From positions 448,001 through 512,000 of the forward strand of contig OZ242351.1 of the NCBI GenBank assembly GCA_965208675.1: DNA of 64,000 nt, given 5' to 3'. The stretch comes from Candidatus Poribacteria bacterium (lineage in GTDB: Bacteria > Poribacteria > WGA-4E > PCPOR2b). This document shows, in pieces, positions 1 to 64,000 of the stretch (positions within the stretch are counted from its first letter, which is position 1; each line of letters begins with the position of its first letter). The notes beneath the pieces were generated by a model that saw only the letters and a list, made by a program, of their open reading frames with translations, did not search any database and was not told where the DNA came from. Made by a program: the position numbers and the translations under genes.

Positions 1-21
1 TTAAATCACAAACGCGCCACG

Positions 22-3000
22 GTGGGATGCAGAACATCACAGGGGGAATTGAAGTTGAATCGCAAATGCGCCCTCCTCGCCAAATCGCCGCTTGATGTTA
101 CGTGGAATTGCCTCGCGTTGATGTTAATTTTGGGAATCTTGATTTTTTTGCAACCTATCCCAGCAACTTTTGGAGCGCGAAGCGAATCCCCAACTCCGAT
201 TGAGCATTATCCCGGAATCACGCCTGGCGAACTCCTGATTCGCGTGACACCTGAAGCACAGAAGGAAGCAGAGCTGCTGCACGCCAAAGCGGCGATACAT
301 AAACTCCACAATCAGATGGGAGTCCAGTCCTTTCGCCGCGTATTACCGCACGTTGCATGTCCGGAATTCAACCCCAATTTAGTACGCATTTATTTGCTGC
401 GTTTTCCAGTTTCGGCAAATCTACACGCACTCAAAGCGGCGTATGCCGCATCTCCGCTAATTGAGGCGGTCGCATTTAACTATCTCCGCCCAACCCAGGA
501 ATCCATAGCTCTGCCCAACGATCCGCTGATTGAGGAGCAGTGGAATGTACTTCTCACCAATATGCCGGAGGCTTGGCTGATCGAGAAGGGCGATCCCAGT
601 ATAGTCATCGCCGTGGTTGACTCTGGAATTGATTATCAACACGAGGATCTTGCCTCGCAAATTTGGGTCAATCTCAACGAAATTCCTGATAATGGGATGG
701 ACGACGACCATAACGGTTACGTCGATGATATTCGGGGGTGGGATTTTACCGATGCGCCGAATGTTGCGGCTGAAGGGGATTTTTTGGAAGGTGATAACGA
801 TCCAATTGATGAAACTGGACACGGTACGCACGTCGCCGGTATTGCCGCCGCATCAGGAGATAACGGGATTGGCATCGCCGGCGTGGCTTGGAATTGTAAG
901 CTGATGGCTGTTCGCACCGGACACTCTGTTGCGGGTGTCTCAGGTCTGCAGGACGATGATTCTTCGGCGGCAATTGTCTATGCAGTTGATAACGGTGCGA
1001 GAATTATCAACATGAGCTGGGGAAGCAGTTCAAGTTCGTTTGTAATTCGAGATGTAATTGATTACGCATACGCGCGCGGTGTGCTTCTCGTTGCTGCAGC
1101 CGGAAATGACTTTCAAAATCAGGTCATTTACCCGGCAGGTTATCGCAAGGTTATCGCTGTCGCTGCAACCGACCAGAACAAAAGTAGATTTTATCAATCA
1201 AATTTTGGCGCATCAATAGATATCGGCGCACCAGGCAACGTAATATTGAGTACACAGATAAACAATCAATACCGACTTCTCACAGGCACGTCAATGGCGG
1301 CGCCGCATGTCTGCGGAGCGGCGGCGCTGGTAATGTCGAAGCGCCCGAGCCTGACGCATGAGGACGTTCGGAACATCCTCATCTCTACGTCTGATGCGAT
1401 TACAGATAGTCCAGAGCTCGTTGGCGCCGGACATCTGAACGCTGGGCGAGCGGTGATGGCAAGCGGTTCGCTGCAAGGGCGAATGTTTTCGCCGGAGACT
1501 AACAGCGGTGGATCGGACAGCATGGAGATAATCGGAACCGCCGGTGGATTTAGGTTTTCGACCTGGCAGTTGATGTATGGAGAATCTAGGACACCGGATA
1601 CATTTTTTCCCATCAATACACCGAGCAGTCGGCAAAAATCCGGCGAAACCTTGCTCGAGTGGAATACTTCCGAGGTACCGGAAGGCGCTTATACCCTCCG
1701 TCTCGAAGTAACTGGGCACGATGACAAAAAGGTGCACGATGAGGTTGTCGTGTCGGTGGACCGAACCGCCCCCGTAGTTCAGAACGTGAAAGTGCGGGAG
1801 TTGATTTCTATGGATAGCTTTGCCACGGTTATCACTTGGTCGACGGATGACTTCACAATCAACACGTTGAGCCAGCGGGCACGCCAAGGACTCGCGCCGT
1901 TCTCGCCAATTGAGGAAAACTCGGCAAGCCGGGAACATGTTTTTTCGCTGCCGCTCAGCGCGGGCAGTTACGACTTTTTTATCACCTCTCGCAACGCGTC
2001 GGGACTAGAGACAGTAGACAACAATGATGGTAAATTCTATAGCACCGGCGTAATTGGCGGAACTATTTCACCGAACGGCTTCACGCAAACGTCGTCGGAG
2101 CTTTCCCCCATGCACCTTGCTTCCAAACCGGCGGATTTCGATCAGGATGGGCAGTTTGAAATCGTTGGCATTTCATTGGAGAATTTGAAAAACCGTACGC
2201 TTACCGGCGTTGAAATCTACGAGCGGTCTCATCAACTTCAACACATCGGCAGTACGAATTATATACCGCGGGAGGTCGGTGATACAGATGGCGATGGATT
2301 GTTGGAAATTTTGGGCAGCTCAGATGAGCGCACATTTCTAATCGAGAGTGCAAAGCATGATGGTTATCCTGAAAATGTCATTTGGGAATTCCCTTTTATC
2401 TCGTCTGCGCAGATTGCGGACCTTGACGGCGATGGGCGAAAAGAGATTATTGGACCCGACAACAACAACAATCGCATTCTTATCTTCGAAAATCGTGGAA
2501 ACGACGCCTATGAAGAAATTATCAGCATTGAGAACAACACACCCGGAACGAATGCATTTGGAGAACGGTTTGCTATCGGCGATTTCAACAACAATGGCCG
2601 TATGGAATTGATGGTGGGAGACAGTGAAGGCGAGTTATTTGTCTACGAATCCGTGGGAAACGACCTGCTTGTTGAAACGTGGAGGGATAAGATAGATGTC
2701 GAAGATGCCCATCTGCTCGCGGCAGGCGATCTTACGGGAGATAGAATTCCCGAGTTCGTGGTGGGCGGATCGGTATCGCAGGCAAATCTTCCTTCGCTGC
2801 CGCCAAACTGGGAATTCCGTGTGTTTACCGCTTTCCCTCCTCCTGATTTCTCAACGTCATCAAATAAAAACGGTGATTCGCTATTTCAATCTATAGCCTC
2901 ACAGGAGATTACTCCATATCACTTATACGGTAACAGCATTGCCATCGGCGATGTTGACGGCGATACGGCGAATGAGATGGTGGTTGTCGCGAATCCGAGC

Positions 3001-4158
3001 ATCTATGTGTTCAAACTGCTCTCGCAAACGACTACTGAGACCGGAAAAGGGGTTCTTCCTCCCCTTGCGGATGAAGGTCGGCCGGTACTCGCCTTAACTC
3101 CAGTCTGGCACCACGATGCTGGAGAAACCCCAAGCATATTACTCGCCGATCTAAATCGCAACGGGTTCAGTGAGTTATTTTTTAACGATCAAGAAAATCT
3201 CTCGGTTTTTGAACATGTACACGCTGGCAACCCAAACGCCGCAGTTGATGTTCAGCCGTGGGGTTTATCGGCAAATCCGCTGACTGCGCGTGTGGTCCAA
3301 CTGGAGTGGCAAGCACCAGAGGACGCCGCCCGCTTTACAGTGTATCGGGCAGTTGGCGCGTCAACCGCGCAAGATGCCGACTCGCCTCCTACATCTGCGT
3401 TTAAAATAGTGGGTCAAAATTTGGATCGCCCGGGTTTTCTTGACCGAAACGTCACGAAGGACACAACCTATTGGTATGCAGTCACCGGGGCTAATGAGCA
3501 GGGCGTAGAGACAGATAGGACCGAAGCAGTTTCAGTAACGCCGCGCACATCCCCAAAGTTGATTGGCGCTGAATACATTCGTTCAAACCAGGTGGTGGTT
3601 GTTTTTGATAAACGAATGGGGCCGTCCGCCGGTAATGAAAACCGTTATCAGTTGCGCGAGCCGGACCAACTTGCCGGCGTCCGGCCGGTCTCAGCCATTA
3701 GGGATCGAATGGGGACGCGAACCATCCTTACATTTCGAGATGAAGACCTAATCCCCGGACATACGTATGAGATTTCGGTTGACGGGGAGGTGCAGGACAT
3801 CGATCGAAATCGAATTGATTTGCGAGCGATATCGCAGGCAATTGAGATTCCGGTCGAAGCCGATTCAGCCGATCTAAATGACTTTACGCGCACGATTGTG
3901 TATCCCAATCCCATTCAGCCGAACGAGTTTCACAAAAGCGCAGTCACATTTGAACGTGTTCCAACGGGGACAGAGATTGGGATTTATAATGTAAACGGAG
4001 ATTTGCTTGAAAAATTGACGGTGACAGAAAACGACCGCGGACGCAAGGAGTGGCTTCTATTGAGCGATGGATATTCAGAGGTAACCACCGGGCTTTACAT
4101 CTACACTATGCAATTTGACGAACTGAAAAAGATTGGGAAGATAGCGGTGATTAAATAG
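22..4158 (+). CDS. Secreted S8 (subtilase) serine protease with FG-GAP/VCBS-like repeats, FN3/Ig-like domains and a C-terminal YPNP (FlgD-Ig/T9SS-like) domain
   Basis: Catalytic triad motifs VVDSG, HGTHVAG and GTSMAAP; repeated DxDGDG motifs; 'IVYPNP' near the C-terminus; hydrophobic signal-like N-terminus. The true start may be ATG 121. Confidence 0.9.
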   Translation: MGCRTSQGELKLNRKCALLAKSPLDVTWNCLALMLILGILIFLQPIPATFGARSESPTPIEHYPGITPGELLIRVTPEAQKEAELLHAKAAIHKLHNQMGVQSFRRVLPHVACPEFNPNLVRIYLLRFPVSANLHALKAAYAASPLIEAVAFNYLRPTQESIALPNDPLIEEQWNVLLTNMPEAWLIEKGDPSIVIAVVDSGIDYQHEDLASQIWVNLNEIPDNGMDDDHNGYVDDIRGWDFTDAPNVAAEGDFLEGDNDPIDETGHGTHVAGIAAASGDNGIGIAGVAWNCKLMAVRTGHSVAGVSGLQDDDSSAAIVYAVDNGARIINMSWGSSSSSFVIRDVIDYAYARGVLLVAAAGNDFQNQVIYPAGYRKVIAVAATDQNKSRFYQSNFGASIDIGAPGNVILSTQINNQYRLLTGTSMAAPHVCGAAALVMSKRPSLTHEDVRNILISTSDAITDSPELVGAGHLNAGRAVMASGSLQGRMFSPETNSGGSDSMEIIGTAGGFRFSTWQLMYGESRTPDTFFPINTPSSRQKSGETLLEWNTSEVPEGAYTLRLEVTGHDDKKVHDEVVVSVDRTAPVVQNVKVRELISMDSFATVITWSTDDFTINTLSQRARQGLAPFSPIEENSASREHVFSLPLSAGSYDFFITSRNASGLETVDNNDGKFYSTGVIGGTISPNGFTQTSSELSPMHLASKPADFDQDGQFEIVGISLENLKNRTLTGVEIYERSHQLQHIGSTNYIPREVGDTDGDGLLEILGSSDERTFLIESAKHDGYPENVIWEFPFISSAQIADLDGDGRKEIIGPDNNNNRILIFENRGNDAYEEIISIENNTPGTNAFGERFAIGDFNNNGRMELMVGDSEGELFVYESVGNDLLVETWRDKIDVEDAHLLAAGDLTGDRIPEFVVGGSVSQANLPSLPPNWEFRVFTAFPPPDFSTSSNKNGDSLFQSIASQEITPYHLYGNSIAIGDVDGDTANEMVVVANPSIYVFKLLSQTTTETGKGVLPPLADEGRPVLALTPVWHHDAGETPSILLADLNRNGFSELFFNDQENLSVFEHVHAGNPNAAVDVQPWGLSANPLTARVVQLEWQAPEDAARFTVYRAVGASTAQDADSPPTSAFKIVGQNLDRPGFLDRNVTKDTTYWYAVTGANEQGVETDRTEAVSVTPRTSPKLIGAEYIRSNQVVVVFDKRMGPSAGNENRYQLREPDQLAGVRPVSAIRDRMGTRTILTFRDEDLIPGHTYEISVDGEVQDIDRNRIDLRAISQAIEIPVEADSADLNDFTRTIVYPNPIQPNEFHKSAVTFERVPTGTEIGIYNVNGDLLEKLTVTENDRGRKEWLLLSDGYSEVTTGLYIYTMQFDELKKIGKIAVIK

Positions 4159-4224
4159 AATATCCGGAACTTAGTGCATAAACTGCATTTGAATTCACCC
4201 ACCGTAACTTACGCAGTCTGTAAG

Positions 4225-5067
4225 TCATAAACCCGCTGATGCCGCCTTCGAACCACGAGTTTTTATTTTTGTCAAGGCTTTGGTAGCGCATTCACGAACT
4301 TCATTATCAGAGTCCTTTAACGAGCGTGTCAATTCCGGGATTGCGTCAGAATCGCCTATCATTCCCAGCGCGTTGACTGCATTCCACCGTACCCAACGAT
4401 GTTCATCGCGAAGCGCCTGTAACAACGTGGGAACTGCAATGGAATCTCCGATTTTGCCCAACGCTCCCGCCGCATTCATACGGACGTGCTCTACCGGGTC
4501 GTTCAATGCCTGAGTTAAGGCGGAGACGGCAGTCGTGTTGCCGATTTTATATAAGGCATCACCGGCATTCATGCGGACTCCCTCGTCCGCATCACCCAAT
4601 GCTGTTACTAAGGCGGGAACTGCGGCGCTGTCTCCTATTTGTCCGAGCGCACCTATAGCATTTACCCGCAAAGCTGAAGCCTTATCACCCAAAATTTTGA
4701 TTAAGGCATCAACAGCTTGCCTTGCCGGTTTGCCTATATTTTTCAATGTTCTTGCCGCATACGTGCAAACGTCCTTGTCTCTGTCGCTTAACGCCTCGAT
4801 TAATGCAGGAACTGCCTCTTTAGCGTATACGCCCATCTCGCTCATAGTGATAAGCGTGTTTAAGCGAACCTCCTTATCCGGATTGTCCAAAGCCTTTATC
4901 AATGCTGGAATTTCCCTTACCAACGCCTGTCTCGCTTCGGGGGTATCAATTACGCTGCTCAAGACACTCGCAGCGTAAACGCGGACCCGTTCATCGGAAT
5001 CTCCTAGTTTCCTAATCCATTTCTGAATCACTAAGTACGCTCCTACGCTGTTTGATTCCAAGTGCAA
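4225..5067 (-). CDS. HEAT-repeat (PBS lyase-like) protein
   Basis: Tandem ~31-aa repeats of the type 'AVPAL..AL.D....VR.NAA.ALG.IGD'. Confidence 0.9.
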   Translation of the reverse strand: MHLESNSVGAYLVIQKWIRKLGDSDERVRVYAASVLSSVIDTPEARQALVREIPALIKALDNPDKEVRLNTLITMSEMGVYAKEAVPALIEALSDRDKDVCTYAARTLKNIGKPARQAVDALIKILGDKASALRVNAIGALGQIGDSAAVPALVTALGDADEGVRMNAGDALYKIGNTTAVSALTQALNDPVEHVRMNAAGALGKIGDSIAVPTLLQALRDEHRWVRWNAVNALGMIGDSDAIPELTRSLKDSDNEVRECATKALTKIKTRGSKAASAGL

Positions 5068-5112
5068 GAAATCATTCCGAATACCGGCTGTAAGTCGAGA
5101 TGCTGACGGTGT

Positions 5113-7023
5113 TCAAAAATTATCCACGGCATATTTCAAAATTACGCCACGATCGCCAACGATCCAACCGTTTTCAGAATCAGTCATGGAAATTGAATTA
5201 AGATTATGTCGGGTTTCGCACCATTGCGGTCGCCAGTTTTCACCGCCGTCAATGGTGTGAAGGACGATTCCCTCGCCGCCTACAGCCCAACCCTCGTTAT
5301 GGGTGAGAAAGAAAACATCGTTTAGTGAAGCCTGGATGTAGGACTTTTGGCGTCCCCAAGACTTGCCGCCGTCTGTTGTGTGCAAAATCAACCCGCCGAC
5401 GCCGACTACCCACCCGGTTAACTGATTTGTGAAATGGACTCCTAGCAACCATATCTCACCGAGATTGGTTTGCAAAGACCATTTTGCCCCGCCATCTCCT
5501 GTATGGAGGATTGCCCCGCCTTGACCGACAATCCAGCCATTTTGCGAATCGGCGAAATGAACCCCAAATAGATGACGAGTGACACTGCTCTGTTGTCGTT
5601 CCCAACTCCTTCCGCCGTTTGTAGTATGCAAAATTTCTCCGCTTTCCCCAACAACCCAGCCCTTTTCATCATCAATAAAAAAGACACCCAAAAGGTCATT
5701 CGTCGATTCTGCCTCCTGCAGCGCCCATGTACTGCCGCCATCACTAGTGTGAATAATTGTTCCCCATTCCGCGACCGCCCATCCGAGCTGGTCGTTGATG
5801 AAATGGGTTGAACCAAAACATTCCATCGTCCGGCTGTCTTGCGGGTTCCAACTTCTACCCCCGTCTTTAGTGTAAAGCACTACCCCGCGATCGCCAACGC
5901 CATACCCGGTTTGGTCGGAGACAAAATGTACGTCCGCCAAGAAATAACTTTGCAATGCCTGAAGTGTCCATGTTTTGCCTCCATTCCCCGTGTGGAGGAT
6001 TGTACCAAATTCGCCGACCGCCCATCCAGTTTGATTATCCACGAAATGAATACCAAACAGGACGCTATCGCCTCCAATATGGGGTGTTGGCCCGCCTCTC
6101 TGATGATTCCATGTATTGCCTCCGTCGTCTGTATGCAAGATTGCGCCTAAATCTCCGGCAATCCAACCGCGCTGCGAATCAGTAAAGCAGAAGTCGTAAA
6201 GCGTGAAACTGTGTAAGGGTTCATCACCGGTTTTCAATCGTTGTCCGTAGGTGGTTTCGTGCCGCTTGTTTGAACCGTGTGTGAGATGCCTCCAAGTTTT
6301 CCCGCCATCCGTTGTTGCAAGTATTGTTCGTCTATCGCCGACAATCCATCCTCTACTGGGATCGGCAAAAAAAACGTCTGACAACCTGTAACGGACCCCC
6401 GTATCTTGGTAATGCCAAGTTTTTCCGCCATCGCTGGTACGGTATGTCAGACCTTCGTAGCTAACCGTCCACCCGTGCTGCGGATCAAGAAAATGAAGTC
6501 CCCGCAGGGAACTACCCCCAAGCCCCTGCGCGCGATTCTCCCAAGTGTCGCCGCCATTTTGAGTATACAGTGCGGTTCCAAAATCGCCGACCGCCCATCC
6601 CTCACGTGCAGAGAAAAAGTGGAGATCGAAGAGATTATTGAAAGTGTTTGACGCCTGTTTGTCCCATGTGCTTCCACCATCACTTGTGTGTAAAATCACG
6701 CCGTTGTCGCCGGCAATCCACCCTGACCGATGGTCCACAAACATGACCGATCTTAACGCATGCTGCGTTTCGCTGGCTTGCGGTTTCCAGGTTTCGCCGC
6801 CATCGACGGTGTACGCGATTACGCTATCAAATTCTTCTTCAATTGTATTGCCTTCGTTGTTGCCGACAGCCCATCCCGTTTTCTCATCAATAAAAAATAC
6901 ATCGTAAAACCGCGTTTCCCAATCCGCACGTCGAATTATTTTCCACCGCCCCGATTTCTGCTTTTGATTCCTCGTGCATCCAATCATTCCTAAAACGAGC
7001 GGCAGAATAATCAGAAAAATCAT
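5113..7023 (-). CDS. YCF48-related beta-propeller repeat (lipo)protein
   Basis: Many 'V.F.D...GW.VG..G.ILHT.DGG.TW' repeats; signal peptide with a lipobox-like MIGC from ATG 7023 (the ORF extends to 7131). Confidence 0.85.
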   Translation of the reverse strand: MIFLIILPLVLGMIGCTRNQKQKSGRWKIIRRADWETRFYDVFFIDEKTGWAVGNNEGNTIEEEFDSVIAYTVDGGETWKPQASETQHALRSVMFVDHRSGWIAGDNGVILHTSDGGSTWDKQASNTFNNLFDLHFFSAREGWAVGDFGTALYTQNGGDTWENRAQGLGGSSLRGLHFLDPQHGWTVSYEGLTYRTSDGGKTWHYQDTGVRYRLSDVFFADPSRGWIVGDRRTILATTDGGKTWRHLTHGSNKRHETTYGQRLKTGDEPLHSFTLYDFCFTDSQRGWIAGDLGAILHTDDGGNTWNHQRGGPTPHIGGDSVLFGIHFVDNQTGWAVGEFGTILHTGNGGKTWTLQALQSYFLADVHFVSDQTGYGVGDRGVVLYTKDGGRSWNPQDSRTMECFGSTHFINDQLGWAVAEWGTIIHTSDGGSTWALQEAESTNDLLGVFFIDDEKGWVVGESGEILHTTNGGRSWERQQSSVTRHLFGVHFADSQNGWIVGQGGAILHTGDGGAKWSLQTNLGEIWLLGVHFTNQLTGWVVGVGGLILHTTDGGKSWGRQKSYIQASLNDVFFLTHNEGWAVGGEGIVLHTIDGGENWRPQWCETRHNLNSISMTDSENGWIVGDRGVILKYAVDNF

Positions 7024-7131
7024 CCCGCGAATGAAATTTTGCCGGACGCATGAACTTCGAGCGGTGTCTATTTTCCAAAATGAGCATCTAAAATTATAGA
7101 TTGTGATTCTTGCATTTAGTCGGTGCACCAT

Positions 7132-8106
7132 TTACACGCACTGGTCCAGATCTGCTTTAACCATCATCTCAACGAGTTCTTCAAAGCCAACACTCGGTTT
7201 CCAGCCCAATTTTCGTTCCGCTTTGGTGTAATCTCCCTGAAGAATATTAACTTCCGCGGGTCGGTATAGGTTTTCATCTATTACGACGTAATCTTCATAG
7301 TTGAGATTAACGTAATCGAAGCAAATGCTTACATAGTCTTTAACGGAGTGAGCAACCCCGGTAGCAATGACATAGTCATCCGGTGCATCTTGCTGCAACA
7401 TAAGCCACATGGCACTCACATAATCGCCGGCGTATCCCCAATCTCGTTTAGCCGCTAAGTTCCCCAACCGTAACTCCGCGGCAAGTCCGCGTTTTATTTT
7501 TGCGGCTACGCTGGTTATCTTTCTCGTCACAAACTCGTAGCCGCGCCGCGGGGATTCATGGTTAAACAGAATCCCGCTGCAGGCGAAGATATCGTACGCC
7601 TCTCGATAATTCCGCGTCAAATGAAAGCCCGCTACTTTAGAGATTCCATAAGGTGAACGGGGATGGAAGCGAGTATCTTCATTTTGGGGAGTCTCCTCGG
7701 CATTTCCAAACATTTCACTCGACGCGGCAAAATAGAACCGGCACTCCGGAACATTCTCCTTGATGGCGGACAAGACATAATGCGTTCCGTTAATGTTTGT
7801 GTTGATCGTGGAAAATTCGTCTTCAAAGGAGTAGCTGACGAAACTTTGGGCAGCAAGATGATAACACTCATCCGGCTTCAAATTTTCAATCACCCTAAAT
7901 AAACTCGCGTAGCTCTCAAGGGATGCTGTGTGTAAATTTAATTTGTCAAGGATATGCTGGATTCGCCGGAGTCTATGTTCGGGATCTTCAAGTGCCACCC
8001 GCCTGATGATGCCGTGGACTTCATATCCTTTGGAAAGCAAAAATTCGGCGAGGTATGAGCCATCCTGCCCTGTAATACCCGTGATTAACGCCTTTCTCCT
8101 TCTCAT
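7132..8106 (-). CDS. gmd: GDP-mannose 4,6-dehydratase
   Basis: ALITGITGQDGSYLAE, LAAQS, SPYG.SK, GILFNHESPRRG and RDWG motifs. Confidence 0.95.
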   Translation of the reverse strand: MRRRKALITGITGQDGSYLAEFLLSKGYEVHGIIRRVALEDPEHRLRRIQHILDKLNLHTASLESYASLFRVIENLKPDECYHLAAQSFVSYSFEDEFSTINTNINGTHYVLSAIKENVPECRFYFAASSEMFGNAEETPQNEDTRFHPRSPYGISKVAGFHLTRNYREAYDIFACSGILFNHESPRRGYEFVTRKITSVAAKIKRGLAAELRLGNLAAKRDWGYAGDYVSAMWLMLQQDAPDDYVIATGVAHSVKDYVSICFDYVNLNYEDYVVIDENLYRPAEVNILQGDYTKAERKLGWKPSVGFEELVEMMVKADLDQCV

Positions 8107-8157
8107 GATTCCACCTTTGTTAGATCAGGTACAGCTAAGGCTGGGCTTGAGATGTGA

Positions 8158-8994
8158 TTATGGTGATGGGATTAGATTGCCTGTTCCGAACCCAATTTTC
8201 ATGCCCCTCGCCATCAGTTCCTGGCAACGAGGGCCGCTATTCGCAAGCAAGCCATCGCTGTAGATTATGCCGTGGCCCTCGGTAATACCGTTAAGGTATT
8301 GAACAAGCCAATCGTAGTGCTCTCGGTTTTTTTCGGGGGTTGTATTCTGGACACAAGTGACTCGGAGGATTCGCCTGCCGGGCCGCGGTTTCAAGGAGGC
8401 GTGGTATAACTTGTGATTCATGAAAATCACGTCTCCCGGCTCGTTCACGAGCGGATATTGGCCCGGCAACTCTGACGCTTTGAGCCCTAACTGGTTGCTG
8501 TGCTGGAAGTTTCCAACTGTATTGACTAGTGCATCTCGAAATTCTTTAAAATGGCTTCCCGGAATGACCGTTAGGCAGCCATCCTCAGGTCCAAGCGGGT
8601 CGAGATACAGTGCCGCCCGCATACTAAAGAAACCTTCGGGCGCAACGGTATCATGATGCCATGGCGTCCCGCCGCCATAGATGACTGCGCTGTGAGCCGC
8701 CATGATGTAGTCGCTGCCCATCAGTTGTTCAAAGACATCAAGGATACGTGCATCATCCAACAGTGGGTAAAACGCATCGGGGTCAGTGTCAAAAAACGGT
8801 ATCTCGTCCTGGCTCGCTGTCGAATAACCGTGTTCATCTTGGTTAAGCGCCGGTTCTGGTTTTCCGCCGCGTTGGCGTTCCATCGCCGCGTCGAAGGCGT
8901 CCGAGAGCGCCTGAATCTCATCGGGTGAAAACAGTTGCCTACACTGCAGGAAGCCCAACGTCTGAAAATGGATGACTTCGTCCGCGGTTATCAC
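8158..8994 (-). CDS. Phytanoyl-CoA dioxygenase (PhyH) family Fe(II)/2OG dioxygenase
   Basis: WHHD iron motif, DGCL.VIPGSH, distal His (LYHAS). Confidence 0.88.
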   Translation of the reverse strand: MITADEVIHFQTLGFLQCRQLFSPDEIQALSDAFDAAMERQRGGKPEPALNQDEHGYSTASQDEIPFFDTDPDAFYPLLDDARILDVFEQLMGSDYIMAAHSAVIYGGGTPWHHDTVAPEGFFSMRAALYLDPLGPEDGCLTVIPGSHFKEFRDALVNTVGNFQHSNQLGLKASELPGQYPLVNEPGDVIFMNHKLYHASLKPRPGRRILRVTCVQNTTPEKNREHYDWLVQYLNGITEGHGIIYSDGLLANSGPRCQELMARGMKIGFGTGNLIPSP

Positions 8995-9117
8995 GATTCT
9001 CGTTTCCTTTCTGGATTATCACTAAAGAGTTGTGGCGCGTATATTCTAATTAACTGTGGCGCCGTCTGTTCAATTGCTCAACCGATTCTAACACCGCGAT
9101 AAATTGGTTGGCTTGAT

Positions 9118-9939
9118 TTAGGTCAGGTCTTGTAGGTGAGTGACTCGCCCAGTGTTGCCAAATCCCAGTTCAATTGCCCGGTTCAGCATCTTTTTGCGGC
9201 GAGGACTTGCAGTCCGAATCAAACGATCGCTATAAAACCTGCCCCATCCGTTAGTCTCCCCGTTGAGAAAGCCCATGAGCCAATCGAAATGTCCGGTGCT
9301 CTTTTCGGGTGTCGCATTCTGGGTACAGTTGATATGGATAGCGCGCCGCCCGGGCTTATCGCTCAACGCGGAGTGAAACGTCTTGTGGTTCATATAAAGC
9401 ACATCGCCCGGTTCGTTGATAAGCGGGTATCGACCGGGTATATCTCCAGGTCCTTCCCCCACGTTGTTGATGTTGCTAGCAATCGTGTCGCGGTACTCCT
9501 TCATGTGGCTTCCCGGGATGACGTTGAGGCAGCCGTCTTCTGCGCTTAGGCGATCTAGATAGATTGCCGCCCTCATGCTAAAGATTCCTTCGGGTGCGCA
9601 GGCGTCATGATGCCAGCCGCTGCCGCCGGTATGGAGAATTCCTTCGCTGACGGTAAGGATAAAATCCTCACCCATCAGTTGTACCAGCGGCTCGACGATA
9701 CGCGCATCGTCCAGGAGCGGGTAGAATGTCTCGGGATCGTAGTCAAAGAAGGGTACAACCTGTTGTCTGGCTTCGCCTGGTTTCGGTTTTGGTGCACCGT
9801 CCCGCGCCTTTTCCATCGCTGTGTCGAAAGCATCGGAAATTACCTGCATCTCCCCTTTCGACAGTAGCCCCTTGCACAGGACAAAGCCTAACGTACGAAA
9901 ATGACGAATCTGTTCCTGAGTCAACATGTTAATCTCCAC
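9118..9939 (-). CDS. PhyH-family dioxygenase, paralogue of the adjacent gene
   Basis: WHHD, DGCLNVIPGSH, TFHSA; shares 'FYPLLDDARI' and 'FSMRAA.YLD' with 8158-8994. Confidence 0.88.
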   Translation of the reverse strand: MEINMLTQEQIRHFRTLGFVLCKGLLSKGEMQVISDAFDTAMEKARDGAPKPKPGEARQQVVPFFDYDPETFYPLLDDARIVEPLVQLMGEDFILTVSEGILHTGGSGWHHDACAPEGIFSMRAAIYLDRLSAEDGCLNVIPGSHMKEYRDTIASNINNVGEGPGDIPGRYPLINEPGDVLYMNHKTFHSALSDKPGRRAIHINCTQNATPEKSTGHFDWLMGFLNGETNGWGRFYSDRLIRTASPRRKKMLNRAIELGFGNTGRVTHLQDLT

Positions 9940-10095
9940 GCGGTAAAAGTGTCATATCAATTATTCTTTCGCGATGCAGCAATGCAGATGGCCACTGCAA
10001 CGGCAAATGCATTTGACGAAATCCAACTGTCATATTCCATCAAAATTTAACCTCCAATTGCGCGTTTTGGACGATTAAAGCCCGGTTTTCTTTGT

Positions 10096-11277
10096 TCATT
10101 GATTGCAAAAGTTTGTAATCAATTGCAATGCGCCGTTATCCTCAGCCTCTAACGTGATTTCGTCAAGACGAATCTCGCGCCTTTCTTGCGCTGAAAGATA
10201 AGACGCAAGAATGTAGCGTTTAATCTCCATGGCATTCTCACCCGAGTAAATCGGTTCTTCGCCCTCAATGATTGACTCTATGAAATGGCGGGTGCTTGCC
10301 ACAAAAGATGTGGACCAGTTACGCTCAGCCAACGATATGTCCGCCAAATAGGAATCCACTCTACCGTCAATGAATACCGCTATCGGTGGAAACACCGGGC
10401 TAGAAGACATATTGAAATTTTTGTACATCTCTCGATTTCCGGCGGCATCGCACTGGTTAATCCACATTATCCCTTTATCCCCAACGATTTCAACAAAATC
10501 ATCAAGCCAAAAATTGGAAGGTATTGACATTTGGGGAGAAAACGTGAAGTCAATCTGCGCGTATTTTGGGGATTCGTCGGGCGCGGTGCGAAATTTCGCA
10601 CGGATGAACGCGGGCGCGTCCAAACGTGTATCCGGGTCGATCCAACAGTCCACCGTTTCAAAATCTCGTTCCATAAACCATCTGACGACCGAGAATCGGT
10701 GAAATCCGTGATCGCCAATCAGTGGTCCGGACCCAGCCGTTTCAAGATTTCCCCGCCAGCTTGAAGCAGACCACGCCGACGGCCATTCGATGCCTCCTCG
10801 GATGCCTACCATCGTGCACGAACGTATGGTAAGCAATTCGCCAATTAAGCCGCCGTCAATCAACTCCTTGGCTTTGCTATAGATTGGATAGAACAACACA
10901 TTTTCAAAAACCCTGAGTTTTGCCCCGTTTGCCCGGCATGCCTCAATCATCCGGTTTGCCTCACGCAGATTAAGCCCCATCGGTTTCTGAACGCTGATGT
11001 TTTTCACCTTCGCCTCGGCGGCTTTCAACACCATAGGGCAATGCAGATTGTGCGGGGTCAAAATTTCAATGAGGTCTATCTTTTCCCGCTGGAGCATGTC
11101 TTCCAAGTTTGTATATAGCGCCACCTCGTATGGCAAATTCCATTTCCGCAACCGAGCTAGCGCTGTTTCCTTATCAATATCAGCCGCAGCGACAATTTTG
11201 GCATCCTCGTTGCCGATGTAACCCAACACGTGTTCGTCGCTTATAAATCCGAGACCGGCAAATCCAACCTTCAACAC
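10096..11277 (-). CDS. Gfo/Idh/MocA-family oxidoreductase
   Basis: N-terminal G.AGLGFI Rossmann motif, 'TPHNLH', 'QKPM' and 'DHGFH'. Confidence 0.88.
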   Translation of the reverse strand: MLKVGFAGLGFISDEHVLGYIGNEDAKIVAAADIDKETALARLRKWNLPYEVALYTNLEDMLQREKIDLIEILTPHNLHCPMVLKAAEAKVKNISVQKPMGLNLREANRMIEACRANGAKLRVFENVLFYPIYSKAKELIDGGLIGELLTIRSCTMVGIRGGIEWPSAWSASSWRGNLETAGSGPLIGDHGFHRFSVVRWFMERDFETVDCWIDPDTRLDAPAFIRAKFRTAPDESPKYAQIDFTFSPQMSIPSNFWLDDFVEIVGDKGIMWINQCDAAGNREMYKNFNMSSSPVFPPIAVFIDGRVDSYLADISLAERNWSTSFVASTRHFIESIIEGEEPIYSGENAMEIKRYILASYLSAQERREIRLDEITLEAEDNGALQLITNFCNQ

Positions 11278-11347
11278 AGTCGTTTCACCTTTTTATCAGT
11301 TGTTGCAACTCTTTTTATGATTGCCGCGCGGCATATCGGACATCAAA

Positions 11348-12238
11348 TTACGGAATTCGGTATTTATCGTAAAAAGCGCGATAATCTTGAAGCCCGAGCA
11401 CTTCATAGAATTCGTCATCTGTGGAAATGTGATCGGCGATCTCATTCCAATCTCCTGTTTCATACAGTTTCTTTAGACCGTCCAACAAACCTCTTACATA
11501 CATATACAGCGTCGCAATCGAACCTATCGTCATCGCGTACCCAGTTCGTTCGAACTCTTTAATCGCAATTGGCTCCATCGGAGCAAAAAGACCGACCCGC
11601 AGCCCCTTTATGCGTTTAGCAAAATATTCCATCTCACCCACGTTTAGCGCCATAAGCATAATACCGTCCGCACCCGCGTCGACATAGGCGTTGCTCCGCT
11701 CGACGACATCTTCAATCATATTCTTCTTGTAATACGTTTCGAGCGGAACCGTCCCGATTGTGTCACATCGTGCGATAATCAGAAAATCGGGGTCCTGGCG
11801 TGCATCAACAGCTGCCTCAATTTTGCCGCACATTTCGTCTACCGAAATAAGCTGGTTGCGGGGGATGCCGGGTAGAAACGGGCACTTGCAAGGAAGCTGT
11901 TCGTCGTCAATGTGAATCCCTGCAACGCCGGCATCCTCAAAATCTCGAATTGAATCCATGACACTTATGGCGTTACCGTATCCTTCCTCCATGTCAGCAA
12001 TCACCGGAACATCTACTGCTTTGACAACATTGCGAACGAGTAGAAGGCGCTCGGTTTTGGACATGAGCGCCAAATCCGGTTTGCCCAAAAATGAGGCTTC
12101 AGTGGAATAGCTGCCAACATACACAGCGTCAAAACCTGCCCGTTGAACTAACAATCCCGACAGAGCGTCTTGGGCGCCGACCCCAACAACCGTCTTGCCC
12201 TCGTTAATCATTTTGCGCAGTTTTGCAGTTTTTTTCAT
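11348..12238 (-). CDS. Isocitrate lyase/PEP mutase superfamily enzyme
   Basis: 'PVIADMEEGYG', 'GIHIDD', 'IIARCD' and 'AGADG'. Confidence 0.88.
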   Translation of the reverse strand: MKKTAKLRKMINEGKTVVGVGAQDALSGLLVQRAGFDAVYVGSYSTEASFLGKPDLALMSKTERLLLVRNVVKAVDVPVIADMEEGYGNAISVMDSIRDFEDAGVAGIHIDDEQLPCKCPFLPGIPRNQLISVDEMCGKIEAAVDARQDPDFLIIARCDTIGTVPLETYYKKNMIEDVVERSNAYVDAGADGIMLMALNVGEMEYFAKRIKGLRVGLFAPMEPIAIKEFERTGYAMTIGSIATLYMYVRGLLDGLKKLYETGDWNEIADHISTDDEFYEVLGLQDYRAFYDKYRIP

Positions 12239-12328
12239 AATACCCTCAACGCAGATTATTGTTCGTAAATCAAGTATTGCCTGATTCGCAATACGCGAAA
12301 TTTACGGTTCATATTATCGCTGAGGTTC

Positions 12329-12356
12329 ATTATATCATAGACACCAATTTTGTCAA
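12329..12356 (-). promoter_or_regulatory. Consensus sigma70-type promoter for the leftward gene run
   Basis: Minus strand TTGACA-N16-TATAAT with an extended -10 TG, ~90 nt upstream of ATG 12238. Confidence 0.75.
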
Positions 12357-12528
12357 TTTTTTCTCCAGTAACGATTCTTTATCCAAAAGAGGACGTTGCT
12401 AGATGGAGACGTTAGCTATCGAAAATGACGGACGGCAACTGATTGGTTCATGGCAGCGACTATAGCAATTCTCTTTCAATTCGCTGGGTATTCCAGCCAT
12501 GCAATTTTTTCTCAGGTTCAAGGTCATA

Positions 12529-12558
12529 TTGACATTATTCTCAATTCAAGTGTATACT
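12529..12558 (+). promoter_or_regulatory. Near-consensus sigma70-type promoter facing the repeat region and defence island 1
   Basis: TTGACA-N18-TATACT. Confidence 0.5.
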
Positions 12559-12654
12559 AAACAGCAATCAATTAGTGTGTGCGAGTCAATAACAACTATG
12601 GTTCGCCGATATTGTCTTTGGAAATTCTATTTGTACAGATCTGATCTAAAACTG

Positions 12655-12671
12655 ATAGGACTTACGCAGTT
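12655..12671 (+). repeat. MITE/IS-like terminal repeat ATAGGACTTACGCAGTT
   Basis: 16/17 inverted match to 24063-24079; related copies at ~23895, 54788, 54955 and 4207. Confidence 0.65.
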
Positions 12672-12952
12672 GGGCAGACACAAGGGTTGCGCCTTGCTAC
12701 GCCTAATCCTAAAAGTCCGCGATTCAGACAAAAAATCCAAAATATGTGATATTTTGTGAGGTTTTGTGATTTCCGTTGAAGATCCATCAAATTTCAAAAC
12801 CCTTTAAACCCGCATAATAAGCGGATTTCAGCCCAATCTCGTGTGAACCGTTTCTCACGTCACAGACACCTCACAAAATGTGACATGATGTGATATTTTT
12901 GAGGTTTTTTTGATGTTCAACATAGAATCCGGCAGATTTCTATCCAATCAAA

Positions 12953-13031
12953 CTATAGCCATTGCCACTAAAAATTATACATTTAGTCATTGGTCTGTGG
13001 GAGAGGCTTCCTAGCCTCGATTATCAATCAG
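12953..13031 (+). repeat. Left arm of the 79-bp inverted repeat bounding defence island 1; contains a GTGG-type REP hairpin
   Basis: 74/79 identical to the reverse complement of 23553-23631; internal GTGGGA-GAGGCT-TCCT-AGCCTC hairpin. Confidence 0.92.
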
Positions 13032-13036
13032 TTTTC

Positions 13037-13296
13037 GTAGGTTGGGTTAAGCGGTGTTAACGAATAAATGTAGGTAATTCGCATGCGATTCGTGCTTTGA
13101 TTGCATTAGAAATTATGATTGATATAGCGTAACCCAACACTTTTTATGAATTGCGAAGTGTTTAGTTGACCGGAGGTGGTTGGGAATTCGAAAAACGTTG
13201 GGTTACGCTTCATCCATCAAATCCCGAAGGCGGTTAACCTGCCGAGCGATTCGTTATAATGAACATCATTCGTATAATCCGCTTAACCCAACCTAC
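13037..13296. repeat. GTAG-type REP doublet (REPIN-like)
   Basis: GTAGGTTGGGTTAAGCGG (13037-13054) is a perfect IR of 13279-13296; inner 13-bp IR at 13126-13138/13197-13209. Confidence 0.8.
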
Positions 13297-13377
13297 AAAA
13301 GCTATTGGAAAATCCTCCGTCTTGCTAAAGGGGAGCTAGAAGGGGGTCAGGTACTTTTCACCTCGCAGAAGATAAAA

Positions 13378-16300
13378 ATGAACTTATCCAAAGACAAAAT
13401 CAAGAGCGCCCTACAGCACTTCACCAACGGCGATCTCGCCGACAACGCCCGCAATCTCCTCAACACCCTCGGCTACCGCAGCCAAAGGACGCTATCCCTC
13501 GAACCGAACACCGTCGACGGCTTTATTGTGCACTTCGATCCACATAATGCGATGAACCGGGAACGCGGGCTGTTGAGTGAGTGGGCGTCCATCGACTTCC
13601 TTTTTCAACTGACAGACGACGAAATCATACAGAGCGCTCAAGCTAAGTTGAACTTCGAAGGCAACGCTGTCGATCAGCACCGTTATGAATCTTACCTCCT
13701 TTTTGCCCTGAATCTCCAGAATCGCGGCTACACCCGCACCCAACTATCGGACATCGTCCGCGAAATCAACAAATTGCTCATGATACCCGCCATGGTCATC
13801 TTCCAGCACGGCGATGCCCTTACCTTCGCCGTAATCGACCGCCGGTTGCACAAGCGCGACGAGTCCAAAGATGTCCTCGAGAAAGTGACGCTCATCAAAG
13901 ACATCGTCTTCGCCGACCCCCACCGTGCCCACATCGACATCCTGTTCGACCTGTCGCTCAGTGAACTGCACCGCCAGCATGGTTTCACGGATTTCCCGGC
14001 GCTGCATGAAGCTTGGAAAAAGACTCTCGACACCGAGTTGCTCAACAAGCAGTTTTACCAAAGGTTGTACAATTGGTTTGGACGGGCGGTCAAGGAGTCG
14101 AAATTTCCCCTAAAAGAGAAGCGCTTATTGAAACCCGAACAGCATGTCATCCGCTTAATCACGCGCTTGCTTTTCGTCTGGTTTATTAAGGAGAAAAGAC
14201 TGATTGCGGACGAACTATTCGACGAAAGCGAAGTTGTTCCCTTGCTGAAGGACTACAACCGCAATACCGGCGATTCCTACTACCGTGCTGTGTTACAAAA
14301 CCTGTTTTTCGCCACGCTGAACACCGAAATAGCGAAGCGTGAGTTTAGCACGGAGAAAAACGCTACGCATCGCAACTTTTCGCGGTATCGTTACAAAAGC
14401 CAAATCAACAATCCCGATAAACTGCTGGAACTGTTCGCCCAAACGCCGTTCATCAACGGCGGGTTGTTCGACTGTTTGGACAGTGAGGAAGCCACAGAAG
14501 GCGGCGGCTACCGCATCGACTGTTTTTCGGATAGACACTACAAGCGTTTGAGTATTCCCAACCGTCTCTTCTTCGACGAGGACGACGGTCTGTTTCCCCT
14601 GCTGAAACACTACAAGTTCACCGTTGAGGAAAACACGCCGATTGAGCAAGAGGTCGCGCTGGACCCCGAACTTCTCGGCAAGGTGTTTGAGAACCTACTG
14701 GCGGCATACAATCCGGAAACCGGTGAGTCTGCCCGCAAACAGACCGGCTCTTACTACACCCCGCGCCCCATCGTGGATTACATGGTGGAGGAAGCATTAG
14801 TAGCCACGCTGGTGCAACAGGTAAACCCATCGGACGGAGATGTGAATTTGTGGGAGGAGCGCGTGCACTATCTGCTAGATTATGCGACAGCATTCGACGA
14901 TGCGAATGAATGGTTTGATGACGATGAGAAAGGCGAGCTTGTACGAGCAATTTCAGAACTCAAGATACTCGACCCCGCAGTCGGTTCCGGCGCGTTTCCG
15001 ATGGGTGTGCTGCACAAACTGACTCTCGCCCTCCGGCGGCTTGATCCGGATAACAGGCACTGGGAACTGTTGCAGCGGGAACGAGCAATACAACGGGCAG
15101 AAGTGGCATTTGATACGAAAGACGACAAGACACGGCGCGAGGAACTCGTCGAAATTGACGAAACCTTCAAACGGTATCGGGATTCGGATTTCGGACGGAA
15201 GTTGTACCTGATTCAGAACAGTATTTTCGGCGTAGACATTCAATCCATTGCTTGCCAAATCGCCAAACTCCGTTTCTTCATCTCCCTTGCCATCGAACAG
15301 ATGCCTGATAAAGATTCAGAGAATTTCGGCATCAAGCCGTTGCCGAATCTGGAGACGCGCTTTGTTGCCGCGAATGCGCTAATCGGTCTCAAAGGTGAAG
15401 GAACCCTTACAAGTCCCAAAGCGAAGGCTTTAGAACAAGCATTGGCAGAAAACCGCGAGCGGCATTTCCACGCAACGACACGTCCGCAAAAACTGGCGTG
15501 TAAACGCAAAGACATAAAGTTGCGGCGAGAATTAGCAGCGGATTTAAGGCATATCGGTATGCCTGACGATGATGCGGCACGAATCGTCCATTGGGACCCT
15601 TACGACCAGAGTGCAAGCACGGATTGGTTTGATTCGGAATGGATGTTTGGTGTCAAAGACGGTTTTGATGTCGTAATCGGTAATCCGCCTTATAAGCAAG
15701 TAAGAAAAGGCGCTCACTCCGATCAGCTGTTTCCGTATTTCGGAGGGCAAAGACAAAGGGAAGCAGAATCTCTACAAGCTTTTTGTGGAGCAGTCATACA
15801 ACCTTTGCGGACAGAGTGGCATCGCCACCTTAATCGTGCAAAGCAGCTTAATGTGTGATTTATCCTCTGCTGCCACCCGCGAATTGTTACTCACACGGAC
15901 TTGTTTGAACCATTGCCTTGAGTTTCCTAAAACCGCAAAGTCACCAGATACGCAAGTATTTACTTCTGTTTGGCAGGGGACTTGCATTTATCAGTTTGCC
16001 AAATCGGAACCTGATGGCAAGCCGGTTAACATCTCGGTAGGCAACGACACCCGCTCGATAGAGAATCCACGATTTGCTCCAATCACAAAGGATGAAATCT
16101 TAACGTTGTACCCGGATTTGAAATGTCTCCCACACATCAAAGAGGGTAGCATTTCCATACTAAAAAAACTAGCTGCTAGCAAAGCAATAAAACCACTGCA
16201 TGAATTTGTCTTAGGTATCAGACAAGGCGACATTAACCTTGCCACACACAAGCGTTATTTCTCTCCATCTCCTACAAAGGTGCGCCTCTTACGTGGGAGG

Positions 16301-16819
16301 CATGTGGCGCGTTACACGGTTCATTACAATGCGGCAACCGAATACCTTGAAGAAGGATTTATGTCCGAAATGGTTAGGGATAACCGAAATAAAGTTTTCT
16401 TGATTTCTCAGGAAGTCACTGGGACAGTTGACCCTCGCCGCTTGCATTTCGCGCTAGCAGAAAACCCACCGGTAGATATTCTATGGGGACACTCTACAAA
16501 CAAGACATTGTTGAAGAATCAAAAAGACAGTGCTGCATTGATGACATTGCTCAACTCCAAATTTATGGATTGGTATTTTCGCATCACTTCAACAAATAAT
16601 CATGTGCAGGGTTACGAATTGAAACAGCTTCCAATGCCGTTAATGTCTGATACACACCTTGAATACCTCAACAATCTAGCAATGCAAATCATGGAAGCCA
16701 AACGTACCGCATCAGACGCGGACGCAACCGCGCTTGAAAATGAAATTGATTGGGTGGTATACTCCTTATACAATCTTACGCCCGACGAAATCGCCATTGT
16801 GGAGGACACAACAGGGTAA
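13378..16819 (+). pseudogene. Type IIG (Eco57I/TaqI-C-like) restriction-modification enzyme split by a +1 frameshift at ~15738-15740
   Basis: GSYYTP, ILDPAVGSGAF (motif I) and IGNPPY (motif IV) in ORF1; TRD-like C-terminus (LLNSK, EID.VY.LY.LT..EI..V) in ORF2; removing one T restores ...PYSEGKDKGKQNLYKLFVEQSY. Confidence 0.85.
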
Positions 16820-16916
16820 ATGGTCTGAATCGCAAATTAAGCGGGGCAGATTTGAGATGAACTATCGGACAATGAGGCCCACGTCACTGAAAATTGAAGG
16901 CAGGAGGCGAAAAATC

Positions 16917-19900
16917 ATGAATCCCAAAGAAACTTCTCTTATTTTAGCATTGGAAAATATTGATGCCGCGTCGTTACACGGTCTTTGTGATGATTTGGTT
17001 TTTGCCGGTGCACTTATACCAAATCTAAAGGGTAAGCTAATTCGTCCCAAGGGCTGGAATCCCGGAAAACACCATACAATCCCTTCGCCGGCAGATAGCC
17101 TTATTGAGTTGGACGACGGTGTGTGTGTTTTGGAATACAGCCGGCGGAAAGATTGGGATAATAAACTCAAAGATGATGTAGAATCTATCAAACAATGGGA
17201 GGAGCAGACGAGCCAAAAACTAGCTCGGTTTGTCTTCATCACGACGAGGGACATCGGAAACCGGAAGATTGGTAGGCGCGGTGAAGATAAACTCCCACCT
17301 GAAGAATATATCAGAAAAAAGTTTCCTCATTTAAATATTCGAGCGTATGTAATCGGTCAAAAAGACTTACTCGTTCCCCTGCAGAATAGCGATTATTTCT
17401 ATATACGGAGACGGCGGCTAAATATCCCCGAAGATTATTTCCTGTCGCTCGAATCTTTTAAATCATGTCACTTCAATCAAGCCCAAGACCGTCGCATATA
17501 TCTAAAATCCTACATTCAAGGAACTGGTCGTGCAGAGAGAATTAAGGCGCTTGAAAACTTTGTTAGTCAGACCGATGCAAGGGTACAACTGATTCACGCT
17601 CAGGGTGGCATGGGCAAAACACGGTTCGTGCTGGAATCCCTTAAACGGCTAGAGAAACAACATCCAAACATCGACATATTGTTTAACAAAAGACGAAAGT
17701 ATGTGAGCGTTGATGAAGTTATTCCCGAAATTTCGTCAGATCGGGAAAGTTTGATTGTGCTCGACGATGCGCACCTCATTGACAATCTGACGGATTTTTC
17801 AAACATTCTATCAGAGAGGGTGCACACGAAAATTATTCTCGTTACCCGCTCAACGGCAAGCGAGTCTGTCAAGCGGTCCATAGGGTACCCTATGGAAGAA
17901 ATAGAACTGACTCCGCTCGAACGGGACGCTTCAATTGAATTGCTAAAAGGTAATCTGGAAACACCGCTTCGAGACGAATACTTGAGATACGCCGCTGATA
18001 TATGTGACGGAAATCCACTTCTGATTGGAATCACCGCCCACCTAATCAACAAGGGGGAAATTCAATCGTTTGGCGACCTTAAGAAAAATGACTTAATTGG
18101 AGACTACCTTAAGAACATTCTCGCCGAGTTAAAACAACAAAATAGGTTAGATCGAACGATTTATGAACCGTATCTGGCTTTGCTGTACCTATTAAAGCCT
18201 TTCGCTACTAGTGATAATGAAACCAAATCTTTAATAAGATCTTTCCCTTTCTTGGAAATCAATAAACCTCAGGAAGGAGTTCTGCTCAGAGACCTTGAAC
18301 AGTGCGCAGTATTGGAGCGCCATGGAGACACGCTATGGTTGTACCCGGATCTATTGGGGGAGTATATGGTCGAAATGACCTTTTTCTCAGACATTTCGAT
18401 TCTAGATTTTGATGACATTTTTCCAGACATACCTTCATCGAATATGAAAAGTGTTTTCAAAACACTCCGCGATTTAGGCAATAGTAAAGCAGATTTGTTT
18501 CTCAAGCGTTGGTCTGATAATCTGGAAGATAAAGTCGGATCCCAGAATAATTTTGAGCTTTGCGAAAATCTTGACCTATTAGAAATTATTGTCCCAAATG
18601 TGGCAGATGAGGCGCTCCAGATAATTGATGTCTTGCTCAGACCAGAGAGCGAAAAGCCGCCTTCCACAAACGAAATACTAGGGTTGGCTACAACAACACG
18701 AAAGTATCGGGCTGTTCTGAGCCGGTGCCTGAGAATCTTGGAGAGCCATAGGCTCAGATACAATCATTTTGATGACACTTTAGAAATGGTTCTCAGAATC
18801 TATTTTTATAAGCCCGAAAGTGAAGAATATTCCGTGTTGCGAAAGGACGCTCTTGAAGCCATTGCTAAAACCGCCGCCTATAACTTGAACGTGGTGGAGG
18901 CTGGTTACGGGTATTCAATACAGACACGGATGTTTGAGAGGGTTCGGGCGTGGAAACAGGAAAATTTAGAGAAAAACTTCACACTTATCCTCCGTGTGTG
19001 TGGGACGCTATTGGGAACAGAGATAAAGAGTCAATACTCGGATTATGAAGGGATTGGCTGGACATCTGCGCCCGTACTTATCACGGACGAGTTAATCCGT
19101 TTGAGGCGAGATATTATTTCGCTGCTTCAGTCGATATTTGATGGAGTCCTAGACAGTCGCCAGCGGGTTGAAGTCCTTGACGTATTGAATTGCGCAATCT
19201 CCCCGTCAGTGATGCACTACAATGCGAAGATGAGCGTAATGATTCGAGACAACGCCAACACAATCATCAATTACTACCTCGATCTTATTAATCATACCTC
19301 ACCCCTGGAGGCACAAGTTCTTGAAAAAATGGAGCAACAAGCACATCACCTAAAGGTGTGGCACGAGGAAGATATCCAAGTCATGAACGTTGTCAATCAA
19401 TTGCTATCTGTACTCCAATCGCACGCGCCGTATCAACTGTTCAGAACTTTAGCCGTCGACGATTCGTTGTTTTCGCGAGATGACGGAAAAAATTACGAAC
19501 AGATTCAAACCGAGAAAGATCAGAGAATTAAGGAAATCGCAGATGGAATAACACATGAAAATCTCAGTGGGTGGTTAGAAGAGCTTAACAAAATCGCAAT
19601 TATTTTGTCGCAGAATTCCGACCAAGATTCTTCGTCTTTTTGCAAACTCTTGTTTGAAATCGGTAAAGACAATCCGCAGACCGCTCAAGCTCTCATTGAC
19701 AATAGTATCCGTGAAAACAATGCTTTGAAGGAGTTCGTTGCTGAATTCATAAGGGGCATTAGGGCATCAACAAGCCCAGATATTGCTAGCAGCTACGTCA
19801 GGCAGTGGCTATCGGGTGAAGATCGGATGTTAATCTTGGAAATTCCGGAAACTTATCGGACTGTAGATGAAAAGTTTTTAGACGCCAAAGATGTAGAAAT

Positions 19901-20846
19901 CTTTGCCCGCTTACTGAATTATAAGATGGGTGATAACGAACACGACCGAAGGCTAAGTATACGCATAATGTCTAATATCAGGTGGGTCTATACTAAGAAC
20001 CCAACGGAGGCAACCGAAATAATCTGTCAGGTCTTCAAGGAGATAGATCAAGACAGCATTTACCGCTGCGTACATGAATTGTGGTGGGCGAGAAATCAGA
20101 TTAACCTGAGCCAGTGGGATTTGACGGATCTCGAGGAGATTCTCAAAACGTTCGAAGATCTTCGTGCGCTGAATAATGATGCTATCTACATTTTGGCTCA
20201 ATATGGTCAAAAAGAACCCTTTGCATTAGTTAAGTTTTTTGAACGTCGTGTAGAGAAACAAACGGAGCATGGCAGTCTCTCGGATTATCGAGCCATTCCG
20301 TCTGGTCCTTATCTTAAGGCGTTTACTAAAGTGTACCAAGCCCATCCCCAGTATTCTGAAGCAATCAACCAAATATTGGAGTGGTTCCAAAAAGATGATT
20401 ATCGTTATGAACAGGCAGCGGCAGACCTGATTTCGGGTATCTCTCCTGAACTTGACGGTCCTCTCAAGGAAACTCTGTTGAACCTGATTAGAAGTGGAGA
20501 TGAGAAAAGTATACTTGCTGTTTTGAAAGTATTAGAAGAATTCCCCGAAGATTCAGCCACGCATGCGCTATACAAAGAGGCTGTAAGGCATTCCGAAGGG
20601 GAAAAAGAACTTCAGAACAAGATTCAGTCTTTGATTATGAGTCGAATCCGCGTACATATAGGAATTGGTGGATCGGTTATAACATTTCAAAAACTGAAGG
20701 AAAAATTTCGTTCATGGCTTGAAGATGACAACCGATGTGTCTGTGATTTTGCCCGAAGAGTCATCCGTCGTTTAGACGACCGTATTGATTTTGAGAAAAA
20801 GTGGACTACGGAAGAGGAGATTAAACGGAAAAAGGGACTACTGTAG
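16917..20846 (+). CDS. Avs-like STAND NTPase: N-terminal PD-(D/E)xK-like nuclease, P-loop domain and long helical C-terminal sensor
   Basis: RBS AGGAGG before ATG 16917; Walker A AQGGMGKT; Walker B LIVLDDAH; 'IILVTRS'; 'DGNPL' (GxP motif); N-terminal 'PADS...VLEYS'. Confidence 0.7.
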   Translation: MNPKETSLILALENIDAASLHGLCDDLVFAGALIPNLKGKLIRPKGWNPGKHHTIPSPADSLIELDDGVCVLEYSRRKDWDNKLKDDVESIKQWEEQTSQKLARFVFITTRDIGNRKIGRRGEDKLPPEEYIRKKFPHLNIRAYVIGQKDLLVPLQNSDYFYIRRRRLNIPEDYFLSLESFKSCHFNQAQDRRIYLKSYIQGTGRAERIKALENFVSQTDARVQLIHAQGGMGKTRFVLESLKRLEKQHPNIDILFNKRRKYVSVDEVIPEISSDRESLIVLDDAHLIDNLTDFSNILSERVHTKIILVTRSTASESVKRSIGYPMEEIELTPLERDASIELLKGNLETPLRDEYLRYAADICDGNPLLIGITAHLINKGEIQSFGDLKKNDLIGDYLKNILAELKQQNRLDRTIYEPYLALLYLLKPFATSDNETKSLIRSFPFLEINKPQEGVLLRDLEQCAVLERHGDTLWLYPDLLGEYMVEMTFFSDISILDFDDIFPDIPSSNMKSVFKTLRDLGNSKADLFLKRWSDNLEDKVGSQNNFELCENLDLLEIIVPNVADEALQIIDVLLRPESEKPPSTNEILGLATTTRKYRAVLSRCLRILESHRLRYNHFDDTLEMVLRIYFYKPESEEYSVLRKDALEAIAKTAAYNLNVVEAGYGYSIQTRMFERVRAWKQENLEKNFTLILRVCGTLLGTEIKSQYSDYEGIGWTSAPVLITDELIRLRRDIISLLQSIFDGVLDSRQRVEVLDVLNCAISPSVMHYNAKMSVMIRDNANTIINYYLDLINHTSPLEAQVLEKMEQQAHHLKVWHEEDIQVMNVVNQLLSVLQSHAPYQLFRTLAVDDSLFSRDDGKNYEQIQTEKDQRIKEIADGITHENLSGWLEELNKIAIILSQNSDQDSSSFCKLLFEIGKDNPQTAQALIDNSIRENNALKEFVAEFIRGIRASTSPDIASSYVRQWLSGEDRMLILEIPETYRTVDEKFLDAKDVEIFARLLNYKMGDNEHDRRLSIRIMSNIRWVYTKNPTEATEIICQVFKEIDQDSIYRCVHELWWARNQINLSQWDLTDLEEILKTFEDLRALNNDAIYILAQYGQKEPFALVKFFERRVEKQTEHGSLSDYRAIPSGPYLKAFTKVYQAHPQYSEAINQILEWFQKDDYRYEQAAADLISGISPELDGPLKETLLNLIRSGDEKSILAVLKVLEEFPEDSATHALYKEAVRHSEGEKELQNKIQSLIMSRIRVHIGIGGSVITFQKLKEKFRSWLEDDNRCVCDFARRVIRRLDDRIDFEKKWTTEEEIKRKKGLL

Positions 20847-21003
20847 GCCTTTCTCATTTCGGAGAAGCACGTACAGATTGAAAGGCTTTGCCGGTAAAAA
20901 CGACAAACCCGAATTGAATCACAGAACCACAGGACTTTCAGCGTTTAACTGCGTTAATCCTAAAAGAAACAGTGCTGTAATGAAAAAACTATGTCCGTTT
21001 TTG

Positions 21004-21177
21004 CGAAACGAACCCAAATCGAAACCAATCGCGCAAGCGGGTTAAAGAACACTCACCGTGCATCAAGAATAGACAGTGGACAATCCGTTTTTTTCGAAAC
21101 AAAGCCTATCGTAATGGTGTGCCGTTTTTTCAATTCGTTTTCTCCAAATAATTCGTGGAAATTTGTGATTCAGACAA
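21004..21177 (+). repeat. Dispersed intergenic repeat module (CGAAACGAACCCAAATCGAA ... GTGATTCAGACAA)
   Basis: Exact 20-mer also at 23741-23760; GTGATTCAGACAA also at 23816-23828; GATTCAGACAA at 12721. Confidence 0.75.
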
Positions 21178-21314
21178 CTTCGAGATTTCAATCTTAGTTG
21201 CCTATCTGTCTTTTACAAAATCGGGATAGGGCGGTTCAGTTAAGAGATCGGTTCAGTAGGTTCGTGAGGGGTCTATCCAGTAAGATATGCTATGATTAAT
21301 TATGGAACTTCGAG

Positions 21315-22535
21315 ATGTTTGACAGTTTGACCGAACTGCGTGAAAAATTTTCCCTCGGAGAGGATTCAACTATTGAACTTAAAAGAGAGTTGCCTGAAAG
21401 ACAAAATCTTGCCGATGAGATAGTTGCTTTGACCAACACCCTCGGCGGTATCATACTGGTCGGCGTTGACAAGGATTGCATTATTTTTGGTATTGACCGT
21501 CAACATCTAGATCGAGATGAGCAAATCGTGGTTGATATATGTTGGGACATAATTGAGCCTAGAGCTCACATTGTTACAGAAAAGCTGAAGGTTGATTGTA
21601 GAAATCTGTTAAAAATAGATGTGTTACGTAGCCAATATGTTCACCGATCATCTAACGGTTATTTCATTCGCCACGGTAGCAGCAAAAGAAGGATGTCCAC
21701 CGAGGAATCGGTACGAGAATTTCAAAAAAATTTGCCGGGACGAATGATTCCTTTTGACGAACGGTCTGTGCCGAACACGCACAGAGACATATTGAGCAAT
21801 TCGATCTATAAACGATTTATTACAGAAGAAGCGACTAAGCGTGAGCAGATGGAAAACCTATTAATTAAAAGGCGTTTGCTAGTTAAGGAAAATGGCGAGT
21901 ACCATGCTTCGGTCGCCGGTGTATTGATGTGCTGTGAGAAACCCGATGATTATCTCGACAACAGTTTCATTCACGCGGCTTATTATGATGCATTGGAAAA
22001 AGATGTGAACTGCGAGATTGACATCGATGATTTCAGGGGACCGCTAGATCGACAGATTGTGGACGCCTTCAAATTTGTTGAAAAATACAACCATGTTTCG
22101 GCTCGTAAGGAGATTGGTAGAATAGACCGACCGCAATACAGTATGAGAGCCGTTTTTGAGGCAGTGGTTAATGCCGTCGTCCACAGAGATTATTCAAAAT
22201 ACAATTCGAAAATTCGTCTGTTCTTGTTCGCGGACCGGTTAGAACTCTATTCGCCCGGTACATTGGTAGATAGCTTGACTATGGACAATTTGCCCTATGA
22301 GCAAGCAACTCGTAACAAACTCTTGGCTGACTTACTTTCGGAAATTACTCTCGACGACGATATGAGAACGCAGGTAGTTCGGCGAGACTTTTTGGGAAAT
22401 CGCGGCGATGGCGTCGGTATCATTTTGATCGAAAGCGAGAAGCTTAGCGGTAAAGCGCCTTTATACGAGCTGTTGGGTGAAGAATTGCGCTTGACAATCT
22501 TCGCGGCAGAATCCTTACAAGAAGCGGAATCGTAG
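21315..22535 (+). CDS. AlbA_2 (Schlafen-like) plus HATPase_c_4 domain protein
   Basis: 'GEDSTIELK', 'IVALTNT.GG.ILVGVD', 'EAVVNAVVHRDY', 'DRLELYSPG' and 'RG.GV'. Confidence 0.85.
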   Translation: MFDSLTELREKFSLGEDSTIELKRELPERQNLADEIVALTNTLGGIILVGVDKDCIIFGIDRQHLDRDEQIVVDICWDIIEPRAHIVTEKLKVDCRNLLKIDVLRSQYVHRSSNGYFIRHGSSKRRMSTEESVREFQKNLPGRMIPFDERSVPNTHRDILSNSIYKRFITEEATKREQMENLLIKRRLLVKENGEYHASVAGVLMCCEKPDDYLDNSFIHAAYYDALEKDVNCEIDIDDFRGPLDRQIVDAFKFVEKYNHVSARKEIGRIDRPQYSMRAVFEAVVNAVVHRDYSKYNSKIRLFLFADRLELYSPGTLVDSLTMDNLPYEQATRNKLLADLLSEITLDDDMRTQVVRRDFLGNRGDGVGIILIESEKLSGKAPLYELLGEELRLTIFAAESLQEAES

Positions 22536-22646
22536 GCACGATCAGGAATAAATAAAATCTGTCAAATTTGGATTCTTGAGATTTATCTCCATTCTTATCT
22601 GGCTCCGTTGAAATGTCAACAGAACCTAAACATTTTGCCGAAAACT

Positions 22647-23417
22647 ATGGACTATTTCTACATCAACACCAACCAAAGCAATGCCCCCGACCAATTCCCC
22701 GTCTGGTTAGACAACAACATGGCATTCGTACATGGCGAAAAGTTGGGGAAACGACTCGATAACCTCTCACCCGGCGACATCTGTCTGATGTATATTAGCG
22801 AGCGAGGTGTGAAAGCAGTGGGCGAAGTGCTCAACAATCGGGATAAGACACCGTATCGCAAGCACATGATTCGCCGGAAGGAAAGACTCGATGCAAACGA
22901 ATATCGAATCGATGTCCGTTGGTATCTCGTACTCCCGGAACCAATTACACCCGAAGTGCTCAGAATCAGGTATGGGCTTGAACCCTGGATCGGCACTGTC
23001 AATCGCATCATAGAGAAAAAGCATAAAGCCGAAGAACTGATACGCCACCTGGAGGAAAAATACGCACGAATCCCACAGCAAGTTGACGAGAACGAAATCG
23101 CTGAATCACATCGCGAAGGCAACCTACGCCAAATCACCGTCAATGCGCATGAACGCAATCAAAAAGCCAGAGCAAAATGTATTGCGCATTACGGATACTG
23201 TTGTGCTGTGTGTGGTTTCAATTTTGAGGCAAAGTATGGCGAGGTGGGACAAGGCGTCATTGAAGTGCACCACATAACGCCCTTGTCTCAAATCAGCGGC
23301 GAATATGCAGTCGACCCGATCGAAGATTTGATACCCGTTTGTTCCAACTGTCACACTATTATACATAAACAAAAACCGCCATACGGCATTGAAGAAGTTA
23401 CAGCACTTTTGAAGTGA
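22647..23417 (+). CDS. McrA-like HNH endonuclease with an N-terminal EVE/PUA-like domain
   Basis: 'ERN.KAR..C..HYG..C.VCGF', 'IEVHH..P' and 'CSNCH'; N-terminal 'L.PGD...MY....GV.AVGEV'. Confidence 0.8.
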   Translation: MDYFYINTNQSNAPDQFPVWLDNNMAFVHGEKLGKRLDNLSPGDICLMYISERGVKAVGEVLNNRDKTPYRKHMIRRKERLDANEYRIDVRWYLVLPEPITPEVLRIRYGLEPWIGTVNRIIEKKHKAEELIRHLEEKYARIPQQVDENEIAESHREGNLRQITVNAHERNQKARAKCIAHYGYCCAVCGFNFEAKYGEVGQGVIEVHHITPLSQISGEYAVDPIEDLIPVCSNCHTIIHKQKPPYGIEEVTALLK

Positions 23418-23552
23418 GCGACAGGTAAAACTCATGGCGTCATCGCGTTAGATAAGCTGGGACAGTTTTTGTAGGTTGGGTTTCGCTACGCCAAACAAAT
23501 CTTGAACGCAATTATAGTCATTTAGGTTCATATTTACACAAGGAGGAATCGG

Positions 23553-23631
23553 CTGATTGACAATCGAGGCTAGGAAGCCTCTCCCACAATCCAATGAGTA
23601 AATGTATAATTTTTAGTCGCAATGGCTATAG
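23553..23631 (-). repeat. Right arm of the 79-bp inverted repeat bounding defence island 1
   Basis: 74/79 inverted match to 12953-13031. Confidence 0.92.
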
Positions 23632-23892
23632 AATGTGCGGAAGCTGATGTGAAAGCGGGAAGGCTAAAGCGTTTGGGGTGCTGTTAGACAGGACTTTTGA
23701 CGTACAGTTTACTGATGGCGACTGTAGCATCCCGATTTTACGAAACGAACCCAAATCGAAGCCAATTGTGGCGAAGTGTTTTCAATCCGTTTCATCCTTA
23801 AATCTGCGGCAATCCGTGATTCAGACAAATGCACTCGCCGGCGATGGGCGGAAGAATTGTGCAAAATCTGTCAAATTTTGTAAACTTTTGTC

Positions 23893-24081
23893 AAATAGGA
23901 GCTACGCAGTTGAACATCCATAGGTTCGTAGTAGGGATTAAGGAAGCGAATAGCGACCGCGATGGGAATCCACGTTATTGCCCATTTCTGCATAAAAAAT
24001 ATGTCAGGTCAAGGAAATGAACGGCCTGCCGGACGCGCAATAAATTGCGCTACTACAAACTGAACCGCGTAAGTCCTATTT
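23893..24081. mobile_element. MITE-like element containing a GTAG-type REP
   Basis: Imperfect TIRs AAATAGGAGCTACGCAGTTGA / rc AAATAGGACTTACGCGGTTCA (17/21); internal GCGCAATAAATTGCGC-TACTAC palindrome. Confidence 0.6.
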
Positions 24082-24210
24082 AGATTAGCGGTGTAAACTG
24101 CTTGGTTTTACGCCTCGCCGAGATTCGTCACCTCTATCTTCCTCGGTCCTCATAGGCCAAAGCTAATCCGCTTCAATGAATAGTGGAAATTCCAGAAACT
24201 AGACAACTAT

Positions 24211-25602
24211 ATGACAGATCAAACGAAGTTCGATGATTTGAAGAGCATTATTACACCGGCGCACATATCTCAAGATCCGGAGGACTTAGCACTTCACAGT
24301 TGTGACTGGTGGCCCATAGCTATCAAGCGACGGCAACAAGGCAGGACGCCGATGCGCCCGGAGCTAGTCGTGCGCCCTAGCATTCAAGACGAGGTATCAA
24401 GGATTCTCGCTTGGGCGAATCAGCGGGGTGTAGCGGTCACCCCGTGGGGAGCCGGTTCCGCCGTGACCGGTGCGCCCCTCCCTACACAGGAGGGCATCTC
24501 CTTGGACCTTTCGACTATGAATCGGACGCTCCACATCGATTCGATTGATCATCTTGTCCGCGTTGAAGCCGGCAAAATTGGAATTCAGTTGGAACAAGAA
24601 CTGAACGAGAAGGGATTCACGCTAAACCATTCGCCGCAGTCGCTGAATCGATCGAGCGTAGGCGGATGGCTGTCGACGCGCTCCAGTGGACAATTCTCGA
24701 GCCGTTGGGGCAATATAGAAGATTTGTGCATTTCCTTTACAGTCGTGCTCGCCAACGGCGAAGTTCTAACAATGCCCCAAACGCCTCGCGCCGCCGTTGG
24801 GCCGGACCTTCGCCATATTTTCATCGGTGCTGAAGGTACCTCTGGTGTAATCACCGAAGTTAGTCTCAAGATGTTTCCGCTTCCGGAAACTCGCTGCTAC
24901 GAGAGTTTTCGTTTTCCCAAACTTCATCAAGGCCTGAATGCCGTTCGGCAAATCATGCAGTCCGGTTTTCGTCCGTTTCTGGTGCGTTTGTATGACGCCG
25001 ATGAATCAAAGCATGTCATGGCAGACGAGCGATTTACAGATTCCGTTTTGTTTGTCGGCTGTGAGGGCATCCGGGAGGTTGCGATGGCTGAAATGCATGC
25101 CGCTACGGACATCTGTCTCCAGAGCGGCGGGGAAGCCATGGGACCAGGTCCAGCCGAATCCTGGATGCAGCGGCGTTTTGATTTCTCGACGTTTGAGCGC
25201 ACGCTAGACTTGCCCGGCGGAATTGCTGAGACCGTTGAGGTGTCACACTTCTGGAGCGAAGTGGAACACACGTATTGCGTAATGAAGGAGGCATTGCGCC
25301 CCTTTGTTGATCAGGTTCTGTGCCATTTTTCCCACGCCTATCCCCAAGGTACATCGCTTTACCTGATTCTCTTCGGGCAGGCTGTGGATGACCGAGAGGC
25401 AGAAAACACTATTCTACGGATTTGGGACGTGGCTATGGAGGCTGCTCTGCGCAAAGGCGCCGCCATCTCGCACCATCACGGGATTGGATTTGCGCGCCGA
25501 AAATATGTCGCACCGTATTTGGGCAGCGGATACAAAATGATCCAACAGTTGAAGGATGCGGTTGACCCGAACGGAATCATGAATCCCGGCAAATTGGTTT
25601 AA
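24211..25602 (+). CDS. FAD-binding oxidoreductase (alkyl-DHAP synthase/FAD-oxidase_C family)
   Basis: 'PWGAGS', 'HSPQS...SSVGGW', 'GAEGT.GVITE', 'SHHHGIG' and 'DPNGIMNPGK'. Confidence 0.88.
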   Translation: MTDQTKFDDLKSIITPAHISQDPEDLALHSCDWWPIAIKRRQQGRTPMRPELVVRPSIQDEVSRILAWANQRGVAVTPWGAGSAVTGAPLPTQEGISLDLSTMNRTLHIDSIDHLVRVEAGKIGIQLEQELNEKGFTLNHSPQSLNRSSVGGWLSTRSSGQFSSRWGNIEDLCISFTVVLANGEVLTMPQTPRAAVGPDLRHIFIGAEGTSGVITEVSLKMFPLPETRCYESFRFPKLHQGLNAVRQIMQSGFRPFLVRLYDADESKHVMADERFTDSVLFVGCEGIREVAMAEMHAATDICLQSGGEAMGPGPAESWMQRRFDFSTFERTLDLPGGIAETVEVSHFWSEVEHTYCVMKEALRPFVDQVLCHFSHAYPQGTSLYLILFGQAVDDREAENTILRIWDVAMEAALRKGAAISHHHGIGFARRKYVAPYLGSGYKMIQQLKDAVDPNGIMNPGKLV

Positions 25603-25616
25603 AAGGAGCGAATTCA

Positions 25617-26249
25617 ATGAATCTAGAGGCAATTGCCGCAGAGATGAGCGATGTTAGTGAAAAATTAGTCGTGACAGGCATGGTGCATCTGCTTGGCGGC
25701 AATTTTAGCGTGCGTGAAGGTGAAAAGATGGCAATTACCGGGCACCGGTCACCGAAGAGGGACTTATCAGGAAACGACTTGTTCGTTGCCGACGTAAACA
25801 GCGATGAATCAGTTGAAGGCGCTTCTTCGACGCTGGACATGCATCGATCAATATTCAGGATGACGGATGCCGACGCTATAATTCATGCGCACCCATACTA
25901 CGCGACATTACTATCATATTATACCGATGTCATCTGCCCGATTGATGAGAACAACATCTATTACCTCGGCGAACGGGTTTATTGTATCCAATCTGAAGGA
26001 TACATGAAGTGGGCATTGCTTGCGGATCAAATGGCGGAGTTACTTACCCGAAGTCCGGCGGCAGTCTTAAAATGGCACGGCAGTTTTGCGATTGGCGACT
26101 CCCTTGCGGAGGCGTTTAATCACACTCAGGCGCTTGAACAGGCATCTCGGTTCATATTGGATACACGCCGGCTCAAGCCGCACCTAGGTCCCCCCGATTT
26201 GCCCGATTACGCCAAGCACGATTCTTTTGAGGAATCGGGAAAATCCTGA
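25617..26249 (+). CDS. Class II aldolase/adducin family protein
   Basis: 'GGNFSVR', 'IIHAHP' and 'WHG' metal-binding histidines. Confidence 0.85.
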   Translation: MNLEAIAAEMSDVSEKLVVTGMVHLLGGNFSVREGEKMAITGHRSPKRDLSGNDLFVADVNSDESVEGASSTLDMHRSIFRMTDADAIIHAHPYYATLLSYYTDVICPIDENNIYYLGERVYCIQSEGYMKWALLADQMAELLTRSPAAVLKWHGSFAIGDSLAEAFNHTQALEQASRFILDTRRLKPHLGPPDLPDYAKHDSFEESGKS

Positions 26250-26264
26250 TTGCGTAGATAGGAA

Positions 26265-27677
26265 ATGACAATCGATATAAACCGGAATCCTGCAACGCTA
26301 GTATTGGACGTGGGCAAAACCAACGTCAAACTGCTGGTCATGAGCAAAACCGGGCATGTAATTGACGATGTAAGATTAGACAATCGATCGCTTGATGCGC
26401 CGCCGTATCCTCATTTGGACACAGAACGCGTTTGGCGGTGGCTGTTGGAAACGGCGAGCGGGTTTGCCAGAAAATATACAATTGATGCCATCGTACCGAC
26501 GACTCACGGCTGCGCCGCAGCCCTAGTAGGCGCCGGCGAGTTGGTTCTACCCATCCTTGACTATGAAGCAGAAATACCGGAAGATTCAGTGGAGGCGTTT
26601 CGCGCGGTCATGCCTACGTTCGAGGAGACCCAATCCCCGGATTTGCCCGGTGGTTTGAGTCTCGGTCGGCAACTGTTTTGGTTGCAGCGGGATTTTCCGG
26701 ATGAATTTGCGCGAGCAGAGTGGGTGCTCACCTATCCTCAATACTGGGCTTGGCGGTTGAGCGGCGTTGCGGCAAGCGAGGTTACTTCAATTAGTTGTCA
26801 CAGCCACCTGTGGCGTCCGCAAACCCGGTCATTTTCTTCGCTCGTGGAAGAACAGGGGTGGTACCGTCTGTTTCCACCAATTCGTCCTGCGTATGATGCG
26901 TTGGCGCCAATTCTTACTCAGGTCGCGCAGGCGGCGGGCATTTCTCCCGAGTGTAGGATATACAATGGTATTCACGATGCCAATGCAGCGTACAGTCGTT
27001 TCATGAGAGGCTATGCGGAGCCCTTTAACCTCCTGTCTACGGGAACTTGGGTCGTCCTGATTAACCCTAACCTACCCATAGCACGACTGAATGAGCATCG
27101 GGACACCATGGCACTGGCTGACCTTAACGGCAAGCCAGTACCTATGGGACGTTTCATGGGCGGCAGGGAGTTTGAAATTTTGAGCGCAGACGTTGGCGCT
27201 ACCAAAGAATTTTCGGAAGCGGACGTAAGAAGTGTAATCGCCAAACGCAGTTTTCTGCTGCCGTCTTTCGCTGCGGGCGGCCCATATATGGGACACCGCG
27301 GCTCGGAGATAGGGCAACAGGTAAGCACTAGCGGCGAAATCCTTGCGCGTGCGACGCTGTATTTGGCGATGATGACCACGACGAGCACGCGTATTCTCGA
27401 AATGGACGGCGATCTGATAATTACGGGCGGGTTTGTCAACAACCCGTGGTATTGCCGGTTGGTAGCAACATTGACAAGGTGCCGGCGCTGTTTTGTCGAT
27501 CATCAGTCTGAAAGCACAGCGCTTGGCGCGGGCATGTTGCCCGTATGGAACGATGACGATATTCAATGGCCGCTTGATTTGACACCCGTAGAAAAATTCC
27601 ACGATACAGACCTCTTGCAGTACGCCGAAGAGTGGCAACAATTGACCAACTTACAAGCAGCCGATGGCGCCAAGTAA
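26265..27677 (+). CDS. FGGY-family carbohydrate kinase (rhamnulo/fuculokinase-like)
   Basis: 'LDVGKTNVK', 'TTHG', 'GIHD.NA', 'STGTW' and 'RFMGGRE'. Confidence 0.85.
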   Translation: MTIDINRNPATLVLDVGKTNVKLLVMSKTGHVIDDVRLDNRSLDAPPYPHLDTERVWRWLLETASGFARKYTIDAIVPTTHGCAAALVGAGELVLPILDYEAEIPEDSVEAFRAVMPTFEETQSPDLPGGLSLGRQLFWLQRDFPDEFARAEWVLTYPQYWAWRLSGVAASEVTSISCHSHLWRPQTRSFSSLVEEQGWYRLFPPIRPAYDALAPILTQVAQAAGISPECRIYNGIHDANAAYSRFMRGYAEPFNLLSTGTWVVLINPNLPIARLNEHRDTMALADLNGKPVPMGRFMGGREFEILSADVGATKEFSEADVRSVIAKRSFLLPSFAAGGPYMGHRGSEIGQQVSTSGEILARATLYLAMMTTTSTRILEMDGDLIITGGFVNNPWYCRLVATLTRCRRCFVDHQSESTALGAGMLPVWNDDDIQWPLDLTPVEKFHDTDLLQYAEEWQQLTNLQAADGAK

Positions 27678-27834
27678 GACCAAAAAGGCGAGTCATAGTC
27701 TAAAACCCTCTTTCGGGTTACCGTAAATCGGAAATCCCCAAAAAGCGTAGCGAGGACCGGTCTGCATCAAAGGCGGCCGAGAATCCACTCAAAACGGCGC
27801 AATAATTTAAGCAACGACCGTTAGCGGGCATTTC

Positions 27835-28587
27835 ATGGAATTACAAGAAGCCATTGACCACCTCGACACCTACGGCTACTGTCTTCTCGAAAATCTCATT
27901 TCCGTTGAAAGTGCGGATTGCATGGCGGAGAAGTATTTCCAGCTTCATGAAGACCCTGCCAATCGGCGGTTGTTGCAAGATCCTAACGCTGAATTGTACC
28001 AAACGCTGTTCAGCGTTATAAACCTGGACGAAATGTGTTGGGATTGCATCATACATCCACAGGTGCTCACTGTAGTGCGTCACTTCTTGGGCGAGAACGC
28101 GCGGTCCTCAGGACAGGGGAGCACGAAATGGGTTAAGCCGGGCGCGCCGATGGGCGGATTGCATGTAGACTCCGCACACGACTTGCCGCCGAGATTACCA
28201 GATATTCCGTGGATGATTAATACAATTTGGATGATAACAGACTTCACGGAAGACAACGGAGCAACAATCGTTGTACCGTTCAGCCATAGGACAAGGCGAA
28301 GGCCTTTACCGGGGATAAGTCTATCGGACATGTGTTCGCTGTCCGTTACCGGACGCCGCGGTTCAGTCGTGCTTTGGCAGGGCGGTACGTGGCACGCCAA
28401 TGGCGCAAACACATCGCATGACAATCACCGAATGGGGCTGAACTTCGCCTACTTTCCGCCGTGGTGGAATCAGGGACGCGAAGGCGCGCATACAGTTTTA
28501 CCCGAGGTGTACGCACGGATGCCTAAAACTCTCCAAGATTTGTGCCGCCATAGGGTCGGTAAAGCACGGTCTGAGGCGCGTGGATGA
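27835..28587 (+). CDS. PhyH-family dioxygenase
   Basis: LHVD, 'DFTEDNGAT..VP.SH' and 'WHANG.N'. Confidence 0.88.
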   Translation: MELQEAIDHLDTYGYCLLENLISVESADCMAEKYFQLHEDPANRRLLQDPNAELYQTLFSVINLDEMCWDCIIHPQVLTVVRHFLGENARSSGQGSTKWVKPGAPMGGLHVDSAHDLPPRLPDIPWMINTIWMITDFTEDNGATIVVPFSHRTRRRPLPGISLSDMCSLSVTGRRGSVVLWQGGTWHANGANTSHDNHRMGLNFAYFPPWWNQGREGAHTVLPEVYARMPKTLQDLCRHRVGKARSEARG

Positions 28588-28660
28588 GCGGTTGGCGGAT
28601 TGTCTGCACTGAGAAATTGCCTGAAAAACGGTCTCACAGGGCGTTATGTAATTTCTCTCC

Positions 28661-28690
28661 TTGATCGCCGCTGCAATTTTGTGCTATAAT
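28661..28690 (+). promoter_or_regulatory. Sigma70-type promoter upstream of the LamG gene
   Basis: TTGATC-N18-TATAAT with an extended -10 TG. Confidence 0.55.
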
Positions 28691-28812
28691 ACAGCCGTTA
28701 AGCACAGCTCAATTAAGTTGCTTGGCAAATAAGAACATCTTGATGTTTTTCCCGAGCAGTTTTAACCTGCTTTCCAGCAGCCAACCGGACATGTCAAATG
28801 GAGGTCATAACT

Positions 28813-29589
28813 ATGAGAACCACAGTCAGGTATCTAATGTTGGTATCGGTCGGTTTAATCCTCTTAGGACTGATATTCACCTCACACAATTACGCCCAGG
28901 TTAACCCAGATTCCTTTGCCGGGCTTTGGACCTTTGATGAAGGAGAAGGCAATGAAGCAAAAGATTCTTCAGGCAACGGAAATGATGGGGAGTTTGTGGG
29001 CAACCCCGCTTGGGTCGAGGGGAAATTCGGCAACGCCTTACAGTTTGATGGCTCAAATCATGTTGATTGCGGCGATTCTCGCTCGCTAGATATTGACGGC
29101 GAAGCGCTAACACTGATGGCGTGGGTAAAGCCAAACACAACACAGGGGTTGGATGGAATAATTGAAAAAGAGTGCGGCGCTAATGCCGGTTACAATCTCT
29201 ATTTGGATAACGGCAAAATCCATTTCAGGATGTTTGCCGGCGGGAATGTCGCTGTAGATGCTGTCGATGGGGTTCCCAACAATTCATGGTCGCATATCGC
29301 CGCGGTCTATGACGGTTCTAAGATGAAAGTTTACATCGACGGCGAATTTAACGCGGAAAGAGATCAAAGCGGTAATATAACGACTAATGATATCAAGTTA
29401 GCTATTGGCGCAAGCAGCGAGTGCGGGCGGGGGTACGATGGCGCCATCGACGAAGTCGCTATATTAAACGTTGCCTTGTCCGAAGATGAGATTAGCGATG
29501 TTATGAAGAATAGGTTTCCAGGCGTAAACGCCGTTTCGCCCAACGAAAAAATCGCAACGACCTGGGCTCGGCTAAAATCCGATGGCTAG
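28813..29589 (+). CDS. Secreted LamG-like jelly-roll (ConA-like lectin) protein
   Basis: Signal peptide; 'W.FDEG.G..A.DSSGNG', 'W.H.AAVYDG..M.VYIDG' and 'IDEVAI'; C-terminal 'KIATTWARLK'. Confidence 0.88.
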   Translation: MRTTVRYLMLVSVGLILLGLIFTSHNYAQVNPDSFAGLWTFDEGEGNEAKDSSGNGNDGEFVGNPAWVEGKFGNALQFDGSNHVDCGDSRSLDIDGEALTLMAWVKPNTTQGLDGIIEKECGANAGYNLYLDNGKIHFRMFAGGNVAVDAVDGVPNNSWSHIAAVYDGSKMKVYIDGEFNAERDQSGNITTNDIKLAIGASSECGRGYDGAIDEVAILNVALSEDEISDVMKNRFPGVNAVSPNEKIATTWARLKSDG

Positions 29590-29857
29590 AGCGGGCGAAG
29601 GGATATTTGAAAATCTCAATGTCGAAATCCGCCGCTAGGAGGTTCTAATTTAGGGCGCGATGTCGCGCGCCAGAATTCAGAGTTATCGCCGCATACGCGC
29701 CCCGAATTGTCCATTAGCTCTGACTCTCAAGTGTTCGTTGTTTTGAATGGGACTGCTATCCGGTTCGGAACAGCGGACACGTATTTTAAAATGGAAAGAC
29801 TATCGGTATATGAGGCGGTGCGGCGATTGAAATTCAATACAGCGAATTAGAAAAACA

Positions 29858-30643
29858 ATGCTCTCGGAACAGCAAATAACCGACTTCCACACCTTCGGGT
29901 TTTTAATCATCCGTCAGTTGTTTAGTCCAGATGAGCTTCAGACCATTAACGCTGAGTTCGACTTTGCGATGGACACTTCCTACCGCCATGCGCCTTTTGA
30001 CGGTACGCGCCGTCATTGGGTTACTATGGTGGGACCGCGGACTCCGTTCTTTGCCTCATTGCTTGAAGACCCTCGATTTTGCACTGTGGCAGAGCAGCTA
30101 TACGGCGAAGACGTTATCGGCGCAGTTAGCGATGCGAACCGTTACGTTAGGGAATCAAATTGGCACCGAGATACGGGGAACAGGCATCAGTACGGCGTGA
30201 AATTTGCGTATTACCTGCAACCGGTGGGAGCGGAAACCGGCGCGCTGCGCGTCGTTCCGGGGTCGCATAAGCATCCGATTAGTGACGACCTGGCGCACTA
30301 TTTTAGCCAATCCGAGCTAGGCATCCAAGACGTTCCCGCCTACGTATGCGAATCGGAACCGGGCGACGTAGTTGCATTTGACCTCCGCTGTTATCATGCG
30401 AGTTGGGGTGGTTCTAAGGACCGCCGGATGTGCACGGTGGTTTATTACAACAACCCAAAGTCTCCCGAAGAGGAGGAAGCAACCCGGGTGCAAGTGGGAG
30501 GCTTTGCCACATCCGGAACCCCGGCAAGTTTTAACCGCCCGGACGATCCATTTTACGATCCGCACTGGATTGCAAACAGTGAGCGCAGCGTGAAACGCCA
30601 ACGGTGGCTGGATCGCATGCGGGAGTTGGGATGCGCCATTTGA
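29858..30643 (+). CDS. PhyH-family dioxygenase
   Basis: WHRD, 'GALRVVPGSH' and 'PGDVVAFD...YHAS'. Confidence 0.88.
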   Translation: MLSEQQITDFHTFGFLIIRQLFSPDELQTINAEFDFAMDTSYRHAPFDGTRRHWVTMVGPRTPFFASLLEDPRFCTVAEQLYGEDVIGAVSDANRYVRESNWHRDTGNRHQYGVKFAYYLQPVGAETGALRVVPGSHKHPISDDLAHYFSQSELGIQDVPAYVCESEPGDVVAFDLRCYHASWGGSKDRRMCTVVYYNNPKSPEEEEATRVQVGGFATSGTPASFNRPDDPFYDPHWIANSERSVKRQRWLDRMRELGCAI

Positions 30644-30715
30644 AAGATATTCCATTTATTTGTGCGGAAATTCTTGCCGAAGTCCTCGTTCATTACGTCC
30701 AACCGGAAAAACTGC

Positions 30716-31480
30716 TTACCCTGCGTCGTAACATGCCTCCTTCAGAAAAGTTAACATCTGCAACCGCTTTGGTGTTGCGTCCTCAAACAGCTCGCGGGTA
30801 TAGTAGGTCCAACCGTGCGATGCATCATGATGGTAGAGCCATTTAATATACTCCTCCTCTTCCCGGGTTTGCGGATTCTGGACATAGTTAATGTAAACGC
30901 CTTTTCGAGGCGTTTCGCTAAACGCGGCGTGATAGCACTTTACATTAAATACTACAGCGTCCCCTGGATCAGACTCAATTGGATAGGCGCCCGGCACATC
31001 TTTACCTAACGGCAGGACAGACTCGCCATACTTCTGCATCCGTTCTCGATACGGCAAAAATTGGCTGCCCGGAAGTACGCATAGACAACCGGTATTCGCC
31101 CGAACGGGATTGAGAAAAAACACCACTTTGAGATGAGTCTGCCCCTCCGGCGCCACGGAGTCGTGGTGCCAACGCGTCCCGCCAAAGTGATGAATCCCCA
31201 CTGAGACAGTAAAAACGAAGTCTTTCCCTAGCAGGTCTTCCACAACTTCGTGGATGTTGTCATGATCGAGGAGTCGATGGTACACCGCTGGGTTGTGACG
31301 GTAGAACGGTACGACCTGCTGTCGCCGCGGCGCATGCTGCCAGGGCACGCCTCCGTTTGCCGCCGTCATCGTTTCATCGAACGCATCAATGAAAGTGTTC
31401 ATTTCATCGGGCGGGATGAGGTTTTTCAAACGGAGAAATCCGAGGGTTTCAAATTGATGTTTTTGTGCATCGGTAAGCAT
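30716..31480 (-). CDS. PhyH-family dioxygenase
   Basis: WHHD, 'GCL.VLPGS' and 'PGDAVVFN...YHAA'. Confidence 0.88.
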   Translation of the reverse strand: MLTDAQKHQFETLGFLRLKNLIPPDEMNTFIDAFDETMTAANGGVPWQHAPRRQQVVPFYRHNPAVYHRLLDHDNIHEVVEDLLGKDFVFTVSVGIHHFGGTRWHHDSVAPEGQTHLKVVFFLNPVRANTGCLCVLPGSQFLPYRERMQKYGESVLPLGKDVPGAYPIESDPGDAVVFNVKCYHAAFSETPRKGVYINYVQNPQTREEEEYIKWLYHHDASHGWTYYTRELFEDATPKRLQMLTFLKEACYDAG

Positions 31481-31552
31481 GTTGTACCTCCCGTGGAAGC
31501 GATGTGGAAATCTTATGTCGAGCTAACAACCTGTTCGCCGTTGTGCCGCTAA

Positions 31553-32524
31553 TCATACATCGATACGATAAAGCGGCGTGAGTCCTTGCGCGAGGCGGTC
31601 GACATTTTCGGCCGCGCACGCTGCACGCTTCAGAGATGTTTGGTACGTGACCCCTGCGATATGCGGAGTCACAACGACGTTGGGGAGCTGGAACACGGGA
31701 AGATTCGGATCGGGCGGTTCTTGAGCGAATACATCAAGACCTGCACCGCCGAGTTTGCCATTGGAAAGCGCCTGATGCAGCGCGGACTCGTCCACTAGTG
31801 CGCCGCGGGCGACATTAATGAGACACGCCGTGGATTTCATCAGGGCGATGCGGCGGGCATCCATAATGCGGCGTGTTGCCGGGTTTAAGTGAAGATGCAG
31901 TGAGAGAAAATCGCTTTCGGATATCACATCGTCCAAATCAGCGGGAGTTCCCATCAAATTGGGTTTTATCTCCCGAAGAATTTCCGGCTCTATGGTTCGG
32001 ACATCAATTGCCAAGATGCGCATTTCAAAAGCCTTTGCTCGCCGTGCGAGTTCCTGTCCACTGGCGCCAAAACCGATAACCCCTAAATTCAGCCCGTTAA
32101 GCTCTCGCCCCACGGCTTCGTTAAAGACCCCAGACTCAAAATCTGAAGCGGCTTGGGGGTATTTATGTGTGAGCATCAAGATAAACATGAATGCGGTTTC
32201 AGCCAATGCGACGCTGCTAAATTGGCCTGGGCAGTTGGCAACGGCAATGCGCCGCGTACGGATGTAATCCATATCGAAATGGTCAAATCCCGTTCCTAAA
32301 ATTTGCCACAAACGAGCATCCGTTGCAGCGTTCATCATTTCGCGGGTGCCAACGCTTCCTCCGTGATCGATGACTACGTCCACGCCGTCGAACTGGGGAA
32401 CAATAGGGTGGGACTCGTCAAAGACGGATAGGTCGTGACGGCCGCTTATGGCTTGGATAACATCATCACACCACGGATGAAAAAGCCGCGTTAGCGGTAG
32501 CAGGAGTACTTTTTGGCGAGGCAT
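31553..32524 (-). CDS. D-isomer-specific 2-hydroxyacid dehydrogenase
   Basis: GVIGFGASG, 'INVARG', 'GAGLDVF..EP' and 'TPHIAG'. Confidence 0.92.
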   Translation of the reverse strand: MPRQKVLLLPLTRLFHPWCDDVIQAISGRHDLSVFDESHPIVPQFDGVDVVIDHGGSVGTREMMNAATDARLWQILGTGFDHFDMDYIRTRRIAVANCPGQFSSVALAETAFMFILMLTHKYPQAASDFESGVFNEAVGRELNGLNLGVIGFGASGQELARRAKAFEMRILAIDVRTIEPEILREIKPNLMGTPADLDDVISESDFLSLHLHLNPATRRIMDARRIALMKSTACLINVARGALVDESALHQALSNGKLGGAGLDVFAQEPPDPNLPVFQLPNVVVTPHIAGVTYQTSLKRAACAAENVDRLAQGLTPLYRIDV

Positions 32525-32829
32525 AATTTACGTTATGTTGCTGTTTGGTCGTGGTCTACTAACGGTCACTCGATACAAGCGTATCAAAACAACATACCTT
32601 CTGAAATTTATCACTAATTCTACCAAATGTAAGAATGAATTCTCAAGAAAATTGCGGTGATGGTTCAAACTAAAGATGCCAGTTGTACAGTTCACATTCT
32701 GGTGATTGTTATCGCATGAAGCGTAGATGATTTCTACCACGGCCTCGCCCCAAAGACTAACTGGATAAAGTCGTTTTGCCGTTATTGGCATTTCGGCATA
32801 ATCACAAATATATCGAACAGCGTTTTGTA

Positions 32830-32858
32830 TTGACTGAGCGGATCGACAGCAGTATTAT
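32830..32858 (+). promoter_or_regulatory. Putative sigma70-type promoter
   Basis: TTGACT-N17-TATTAT upstream of the membrane protein gene. Confidence 0.45.
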
Positions 32859-32995
32859 AGCGCTGAACCAATTTTATTACTAAGGGTCTTCACGTTTTTA
32901 ATTAGGGGCGCGAATTCTCTATGGCAATTCCTTAGGTTTAACGACAGTTCTACTCGTTTCCTCAGAATTGCGCATACTTGAAAATCATAGTTGAA

Positions 32996-34885
32996 ATGAA
33001 ATCGAGCACACCGGACATTACTTTCAAATCCATCGTCATCGGACTAATACTGGTTGGATTAAATGCCTACTGGATAAGCATTGCCAGCCAACTCTGGGGT
33101 TCACACCCAAACCTAATGACACCCTTTGCGAACGTCATTTTTAGCCTCGTCCCTTTTATTTTGCTCAACTTTTTGTTTTCCCGCGTCTCCCGAAAAACAC
33201 TGTTTTCCCGCACGGAACTATTGGTGATGTATGTTATGGCTACCATGGTGACCACAGTTTCGGGGCACGCGTTTATAGAGGTCCTGATTTCTGCGATGGG
33301 GCATCCGTTTTGGTTCGCTTCGCCTGAAAACGAGTGGGAACGACTCTTCTGGCGGTTTGTTCCGTCTTGGTTCACAGTGCAAGACCTTACCGTAGTCAGA
33401 GGATACATTGTGGGCGAATCTTCTATTTTCATCGGCAAACATATCCGGGCTTGGCTTTTCCCTGTAGGGGCATGGTCGGTGTTTATCTTTGTTCTGTTGC
33501 TTGCCCTGTTGTGCATGAACATTATTCTTCGAAAGCAATGGACAGAGCGGGAAAAACTCAGCTATCCATTGATTGAACTGCCGCTGGCAATCACCCAAGA
33601 CAACTTTCGATTCTTCCGTTCTAAGAAAATGTGGGTTGGGTTTAGCATAGCCGCGGGGATTCGAACACTCAACGGACTCAATAGCCTATATCCCATAGTC
33701 CCTGCAGTTCCAACAGGTTACACTATCGGGGGCTTTTCCATGGAGCCGTGGAGCGCCGTTGGATACACGTCCTTTTCTTTCAATTTGTCAATGCTGGGTC
33801 TAACCTATTTCATGCCGTTGGACTTGCTATTTTCCTGTTGGTTCTTTTATTGGCTGGGCAAAGCAGAACACGTCGTCGCGGGAATTTATGGCTGGCGCGA
33901 ACTCCATCTCAACGAACGTTCCGCGGGCAGTTGGGTCGGAATGGGCTTAATCGCCATTTGGATTGGCCGCCGGTATCTTATCGCCGTCGTCAAACAAGCC
34001 GCCGGATGGGGTTCCCAACTGGACGAATCGCGGGAACCGATGCGTTACCGCACCGCCGTTGTCTTATTGCTGTTGAGTTTCGTGTTTCTGTTTCTCTTTT
34101 GCTATCAAGCCGGCATGTCGCCGTGGGCAATCGCCGCATTTTATTTTTTGTTCTTTGTGATGGCGCTTGGACTGACGCGCGTTAGGGCAGAATTAGGGCC
34201 GCCGTACCATGAGGTGGTTTTCGTCAATCCTCGGCAAGTGATGACTGAAGTCTTCGGTTCAAAGCGGTTGGGGGGACCCAACCTCGTCGTTTTGACATTT
34301 CTTTATGCCTTCAATCGATGCAACCGCTCTCATCCGATGCCAAACCAACTAGAATCGCTCAAAATTGGCGAGCAGTCGGGCATGAATCCCTCCAAATTGG
34401 TATTTGCAATGATTCTAGCGATCGGCGTCGGCACAGTGGCGACGTTTGCGGCTTACTACCAAATTGGATACGAACATGGATTATCCGGCAGAGGGTATCT
34501 CGATTATTTGGGCTGGGAATGTTTCAACCCGCTTCAGTCGTGGCTGCAATTTCCAAGCGTTACCAACTGGACTAGCGTTGGATTCATGTCCGGTGGATTC
34601 GGAGTCGTGTTGTTATTGATGGCGATGCGCCGGGCATTCTTCTGGTGGCCATTCCATCCCGCAGGATACGTCTTGCTTGGCGGTACATGGGGCGGGATGA
34701 TCTATTTTTGGTTTCCGCTTTTCGTCAGTTGGACAATTAAAGCGCTGATTCTGAGATATGGCGGGATTGGCTCCTACCGAAAAGCGGCGCCGCTGTTTTT
34801 GGGATTGGTGTTGGGTGACAAGGTGTTATGGGGAGCATGGAGCATTGTCAGCTACCTGTTGAATACGAAAATATCCATGGTGTAG
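32996..34885 (+). CDS. Polytopic membrane protein (DUF6785/DUF6784-like putative peptide transporter)
   Basis: Many TM helices; 'LRKQW...EKLSYP', 'RVRAELG' and 'WWPFHP.GY' motifs. Confidence 0.7.
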   Translation: MKSSTPDITFKSIVIGLILVGLNAYWISIASQLWGSHPNLMTPFANVIFSLVPFILLNFLFSRVSRKTLFSRTELLVMYVMATMVTTVSGHAFIEVLISAMGHPFWFASPENEWERLFWRFVPSWFTVQDLTVVRGYIVGESSIFIGKHIRAWLFPVGAWSVFIFVLLLALLCMNIILRKQWTEREKLSYPLIELPLAITQDNFRFFRSKKMWVGFSIAAGIRTLNGLNSLYPIVPAVPTGYTIGGFSMEPWSAVGYTSFSFNLSMLGLTYFMPLDLLFSCWFFYWLGKAEHVVAGIYGWRELHLNERSAGSWVGMGLIAIWIGRRYLIAVVKQAAGWGSQLDESREPMRYRTAVVLLLLSFVFLFLFCYQAGMSPWAIAAFYFLFFVMALGLTRVRAELGPPYHEVVFVNPRQVMTEVFGSKRLGGPNLVVLTFLYAFNRCNRSHPMPNQLESLKIGEQSGMNPSKLVFAMILAIGVGTVATFAAYYQIGYEHGLSGRGYLDYLGWECFNPLQSWLQFPSVTNWTSVGFMSGGFGVVLLLMAMRRAFFWWPFHPAGYVLLGGTWGGMIYFWFPLFVSWTIKALILRYGGIGSYRKAAPLFLGLVLGDKVLWGAWSIVSYLLNTKISMV

Positions 34886-34928
34886 TAACTTAAGTCAAAT
34901 AATTTCCCAAATTCTATAGCCGCAGACC

Positions 34929-36326
34929 TTACAGCAACAGTTGTGTCCGCTTTTCCCACTCGTCACAAGTCGCACGGGTGCGTTGAACAGATGCCCCGAT
35001 ATACGTTGTCGAATCTCGAAGGACTTCCCGCTGCTTTTCGGTCAGCTTATCAAGGAAAGGGCGCAGCGCTTCGTCAGCCCAGAGAAGGTCGTTCAAGGCT
35101 CGCCCTGTCCGATGGACCTCACCCACTAGTTTGCGGGTGTGATTGTAGGCATCGGGGAATCCGTGATACGCCATCAAGAGGTATATCGGCTCGGCGACGG
35201 TATCGCCGGCACTCATCGCCAAATTTTGACGCATGTTATCCGACTTCACGTTCATTTCGTTCAACGCCCGCTGCAATCTATAAATGGTGTAGTCAAATGC
35301 CGTGAACAACTCCATCAAGAAGCGGCTTGAAGCGGAGTTAGTCAAGTCCCGTTGATGTTCCAAGATTCCATCCATAAATACCGTTGTCATACGCGGCATG
35401 AATGCCTTCCATAGACTCTTGATAGTTTCAAAATCTTCCGGGTTGAGTTTGTGCGGCATCGTCGACGAGCCGACTAGCTGAGTGTCATACTTTTTGCTAA
35501 TCTCGGCAATCTCTGTACGGTAGAGATGCCGTATATCGTCCGCAAAATTTGCAAGGATTGTGTAAGCGGACATGATTGCATACGCCAGATCTGCCAGAAA
35601 TTCGGGCTCTATACATTGTGTGGAAGTGTGGGTGTCGGAGGCTTTCAAACCGAGTTGTTCTAGTAAATCGGCTTCAATTTGTTCAGGTTGTTCCGAGATC
35701 ATTGAAAGCCCGTTGAAGGCGCCGACCGCGCCGGAAAACTGTCCGCGGAGATTTCGGCACGCGGCATCTATCAATTCGATTCGATTCCCAATGCGGCTGA
35801 CATAGAGCGAAAGCGCGTACCCGAAAGTAATAGGTTCTGCATGTTGACCATGCGTTCGCCCAATTTGCACGGTCTCCGCATGTTCACGCGCCAACTGAAT
35901 TAACCGGCTTTCGAGCGCGATGAGATCGGGAAGGATGACTCTCCGTGTTAGATCTTTGTAACGCAACGCGGAAGCCGTATCGAGAATATCCGCCGAGGTG
36001 GCAAAGAGATGCACGTACGGGCGCGATTCGGGACTGATTTTTCTTTGAATGACGTTGACGAGTGAGCGGATGTTGTGGCGAATCCGCGCCTGTTCTTCGT
36101 AGACCTCCGTTGCCGTTACTTCCGATACCGCGCGCTCGACATCATCGGCGATTTCGTGCGAGCAGACACCATGCATGGCAAGCGTCCGCACTAGTGCGGC
36201 TTCAACTTTCGCTTGATATTTAACGTAGCCTGCTTCAGAGACGTAAGGCAGCAGCCTCTTCATAAAGGCTTCGCTGCCGCCGTAATACCTAAAGTCAAGC
36301 GGGCTGACTGCTTCGTACAGTTCCAT
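34929..36326 (-). CDS. purB: Adenylosuccinate lyase
   Basis: 'SPLDFRY', 'GRTHGQHA', 'GSSTMPHK.NP' signature and 'HQRDLTNSA'. Confidence 0.88.
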   Translation of the reverse strand: MELYEAVSPLDFRYYGGSEAFMKRLLPYVSEAGYVKYQAKVEAALVRTLAMHGVCSHEIADDVERAVSEVTATEVYEEQARIRHNIRSLVNVIQRKISPESRPYVHLFATSADILDTASALRYKDLTRRVILPDLIALESRLIQLAREHAETVQIGRTHGQHAEPITFGYALSLYVSRIGNRIELIDAACRNLRGQFSGAVGAFNGLSMISEQPEQIEADLLEQLGLKASDTHTSTQCIEPEFLADLAYAIMSAYTILANFADDIRHLYRTEIAEISKKYDTQLVGSSTMPHKLNPEDFETIKSLWKAFMPRMTTVFMDGILEHQRDLTNSASSRFLMELFTAFDYTIYRLQRALNEMNVKSDNMRQNLAMSAGDTVAEPIYLLMAYHGFPDAYNHTRKLVGEVHRTGRALNDLLWADEALRPFLDKLTEKQREVLRDSTTYIGASVQRTRATCDEWEKRTQLLL

Positions 36327-36382
36327 ATAATTTACTCTCCTAATGAGAAGATTCTATTCGGCGGTTTAACAAGAACGTTAAA

Positions 36383-37402
36383 TCAGCCAGTGTGCGCCGT
36401 GTCATGAACAAATACCCCCGCTCTTGCAGCGGCCTCGATCGCATTTTGGGGGTCAACAACCGTGGGGCCGTTGCGATTGAACCGAACGCGGACGCTTGCT
36501 CCCGGCTTCACCTCAATTTCGCGTTCACCGTCAAGCGCGAGTACACATGCCTTTTGACGACGGAGCACAACCTCGTCATGAGCAGTCAAAAGCCGGTGTT
36601 CAGCGAGGCTCACACGGCGAATAACGCCAGGCGCTATCGGGGCGAGCACCTCCCGTCCTCCGGGTTCCATTCGGAGATAAAGACCGTGCTCGGAAGAACC
36701 GTTCTTGCCTAAAATGTGCGCGCCGATAGAAGAAAGTCCAATTGTGCCTGCTTGGGTCCGCGTCAATATAACCGCTTTTATTTTGGACGCATCCCAGATA
36801 GCGCCGGAGGCAACGAACTGCTCATCGCAGATAGCGGCATCTACCAGAGCGATATCATCCGGCGAATCAGTGACCCGTACTTGGTCCAGATCTTCACAAT
36901 AGATATCGAGTCGCGGTACTTGATTTACCGCCTCGTCTGCCAAGCCGCACGCGACCAAGCCCGCTGCGATGCCGGCGACTGTACCTTCAATCATCGTTGG
37001 GAAGACGTTGTTGGTCCCCGTAGAAATCGGTAAGATGGGAACGTTCTTGCATGCCTTCGCCACACTGCGGTTGGTGCCGTCGCCGCCCAATGTGACGATG
37101 CAGTCGAATTTTTCCGCAACCATGTGCGCCGCTGCCTGCGTCGAATCTTCACTAGTGCTAGTTACCGGCATGGGCAGGACGGAAGAGTCAAACCGCAAGT
37201 CTAGCCCGTCAAGCGCTTTCTCCCCGATGCAGAACGAATCCGGCATAATCAAAACTCGTTTGATGCCAGTCGCGTCCAACCCTAACAACAGCCGTCGGAC
37301 AATATTGACCTTCTCATTATTGTTGAATACTATTCCATGCGCCACGAGTCGGCGGATGTCTTTGCCCGATGCTGGGTTAGCGATGATGCCAACGCTGTTC
37401 AT
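36383..37402 (-). CDS. ATP-NAD kinase/AcoX family protein
   Basis: 'IIANPASGKDIRRLV', 'LGGDGTNR', 'STGTNN.FP' and 'ALDGERE'. Confidence 0.85.
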   Translation of the reverse strand: MNSVGIIANPASGKDIRRLVAHGIVFNNNEKVNIVRRLLLGLDATGIKRVLIMPDSFCIGEKALDGLDLRFDSSVLPMPVTSTSEDSTQAAAHMVAEKFDCIVTLGGDGTNRSVAKACKNVPILPISTGTNNVFPTMIEGTVAGIAAGLVACGLADEAVNQVPRLDIYCEDLDQVRVTDSPDDIALVDAAICDEQFVASGAIWDASKIKAVILTRTQAGTIGLSSIGAHILGKNGSSEHGLYLRMEPGGREVLAPIAPGVIRRVSLAEHRLLTAHDEVVLRRQKACVLALDGEREIEVKPGASVRVRFNRNGPTVVDPQNAIEAAARAGVFVHDTAHTG

Positions 37403-37594
37403 TCTAGCGATAGATTTTCCGTCAAAAGTAAGGGGGACATCCGTGTGCGAACAATTTGGGCTAGGAAGCCGCTCCTTCAGACTTGGAGTACGCCGTCAGA
37501 TTTAGGAGGAACATCCATGTTCCGAGAATTGTGGCTAGAGAACCCTGTCTACGGATTCGGGGTGTGCACGAGATTAACGGGCGGTTCGTGCCTT

Positions 37595-37933
37595 TCAAAC
37601 GCGGATGATTAAGGTGTAGTTTGGCCCTTCAGCTTGCACTTCTCTTTTGGTAATGTTGAGATAAAGTGATTCGTCTTCCTTAAGCGTCCACCCACTCATA
37701 TGTGAACCGACTTTCAGAGGTTTCACGAGGGGTTCAGTTGAATCTGAGCGAAGAGCGAATTCAACGCTTTCGCATGCCGTCAGGTGCACATGGACATCAA
37801 GTGGGCACTCGGCAATTCGGTTGGTGTAAAGCGCGAACTCGCCCGTCGCACTGCCCACAGTACCGGAACCCTCATAGATAAACTGATCTTCCCCCGTAAC
37901 CTTAAGGACAGTTTGCATAAGAGTCTCTCCCAC
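37595..37933 (-). CDS. Hypothetical protein
   Basis: Co-oriented ORF between the ADH and AcoX-like genes; no recognised motif. Confidence 0.5.
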   Translation of the reverse strand: MGETLMQTVLKVTGEDQFIYEGSGTVGSATGEFALYTNRIAECPLDVHVHLTACESVEFALRSDSTEPLVKPLKVGSHMSGWTLKEDESLYLNITKREVQAEGPNYTLIIRV

Positions 37934-38000
37934 GTCATATTGCTAAGTATTCACAACATCAGAGTCTTTCGTTTTGAACTCGGCCGCGCCATTTCGCCCG

Positions 38001-39038
38001 TTATAGCGTGTTGACCATCACCTTTACCGAACCAGTCTTTTTGTCGAGCGCGGTTTCAAAGGCGTCAGACGTACGCTCTAGGTTGAAGCGGTGTGTGACC
38101 AATTCCCGCGGGCGGACTTTTCCGGACACGATGAGATCCGAGGCGATTTCGTAGTCATGGCGCCCATCAACAGCGCTGTAACATACAGCAAATATAAATG
38201 TGACTTCTTTGCCTAGCGCACTTCCAAGGTTTACAGGTACCGGATCGGGAAACACTCCCGTAACGATGACTTTTCCCTTGGGTTTAACCACACTGACCGA
38301 CTGGTCTACACTGGGTGCCGATCCGCCAACGGTTTCGATGACAACGTCAATTTGCTGATCCCCCGCAACCTCCTTGACCTGTTCAGGTAAATTCCTGTCT
38401 TCCAGTCTGATTACGCCGTCCGCACCCATCCGCTCAGCCATATCCGCTTGGACATCGTATTTCGCAACGATGTACACCGCACATGCGCCGAAGGCTTTGG
38501 CAACGGCTAGACTCAACAGCCCAATCGTGCCTGCGCCCAAGACGAGCACGGTGTCGCCGGGTTTCAACCCGCCATACCGGCATGCGTGCACACCGACTGC
38601 GACGGGTTCTACCATTGCGCCGTCTTCATAGGAGAGAGTATCAGGCAAAGGGTCCAACCCCAACCCTTGGACCTCCATATATTCGGCGAACCCGCCGCCC
38701 CAGGGTACCCGATCCTTGTAGGGGCAATGGAAAAATTGACCGGTAAGGCATATCGGACAGTTCCCGCAAGCGTGGTCGCGGGTTAGATCCACACAAACGC
38801 GATCGCCTAGACTGAGGTTACCGGCACCCTCACCGACTTCAACAACCTCGCCGCTGACTTCATGCCCAAGTACGGTGGGATCGGCATAGGGTCGGTCTGA
38901 ATACCAATGAAGGTCGGAGCCGCAAACGCCGCTGCTGAAGACCTTGATTACGGCAGTGCCCGCCTTTGACCGAGCGATGTCTACCTCTTCAACACGCATG
39001 TCGCGGGCATCATACATCACAGCCGCTCTCATATTCAT
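38001..39038 (-). CDS. Zn-dependent alcohol/polyol dehydrogenase (MDR family)
   Basis: 'GVCGSD.H', 'GHE', structural Zn motif CGNCPIC..C and 'GAGTIGL'. Confidence 0.92.
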   Translation of the reverse strand: MNMRAAVMYDARDMRVEEVDIARSKAGTAVIKVFSSGVCGSDLHWYSDRPYADPTVLGHEVSGEVVEVGEGAGNLSLGDRVCVDLTRDHACGNCPICLTGQFFHCPYKDRVPWGGGFAEYMEVQGLGLDPLPDTLSYEDGAMVEPVAVGVHACRYGGLKPGDTVLVLGAGTIGLLSLAVAKAFGACAVYIVAKYDVQADMAERMGADGVIRLEDRNLPEQVKEVAGDQQIDVVIETVGGSAPSVDQSVSVVKPKGKVIVTGVFPDPVPVNLGSALGKEVTFIFAVCYSAVDGRHDYEIASDLIVSGKVRPRELVTHRFNLERTSDAFETALDKKTGSVKVMVNTL

Positions 39039-39098
39039 ATGGTTGCATGCTCCTTTGCCAGCGAATTCGAGTTAACGGAAGGGAAAAGTGTTAGGATT

Positions 39099-41396
39099 TC
39101 AGTTGCCGTTGTTATGTAAGGCAGCCACAATCTTCTCCGGCTTAATCGGCAGGTCATTAACCCGTACCCCGACCGCGTCGACAACCGCGTTGGACATCGT
39201 AGCTAATGTCGGCGTGATTGGCGGTTCGCCGACGCCTTTTGCGCCAAATGGACCGTTTGGTGCTGGAACTTCAACGATTACTGATTCAACGGTAGGTAAA
39301 TCTGCAGAGGTCGACACACGGTAGTCGACAAATCCGGGATTTACATTGCCGTTCTGGTCGTATTGCATCTCCTCCATGATTGCCCACGCATAACCCTGCA
39401 CGGTACCGCCCTCGATTTGTCCTTCAACCGCCATGGGATTGATGGCGAAGCCGACATCTTGAGAGGATACTAATTTGAGCACCTTAATTCGTCCAGTTTC
39501 AGCGTCCACCTCGACTTTAGCGATTTGCGCAGCAAGCGCAGGCGTGCTAGATTGCTGGGCGAAAGAGCCCTTTCCAACGATCGGTCCGCCTCGTGTATTC
39601 AGGCTAAAGGCGGCTAGCTCGCCGAGTGAAATTGACTTGGGCGAATCGGCGCCGTTGACGAATATCTTGCCATCTCTGAGTTCGAAGTTATCAATCTCGG
39701 TGTTCAGCCGCTCTGCAGCGAGTTCAAGGATGCGTCTGCGGGTATCTTCAGCCGCGAGTTTCGCGGTATTGCCCATCGTGAATGTCACAACGCTGCCGCC
39801 GGAACCCGTTGCGTAAGGTGCAGAATCGGTGTCACCGCGCGTGATTGTAACCCGTTCGTACGGTAAGGTTAAAATTTCTGCGACAATCTGGGTGATTGCC
39901 GTATCCGTACCGGTGATGTCCATGGAGCCGTGAAATATTCTCGCACTGCCGTCTTCGTGAATGGAGACATATACGCCGCCCGGACCGCACCCGTTAGTCC
40001 AGTCCCCCACAGCCACGCCCCAGCCTTGATTATGAGATTTATCCCGGTTCCACCAACCTGCAGCATCGGCTACTGCCTTGAGCGTTTCTTTGTAACCGAT
40101 GACGGGTTCTTGGCTGCCGCCGGGGATCATATCTCCTTCCTCACGCATGTTTTTAAGCCGAAATTCGACAGGGTCCATACCGATTCGGCGTGCAATTTCG
40201 TCCAGTTGCGATTCCGCCGCGAAAATTGCCTGAGGAGCACCCGGTGCTCGATAGGCGGTGGTACCGGATTTGTTGGTGTACACGCCGTAGGCATCAACCT
40301 TTAGGTTCGGAATCTTGTAGACGCCGCGCACTCGGATAGTGCTGCCAATTGAGGCGCCCGAAACCGCGCCGGAATCCCAGAACGCCAGTGCTTGGCATGC
40401 AAGGATGCCGCCGGATTTGGTCGCGCCCGTTTTCATCTTAATGACGCATCCAGGCGCAGGGCGTCCGTCAAGGAACTCCTCCTTGCGGGTCACCTGCACC
40501 CTTACGGGTCTGCCCGTTTTCTGCGAGAGCAATACTGCAGGGACATGCGTCATCGTTACGCCGAAACGTCCGCCGAATCCGCCTCCCATAATTGTAGGGA
40601 TAACATTAATTTTGCCGAGTGGGATTCCAAGCGTCCCGGCGATACCCGATCGAATTGCAAACGGTCCCTGCGTACTTGCCCACACCGTAACTTTTCCCGA
40701 AGAATCGGCACTCGCAACAGATACATGCGGTTCCATGTACGTCTGATGCACGCGCGGGATTGTGTATGTATTCTCGACGACAATATCCGATTCCGCAAAC
40801 CCTTTTTCAACATCGCCAATTTCTGTGTGTGTTTCAGCGGAGATGTTGTAGTACACATCCTCCTCAAGCGTTTCCAACTCGGTTTCCAACGTACGAATTT
40901 CTTCGCTGCTGCCTTCCGACTCGTCTAGGGATAGTTGCTTCAACCTATTTCGGATGCCGCGGCGCGAGGGGCCGTCTTTGGTTTCATCGCTATGCAGACG
41001 CGGCGCCGTAGGCTGAATTGATTCCATTACGTTTTGCACAACCGGAAGGCGTTCATATTCGATATTAATTAGCCCTGCCGCTTCGTCCGCGATGTCTGAA
41101 TCAGTTGCTGCGACTGCGGCAATCGGTTCTCCAGAATACAGGACTTTATCTGACGCAAATACTTTTCGTCCGCTCTCAACATCCGCCTGCGTAATAATAG
41201 CGCGCACTCCAGGCAACATTTCGGCTTCGGTGGTGTCAATGTGAAGAATCTTAGCGTGGGGGTATTCGCTGCGTACAATTTTGCCGTAGAGCATACCGGG
41301 CGGATGTACATCTGCGCCGTACTTCGCTGCACCGGTGACTTTTTCAAGTGCATCAACTCTTGGTAGCCTTCTACCCACGACCGAATATTCTGGCAT
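39099..41396 (-). CDS. Xanthine dehydrogenase-family molybdopterin-binding (large) subunit
   Basis: 'KVTG.A.Y..D', 'GGGFGG', 'AYRAPG', 'GQIEGG' and 'GAKGVGE'. Confidence 0.92.
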   Translation of the reverse strand: MPEYSVVGRRLPRVDALEKVTGAAKYGADVHPPGMLYGKIVRSEYPHAKILHIDTTEAEMLPGVRAIITQADVESGRKVFASDKVLYSGEPIAAVAATDSDIADEAAGLINIEYERLPVVQNVMESIQPTAPRLHSDETKDGPSRRGIRNRLKQLSLDESEGSSEEIRTLETELETLEEDVYYNISAETHTEIGDVEKGFAESDIVVENTYTIPRVHQTYMEPHVSVASADSSGKVTVWASTQGPFAIRSGIAGTLGIPLGKINVIPTIMGGGFGGRFGVTMTHVPAVLLSQKTGRPVRVQVTRKEEFLDGRPAPGCVIKMKTGATKSGGILACQALAFWDSGAVSGASIGSTIRVRGVYKIPNLKVDAYGVYTNKSGTTAYRAPGAPQAIFAAESQLDEIARRIGMDPVEFRLKNMREEGDMIPGGSQEPVIGYKETLKAVADAAGWWNRDKSHNQGWGVAVGDWTNGCGPGGVYVSIHEDGSARIFHGSMDITGTDTAITQIVAEILTLPYERVTITRGDTDSAPYATGSGGSVVTFTMGNTAKLAAEDTRRRILELAAERLNTEIDNFELRDGKIFVNGADSPKSISLGELAAFSLNTRGGPIVGKGSFAQQSSTPALAAQIAKVEVDAETGRIKVLKLVSSQDVGFAINPMAVEGQIEGGTVQGYAWAIMEEMQYDQNGNVNPGFVDYRVSTSADLPTVESVIVEVPAPNGPFGAKGVGEPPITPTLATMSNAVVDAVGVRVNDLPIKPEKIVAALHNNGN

Positions 41397-41471
41397 GAAA
41401 ATTACTCCTCATACGTTTTCATGGCGATCGACCAATTGGAATTAGATTTCAGCTTGAAAAAACAGCGGTCT

Positions 41472-41963
41472 CTAGCGCGCCTGCCGCGCACTGCGCATCA
41501 ACTCCGCCGCACTCATGACTGCCTCAATAATTTTCGTGTATCCCGTACATCGACAGATATTGCCGCCGAGAGCGTGCCTGACCTCGGCTTCCGTTGCGTT
41601 AGGGTTTTCCTCAAGGAAGGCTTTCGACGCCATGATGAAGCCCGGCGTGCAGAAGCCGCACTGATAGCCGCCCTTGTCGATAAACGCATGCTGCAGGGGA
41701 TGCAAAGAACTGCCGCTCGATAGTCCTTCAATCGTCTTGATTGCTTTTCCGTTGGCACTGGCGGCGAGCATTAAGCACGATGTCACTGATTTACCATCAA
41801 CCGTGACGGTACACGCGCCGCAGTCGCCGGTGCTACATCCTTCTTTCGTTCCTGTCAAACCAATCGTATCCCGCAGAACCGCCAACAGCGTTTTTCGCGG
41901 TCCAACCAGCAAATCATACTGATCGTTATTGACAGTAAAACTTACCAAATGTTTCTTCATCAA
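41472..41963 (-). CDS. XDH-family [2Fe-2S] small subunit
   Basis: 'GTKEGCSTGDCGACT', 'QCGFCTPG' and 'NICRCTGY'. Confidence 0.95.
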   Translation of the reverse strand: MMKKHLVSFTVNNDQYDLLVGPRKTLLAVLRDTIGLTGTKEGCSTGDCGACTVTVDGKSVTSCLMLAASANGKAIKTIEGLSSGSSLHPLQHAFIDKGGYQCGFCTPGFIMASKAFLEENPNATEAEVRHALGGNICRCTGYTKIIEAVMSAAELMRSARQAR

Positions 41964-42096
41964 CTTCTGCCATTCCTTTCGGTGTCACCTTAAAGTTCAG
42001 AGGATTTGGGACACGGCAATTCGCTTAAAATGAGGAATTTTGGGATAAATTTGCACATGTAACAACTGTATACCTGCGTATAGTAGGAATAAGGGT

Positions 42097-42987
42097 TTAA
42101 ATCCTTGCTGCTGAGGCCTGGATTGTGCGTTTAGTAAGCACCCTAACCATGTCTTCCCTATACTCTGCTGAACACCGGAGGTCTGAAATTGGGCTTGACT
42201 GTTCTGCAGCAGCTGACGCCGCCTGTTCCAGAATTGATTCTGAAAGCGAATTTCCTTTCAGAATATTCTCCGCATCAGTTGCCCGAATCGGCGTAGGAGC
42301 AACAGCGGCGAGTCCAATTTTGACATCTGCCACCACACCATGCGCCAGCTCCACAGAAGCCGCTACACCAATGAAAGCGAGATCCATGACCTCGCGAATT
42401 TTTTGCTTTATGTAGTGTGAACCCGATTTGTCCGGCCGGGGTGGGCAAACCAATCTAGTCACAATCTCACCATGCTGTAAGGACGATTCTCCTGGTCCCA
42501 CAAAAAAATCACGGATAGGGATAGTACGTTCTCCATACGTACTCGCAATTTTGAGCTGCGCACCAAATACTAAAAGAACTGCGACCGTGTCTGCAGCCGG
42601 GGAAGCGTTACAAATGTTACCGCCAAGCGTCGCTAGGTTGCGAATTTGAATGGATCCAACTTCGCTTGCTCCCTCGGCTAAGGCGGTGTAGCGGTTCCGG
42701 ATAGTTGAAGATTGTTCGATGGCGCGCATTTTCGTCATCCCGCCAATCGATAAGCCTGTTTTCTCATCATACGTGATGCTGTCCAATCCCGATATCTGCG
42801 CTAAACTAACGACGGATTTTGGCGTTGCAATACCTTCTTTCCATCCGACGAGTAAATCTGTTCCACCCGCCAAAATCGTGGTTTTACCGCCGTTTTCGGC
42901 AAGCAGGGATGACGCTTCCTCAATTGTGGTTGGTTCAAACAAAGCGAAGCTTCTCAATATAGAAAACTCCTTGGATGTGCAAACCAT
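42097..42987 (-). CDS. XDH-family FAD-binding (medium) subunit
   Basis: 'LAGGTDL' and 'IRNLATLGGN..NASP.AD'. Confidence 0.92.
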   Translation of the reverse strand: MVCTSKEFSILRSFALFEPTTIEEASSLLAENGGKTTILAGGTDLLVGWKEGIATPKSVVSLAQISGLDSITYDEKTGLSIGGMTKMRAIEQSSTIRNRYTALAEGASEVGSIQIRNLATLGGNICNASPAADTVAVLLVFGAQLKIASTYGERTIPIRDFFVGPGESSLQHGEIVTRLVCPPRPDKSGSHYIKQKIREVMDLAFIGVAASVELAHGVVADVKIGLAAVAPTPIRATDAENILKGNSLSESILEQAASAAAEQSSPISDLRCSAEYREDMVRVLTKRTIQASAARI

Positions 42988-43090
42988 CTACCGGGCGGCG
43001 ATTGATATGCATTATCTTGTATCATTGAATGGCTAAACCCTATCAATTCTGATTAAGATTGTCACGATATGCATGACACGCTGTTTTCCT

Positions 43091-43885
43091 TCACGCCGAC
43101 ATGAAGACCGGCAAATTATTCCGCTCGGTCAGGCGATATTCGCGCTCCATACCGCACAACCAGTAGAACATTTCGGCGGCGTCGTTGATTGCGCGGTGGT
43201 ACTCGCGGTGATAGGTCGGTCCGGGAGGGGGACCCTTGGCATGTCTAGGATGGAAGCTCGGTTCGTGAATCCAGTCGCGTTCCGGGGCTACCGTCCGCCT
43301 ATACGCATACTTGAAAAGATGTCGAGTCCCCTTCGCAGTGGATCCTGAGCGGCGGTGCCAGATAGGATAGGCGGTCAAAAAGATAGAACCTGCAGGGGCG
43401 GCTGTAGGGACTGCGCCCCGAATGCTACCGTAATGCGCCATTGATGGAATACCATCGGCGATAAGAAAATGTGACCCGGGCAACACCTCAGTCGGCCCCA
43501 TTTCTAGCGGCGTATCTTGTGGATAATAGAATACTTGCAGGCAGTCGAGTATGGGCGGGAATACGGCGCCGCCATCGACGTGCCATGGGCCTGGCGGCAA
43601 AGGGCACACGACGGGATGGCCAGTATGGAGGTGAGTGGGATAAGTAAAATCCTTTCCCAAGAGCGATCGGATTGCGCCGGTTACTTGCGGATTGAGGCTG
43701 ATATTCTCAGTGACGCCATCTATCATCCCAGTATCGCCGCCATCAGGGCGTTCCACAAAAAAATCAAACACCTGCCGGTTGATCTCATCAGGAACCACAC
43801 CTTCGAAAATCAGGAAACCCTGTCTGCAAAACTCCAGCACCTGCGTATCTGTTAATGTTGGTTTACAGTCATAAGTATCACGCAT
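43091..43885 (-). CDS. PhyH-family dioxygenase
   Basis: WHVD, 'YYPQDTP.EMGPT..LPGSH' and 'IWHRR'. Confidence 0.85.
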   Translation of the reverse strand: MRDTYDCKPTLTDTQVLEFCRQGFLIFEGVVPDEINRQVFDFFVERPDGGDTGMIDGVTENISLNPQVTGAIRSLLGKDFTYPTHLHTGHPVVCPLPPGPWHVDGGAVFPPILDCLQVFYYPQDTPLEMGPTEVLPGSHFLIADGIPSMAHYGSIRGAVPTAAPAGSIFLTAYPIWHRRSGSTAKGTRHLFKYAYRRTVAPERDWIHEPSFHPRHAKGPPPGPTYHREYHRAINDAAEMFYWLCGMEREYRLTERNNLPVFMSA

Positions 43886-44040
43886 TGTGTGTGACCTCCA
43901 TTTAGGGATAGTCGATTCTTCAGCGACTACAGCGGCAGCCGTGTTTAGCGCTCACCGAGTCTGGGACACGGCAGCGAATTGAACAAAAAGGTGATTCATC
44001 CAACGTTATTAGAAACTACTGCAATTTATTGACGAGCCAC

Positions 44041-44069
44041 ATTTTACAGGAAATCTCGGTTGATGTCAA
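44041..44069 (-). promoter_or_regulatory. Sigma70-type promoter upstream of the phyH-xdh gene run
   Basis: Minus strand TTGACA-N17-TAAAAT. Confidence 0.6.
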
Positions 44070-44160
44070 GGTCTGTGTAGGTTAATCAACGCGCAGCATG
44101 GTTGTCTTGCTTTGGATAAATAAAATTCAGGATTAGAGATGCTAAAATCGCTTTCGTCCG

Positions 44161-45153
44161 TTAGTCAGTTTTATGAAAAAGGGCTGACTTGGAAATTGCC
44201 CCATACGCACCCAAAAGCAAGCTGAATAACAACGTCAGAATGTGCAGACTAAACGCAGAAATAATCGCATTGTCCCTTGAGATTCCGAGACCCGTTAACG
44301 CCAATATCCACGGCACTTCCACGGTGCCAAAATTTCCCACAGTCTGGATAGGAAACATGTTGAAAAACGAAGTAAGGCTAAGTGCGAAGATAATCTCCAG
44401 AATTTGAAGATTCATCTGCATTGATGTTACGAGATAGCACTGCATGATGAACCGCAGTCCTAGATTCGCAATCGAACAGCCAATTATGCCGAGTAACTGC
44501 CAATTAAAGGGCAGCTTGGTGACCTCGTGCAGCAACCTCGCGAACGACTGCATGAGACGAACCAAAACCGCCATTCTAATCCTACTCGATAAGGACTCTA
44601 CCCATTTTACCCCCCAGCAGACCGCGTTTGGCAACGAGAGGAGTACAATTGCGCCAGACAGAATGACTGAAATTCCAATTAGCGGCAAAACAAAAAGAAG
44701 CCAATAAGATAAATTGCTCTGTTCCGACAATTCCAGTCTGAACCCCCACGCCGTGGCTGACATCGCCAACAAAATCAGCAGAATGTCGATAATACTCGCA
44801 CTCAATAAAGACGCGATCCCCTTGGCCGCGGGCACTTTTTCGTCTCGCCTCAGGAGATAAACATACGAGAATTCCCCCGTACGCATCGGCATGATGTTCG
44901 TCCAGAAGGTTTGAAGTGAAACAATTGAAACCAGCCGATGCAGTTTTACATTGACATCCAGAATTAACCGAAACCGCAGCGCTTTGAACGGCAATGACAG
45001 AGAATAAATCACGAACGCGAAAAGCAGAGTCTTTATGGGAATGCGTCGAACCGTGTCTACAATGTTAGACGGATCGTTGAGCTTCGACAGTAGGAAAAAG
45101 ACAACCATTACGGCAATTGCCGATGTTAAAAAGAATCTGTTGCGTGCCGACAA
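44161..45153 (-). CDS. Lysylphosphatidylglycerol-synthase TM domain/flippase-like membrane protein
   Basis: 'N.MP.R.GE' and 'P....GNFG..E' motifs; multiple TM helices. Confidence 0.75.
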   Translation of the reverse strand: MSARNRFFLTSAIAVMVVFFLLSKLNDPSNIVDTVRRIPIKTLLFAFVIYSLSLPFKALRFRLILDVNVKLHRLVSIVSLQTFWTNIMPMRTGEFSYVYLLRRDEKVPAAKGIASLLSASIIDILLILLAMSATAWGFRLELSEQSNLSYWLLFVLPLIGISVILSGAIVLLSLPNAVCWGVKWVESLSSRIRMAVLVRLMQSFARLLHEVTKLPFNWQLLGIIGCSIANLGLRFIMQCYLVTSMQMNLQILEIIFALSLTSFFNMFPIQTVGNFGTVEVPWILALTGLGISRDNAIISAFSLHILTLLFSLLLGAYGAISKSALFHKTD

Positions 45154-45272
45154 TAGAACCCCCTGTATTCAACCACCTGGCTGTTTCAGAAATCTTTCCG
45201 ATTGTGTTTGAGACTGAACTGCAATTGTGTGAATGCCTTCAAACGGTTTCAAACGTAGGAAATTATTCGGCA

Positions 45273-46112
45273 TTACCCAAGTTTTCGGGCGACCAATATA
45301 ATTGGATAATAAAACTCCAGTTTTCTGCCGAGGTACTTCACGACTGGAATGAGTTTTAGCCGATGTACAATTTTTGTCAATTTCATCATAATACCGGTCG
45401 ATCCCCAAGTCGAAAAGGCAGCAGTCTCTAGGCGTTTTTCCCACATGTCGATTCCTAAGTTTAAAATTTCTACTTTTTCACCCGCGAAAGCCTTTACGAT
45501 GCGGGACGGCGTCGTGTATTGAATCTCATCCAAAAAGTCCGCATCCCGGCCTGTACACCTAAGGTAAATCTTCGCTAGGGACCGGGGGAATTGTGGTAAC
45601 CAGATTATGCCGTAGTGTCCTTCCCAAAAAGAGTTGTAATTTGGTACAACAAAGTGGATGTATCCGCCCGGTTTTAGCACACGTACAGTTTCCCGCATGA
45701 CTTTTTCAGGGATTTGCGTGTGTTCAAGTACCTGGAACGAAACAACCAAATCAAAGGTACGATCTCCGAAAGGCAAGTCTTCTCCAACGCTGCGCAGTAT
45801 TTTCTTACGAACGCCAGCGTTTTCAAGGCGATCAAGAGAAATGCCGGCCTTAACGGAATCCGGCTCGATTCCGTAACAATCCCCGCCATGCTGCTGACAC
45901 ACGATGTTAAAGGTACCTAAACCGCTGCCAATCTCCAAAATTCTCTTGCCTTTTACCTGAATCCCAAAGACATCCCGCATAATTGCAATCCGTTCTTCCT
46001 CGCGCTGCGTGGAGAGCGATTCTCTAATGCCTTTCTCTACATTGGGCAACGGCTTTTTACACCCCGACAAATAGTATTCCTTCAATTTTTCGATTAGCAT
46101 GTCCTGATTCAT
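45273..46112 (-). CDS. Class I SAM-dependent methyltransferase
   Basis: 'ILEIGSGLG', 'LPF.D.TFDLV.S.QVLEH' and 'RVLKPGG'; likely start ATG 46112. Confidence 0.88.
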   Translation of the reverse strand: MNQDMLIEKLKEYYLSGCKKPLPNVEKGIRESLSTQREEERIAIMRDVFGIQVKGKRILEIGSGLGTFNIVCQQHGGDCYGIEPDSVKAGISLDRLENAGVRKKILRSVGEDLPFGDRTFDLVVSFQVLEHTQIPEKVMRETVRVLKPGGYIHFVVPNYNSFWEGHYGIIWLPQFPRSLAKIYLRCTGRDADFLDEIQYTTPSRIVKAFAGEKVEILNLGIDMWEKRLETAAFSTWGSTGIMMKLTKIVHRLKLIPVVKYLGRKLEFYYPIILVARKLG

Positions 46113-46239
46113 TTTAACATTCCGATGGTCATCGTGTGGGGAGGCGAGACCGCATTTAACGCGTCTGTGCCTTATTATATCACATGAACCATTGACTTCA
46201 ATCGAAGAAGTCTGTACTTCCCATGAAAGGATATTTCGC

Positions 46240-46268
46240 TTGCACAATCCGGAAAACTTATGTATGAT
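46240..46268 (+). promoter_or_regulatory. Putative mutS promoter
   Basis: TTGCAC-N17-TATGAT. Confidence 0.5.
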
Positions 46269-46352
46269 AAATTGTTAAGAGAAGCATAACATACCTGAAT
46301 TGGCAATCTTAGTCAGTTGCGGGTGTCAGTGCAGAATTTTTAAAGGTTTACG

Positions 46353-49300
46353 ATGCCAAAAAAAACACAACTTTCCCCCTTGATGGAGCAATATAAGCGC
46401 CTGAAAAACCAGTATCGAGATTCGGTTCTGCTCTGCCGTGTAGGGGACTTCTATGAGGCGTTCTTCGAGGATGCGGAGCTAATCGCTCGCGAGTTGGAGA
46501 TCGTCCTGACTTCGCGAGACAAAGATAAAGCAACGCCGATGGCAGGAATTCCGCATCACGCGCTCGATTCATATCTTTACAAACTCGTCAAGGCGGGCAA
46601 CAAAGTTGCAATCTTAGAGCAAATTGAGGACGCGAAGAACGTACCCGCCGGAGAGCTTGTAAAACGGGATATCGTCCGTATTGTAACGCCCGGTACCTTA
46701 ACGGATCCAAAGGTGCTCGATCAACGGATGAACAACTATTTGGTTGCCGTCTGTATACGTGATGAAATCTACGGATTTGCGTCGGTCGATCTATCGACAG
46801 GTGAATTTGCGGTAACCGAATTACAAGATGACGAGAAACTATGGACAGAACTACATCGGCTTGCTCCCAAGGAACTTCTGCTTTCTGAGGTGTTTGATGA
46901 TGCAGAGATTTTGGAGCGGATAAGGGTCGATTTGAAAGCAGTTGTGAACACGCTGCCGGATTGGCGATTCGCGCTGGACACAACGAGATCGGAACTGCTG
47001 CAACATTTCAATACCCTCTCGCTAGACGGTTTTGGCTGCGAACATCTCCCCGCGGCAATATGTGCGGCGGGCGCGTTGATATATTATCTGCATGAGACCC
47101 AAAAACAAGAGGTAGAACACATCCTTTCCATTCATACCTACACGGTCTCTGACTTCATGATTTTGGACGTGGATACACAACGGAATTTGGAGTTGACGAC
47201 ATCTATCCGCGACGGCTCCGCTAAAGGCACACTCTTGGAAACAATAGACCAAACTGTGACACCGATGGGAGCGCGCAAGCTTCGCAGTTGCCTGTTACAA
47301 CCGCTGCTTCAACCGGACCAAATTATCGCTCGTTTGAACGCAGTCGAAGAATTGAAAAATCAGATTGGTACACAGGAGGAAATTCGTGATTTACTAAATA
47401 AAATCTACGACATGGAGCGGTTGATTTCGAGAATCAGTTTGGGGACAGCAAACGCCCGTGATCTGCTTGCGTTGAAGGACTCACTGTATTTGATTCCGGC
47501 GATTAAAGATCAGCTTGGGGATTGCGAGACATCGTTATTGCAGACCTTGAACGACACACTTGACCCTTTAAATCAATTAGCAACGCTGATCGAATCGGCG
47601 ATTCATCCCGAACCTCCCATAACATTGCGCGAAGGCGGATTAATCCGCGACGGTTATAGCGGTCAGTTAGACGAGTTGCGCGCCATCACAAGCAAAGGGA
47701 AGAGTTGGATTGCGGAACTTCAGCAATTGGAACGCGAGAAAACCGGCGTTACTTCGCTAAAAATCGGCTTCAATCAGGTCTTCGGTTACTACATCGAAGT
47801 CACAAAATCGAATCTCCACCTCGTTCCCGATGATTATATACGCAAGCAGACATTGACGAATGCAGAACGGTTCATTACCCCGGAGCTTAAAGAACGGGAA
47901 GCGCAAATCTTGAACGCGCAGGATCAGATTCAAGCGCTTGAGCATAGTCTCTTTCTTGAAATCCGCGCGCAAATTGCCCAAGAGACGGAGCGGATCCAGA
48001 AAACCGCGGCGGTGATTGGGATGATTGATGTGATCGCAAACCTCGCTTATATTGCGGCTAAACATGATTACGAGAAACCCATTATTGATGAGAGTGATGA
48101 AATTATTATTCGGAATGGACGCCACCCCGTAGTTGAACGGCTGTTCACGCAAGAGGGGTTTGTTCCTAACGACACTTCATTAAATTGCCGCGGCCATCAG
48201 ATGCACATTATCACGGGCCCCAATATGAGCGGCAAATGCGTTCGCAGTGACACGCTCGTGTTCACCGATGCCGGTCTTGTTCCAATTGCTTCTCTTCAAC
48301 CCGGCAAGGTTGAAATAGACAGCTTCGCCCCAGTGAATTACCGCGTAAAGGGGCTGAACGGAAACGCGCGTGCAACCCATTTCTACGCCGGCGGGCGGCG
48401 CCGAACCGTGCGTATCCGCACGAGATTGGGTTACGAATTGGAAGGCACGCCCGAACATCGAATTTGGGTGCGCCAGCAGTCCGGCGTGGAGGGTTGGAAA
48501 CCGCTGGGGAAAATTGAGGGTAGCGATGCTGTCGCGATCGATTGCCAGATTGATTTGTGGGGGGCTAACGATACACTACAATCGCCGCGCGCAGCTTATA
48601 TGGAATCTCAAGTAAACCGCATTGAAATGCCGCGAGACTCGTCAGCGGACTCGCTGCCCGCCCGCCTTACGCCGAATCTGGCTTATTTGGTGGGATTGCT
48701 GGTTGGCGGTAGTGTATCGACCGATGGAGACGCAGTATCACTGGAAACGAAGGACGCGTTTCTCGGGCGAGAATTTAGACGCATAATAGGTGCGGAGTTT
48801 GGATACAGTAGGAAGCCAACCTCCCAAATAAGGAATTCCAACAATCGCGGAGGTGATTTTCAGATTCGGCGTTTCATTGAAGCCTTGGGACTGGCGCATA
48901 CTGCTAATGAGCAGGTTCCGGCGGCTATTTTGGGCGCACCAAAGGCTGTCGTTGCTGCATTCCTGCAAGGGCTGTTTGACATAACTAGCGATGGTGATGC
49001 AAAAGAGGACATCACCCTGTTTACTCCATCGGATACTCTTGCAAAACAGGTGCATACGCTTCTGCTTAACTTCGGGATCTTGTCCGCGTTACAGGAGAAA
49101 AAAGCGAGTCGCGCTGGCAACTGGATTTACGGAATTTCTATTACCGATGCAGACGCATTGAGGTTTTTCCGGCAGATTGGATCTAGAAATCCGGACAAGC
49201 AGCGCCGCGCCAAACACATTCGATTCATGGGTTATCCCAGAGTCACCGACATGGAACACCGAGACGAACGATCATCAAGCGGCGAGGGTTACGTCTTCGA

Positions 49301-50177
49301 TTCAATCGCGGACATAACCCCCGGTTCGGCAGAGGTTTTCGATCTCTCTGTGGAAGAGAGCCACTCGTTTGTCGCCAACGGCTTCGTGAACCACAATTCG
49401 ACGTATCTGCGTCAGACGGCGCTCATTACGCTGTTTGCGCAGATGGGGAGTTTCGTGCCTGCATCGGCGGCGAAGATTGGGATTGTGGATCGGATATTCA
49501 CTCGAGTCGGGGCGTCAGATAACCTCGTGATGGGTCAAAGCACCTTCCTTGTCGAGATGAATGAAACCGCAAACATTTTGAACAATGCGACCTCGAAGAG
49601 TCTGATTATTCTCGACGAAATTGGGCGCGGTACCAGCACCTTCGACGGGTTGAGCATCGCATGGGCGGTGGCGGAGTACATTCTGGACAAGAAGAAGATT
49701 GGCGGCAAAACACTTTTTGCCACGCATTATCACGAACTCATCGAGTTGGCAGGCAAATACAAAAACGCGAAAAATTTCAACGTTGCTGTCCATGAAGATG
49801 GAGAGAAGATTACGTTCCTGCGGAAAGTCGTGGAGGGAGGAACCGACCAGAGCTACGGTATTCATGTGGCGCGTCTCGCGGGGTTGCCGCTGGCTGTAAT
49901 TGCGCGCGCACAACAGATTTTGGAGATTCTCGAACAGCACAACCTGAGCATTGAGGGCGAGGATCGAGGGCGCCTGCCGAAGGCAGCACCCAAGACGCCG
50001 CGTCCCCGACGCCGAATGTCGCAGTCCGCCTTTCAAGATGACTCGCTCCAACTCGCACTGTTCACCCCCAAAACTCACCCAATCGTTCAGCAACTTCAAG
50101 ACCTTGACCTCAATGAAATGACCCCTATGGGTGCATTGAACCTACTGTATCAATTGAAGGCGAAAGCGGACGAATAG
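46353..50177 (+). CDS. mutS: DNA mismatch repair protein MutS with an intein
   Basis: 'GDFYE.F..DA', GPNMSGK|STYLRQ, 'STFLVEM', 'LDEIGRGTST' and 'SYGIHVA'. Confidence 0.97.
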   Translation: MPKKTQLSPLMEQYKRLKNQYRDSVLLCRVGDFYEAFFEDAELIARELEIVLTSRDKDKATPMAGIPHHALDSYLYKLVKAGNKVAILEQIEDAKNVPAGELVKRDIVRIVTPGTLTDPKVLDQRMNNYLVAVCIRDEIYGFASVDLSTGEFAVTELQDDEKLWTELHRLAPKELLLSEVFDDAEILERIRVDLKAVVNTLPDWRFALDTTRSELLQHFNTLSLDGFGCEHLPAAICAAGALIYYLHETQKQEVEHILSIHTYTVSDFMILDVDTQRNLELTTSIRDGSAKGTLLETIDQTVTPMGARKLRSCLLQPLLQPDQIIARLNAVEELKNQIGTQEEIRDLLNKIYDMERLISRISLGTANARDLLALKDSLYLIPAIKDQLGDCETSLLQTLNDTLDPLNQLATLIESAIHPEPPITLREGGLIRDGYSGQLDELRAITSKGKSWIAELQQLEREKTGVTSLKIGFNQVFGYYIEVTKSNLHLVPDDYIRKQTLTNAERFITPELKEREAQILNAQDQIQALEHSLFLEIRAQIAQETERIQKTAAVIGMIDVIANLAYIAAKHDYEKPIIDESDEIIIRNGRHPVVERLFTQEGFVPNDTSLNCRGHQMHIITGPNMSGKCVRSDTLVFTDAGLVPIASLQPGKVEIDSFAPVNYRVKGLNGNARATHFYAGGRRRTVRIRTRLGYELEGTPEHRIWVRQQSGVEGWKPLGKIEGSDAVAIDCQIDLWGANDTLQSPRAAYMESQVNRIEMPRDSSADSLPARLTPNLAYLVGLLVGGSVSTDGDAVSLETKDAFLGREFRRIIGAEFGYSRKPTSQIRNSNNRGGDFQIRRFIEALGLAHTANEQVPAAILGAPKAVVAAFLQGLFDITSDGDAKEDITLFTPSDTLAKQVHTLLLNFGILSALQEKKASRAGNWIYGISITDADALRFFRQIGSRNPDKQRRAKHIRFMGYPRVTDMEHRDERSSSGEGYVFDSIADITPGSAEVFDLSVEESHSFVANGFVNHNSTYLRQTALITLFAQMGSFVPASAAKIGIVDRIFTRVGASDNLVMGQSTFLVEMNETANILNNATSKSLIILDEIGRGTSTFDGLSIAWAVAEYILDKKKIGGKTLFATHYHELIELAGKYKNAKNFNVAVHEDGEKITFLRKVVEGGTDQSYGIHVARLAGLPLAVIARAQQILEILEQHNLSIEGEDRGRLPKAAPKTPRPRRRMSQSAFQDDSLQLALFTPKTHPIVQQLQDLDLNEMTPMGALNLLYQLKAKADE
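48237..49397 (+). mobile_element. Intein (387 aa) with a degenerate LAGLIDADG homing endonuclease, inserted in the MutS Walker A motif
   Basis: Starts with Cys (CVRSDTLV), block B 'TPEH', ends 'VFDLSV...HSFVANGFVNHN', +1 residue Ser. Confidence 0.93.
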
Positions 50178-50228
50178 TACCGCAGCATATCAAACCGTAC
50201 GTCCCACAAATAACCGGCGACGTTAATC

Positions 50229-52893
50229 ATGGCACTGCATCCGGAATTCCCCGAATCTCCACATGCTTTAATTGACCCATCGGTGCGCTGGTTTCCAGCT
50301 GACGAATCGTTGCGTGACTCCCGTTACGAGAAACTCATCCCGCCGCTCGTCCATAAGGTTCGTGAAAAAGTCAAAGCCTGGCGGGACGGCGCCTACCGAG
50401 GAGCAAGAGAAACTAGCAAATCTCTTCTGAATTGGTGGTTCAACACACCTCATCTGATAGAAGATGCAGGCGGTGAAATCAGCGAGTTTCAGTATTACTT
50501 CGCGCAGCGAGAAGCGCTGGAAACTGTAATCTACCTATACGATGTCATCGGTGTGAAGGACAAATACGACCTCATGCGCTTCGACAGTTCCGGCGCAATC
50601 TCTACCGGGATGTTCGATGAAACTTGGCGGCGGTTCGTGCTGAAGATGGCAACAGGGACGGGCAAAACCAAAGTGATGAGCCTTGCAATCGCTTGGAGTT
50701 TCTTCCACAAGCTGTACGAACCCGACTCGGAACTCTCGCGCAACTTTTTGGTCATCGCACCAAATATTATTGTGCTTGACCGTATATATCACGATTTTCA
50801 GGGGCTTCGCGTATTCTTCGCGGATCCTGTGCTGCCCAACAACGGACTTGACGGTCGAAACTGGCGCGACGATTTTCAACTGACCCTGCATCGGCAGGAC
50901 GAGGTGCGCGCTACCCGCCCCACCGGCAACATCTTTTTGACCAATATCCACCGGGTCTATTCCAGCGACCAATCTCCGCCGTCACCCGATGACGACAACA
51001 CAATGGACTACTTCCTGGGCAGGCGGCCAACCGGCGCAACCACGGATTCAAAGGTAGACCTCGGCGATATCGTCCGGGAAGTTGACGAGCTGATGGTGCT
51101 GAACGATGAGGCGCATCATATCCACGACCCGAAACTGGCATGGTTCAAATCGATTGAGGATATTCACAACCGTCTATTGCAGAAAGACAGCGAATTGGCG
51201 TTACAATTAGATGTCACCGCAACGCCCAAGCACAACAACGGAGCGATTTTTGTCCAGACAGTGTCGGATTATCCGCTCGTGGAAGCCGTTTCGCAAGATG
51301 TGGTCAAACACCCGGTGCTTCCCAATGCGCCGAGCAGAGCCAAGCTTGTAGAGCGGCAGAGCGCCAAATACACCGAGAATTATGCCGACTATCTGGAACT
51401 GGGCGTTATTGAATGGCGAAAAGCGTATGCAGAGCATGAATAACTGGACAAGAAAGCCATCTTGTTTGTTATGACAGATGACACCCGGAACTGTGATGAA
51501 GTCGCCGACTATCTCGAAAACCGTTTTCCGGATTTGAAGGACGCCGTACTGGTGATTCACACGCAGAAAAACGGCGAAATTTCCGAAGCGGCATCTGGCA
51601 AGAAGAAGGAAGAATTAGAGAAGTTGCGGAAACAGGCGAACGAGATTGACTCGATGGCTAGCCCCTACAAGGCGATTGTCTCGGTCTTGATGCTCAAAGA
51701 GGGTTGGGATGTCAAGAACGTGACCACCATTGTTGGGCTGCGCGCCTACTCCGCCAAGAGCAACATATTGCCGGAACAGACATTGGGCCGCGGGCTGCGC
51801 CGCATGTACAGCGGTGAAGTTAATGAGTCCGTGAGCGTCATCGGCACTGAAGCCTTTATGGACTTCGTCGAGTCGATCCAAGCGGAGGGTGTGGAATTGG
51901 AACGCCGAGCCATGGGTGAGGGCACTGAACCGAAAATGCCGCTTGTGATAGAAGTCGATAATGACAACACTAGGAAGGACATTGATGCGCTAGATATCAA
52001 TATTCCAAAGCTAACAGGGCGAGTTTATCGAGAATACAAAAATCTAACTGAATTAGACGCGGCACGTTTCAACTTCACCCCTGTAACCTATCGGGAATTC
52101 AGCGAAGAGCAGCAGCGCGACATCGTGTTCAAGGACATGACATCGGGTGAGGTCACACACACCACACAGATGGATAGCGCCGGCGTTGCGGATTATCGAA
52201 GTGTGATTGGCTACTTCGCTCAGACCCTCATGAAAGATTTAAGGTTGGTCAGCGGTTATGACGCACTATATCCAACGGTCCGGGATTTTATTGAGAACCA
52301 CCTGTTCGGCGGCACCGTGCCGTTGGATTCTCCCAATACGTTGCGCAATCTGTCAGAGCTTACGGCATCAAAAACCGTTATCGAAACATTCAAGTGTGCA
52401 ATCAACGACCTCACAATCCAAGACAAGGGGGAGGCTCGGATTAGCGATACAATCAAGCTGCGGCATACGCGGCCATTTGTTGTCAAAGACCAACCCTATT
52501 TGATGCCGAAGAAATCTGTGTTCAACAGAATCATCGGCGATTTTCAATTGGAGCGCGACTTTGCAGTATTTCTGGAAAATTTCCGATGTAGTCTCCTTTT
52601 CCAAGAATTATTTCGCGGTAGGCTTCAAGCTTGATTACGTCAAGACCGACGGCGACATCGCCAACTACTACCCCGATTTTATCGTGAAGCTGGCGGACGG
52701 ACGAGTGATTGTCGTCGAGACCAAAGGTCGAGAGGATTTGGATGCCGCGCCCAAGATGCGCCGGCTGCGCCAGTGGTGCGAGGATGTCAACAGCGTTCAG
52801 GGAGAAGCCGTCTACGGCTGTGTCTACGTAGACGAAGAAGGCTTTCGGACATATCAACCTAAGACATTTCAGCAACTGCTGGATGGGTTCTAG
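50229..52893 (+). pseudogene. res: Type III restriction enzyme Res-like helicase-nuclease with two lesions
   Basis: MATGTGKT, DEAHH, 'EGWDV' and 'PDF.....VETKG'; in-frame TAA at 51441-51443 and a frameshift at ~52580. Confidence 0.87.
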
Positions 52894-52912
52894 CACGATA
52901 GGAGGAAATACA

Positions 52913-53506
52913 ATGAAACCCAGAACTAAGACGTACGGCCTAGCAGTTGGTGTTGCTGCGATTGTATGTCTCGTTCTAATCTATCTCCTAGTAATGCGTG
53001 AAGAAGAGACGGTCCAGGGGAATCAAGCCTATTTCGGTCTGTATACAACGCCAACTGAACGCCTTTCTCTTTTTGAATCAGCATTGTCAACCCTACAACA
53101 GTCCGGAGAGGGTGAGGCAATTTTTAGCGGTGGAGATGGATTTGTTCGCTTTCGAGTTCGTGAAGATGGGAATTTTGCAGTCTTGGTTCCGGTCTCGGCA
53201 TCAATACCGCGTGTCCTGCCCCCCACATGGGTACGGTTCTTTATGGCGGACAAATACAAATTCCGTAATATCCGGCTCCCCCGCCATGAAAGGCAACGGC
53301 TTGAAAAGATGGAACCGCTCCATAACGCAACAGTGCGCGAAGTCACATATCCGGGCACCGCGCCGCATATTTTCCTTGAGTCAGCATTGGGGTCGGGAGT
53401 TGCACGTGCGTCGGTGTTGGCGGAATCAATCTTGACGGAGGTATTTCAAATTGAGTCAGGCATGCTAGATATCTACGGGGGTGAATACCGTAAATTTCGT
53501 TGGTAG
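52913..53506 (+). CDS. Hypothetical membrane-anchored protein
   Basis: RBS GGAGG, ATG 52913 and a single N-terminal TM helix. Confidence 0.65.
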   Translation: MKPRTKTYGLAVGVAAIVCLVLIYLLVMREEETVQGNQAYFGLYTTPTERLSLFESALSTLQQSGEGEAIFSGGDGFVRFRVREDGNFAVLVPVSASIPRVLPPTWVRFFMADKYKFRNIRLPRHERQRLEKMEPLHNATVREVTYPGTAPHIFLESALGSGVARASVLAESILTEVFQIESGMLDIYGGEYRKFRW

Positions 53507-53558
53507 TAGGAAAATAGTTACTTGTGGCTTTACGCTTCGTTAGGCAAGAGAGGCAGGT

Positions 53559-54389
53559 ATGCTGAACGATACATACGCCTACGTCCGTGCTAGGTGGGTA
53601 ATCTTAGTTTCGATAATCGGGTTTGTTGCTCCGGCTATTGTATTTGATTTGGATCAGCCACTTGAGTCCACAATCTTTGATGTGGTATCCTACGGTCTCG
53701 TCGGATTCCTGCTGTGGCTAATTTGGGGACAGAATCTAAGAAGCCATGAGATATTTGGATCGCTCCCCTCTAAACGGGAGGCGTGCGTTTATCTTAGCCT
53801 CGGTATTCCGTGGGCAAACGCCTCTCTTTTAGGCATATATCTGTTGTTTGTGCCGTTGTCCTACGTAGCCCCTGAGGCTGTCTCTGGGTGGCTGCTTGAA
53901 GCGGAACCCCCTGAATTCATTGATGGGTTTTCCTTAGATACAATATTGGTGAACAGTATACAAGGTTTCCATACAGCACTATTGGTGCCGATTGTCGAGG
54001 AGATTGTCTTTCGGGGGTTTATTCTTCATCGGTGGTGCGACAAATACGGCGTGAAGCGCGGAATTGTGCAGACGTCAATACTGTTTAGCTTGCTGCACGT
54101 AGAATTCCTTGGAAATTTCGTCGGTTCGGTCATCGTGAGTGTTCTCTGCCTCCGTACAAATTCGCTCGTCGGGCCCATTCTTATCCATATTGGCAATAAC
54201 CTTGCGATAGTAATAATGATATTGTTCGTCTGGTTACTAGGAGGGGATGTTGAGAGTATCTGGGATGCCACACCGGTCCAGGAGTTCCAATTTGACTGGT
54301 GGTACGGGGCAATCGCTGCGGTTACCAGCGTTCCGTGGTTGTATTGGTTTGTAAAGACCCGATTGTTGGAATCGAATGTCTCGCCTTAA
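53559..54389 (+). CDS. CPBP (CAAX/Abi) intramembrane metalloprotease
   Basis: 'EEIVFRG', 'FSLLH' and 'H..NN' motifs. Confidence 0.9.
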   Translation: MLNDTYAYVRARWVILVSIIGFVAPAIVFDLDQPLESTIFDVVSYGLVGFLLWLIWGQNLRSHEIFGSLPSKREACVYLSLGIPWANASLLGIYLLFVPLSYVAPEAVSGWLLEAEPPEFIDGFSLDTILVNSIQGFHTALLVPIVEEIVFRGFILHRWCDKYGVKRGIVQTSILFSLLHVEFLGNFVGSVIVSVLCLRTNSLVGPILIHIGNNLAIVIMILFVWLLGGDVESIWDATPVQEFQFDWWYGAIAAVTSVPWLYWFVKTRLLESNVSP

Positions 54390-54501
54390 ATTAGCACGGA
54401 TGGGATTCAACCTAAATCAATTGGGCGCCGCTGTAAACGTTGACAACAAAGAATTTTCGATTTTATAACATCCAATAACAGGAAGGGACGGGAAACCGTA
54501 A

Positions 54502-54717
54502 ATGCAATCGTTCAAAATTATCGTTGAAAAACACACAGATGGTTATGTCGCCTACCCACTTGGTCTAAAGGGCGTCGTCGTAGGGGAAGGCAACACCTAC
54601 GAAAGTGCAGTAGCTGACGTTACCTCCGCGATCGAATTTCATATTGAGACGTTCGGAAAAGAAGTGCTAGAGACTGAAGAACCTGCCTTGGATGATTTTC
54701 ATCGAGTTACCGCCTAG
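54502..54717 (+). CDS. HicB-family antitoxin (orphan, C-terminus possibly altered)
   Basis: 'IIVEKH.DGYVAYP.GL.G.VVG.G.TYE.A..DV..AI.FH'. Confidence 0.75.
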   Translation: MQSFKIIVEKHTDGYVAYPLGLKGVVVGEGNTYESAVADVTSAIEFHIETFGKEVLETEEPALDDFHRVTA

Positions 54718-54810
54718 CGTGATCAGTTGGAAACATCACGATTAGCAGATTTGGCTAGCGGTAGTCTTTCGTTTTTAACTTCAGTTGGACCTACGCAAGA
54801 AGTTCAAAAG

Positions 54811-54840
54811 TCCCCCTGATAAGGGGGATTTAGGGGGTTA
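54811..54840 (+). repeat. Solo C/G-tract palindromic repeat (TCCCCCTGATAAGGGGGATTTAGGGGGTTA)
   Basis: Same CCCCC-TGATAA-GGGGG-N-GGGGG-TTA architecture as the IRs inside mod. Confidence 0.85.
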
Positions 54841-54964
54841 AAAACACTGAAATAACGACTTTTCAATTCCAAATTTTCCTTTTTCTGCTCAATTATCAGG
54901 GTTTGCGGAGCGTTGAGTCGCAAACTCGAAATTTCCAAAAATTTTTACCCAAGGAGACTTACGC

Positions 54965-55432
54965 ATGAATTTAGAATCGTACATGGCTGAAAGAGTTGAC
55001 AACCAGGTTGAGAATTTTGACCAGCTTGCACGCCGTAACCAGAGAATATATAGTTTTCTGCGAATGGCCACGATTGCGTGCAACGTTCTCACCGCCTTTG
55101 CTATCGCGTTGACACTCGCTGCGCCCGCACGATACAAGATATATATGGGGCTGGGGGCGTTGGTCCTCTCAATGATAGTCCTTGCTACACACCAGATTCA
55201 AGAGTTCTACAAGTTCGGGTCGAAATGGGAAAAGTACCGAACGGTCGCAGAGCAGATAAAATCTGAAAAGTTCCTGTTTCTGAATGACGCAGGTACGTAT
55301 CGCGCAGGTGATACCGATTCAAAGAAACGCGCCTTCATTGAAAGCGTTGAAGGTATCATTCAGGGAACGGATAAGTCCTATTTTGCACTGATGATGGAAC
55401 CGGGCGAAGAACATGAAACACATTTACAATAG
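54965..55432 (+). CDS. SLATT/DUF4231-like two-TM effector
   Basis: 'Y...R...Q......A.RNQ..Y', two TM helices and 'W..YR..AE..K.EK..F'. Confidence 0.8.
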   Translation: MNLESYMAERVDNQVENFDQLARRNQRIYSFLRMATIACNVLTAFAIALTLAAPARYKIYMGLGALVLSMIVLATHQIQEFYKFGSKWEKYRTVAEQIKSEKFLFLNDAGTYRAGDTDSKKRAFIESVEGIIQGTDKSYFALMMEPGEEHETHLQ

Positions 55433-55448
55433 CGTATGAGATAAGCAT

Positions 55449-58076
55449 ATGCCACGACTAACCGAACAGGAACAGCAAGAGATTATCCGCTTCCTTGAGG
55501 CGGACAAACCGCTTCCCGACAAATACCGATTTCTACTGTTTGAGGACAAGCGCGAGGTGGAGTTAGTCTGGAACGGCAAGTCCAACACGGTCTGTAACAT
55601 CGTCCTCCCCTTTCAGTCGATTGAACTTGTCGATGAACCCCGCGCCGAAAAAACCTCCGACACGTCCTTGCAACTCGACCTCTTTGACGAGCGTGGACGC
55701 CAACGCAAGGGTTGGACGAACAAACTGATTTGGGGCGACAACAAGCTGATTCTGTCCTCGCTAAAGAATGGTCCCCTGCGCGAGGAGATTGAGGCGCAGG
55801 GCGCGCTCAAGTTAATTTACATCGATCCACCGTTTGACGTCGGCGCAGATTTCTCAATGGATATTGAAATTGGCGGCGATACCTTTACCAAGAAGCCGAA
55901 CATTCTCGAAGAGATAGCCTACCGCGACACTTGGGGAAAAGGTGCGGATTCTTTTATTTCCATGATTTATGAGCGGCTGATTCTAATGAGGGATTTACTA
56001 GCGGAGGACGGAAGCATTTATGTGCATTGCGATTGGCGGGTGAATAGTCTCATCCGCCTTGTTTTAGACGAAGTGTTTTCGACTCAGTTTTATAAGAATG
56101 AAATTCGATGGAAGAGACAGCCGCCACGTGGTGCTAAGGCCATCTCTAAGCAGTACGCTAGATCTTCAGACTCGATTTTATACTACACAAAACTACCTTC
56201 TGGAATATGGAATCGACAGTATAAAGGTTACAGCGAGAAGTATATCAAGACCAAATTCACACATACAGACGATGGCGGCCGCGTCTATCGCATTGATGCG
56301 ATTGGGGATTACTCTGAGAAATCAATTGCAAAATTTAGACAACAAGGCAAAATTTACGATTATCCTTCTGGAAAACTAGGACTGATAAGATACTTAGACG
56401 AAGCAAAAGGTGAAGTAGTAACGGATGTTTGGATTGATATAAACGAAGTCAATTCCCAAGCACTTGAAGGCACCGGTTACGCTACCCAAAAACCCGAAGC
56501 CCTACTTGAACGCATCATTAAAGCATCATCAAACGAAGGCTACCTCGTAGCGGATTTTTTCTGCGGCTCCGGCACCACCGCCGCTGTCGCCGAAAAGCTG
56601 GGACGAAAGTGGATTGCTACAGACCTCGGCAAGTTCGCCATCCATACCACACGTAAACGCATGATTGGCGTTCAGCGTCAATTGAAAGCCGATGGAATCG
56701 ACTACCGCGCATTTGAAATCCTCAACCTCGGCAAGTACGAGCGCCAACACTACATCGGCGTCAATCCCAACCTGCGTGAAGAAGAACAACAACGTCAAAT
56801 GAAACAGAAGGAGGAGGCGTTCATCGACCTCATCCTGCGCGCCTACGCCGCCGAGAAAACGGACGGTTATGCCGCTTTTCAAGGTGTGAAAGCCGGGCGG
56901 CTGGTGGCGGTGGGACCTGTCAATCTGCCCGTAACACGCTTGTTTATTGAGGAACTCATCTTGGAATGCCGCAAGCATCGAATCACGCGGGTAGATGTGC
57001 TCGGCTTTGAGTTCGAGATGGGGCTGTTCCCAAACCTGTTAGATGAGGCACGAAGCAAAGGCATTGACCTCCTGCCGAAATACATTCCCGCCGAGGTCTT
57101 CGACAAGCGTGCAGTAGAACGTAATCAAGTCGTATTCCACGATGTGGCGTTCATTGAAGTTAAGCCGATCATCTCCTACCCCCCTGATAAGGGGGGCAAG
57201 GGGGGTTATGTCCCTTACAATAAATCCCTAACCGAAAAAGCACGTGAAAACCGAGATAACCCAACCTCGGCAGAGCAGAAATTGTGGTACGAAGTGCTAC
57301 AAAACAAACGACTTGAAAATCTGAAATTCACGCGCCAGAAACCGCTAGATGAATATATTGTTGATTTTTATTGCGCCGAACTGATGCTTGCTATTGAGAT
57401 CGCCGGCGATACCCATGCAGGGCAAGAGCAATACGACAAACGCAGGACTGAAAACCTAAACAAACATGGCATTCAGGTAGTTCGATATACCAATACTGAG
57501 GTGCTGAATAATCTCGAAGGAGTGTATCACGATTTGCAAGAACGCATATCTACGAGAAAAGCCTCTAACCCCCCTCGCCCCCCTTATCAGGGGGGTTATG
57601 CAGCCTCGTCCGGTGGACTGCCAACCGTAGCGGTCGAATTGACTAATTTTTCCGTGTTTTACTCCCAAGACTCTATCGCCCACGCCGAGGAAACGCTGAA
57701 AATCAGGGGCAGTCGGGTCATTGTGGATAGGGGGCAAATCGTCAAAGTGAGCAAAGATGCAAACGGGATTGTTACACGCAAAGTATTGACACAACACTGG
57801 ACGGATTGGATCGATTATTGGTCGGTGGATTTTGACTTTGAGAGCAAACGCGAAATCATCCGCGTCCAACATCCTGAAACCGGGGAATCGGAGGAACAGT
57901 GGACGGGCGATTACATCTTTGAAAATGAGTGGCAGAGTTTCCGCACCAAGAAAGACCGATCATTAGAGCTAACCAGCGTCGCCCACGAATGCACCCCGGG
58001 ACGCCGCAAACTCGCCGTCAAGGTCGTGGATATTTTTGGGAATGATACGATGACGATTGTGGAGGTGTCGGTGTGA
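55449..58076 (+). CDS. mod: Type III-associated DNA methyltransferase (Mod, beta class) with an in-frame DUF559 insertion
   Basis: 'NKLIWGDN', IYIDPPF (motif IV), 'YATQKPE' and DFFCGSGTT (motif I); C-terminal '[10 protein letters not shown]'. Confidence 0.9.
57178..57596 (+). mobile_element. IR-flanked DUF559 (Vsr-like endonuclease) cassette inserted in frame in mod
   Basis: 31-bp IRs at 57178-57208 and 57566-57596 (30/31); encodes 'PYN..L...AR..R.NPT.AE..LW','F.RQ.P...YIVDFYC....L.IE..G..H','D..R...L...G..V.R.TN.EV'. Confidence 0.85.
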
Positions 58077-59629
58077 GAATCAGAGACATATACTTGACGG
58101 GTTTTAAGCGATTTACTGATTTGACAATTGAGGGTATTCCTGATACGGCGAAACTCGTTGTTTTAGTTGGTCCCAGTGGCAGCGGAAAATCATCTCTATT
58201 TGATGCTATAAATGCTTGGGGAAAAGATCATACATATAGCATCTATGACCCTGAATATTATAGGAAAGATGGACAACCAACGAATCGGGGTTCTCCGGAT
58301 TCGTTTAATAGTCTCGGCGTGAGTATAAATGCCGATGATTGCCCGTCAAATTTGGGGGAAGCTTGTTATATCCGATCGGCATATCGGCACACGCCAAAAT
58401 TCAGCGTTTCTACGATGGAAAAAATTGATGAAAGCCAATATTGGCGCCATGATGTTAATGCACGACTAAATTTTTCTTCGGGTGATTCTGAAGTGCAGAA
58501 CAATTACCAAAGAGTATATGGACGGATAATGGATGCAGTCTTTAACTCTCAAGTTCGTACTAATGAGGATATTAGGGAAGGAGTTATAGGCCAAGTTCGC
58601 GATTCTTTGCAATCTATTTTTCCCGACTTGCAGTTGCATTCTCTCGAAGATTCTGAAGGCAAAGGAACTTTCTATTTTGAGAAAGGAGCAGCTAAAAAAT
58701 ATGACTATGTCAATTTATCGGGAGGTGAGAAAGCGGCTTTTGATTTGCTTCTTGATTTTATTGTCAGGAAAGAAACTTACTCAAATGCGGTTATGTGTAT
58801 TGACGAACCAGAAGTACACATGGGATTGAGTGCTCAGGGCAAATTGCTCGAGGTCCTTTATAAACTGATACCTGAAAATTCGCAACTTTGGTTGGGAACT
58901 CACTCTATAGGAATTTTACGGGCATCGAAAAAAATCTTGGAAACAAATCCCGGCAAAGTCGCCTTATTGGATTTTTCCAGGCACGATTTTGACCAAAAGA
59001 CTAACATAGAGCCAATTACTAATCCTGACCGTAAATTTTGGGAATCTCTGCATGATAGTGTTCTTGACGATCTATCTGGCTTACTGGCACCGGAAAAAAT
59101 TATTGTGTGCGAATCAGGCCAAGGGAGTGACGGTTTTGATGCCCGTTGCTACAATGAAATTTTTGCTAAATATCACCCCGATGCACTGTTTGTTTCCGCC
59201 GGAGGAAAATCGGAATTAGATAAAATTATCCCTATACTTCAAACAGTCATACAAAAAGCCGATATTTTCGCGGTACGCGATCGAGATGATTTGCTTGATA
59301 GACGGCGTAATGAACTTATTCAGCAAGGCACACGTGTTTTGAACCGGACCAGCATAGAAGATTACCTGATTGATGACGAATTGCTGGAAATATTCGCCGA
59401 CGTCCATGAGTTATCTAAAAGCCAACAGAGGGAATTAAAAGGCATCAACCGAAAAAACGATTCGGCTAAGGCGAGGGCTGGGCAGATATATCAGAAAGTC
59501 AAATCGTACAAGTCAATTGTTGGTGAAACCAAAGAGGAATTTCTTTCGGATGTCCTTGCACCCTTGTTAAACCAAGAGTTAGCCGTTTATCAGGAATTGG
59601 AAGAAGATATTTTTGGAACCCAAAGTTGA
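58073..59629 (+). CDS. ABC-type (AAA_21/OLD-like) ATPase with a C-terminal TOPRIM-like domain
   Basis: [14 protein letters not shown] signature, IDEPE.H, 'GTHS'; C-terminal 'IVCE' and 'DRD'; GTG start overlaps the mod stop. Confidence 0.8.
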
Positions 59630-59722
59630 GAATCTCAATAACGATGGGGTGAAATAAGGTGTCACAACAAGGTCTTTACAAATCATTCTCGACGTTACGA
59701 GGTTTCTTGTCAGGGAATAATC

Positions 59723-60112
59723 ATGTCAGCAGGTATTAGGATATCTATGTTTGAAGTCGTGGGTAGTCCACTTTGCGTTGCTTCTAGCGATGGGCAGAAG
59801 GTACACGATCGCATCGCTTCAGTTCTTAAAGCAGATAGAAATGTCGCTCTTTCATTTCACAATGTCACGACGCTCACCGCGGCTTTCTTGAACTCTGCAC
59901 TTGGTCAATTGTATGGGACATTCAGTGAAGGACAAATTCGTTCTCGGTTGAAGGTAGAGGACGTGGAGACAGACGATTTTGCGCTTTTAAAGCGCGTTGT
60001 TGACAATGCCAAAATGTACTTCAAGGATCCGCAGCGTTTCAATCAAGTGATTCGAGAGACATTGGGGAATGAAGACGATGAAGCATATAGCGATGTGAGA
60101 CGACAACACTAG
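59723..60112 (+). CDS. STAS-like (DUF4325-like) protein
   Basis: 'CVAS.DGQKV','V.LSF..V..LT.AFLN.A.GQLY'. Confidence 0.75.
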   Translation: MSAGIRISMFEVVGSPLCVASSDGQKVHDRIASVLKADRNVALSFHNVTTLTAAFLNSALGQLYGTFSEGQIRSRLKVEDVETDDFALLKRVVDNAKMYFKDPQRFNQVIRETLGNEDDEAYSDVRRQH

Positions 60113-60242
60113 AAACAATGCGATAGCAATCTTGAAGGTTCCCGCCAACTGACATTTTTCCACACGACACAATGAAGCCAGAAAATCAACCGCCCGTGTA
60201 TGTTGATTGATAAGTTAGCCATTTGCTCTGACAAGGTAACTT

Positions 60243-62030
60243 ATGATCCCCATCTTCACCCACCCACTCGGCTTTCTGTCACTGTTGGCGATTCCGGGGC
60301 TTGTCGGCATCTACTTGCTGCGCACGCGATCGCGACGTTACCCGGTGTCTAGCTTGATGCTGTGGGTGAACCAGCGGCAAGCACGTGCCGGCGGTCTACG
60401 CGTAGAGCGGTTGCAGACTCCTCTTCTGTTCTTTCTGGAGTTGCTCACGATAATCTTACTCGCCCTGGCAGTGGCGGCCCCAATCATTCGGACCGCGCAG
60501 GGAGCGGTGCCGCTAATCGTCGTGCTGGATGACTCCTACTCAATGCTTGCAGGCGTTCATGATAACACGAGAAGCCGCGCCATTGCAGCGCTTGAAAAGG
60601 AACTCGACCCTGAAGGGTTGAACCCGCTCACCAACCGCCGTTATGCGGTGCGCTACGTGCTCGCGGGCTCAGAGCCGCAGGTGTTGAATGAAGCGGCGAA
60701 AACTGCGGACGACGCGATTGCGCAGCTTGAAAACTGGAGGTGTCATTCGCCGTATGCGGACCTAGAGAGGGCAATCGCATTCGCTGCGGAGCTTGGAGGA
60801 CCGAAAACACTCATCCTTGTTCTAACGGACGAACCCCCTACGCACACGTTTGAGGGGGAGCGCATCCAGTGGTGGAGTTTCGGAACCCCGCAACCGAACG
60901 CTGCGATTGTCAATGCGGCCCGAACTGCCGCGGAATCGGGCGAACGGTGCCTGTTTGAAGTTACGAATCTCTCGCCGAATATGATGGTAAGGGAGTTTAT
61001 CGTAAGGGCAGATGAGCCTGCCGTGCAACGACCTTCGTCGCCGCTGCACCGTTCGACCCTCGAACTCGAACCGATGGCGGCGCACCGGATTGTCCTAAAC
61101 CTTCCGCCTGAGACGCCGCGGTTGCGAGCGCAAATTGGCGATGATGCGCTTGCCATTGATAACGAAGTTTTACTCTTGCCGCAACGCCGAAAGCCGGTAC
61201 GCGTTGATGTCCGTGTTCGAAACCGGCAGATGCGTTCGTTGGTTGAAAATGCACTGGTGTCGACGGATAGAAGTATACCGGTAAAAGCCCGGCCTGAGTT
61301 GGTGTTTCTTGATGATACAGCAGTATCCGATATCTCGCCAGGGGCGTGGTATATGTATATCATCAGCGAACCGGAGGCGTCTGCTTATCTCGGTCCTTTT
61401 GTCGTTGATCGGCGTCATCCATTGACTGAAGGGCTGTCGTTCAGCGGTGTCGTATGGGGAGCCGGTAGGACTGAAGCATTTATGGGGAACCCAATCATCA
61501 CCGCCGGAAATGTCCCGTTACTGACCGACACCGAACTATTCACGGGCAGTCACGAACTCCGATTACGCCTCCGCCCGGACCTGTCGACGCTTCAGCGTTC
61601 ACCGAACTGGCCGGCATTGATGTGGAATCTCCTCCAATGGCGCGCTTCCAAGACACCCGGACTAAACCGCGCCAACCTTCGGCTAGGTGAAACAGCGGTG
61701 CTGACCACGGCGTTAGGAACGGAATCTGTTCAGGTTGTTTCCCCCGACGGCGCCATACGAGAGCTAGCCGTAGTAGACCGGACGATAAACGTCACGACTG
61801 AGTCCGTCGGCATCTATGAGATGCACACCGATGCAGGCAGATATGCGTTCGCGTCTAACGCGCTTTACCAAGAAGAGTCAAATCTTACAAATAAAGCGGG
61901 CGGGCGGTGGAGCGATTGGGGCGAAGAAACCTTGCGCTGGTGGGGTTATCACAGTTTTGCATGGTTCTTCCTGCTGCTCGCGATTGGCATTTTAACGCTC
62001 CACCTGATTCTCGCCAAACGTGAAGCCTAA
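60243..62030 (+). CDS. BatA/vWA-domain membrane protein
   Basis: BatA N-terminus 'F..P.G...L..IP....IYLLR', 'VSSL.LW'; vWA 'VVLDDSYSM'; C-terminal TM helix. Confidence 0.85.
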   Translation: MIPIFTHPLGFLSLLAIPGLVGIYLLRTRSRRYPVSSLMLWVNQRQARAGGLRVERLQTPLLFFLELLTIILLALAVAAPIIRTAQGAVPLIVVLDDSYSMLAGVHDNTRSRAIAALEKELDPEGLNPLTNRRYAVRYVLAGSEPQVLNEAAKTADDAIAQLENWRCHSPYADLERAIAFAAELGGPKTLILVLTDEPPTHTFEGERIQWWSFGTPQPNAAIVNAARTAAESGERCLFEVTNLSPNMMVREFIVRADEPAVQRPSSPLHRSTLELEPMAAHRIVLNLPPETPRLRAQIGDDALAIDNEVLLLPQRRKPVRVDVRVRNRQMRSLVENALVSTDRSIPVKARPELVFLDDTAVSDISPGAWYMYIISEPEASAYLGPFVVDRRHPLTEGLSFSGVVWGAGRTEAFMGNPIITAGNVPLLTDTELFTGSHELRLRLRPDLSTLQRSPNWPALMWNLLQWRASKTPGLNRANLRLGETAVLTTALGTESVQVVSPDGAIRELAVVDRTINVTTESVGIYEMHTDAGRYAFASNALYQEESNLTNKAGGRWSDWGEETLRWWGYHSFAWFFLLLAIGILTLHLILAKREA

Positions 62031-62366
62031 CACACCGCTTTCGTTGTTTCCACGAACACGCCAAGGCCCGTAGTCCATCCAATAAAAGTTTACACATGAT
62101 TCGGCCGCTGCAGTGTCTAACGAAATCTGCGGGTTGAACCAACACCGGGTCGGTTAAAAAATCGAACGCGCCGCGGTGTACAAATAATTTACGGTCTTGC
62201 CATAAAGCCGTGTACATCGACATTCCGATTCCTCCAGCCCATACTTACTCCCATTTCACAACCTTCAGACTGAATGCTAAATCGACACTCGTCGGAACAT
62301 ACTGCGTTGGACTACACCCTCCCGTTAAAGAATTTCCCGGCGATGCACCCCGCACGGCAGGTTAAT

Positions 62367-63682
62367 TATAATTACCCCCAAAAACTAGACAGTGTCTTAA
62401 GGTGGAATTGTTGCTGTCAAAACGGCCATGTTATGAGCCATAATAAGGCTCAGCAATGCCAAGAATTGCGAAAGGAGTTTGTTTAACATGGCTCGTAGAA
62501 AACAGTACGATAATCGATTCAAAGCGCAGGTGGCGATTGAAGCCATTAAAAATGAACGCACCATGGCGCAGATTGCCAGTGACTACGAAGTCCACCCGAA
62601 TCAGGTCAGGCAGTGGAAAAGACAGATTCTGGAACAATCACCCCAGCTATTTGCGAACGGACACACGCAATCAACTTCCGACAACGACCGCCTTATAGCT
62701 GAACTCTACCGGCAAATCGGTCAGTTGAAGGTAGAACTAGACTGGCTTCAAAAAAAAACTCGAATGCTCCATTAGCACAGAAGCGGCGGCTTGTCAAGCA
62801 AGAGCGCGGTGCTCCATCGGTTTCGAGACAGTGCGAACTGTTAGGGTTGCCGCGCGCTTCGTATTATTATCAACCCGCAGCGGAAGAATCGCCGGAAAAC
62901 CTGCTTTATATGCGTCTGATTGATGAACAGTACATTAAAACGCCGTGCTACGGTGTCCCTCGAATGACGGACTGGCTATGTGATAATGGCCACGCTGTCA
63001 ACCGGAAACGGATTGCTCGGTTGATGCGAAAGATGGACTTAGTTGCCATCTATCCCAAGCCCCGTCTCTCCAAGCACGGCAGGCCGTCGAAAAAGTATGC
63101 TTATCTACTGAAGGATTCAATTATCACTCGACCGGACCAGGTATGGGCAACTGATATCACCTATATCCGTTTGAACACCGGCTTTGTGTATCTAGTGGCG
63201 ATTATGGATTGGTACTCTCGATATGTGTTATCATGGGAATTGTCAAATACACTAGACGTTTACTTTTGTCTATCGGCACTGGAACGGGCATTGAGTTGTT
63301 CTAGCCCTTTGATATTCAATAGCGACCAGGGCGCGCAGTTCACGTCAGATGCCTTTACGACTCGGCTTGAATCGGCTAACATTGCCATCAGTTGGACTGG
63401 TGCTGGCAGCGTGTTTGACAACATTTTAATTGAGCGGCTCTGGCGGACCGTCAAGTATGAACATGTGTATCTTCACGCTTATGACTCAGTTCACGCGGTT
63501 TGGTGTGGCTTGAACAACTATTTCAAGTTTTATAATGAGGAGCGGCTTCATACGTCGCTCAATACTAGAACACCTCATGAGGTGTATTTTCAAAAATCCT
63601 AGGTGTTGAAGCATAGCCGGATTGTCTAGCAATTACACCTTAATAGACGAGCATTACTGTCTAAACATTGGGGGTAAGTAAA
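62367..63682 (+). mobile_element. IS3-family insertion sequence
   Basis: Imperfect TIRs TTACCCCCAA..TAGACAGT...TTAAGGTG.AATTG at both ends; orfA/orfB; ends approximate. Confidence 0.85.
62488..63602 (+). CDS. IS3 transposase OrfAB, expressed via a -1 frameshift at A9 (62750-62758)
   Basis: OrfA HTH 62488-62775; the -1 frame stays open into 'SVSRQCELLG'; DDE motifs 'WATDITY', 'NSDQGAQF' and 'IERLWR..KYE'. Confidence 0.92.
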
Positions 63683-64000
63683 AACGCCCGTCATATTTTG
63701 CCGGTTTTTGAAACCACATACCTACCACTGCGTAGACGATTACCACAAGACACAAGCAGGGCTAAGGTTAGGTTTAACCGTAAAAACCCAAGGATACATT
63801 GTGCGAGGGGTGTATGGAAATTCATTGCCATTTCAGTGTTCGCTGTTGCAAAAGCCATCTCTGGATAAGATCGTTTATTTTGTTAGGCTTAATCACCTTA
63901 GGTCTAGGTTGTTCAGAAACTGAAGATGTCAATAGGCCGTTTACGGAAGATGCCCTTGAGCCTATTGATGCTGAAAATGAAAATGACGGCATTGCGGCTA

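Follow-up and report, generated by a model that had tools for sequence, protein, structure and literature searches.

The Mod gene and its insert

The window, as the whole stretch of 64,000 nucleotides analysed here is called, contains at 55449..58076 of the forward strand a gene for Mod, a type III DNA methyltransferase of 875 aa, recognised from its open reading frame and from Pfam and PADLOC matches. Its assignment to the type III Mod proteins follows from an N6/N4 methyltransferase domain (N6_N4_Mtase, PF01555; Mod residues 121-400, E 1.4e-39) together with a match to the type III Mod profile of PADLOC (MTase_III; residues 37-574, E 9.7e-107), and the translation contains DPPF and FCGSG, which we take to be the two methyltransferase motifs. 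Fragments of a ResIII-type gene are found upstream. The Mod frame stays open through an inserted cassette that carries a DUF559 domain, a nuclease of the Vsr-fold PD-(D/E)XK type, at 57225..57548 on the forward strand (Mod residues 593-700). This domain belongs to the family by its match to Pfam PF04480, which covers profile positions 2-108 of 109 (E 1.4e-30; 105.8 bits against a curated cut-off of 20.6), and it also matches PDB 3HRL (E 1.4e-15). N6_N4_Mtase, DUF559 and the related MTES_1575 are the only Pfam families found in Mod at E<=0.01; DDE and HUH transposases were set aside as candidates on this result. IS3-type genes lie at 62479-63602, 5 kb away, and are unrelated to the cassette.

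An earlier note on this DNA had described a DUF559 block of about 120 aa lying in frame within Mod. The in-frame position was confirmed, but comparison with an empty allele (P0069) gave a larger block of 140 codons (420 nt), at 57179-57598 or an equivalent register. Protein comparison with the same allele places the left junction at the TAC codon of Tyr577 (57177..57179, forward strand); tyrosine is repeated at 57597-57599 (TAT), and the 140 residues of the insert end in Y. This repeat would fit duplication of a TA or a T by the insertion, P0069 being known as protein only. A 12-nt direct repeat with a spacing of 390 nt is also found at the cassette. Because contigs from run X16, which may be the source sample, span both junctions (56700-57206 and 57181-57935) with zero differences, the insert cannot be ascribed to an error in a single assembly. 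For full-length Mod, AlphaFold2 gave a poor model (mean pLDDT 57, pTM 0.36), from which only the secondary structure was used: the insert lies between strands predicted at 565-576 and 726-737, and linkers at 579-590 and 711-723 score below 50. By this prediction the cassette sits in frame in a permissive Mod loop between two beta-strands, where it forms an additional domain of the Mod protein.

The cassette ends

The two ends of the cassette are inverted copies of a motif with three homopolymer runs. The left end (57178..57208, forward strand) is C6-TGATAA-G6-CAA-G6 and is read as PPDKGGKGG, while the right end (57566..57596) is its inverted copy with one mismatch, C6-TCG-C6-TTATCA-G6. The arms, 31 nt long, 97% complementary and 357 nt apart, agree with the 31-bp inverted repeats first reported, and translation does run across both without a stop, as had also been claimed. 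With up to three mismatches allowed, an 18-mer core has five matches at three sites within the window; shuffled controls gave a mean of 0.01 matches, and none of the 100 shuffles reached five. The arms had been described as C6-TGATAA-G6 hairpins, and this hairpin part does fold (-8.5 kcal/mol with DNA parameters, the hairpin part only being folded), but the full arm consists of C6, a loop of 6, G6, a spacer of 3 and a second G6. Given this layout, three-run, triplex-type motif is a more fitting term for each arm than plain hairpin; such motifs can fold as hairpins or, putatively, as intrastrand triplexes.

Comparison among related copies points to selection on the ends at the DNA level. Of 32 related loci, 26 have the left motif at a fixed distance 5' of the DUF559 core, compared with 37 of 4822 random windows, and the right-end motif is found 3' of the core in full in 22 of the 32 and as a half in 25. 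In a comparison of 24 loci less than 90% identical to one another, a single codon accounts for 87-94% of sequences at the Gly and Pro positions of the motif, compared with 33-62% at conserved Gly and Pro positions of the core, and Lys is AAG within the motif and AAA within the core. Although the synonymous sites of the nuclease core are saturated (dS), the cassette ends are constrained as DNA. The end motifs are translated in different frames in different copies of the cassette.

These features bear on whether the block might be removed from the protein after translation, as an intein or another splicing element would be, which is scarcely credible. Although the insert is in frame, carries a nuclease and lies in a conserved protein, and although a real intein is present in the neighbouring mutS of the same window (matches to Intein_splicing and LAGLIDADG_3), Pfam finds no intein or Hint family in Mod, the block starts with Pro and ends in ...QGGY followed by Ala, with no His-Asn at its end, and its ends are DNA motifs of varying frame. 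Pfam and the translation of Mod thus uphold the absence of intein motifs and of DDE or HUH transposases that the earlier note had reported.

Filled, empty and scar alleles of the Mod loop

Homologues of Mod without the insert, which the earlier note had proposed to seek, were found: 81 of the 120 best homologues lack the cassette and 39 carry it in the same loop, so that it is not a feature of all. On a Mod tree built with FastTree only and without the swapped target-recognition region, the state of the cassette changes 18 times, with at least 9 changes forced by well-supported branches; shuffled states gave a mean of 33 changes and were as low as 18 in none of 500 trials. Five alleles group with the window Mod in a well-supported 10-row clade of this tree and are 78-96% identical to it outside the loop, target-recognition columns included. 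Every state is represented in this group: P0034 is filled, P0069 is an exact empty site at the protein level, with matching junctions, and P0003 and P0087 are two different scar alleles without the cassette. Another homologue, P0119, has a solo motif alone in the loop. Filled and empty alleles also differ in the residues that flank the insertion site, a pattern expected from co-conversion.

Metagenomic contigs add further alleles, the runs having been compared as contigs, in which rare variants are hidden. One sponge-metagenome contig (X3) is identical over 190 nt upstream and skips 57192-57626, with 24 other letters between, a second (X4) skips 57192-57604, and an X16 contig from another organism keeps the left motif, the remainder of the cassette being gone. 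A metagenome scan with P0069 as query recovered environmental Mods that were only 59-81% identical; of 72 environmental alleles with a locatable loop (80 loci), 3 have a solo motif alone in the loop. In the genomes of relatives (21 loci), the cassette was absent at 16 of the 16 orthologous Mod loci whose loop was located by motif search, and close relatives of the cassette (at least 75% identity) occur in 6 of 60 genomes (G012, G014, G015, G018, G024 and G027). Taken as sequence comparisons, these data show that the cassette comes and goes in the Mod loop. Its recurrence in one loop across phyla could also reflect the exchange of entire Mod alleles by transfer and recombination, with the nuclease idle.

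Relatives outside Mod

The cassette matches 558 small proteins at E<=1e-3, and the peptide of the left motif is present in 92 of the best 120 of these. Close free-standing relatives, 60-84% identical, occur in at least 8 gene contexts; among the 18 free-standing loci examined, these include different spacers of one operon. Mod (PF01555) accounts for 62 of the 99 longer proteins that contain the cassette, always in this loop wherever examined, and in-frame relatives, inspected over their entire sequence, lie in other host proteins as well. The hosts of these more distant in-frame relatives are, as we take them from their family accession numbers, RNase HII, IspG, LeuRS, HsdS and a type IIG enzyme. 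Motif-flanked DUF559 genes do turn up at unrelated loci, both free-standing and in frame within unrelated hosts, and the cassette occupies unrelated genes as well as intergenic spacers. In a FastTree phylogeny of the cassette (107 columns), Mod-embedded copies fall on both sides of a well-supported split, among free-standing ones, and well-supported branches force only 2 changes of context.

The nuclease and the lost aspartate

The nuclease is under strong purifying selection (dN/dS 0.04-0.17 against relatives), which is equally compatible with a domain useful to the host. Its E-x-D-G motif is kept in 38 of the 39 Mod-embedded copies, the sole exception being the window copy, which reads IEIAGD: the GCC codon at 57402..57404 (forward strand) encodes Ala652, where the aligned relatives have Asp. 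Among 30 related loci this substitution (D76A) is confined to the window copy, with Asp in the other 29, and Asp is also found in 113 of the best 120 small relatives and at the matching position of 3HRL. The motif is presumed to be the active site, with a putative catalytic role for this residue. Since D652A removes it, the window copy is probably inactive, and it is most likely an inert passenger en route to decay.

The conservation of the nuclease raises the alternative that DUF559 has been domesticated as a working part of Mod, either for Vsr-like nick repair at methylated bases or as a restriction nuclease arm, with the motifs serving as linkers. In E. coli, Vsr acts alongside a methyltransferase (PMC3424549), and purifying selection, the near-constant E-x-D-G of Mod-embedded copies and the preponderance of Mod in one loop among the longer proteins all agree with such a role. 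Yet the same cassette is also free-standing or within unrelated enzymes, the nearest Mod alleles include one exact empty site and two cassette-less scars, all 16 orthologues with a locatable loop lack it, fixed codons are unneeded in linkers, and Mod is still intact in the window, where the conserved Asp is gone. Domestication thus seems unlikely.

Solo motifs

The genome has 28 three-run motifs, 26 of them besides the cassette's own two, against none in a reversed-order control. One, C5-TGATAA-G5-ATTTA-G5, lies in an intergenic spacer of the window (54812..54837, forward strand) and is of the type usual at the right end of related cassettes; it is part of a MITE-like unit of about 125 bp that belongs to family B, one of two families (A and B) of such solo units, each about 125 bp long and with 9 copies. 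Another solo motif is kept in frame inside an 896-aa secreted protein of the same genome. That the element might seed the genome with solo repeats, as had been suggested, was not borne out, the solo copies of this genome lying in their own MITE-like units of about 125 bp. A MITE identity was rejected for the cassette itself, which encodes a 108-residue domain and is single-copy, with one strong DUF559 in the genome. In genus g5, the motif is found in 19 of 20 genomes (4-148 copies), a close cassette in just 6. Some motif-rich genomes are without a strong DUF559 (G007, 103 motifs; G013, 148; G022, 105), while G009, G044 and G047 combine a strong DUF559 with 0-1 motifs; across 60 relatives, which are not independent samples, motif count and presence of DUF559 showed no correspondence.

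This lack of a strong DUF559 in motif-rich genomes favours a passive origin, in which unstable three-run motifs recombine and a trapped DUF559 gene, itself inactive, is carried along. The solo motifs in the same Mod loop (3 of the 72 environmental alleles, and P0119) and the tandem motif arrays that lie beside many cassettes point the same way, and Holder et al. (2015) connect motifs of this kind with local rearrangement in E. coli (PMC4666352). Nevertheless, the nuclease ORF is intact and conserved across contexts and phyla, and the left-type motif is almost confined to the cassette's own left end at the five loci mapped, which argues for a specific unit of gene and motif. As an account of the cassette, passive carriage is accorded a low probability.

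Interpretation and comparison with known elements

The stretch at 57178-57596 is probably one copy of a selfish, non-splicing cassette that is mobile over evolutionary time, with a DUF559 gene between inverted three-run motifs; a literature search found no published description of such cassettes. It is regarded as discrete because the same DUF559 block and ends are present or absent in one loop of near-identical Mod alleles. The nuclease would recognise and nick the folded motif, and repair would copy the cassette into sites that already have a solo motif or into a homologous empty allele, in a homing-like gene conversion from which only in-frame or intergenic landings would survive; the scar alleles of close relatives show the end state of decay. 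Should its own nuclease drive its movement, the cassette would represent a new lifestyle for selfish DNA in genes, unspliced and non-disruptive, as an additional domain that the host protein tolerates. In Mod, a well-understood host gene, filled, empty, scar and solo-motif alleles occur together, so that boundaries and decay are directly readable, and the loop would allow measurement of how a parasitic insert of 140 residues affects an enzyme. For annotation, a 'Mod-DUF559 fusion' and odd Pro/Gly-rich stretches such as PPDKGGKGG or PPKSPLSGG should be treated as translated repeat DNA and not as native features.

Several known systems resemble the cassette in part. It shares with REP/REPIN sequences and their RAYT genes (PMC3116915, PMC3337134) a single-copy nuclease-type gene between inverted folded repeats and a repeat that is also dispersed, gene-less, in the genome. 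It departs from them in that RAYT is an HUH tyrosine (IS200/IS605-like) transposase, whereas the cassette enzyme is a Vsr-fold DUF559; REP is a simple palindrome, whereas the cassette motifs have three runs; the cassette is translated through inside proteins; and the co-occurrence of repeat and gene across related genomes expected of a REP/RAYT system is not found for it. The earlier view of a RAYT/REP-style unit therefore holds for the layout and fails for the enzyme, which is not HUH, and for the motif counts, which do not track DUF559 presence in the 60 relatives. What survives of that parasitic-element reading is a discrete, non-splicing cassette with DNA-constrained ends, with no likeness to REP/RAYT beyond layout.

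Homing endonuclease genes offer a second parallel, a selfish nuclease that occupies one position of a conserved gene in some alleles and is missing from it in others (39 filled and 81 unfilled here). Filled, mutated and scar alleles trace its invasion, decay and loss, and the flanking residues of filled and empty sites differ. Unlike them, the cassette is associated with no intron or intein, stays in the protein and has its own folded terminal motifs, and it is found at many unrelated sites, beyond the range of a homing enzyme with a single target. A third parallel is given by the Rickettsia palindromic elements, which Ogata et al. reportedly described in 2000 as in-frame palindromic repeats in protein genes. 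There, as with the solo motifs of the Mod loop and of the 896-aa protein, foldable repeats persist in ORFs by keeping the frame open, but those elements encode no protein and are presumably unrelated to the cassette in sequence, while the cassette carries a nuclease domain. As a precedent within the family for the selfish reading, the clade of Vsr and DUF559 also includes a group I intron homing endonuclease (PDB 3r3p; PMC3424549).

The ends resemble the BoxC/PIT/TM_ECO repeats, which have a C-stem, a loop of 3-6, a G-stem, a loop of 3 and a second G-stem, an architecture also seen here, and often occur as inverted pairs (PMC4666352). This arrangement is a class II purine motif, for which the ITxF search accepts stems of 6-15, and triplex-type repeats have been on record since the 1990s without a function or a mobility gene being attributed to them (PMC4666352). 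The stems differ, being 6-nt homopolymers in the cassette and of the 9-nt CCCTCNCCC type in TM_ECO, and the TM_ECO consensus, CCCTCNCCC N3-6 GGGNGAGGG N3 GGGNGAGGG, had no match on either strand of the genome. TM_ECO was also reported to lie exclusively between genes and away from any mobility gene (PMC4666352), while the cassette motifs enclose a nuclease gene that is part of an ORF. A broader proposal, which we regard as tentative and rather doubtful, is that, across bacteria, DUF559 nucleases are the partner enzymes of the orphan C-G-G triplex repeats (BoxC/PIT/TM), the cassette copying itself from motif to motif and staying unspliced in genes; the nuclease would then recognise the folded motif, and solo motifs would be landing pads. 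Were this true, the cassettes would form a class of mobile elements without transposase, intron or intein, and movement by its own nuclease would in any case make the cassette a source of a candidate enzyme for triplex-type repeats. In E. coli K-12, the DUF559 gene ycjD is followed, about 170 nt downstream, by one exact match to TM_ECO.

Architecture of the insert

The genome that holds the window is a single contig of 4.89 Mb with a G+C content of 49%. Its type III methyltransferase gene, Mod, occupies 55449-58076 (+) and encodes 875 aa; PADLOC matched residues 37-574 to type III Mod, and family profiles assigned residues 121-400 to an N6/N4 DNA methyltransferase domain and residues 593-700 to a DUF559 domain. 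Inverted repeats of 31 nt (57178-57208 and 57566-57596) enclose the DUF559 block; they differ by one mismatch and are far beyond chance expectation. The open reading frame, family profiles and repeat search thus confirm the in-frame, repeat-bracketed block of the earlier note, and the 875-aa translation passes through both arms without a stop, as it had claimed. Its description of each arm as a C6-TGATAA-G6 hairpin holds for that part, whose folding energy under DNA parameters is -8.5 kcal/mol, but the whole arm is C6-TGATAA-G6-CAA-G6, a C-run followed by two G-runs. By this C-G-G order Holder et al. define class II intrastrand triplex motifs (PMC4666352); the cassette arms are alike in run order, but their stems are shorter and differ in sequence. 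Both insert junctions were reproduced with zero differences by Logan contigs from the sponge-metagenome run X16, possibly the source sample. A low-confidence structure model places the insert between predicted strands at 565-576 and 726-737, with low-confidence linkers.

Presence and absence of the cassette in Mod

Among the best 120 of 8000 scored Mod homologues, the loop was filled (a block of >90 residues between FIEVKPxx and xVAVELTDF) in 39 and unfilled in 81, with either 3 residues (e.g., KKN) or 9 (e.g., KPGKKGTPP). The alignment proposed earlier as a route to insert-free alleles therefore found them, and one, P0069, a close allele, is exactly the window's Mod minus 140 residues. HAPNNSSGLP-type loops are present in the Mods of other relatives, so the P0069 loop is an ordinary variant rather than a cassette remnant. 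Among the other alleles closest to that of the window, filled loops are seen in P0034, with junctions as in the window (SY...YATSSGGLP), and in P0242 (SY...NAPAARP), and scars in P0003 (SYPPDK-K-SSGGRP) and P0087 (SYPPDK-STQ-GGLP). Compared with the protein sequence of P0069, the insert junctions would fit a duplicated TA or T.

Mod alleles are mosaic, with residues ~185-345 only 25-60% identical where the rest is 90-98%. This target-recognition region (window ~56000-56480) is swapped between P0001/P0003 and P0034/P0069/P0087, and whole-gene Mod trees are misled by the swap. A FastTree of the whole alignment needed 8 changes between filled and unfilled states, and one built without the target-recognition region needed 18, at least 9 of them forced (local support >=95), counts that cannot tell gain from loss. 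When states were shuffled on the latter tree, a mean of 33 changes was needed, and 0 of 500 shuffles were as low as 18.

Contigs from other sponge metagenomes, compared over 56700-58100, supplied cassette-less alleles in DNA. One from run X3 is identical over 57002-57191 and resumes at 57627 after 24 different letters; one from X4 joins 57191 to 57605 via AA, a junction that corresponds to the P0003 scar; and one from X16, whose organism is abundant and more distantly related, passes from 57210 to 57614 and keeps only the entire left motif. An orthologous Mod (E <1e-100) was present in 19 of 60 related genomes, at 21 loci, and the cassette was absent from all 16 in which the loop could be located (it could not in 5); decayed remnants of the motif survive at two of these 16 loci (L117, L119). 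A different solo motif, of the form C6-N6-C6-loop-G6-N5-G5, read as TPLSSPLSKGGARG, was observed in the Mod loop of loci L164, L177 and L183 and of the homologue P0119. In environmental alleles, this type of motif stands where others have the 3-residue KKN loop.

The same cassette in other contexts

The cassette matched 558 small proteins at E<=1e-3; in the best 120 of these, identity was 60-84%, and the left-motif peptide was present in 92, after unrelated leaders. Species-representative genomes yielded 138 stretches encoding cassette relatives, the closest in records titled Candidatus Poribacteria and others in records titled Binatia, Gammaproteobacteria, Desulfonema, Brocadiaceae and Nitrospinota. 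Among the 33 closest loci are 9 in frame within Mod, 18 free-standing and 2 (L021, L024) within a Mod whose frame is broken by a base lost from a homopolymer run; L016, L031, L032 and L034 were left unclassified. In both broken genes the base is missing from the C6 or the G6 of the left motif, and in L024 the frameshift turns the loop TGA into an in-frame stop; these homopolymers leave the host gene prone to breakage.

The free-standing loci occupy at least 8 gene contexts. Its position varies within one operon: L007 has the cassette between F4 and F5, and L010 and L011 have it between the genes F2 and F4; two solo motifs stand in its place in the F4-F5 spacer of L010. Longer proteins with the cassette number 99 (E<=1e-20), 62 with PF01555 and 11 with another host family; in six viewed entire, the cassettes are in frame and their flanks motif-coded. 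From their family accessions, we take these six hosts to be RNase HII, IspG, leucyl-tRNA synthetase, two HsdS and a type IIG enzyme. Motif-flanked DUF559 genes at unrelated loci, for which the earlier note had suggested a search, thus occur both free-standing and within unrelated host proteins. In a tree of the cassette core (107 columns), Mod-embedded copies do not form one clade (12 changes, only 2 forced); the window copy groups with other Mod-embedded copies, beside free-standing copies of the MKHK-leader group, which matches in sequence the free-standing loci of Poribacteria-titled records. One relative has four tandem DUF559 cassettes within 2.6 kb (G027:C1:276371-278928; L084, L098, L100, L102), three intact and 79% identical to the window copy and one with two stop codons.

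Selection on the nuclease and its ends

The nuclease core is subject to purifying selection: dN/dS was 0.04-0.17 between the window and seven relatives, with a median of 0.08 over the 20 of 105 pairs in which dS was computable and <3. Synonymous sites in the core are saturated, yet motif nucleotides are preserved. Across 24 loci <90% identical, the commonest codon for Gly and Pro had a share of 0.87-0.94 in the motif and 0.33-0.62 at conserved core positions, and the preferred Lys codon was AAG in the motif and AAA in the core. The left motif precedes the core in 26 of 32 related loci, against 37 of 4822 random windows from the same loci; the right motif follows it in half form in 25 of 32 (125 of 4822 random windows) and in full form in 22 of 32. 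This codon fixity and enrichment indicate that the ends are DNA (or RNA) signals and not merely flexible linkers.

The window copy deviates from otherwise conserved columns at two places only, K603D and D652A. The latter is the loss of Asp from an E-x-D-G motif that 38 of 39 Mod-embedded copies and 113 of 120 small relatives retain; the window copy alone among 30 related loci has Ala there, and PDB 3HRL has Asp at the equivalent position. Judged from this residue, the window copy is probably catalytically dead. Neighboring acidic residues are substituted in four other loci, which fits frequent decay.

Genomic repeats and proposed mode of movement

The window's genome contains 28 C-G-G three-run motifs, 23 of them outside long open frames, against 0 for a reversed-order control. 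Copies with a TGATAA loop fall into two MITE-like families of ~125 bp, A and B; each family has 9 copies, is bounded by terminal inverted repeats of its own and carries a C-G-G motif at its center. Related cassettes usually have the family B motif as their right end, and one family B copy (54786-54905, motif at 54812-54837) occupies the spacer that precedes the SLATT-like gene. A solo motif at G000:C1:3824114-3824140 (L214, 2315-2341) is read in frame as TPLIRGDRGV within a secreted protein of 896 aa whose C-terminus has a sorting-type tail.

Across the 60 relatives, the exact 16-mer motif occurred in 0-148 copies per genome (control 0 in all), and counts did not track DUF559 presence: G007, G013 and G022 have 103-148 motifs without a strong DUF559 match, and G009, G044 and G047 combine strong matches with 0-1 motifs. 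The resemblance to REP/RAYT units that had been proposed survives insofar as inverted motifs flank the nuclease and are also dispersed in the genome, but strict dependence of that kind is weakened by these counts, which are compatible with relic repeats, other motif types per DUF559 subfamily, or self-spreading repeats.

The best-supported reading, which we consider fairly probable, is that the block is a DUF559 cassette, mobile in evolution and not spliced out, whose inverted ends are of the triplex type; the window copy is fixed in frame in the type III Mod loop. As to how such a cassette moves, we infer nuclease action and repair-mediated copying: the favored course is that the nuclease would act on the folded motif and repair would then copy the cassette into motif-bearing or homologous empty sites.

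Relation to known systems

No description of a DUF559-motif unit was found in searches that covered a minority of subscription journals: none of the DUF559 titles listed concerns repeats or mobility, and literature linking DUF559 to palindromes, inverted repeats, hairpins or mobility came down to one PD-(D/E)XK survey, which classes the family alongside Vsr and the homing endonuclease of a group I intron (PMC3424549). The E. coli triplex motif, TM_ECO, is described by Holder et al. as always intergenic, with neither transposase nor integrase found nearby (PMC4666352). In E. coli K-12, an exact TM_ECO match lies ~170 nt downstream of the DUF559 gene ycjD. The 3' end of ycjD is partly duplicated between the two (L133, 5240-5420), and the stop codon, TGA, falls in the loop of a degenerate C/G hairpin.

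Neighboring genes

The mutS gene (46353-50177, +; 1274 aa) is interrupted between the regions for MutS domains III/IV and V by a canonical intein that bears a LAGLIDADG endonuclease, so splicing and non-splicing nuclease inserts both occur in one window. Upstream of Mod, the type III restriction subunit (50229-52893, +) is in three pieces: a ResIII helicase part (50229-51443), a stretch that continues in the same frame beyond a stop (51462-52634) and a TnsA-like nuclease end that is shifted in frame (52561-52893). This fragmentation makes res an apparent pseudogene and Mod a possible orphan. Defence-type neighbors are a DUF4231/SLATT-like gene directly upstream of Mod (54965-55432), an AriA/AriB-like ATPase (58073-59629; PADLOC E 2.6e-32) and, after it, a DUF4325 STAS-like gene (59723-60112).
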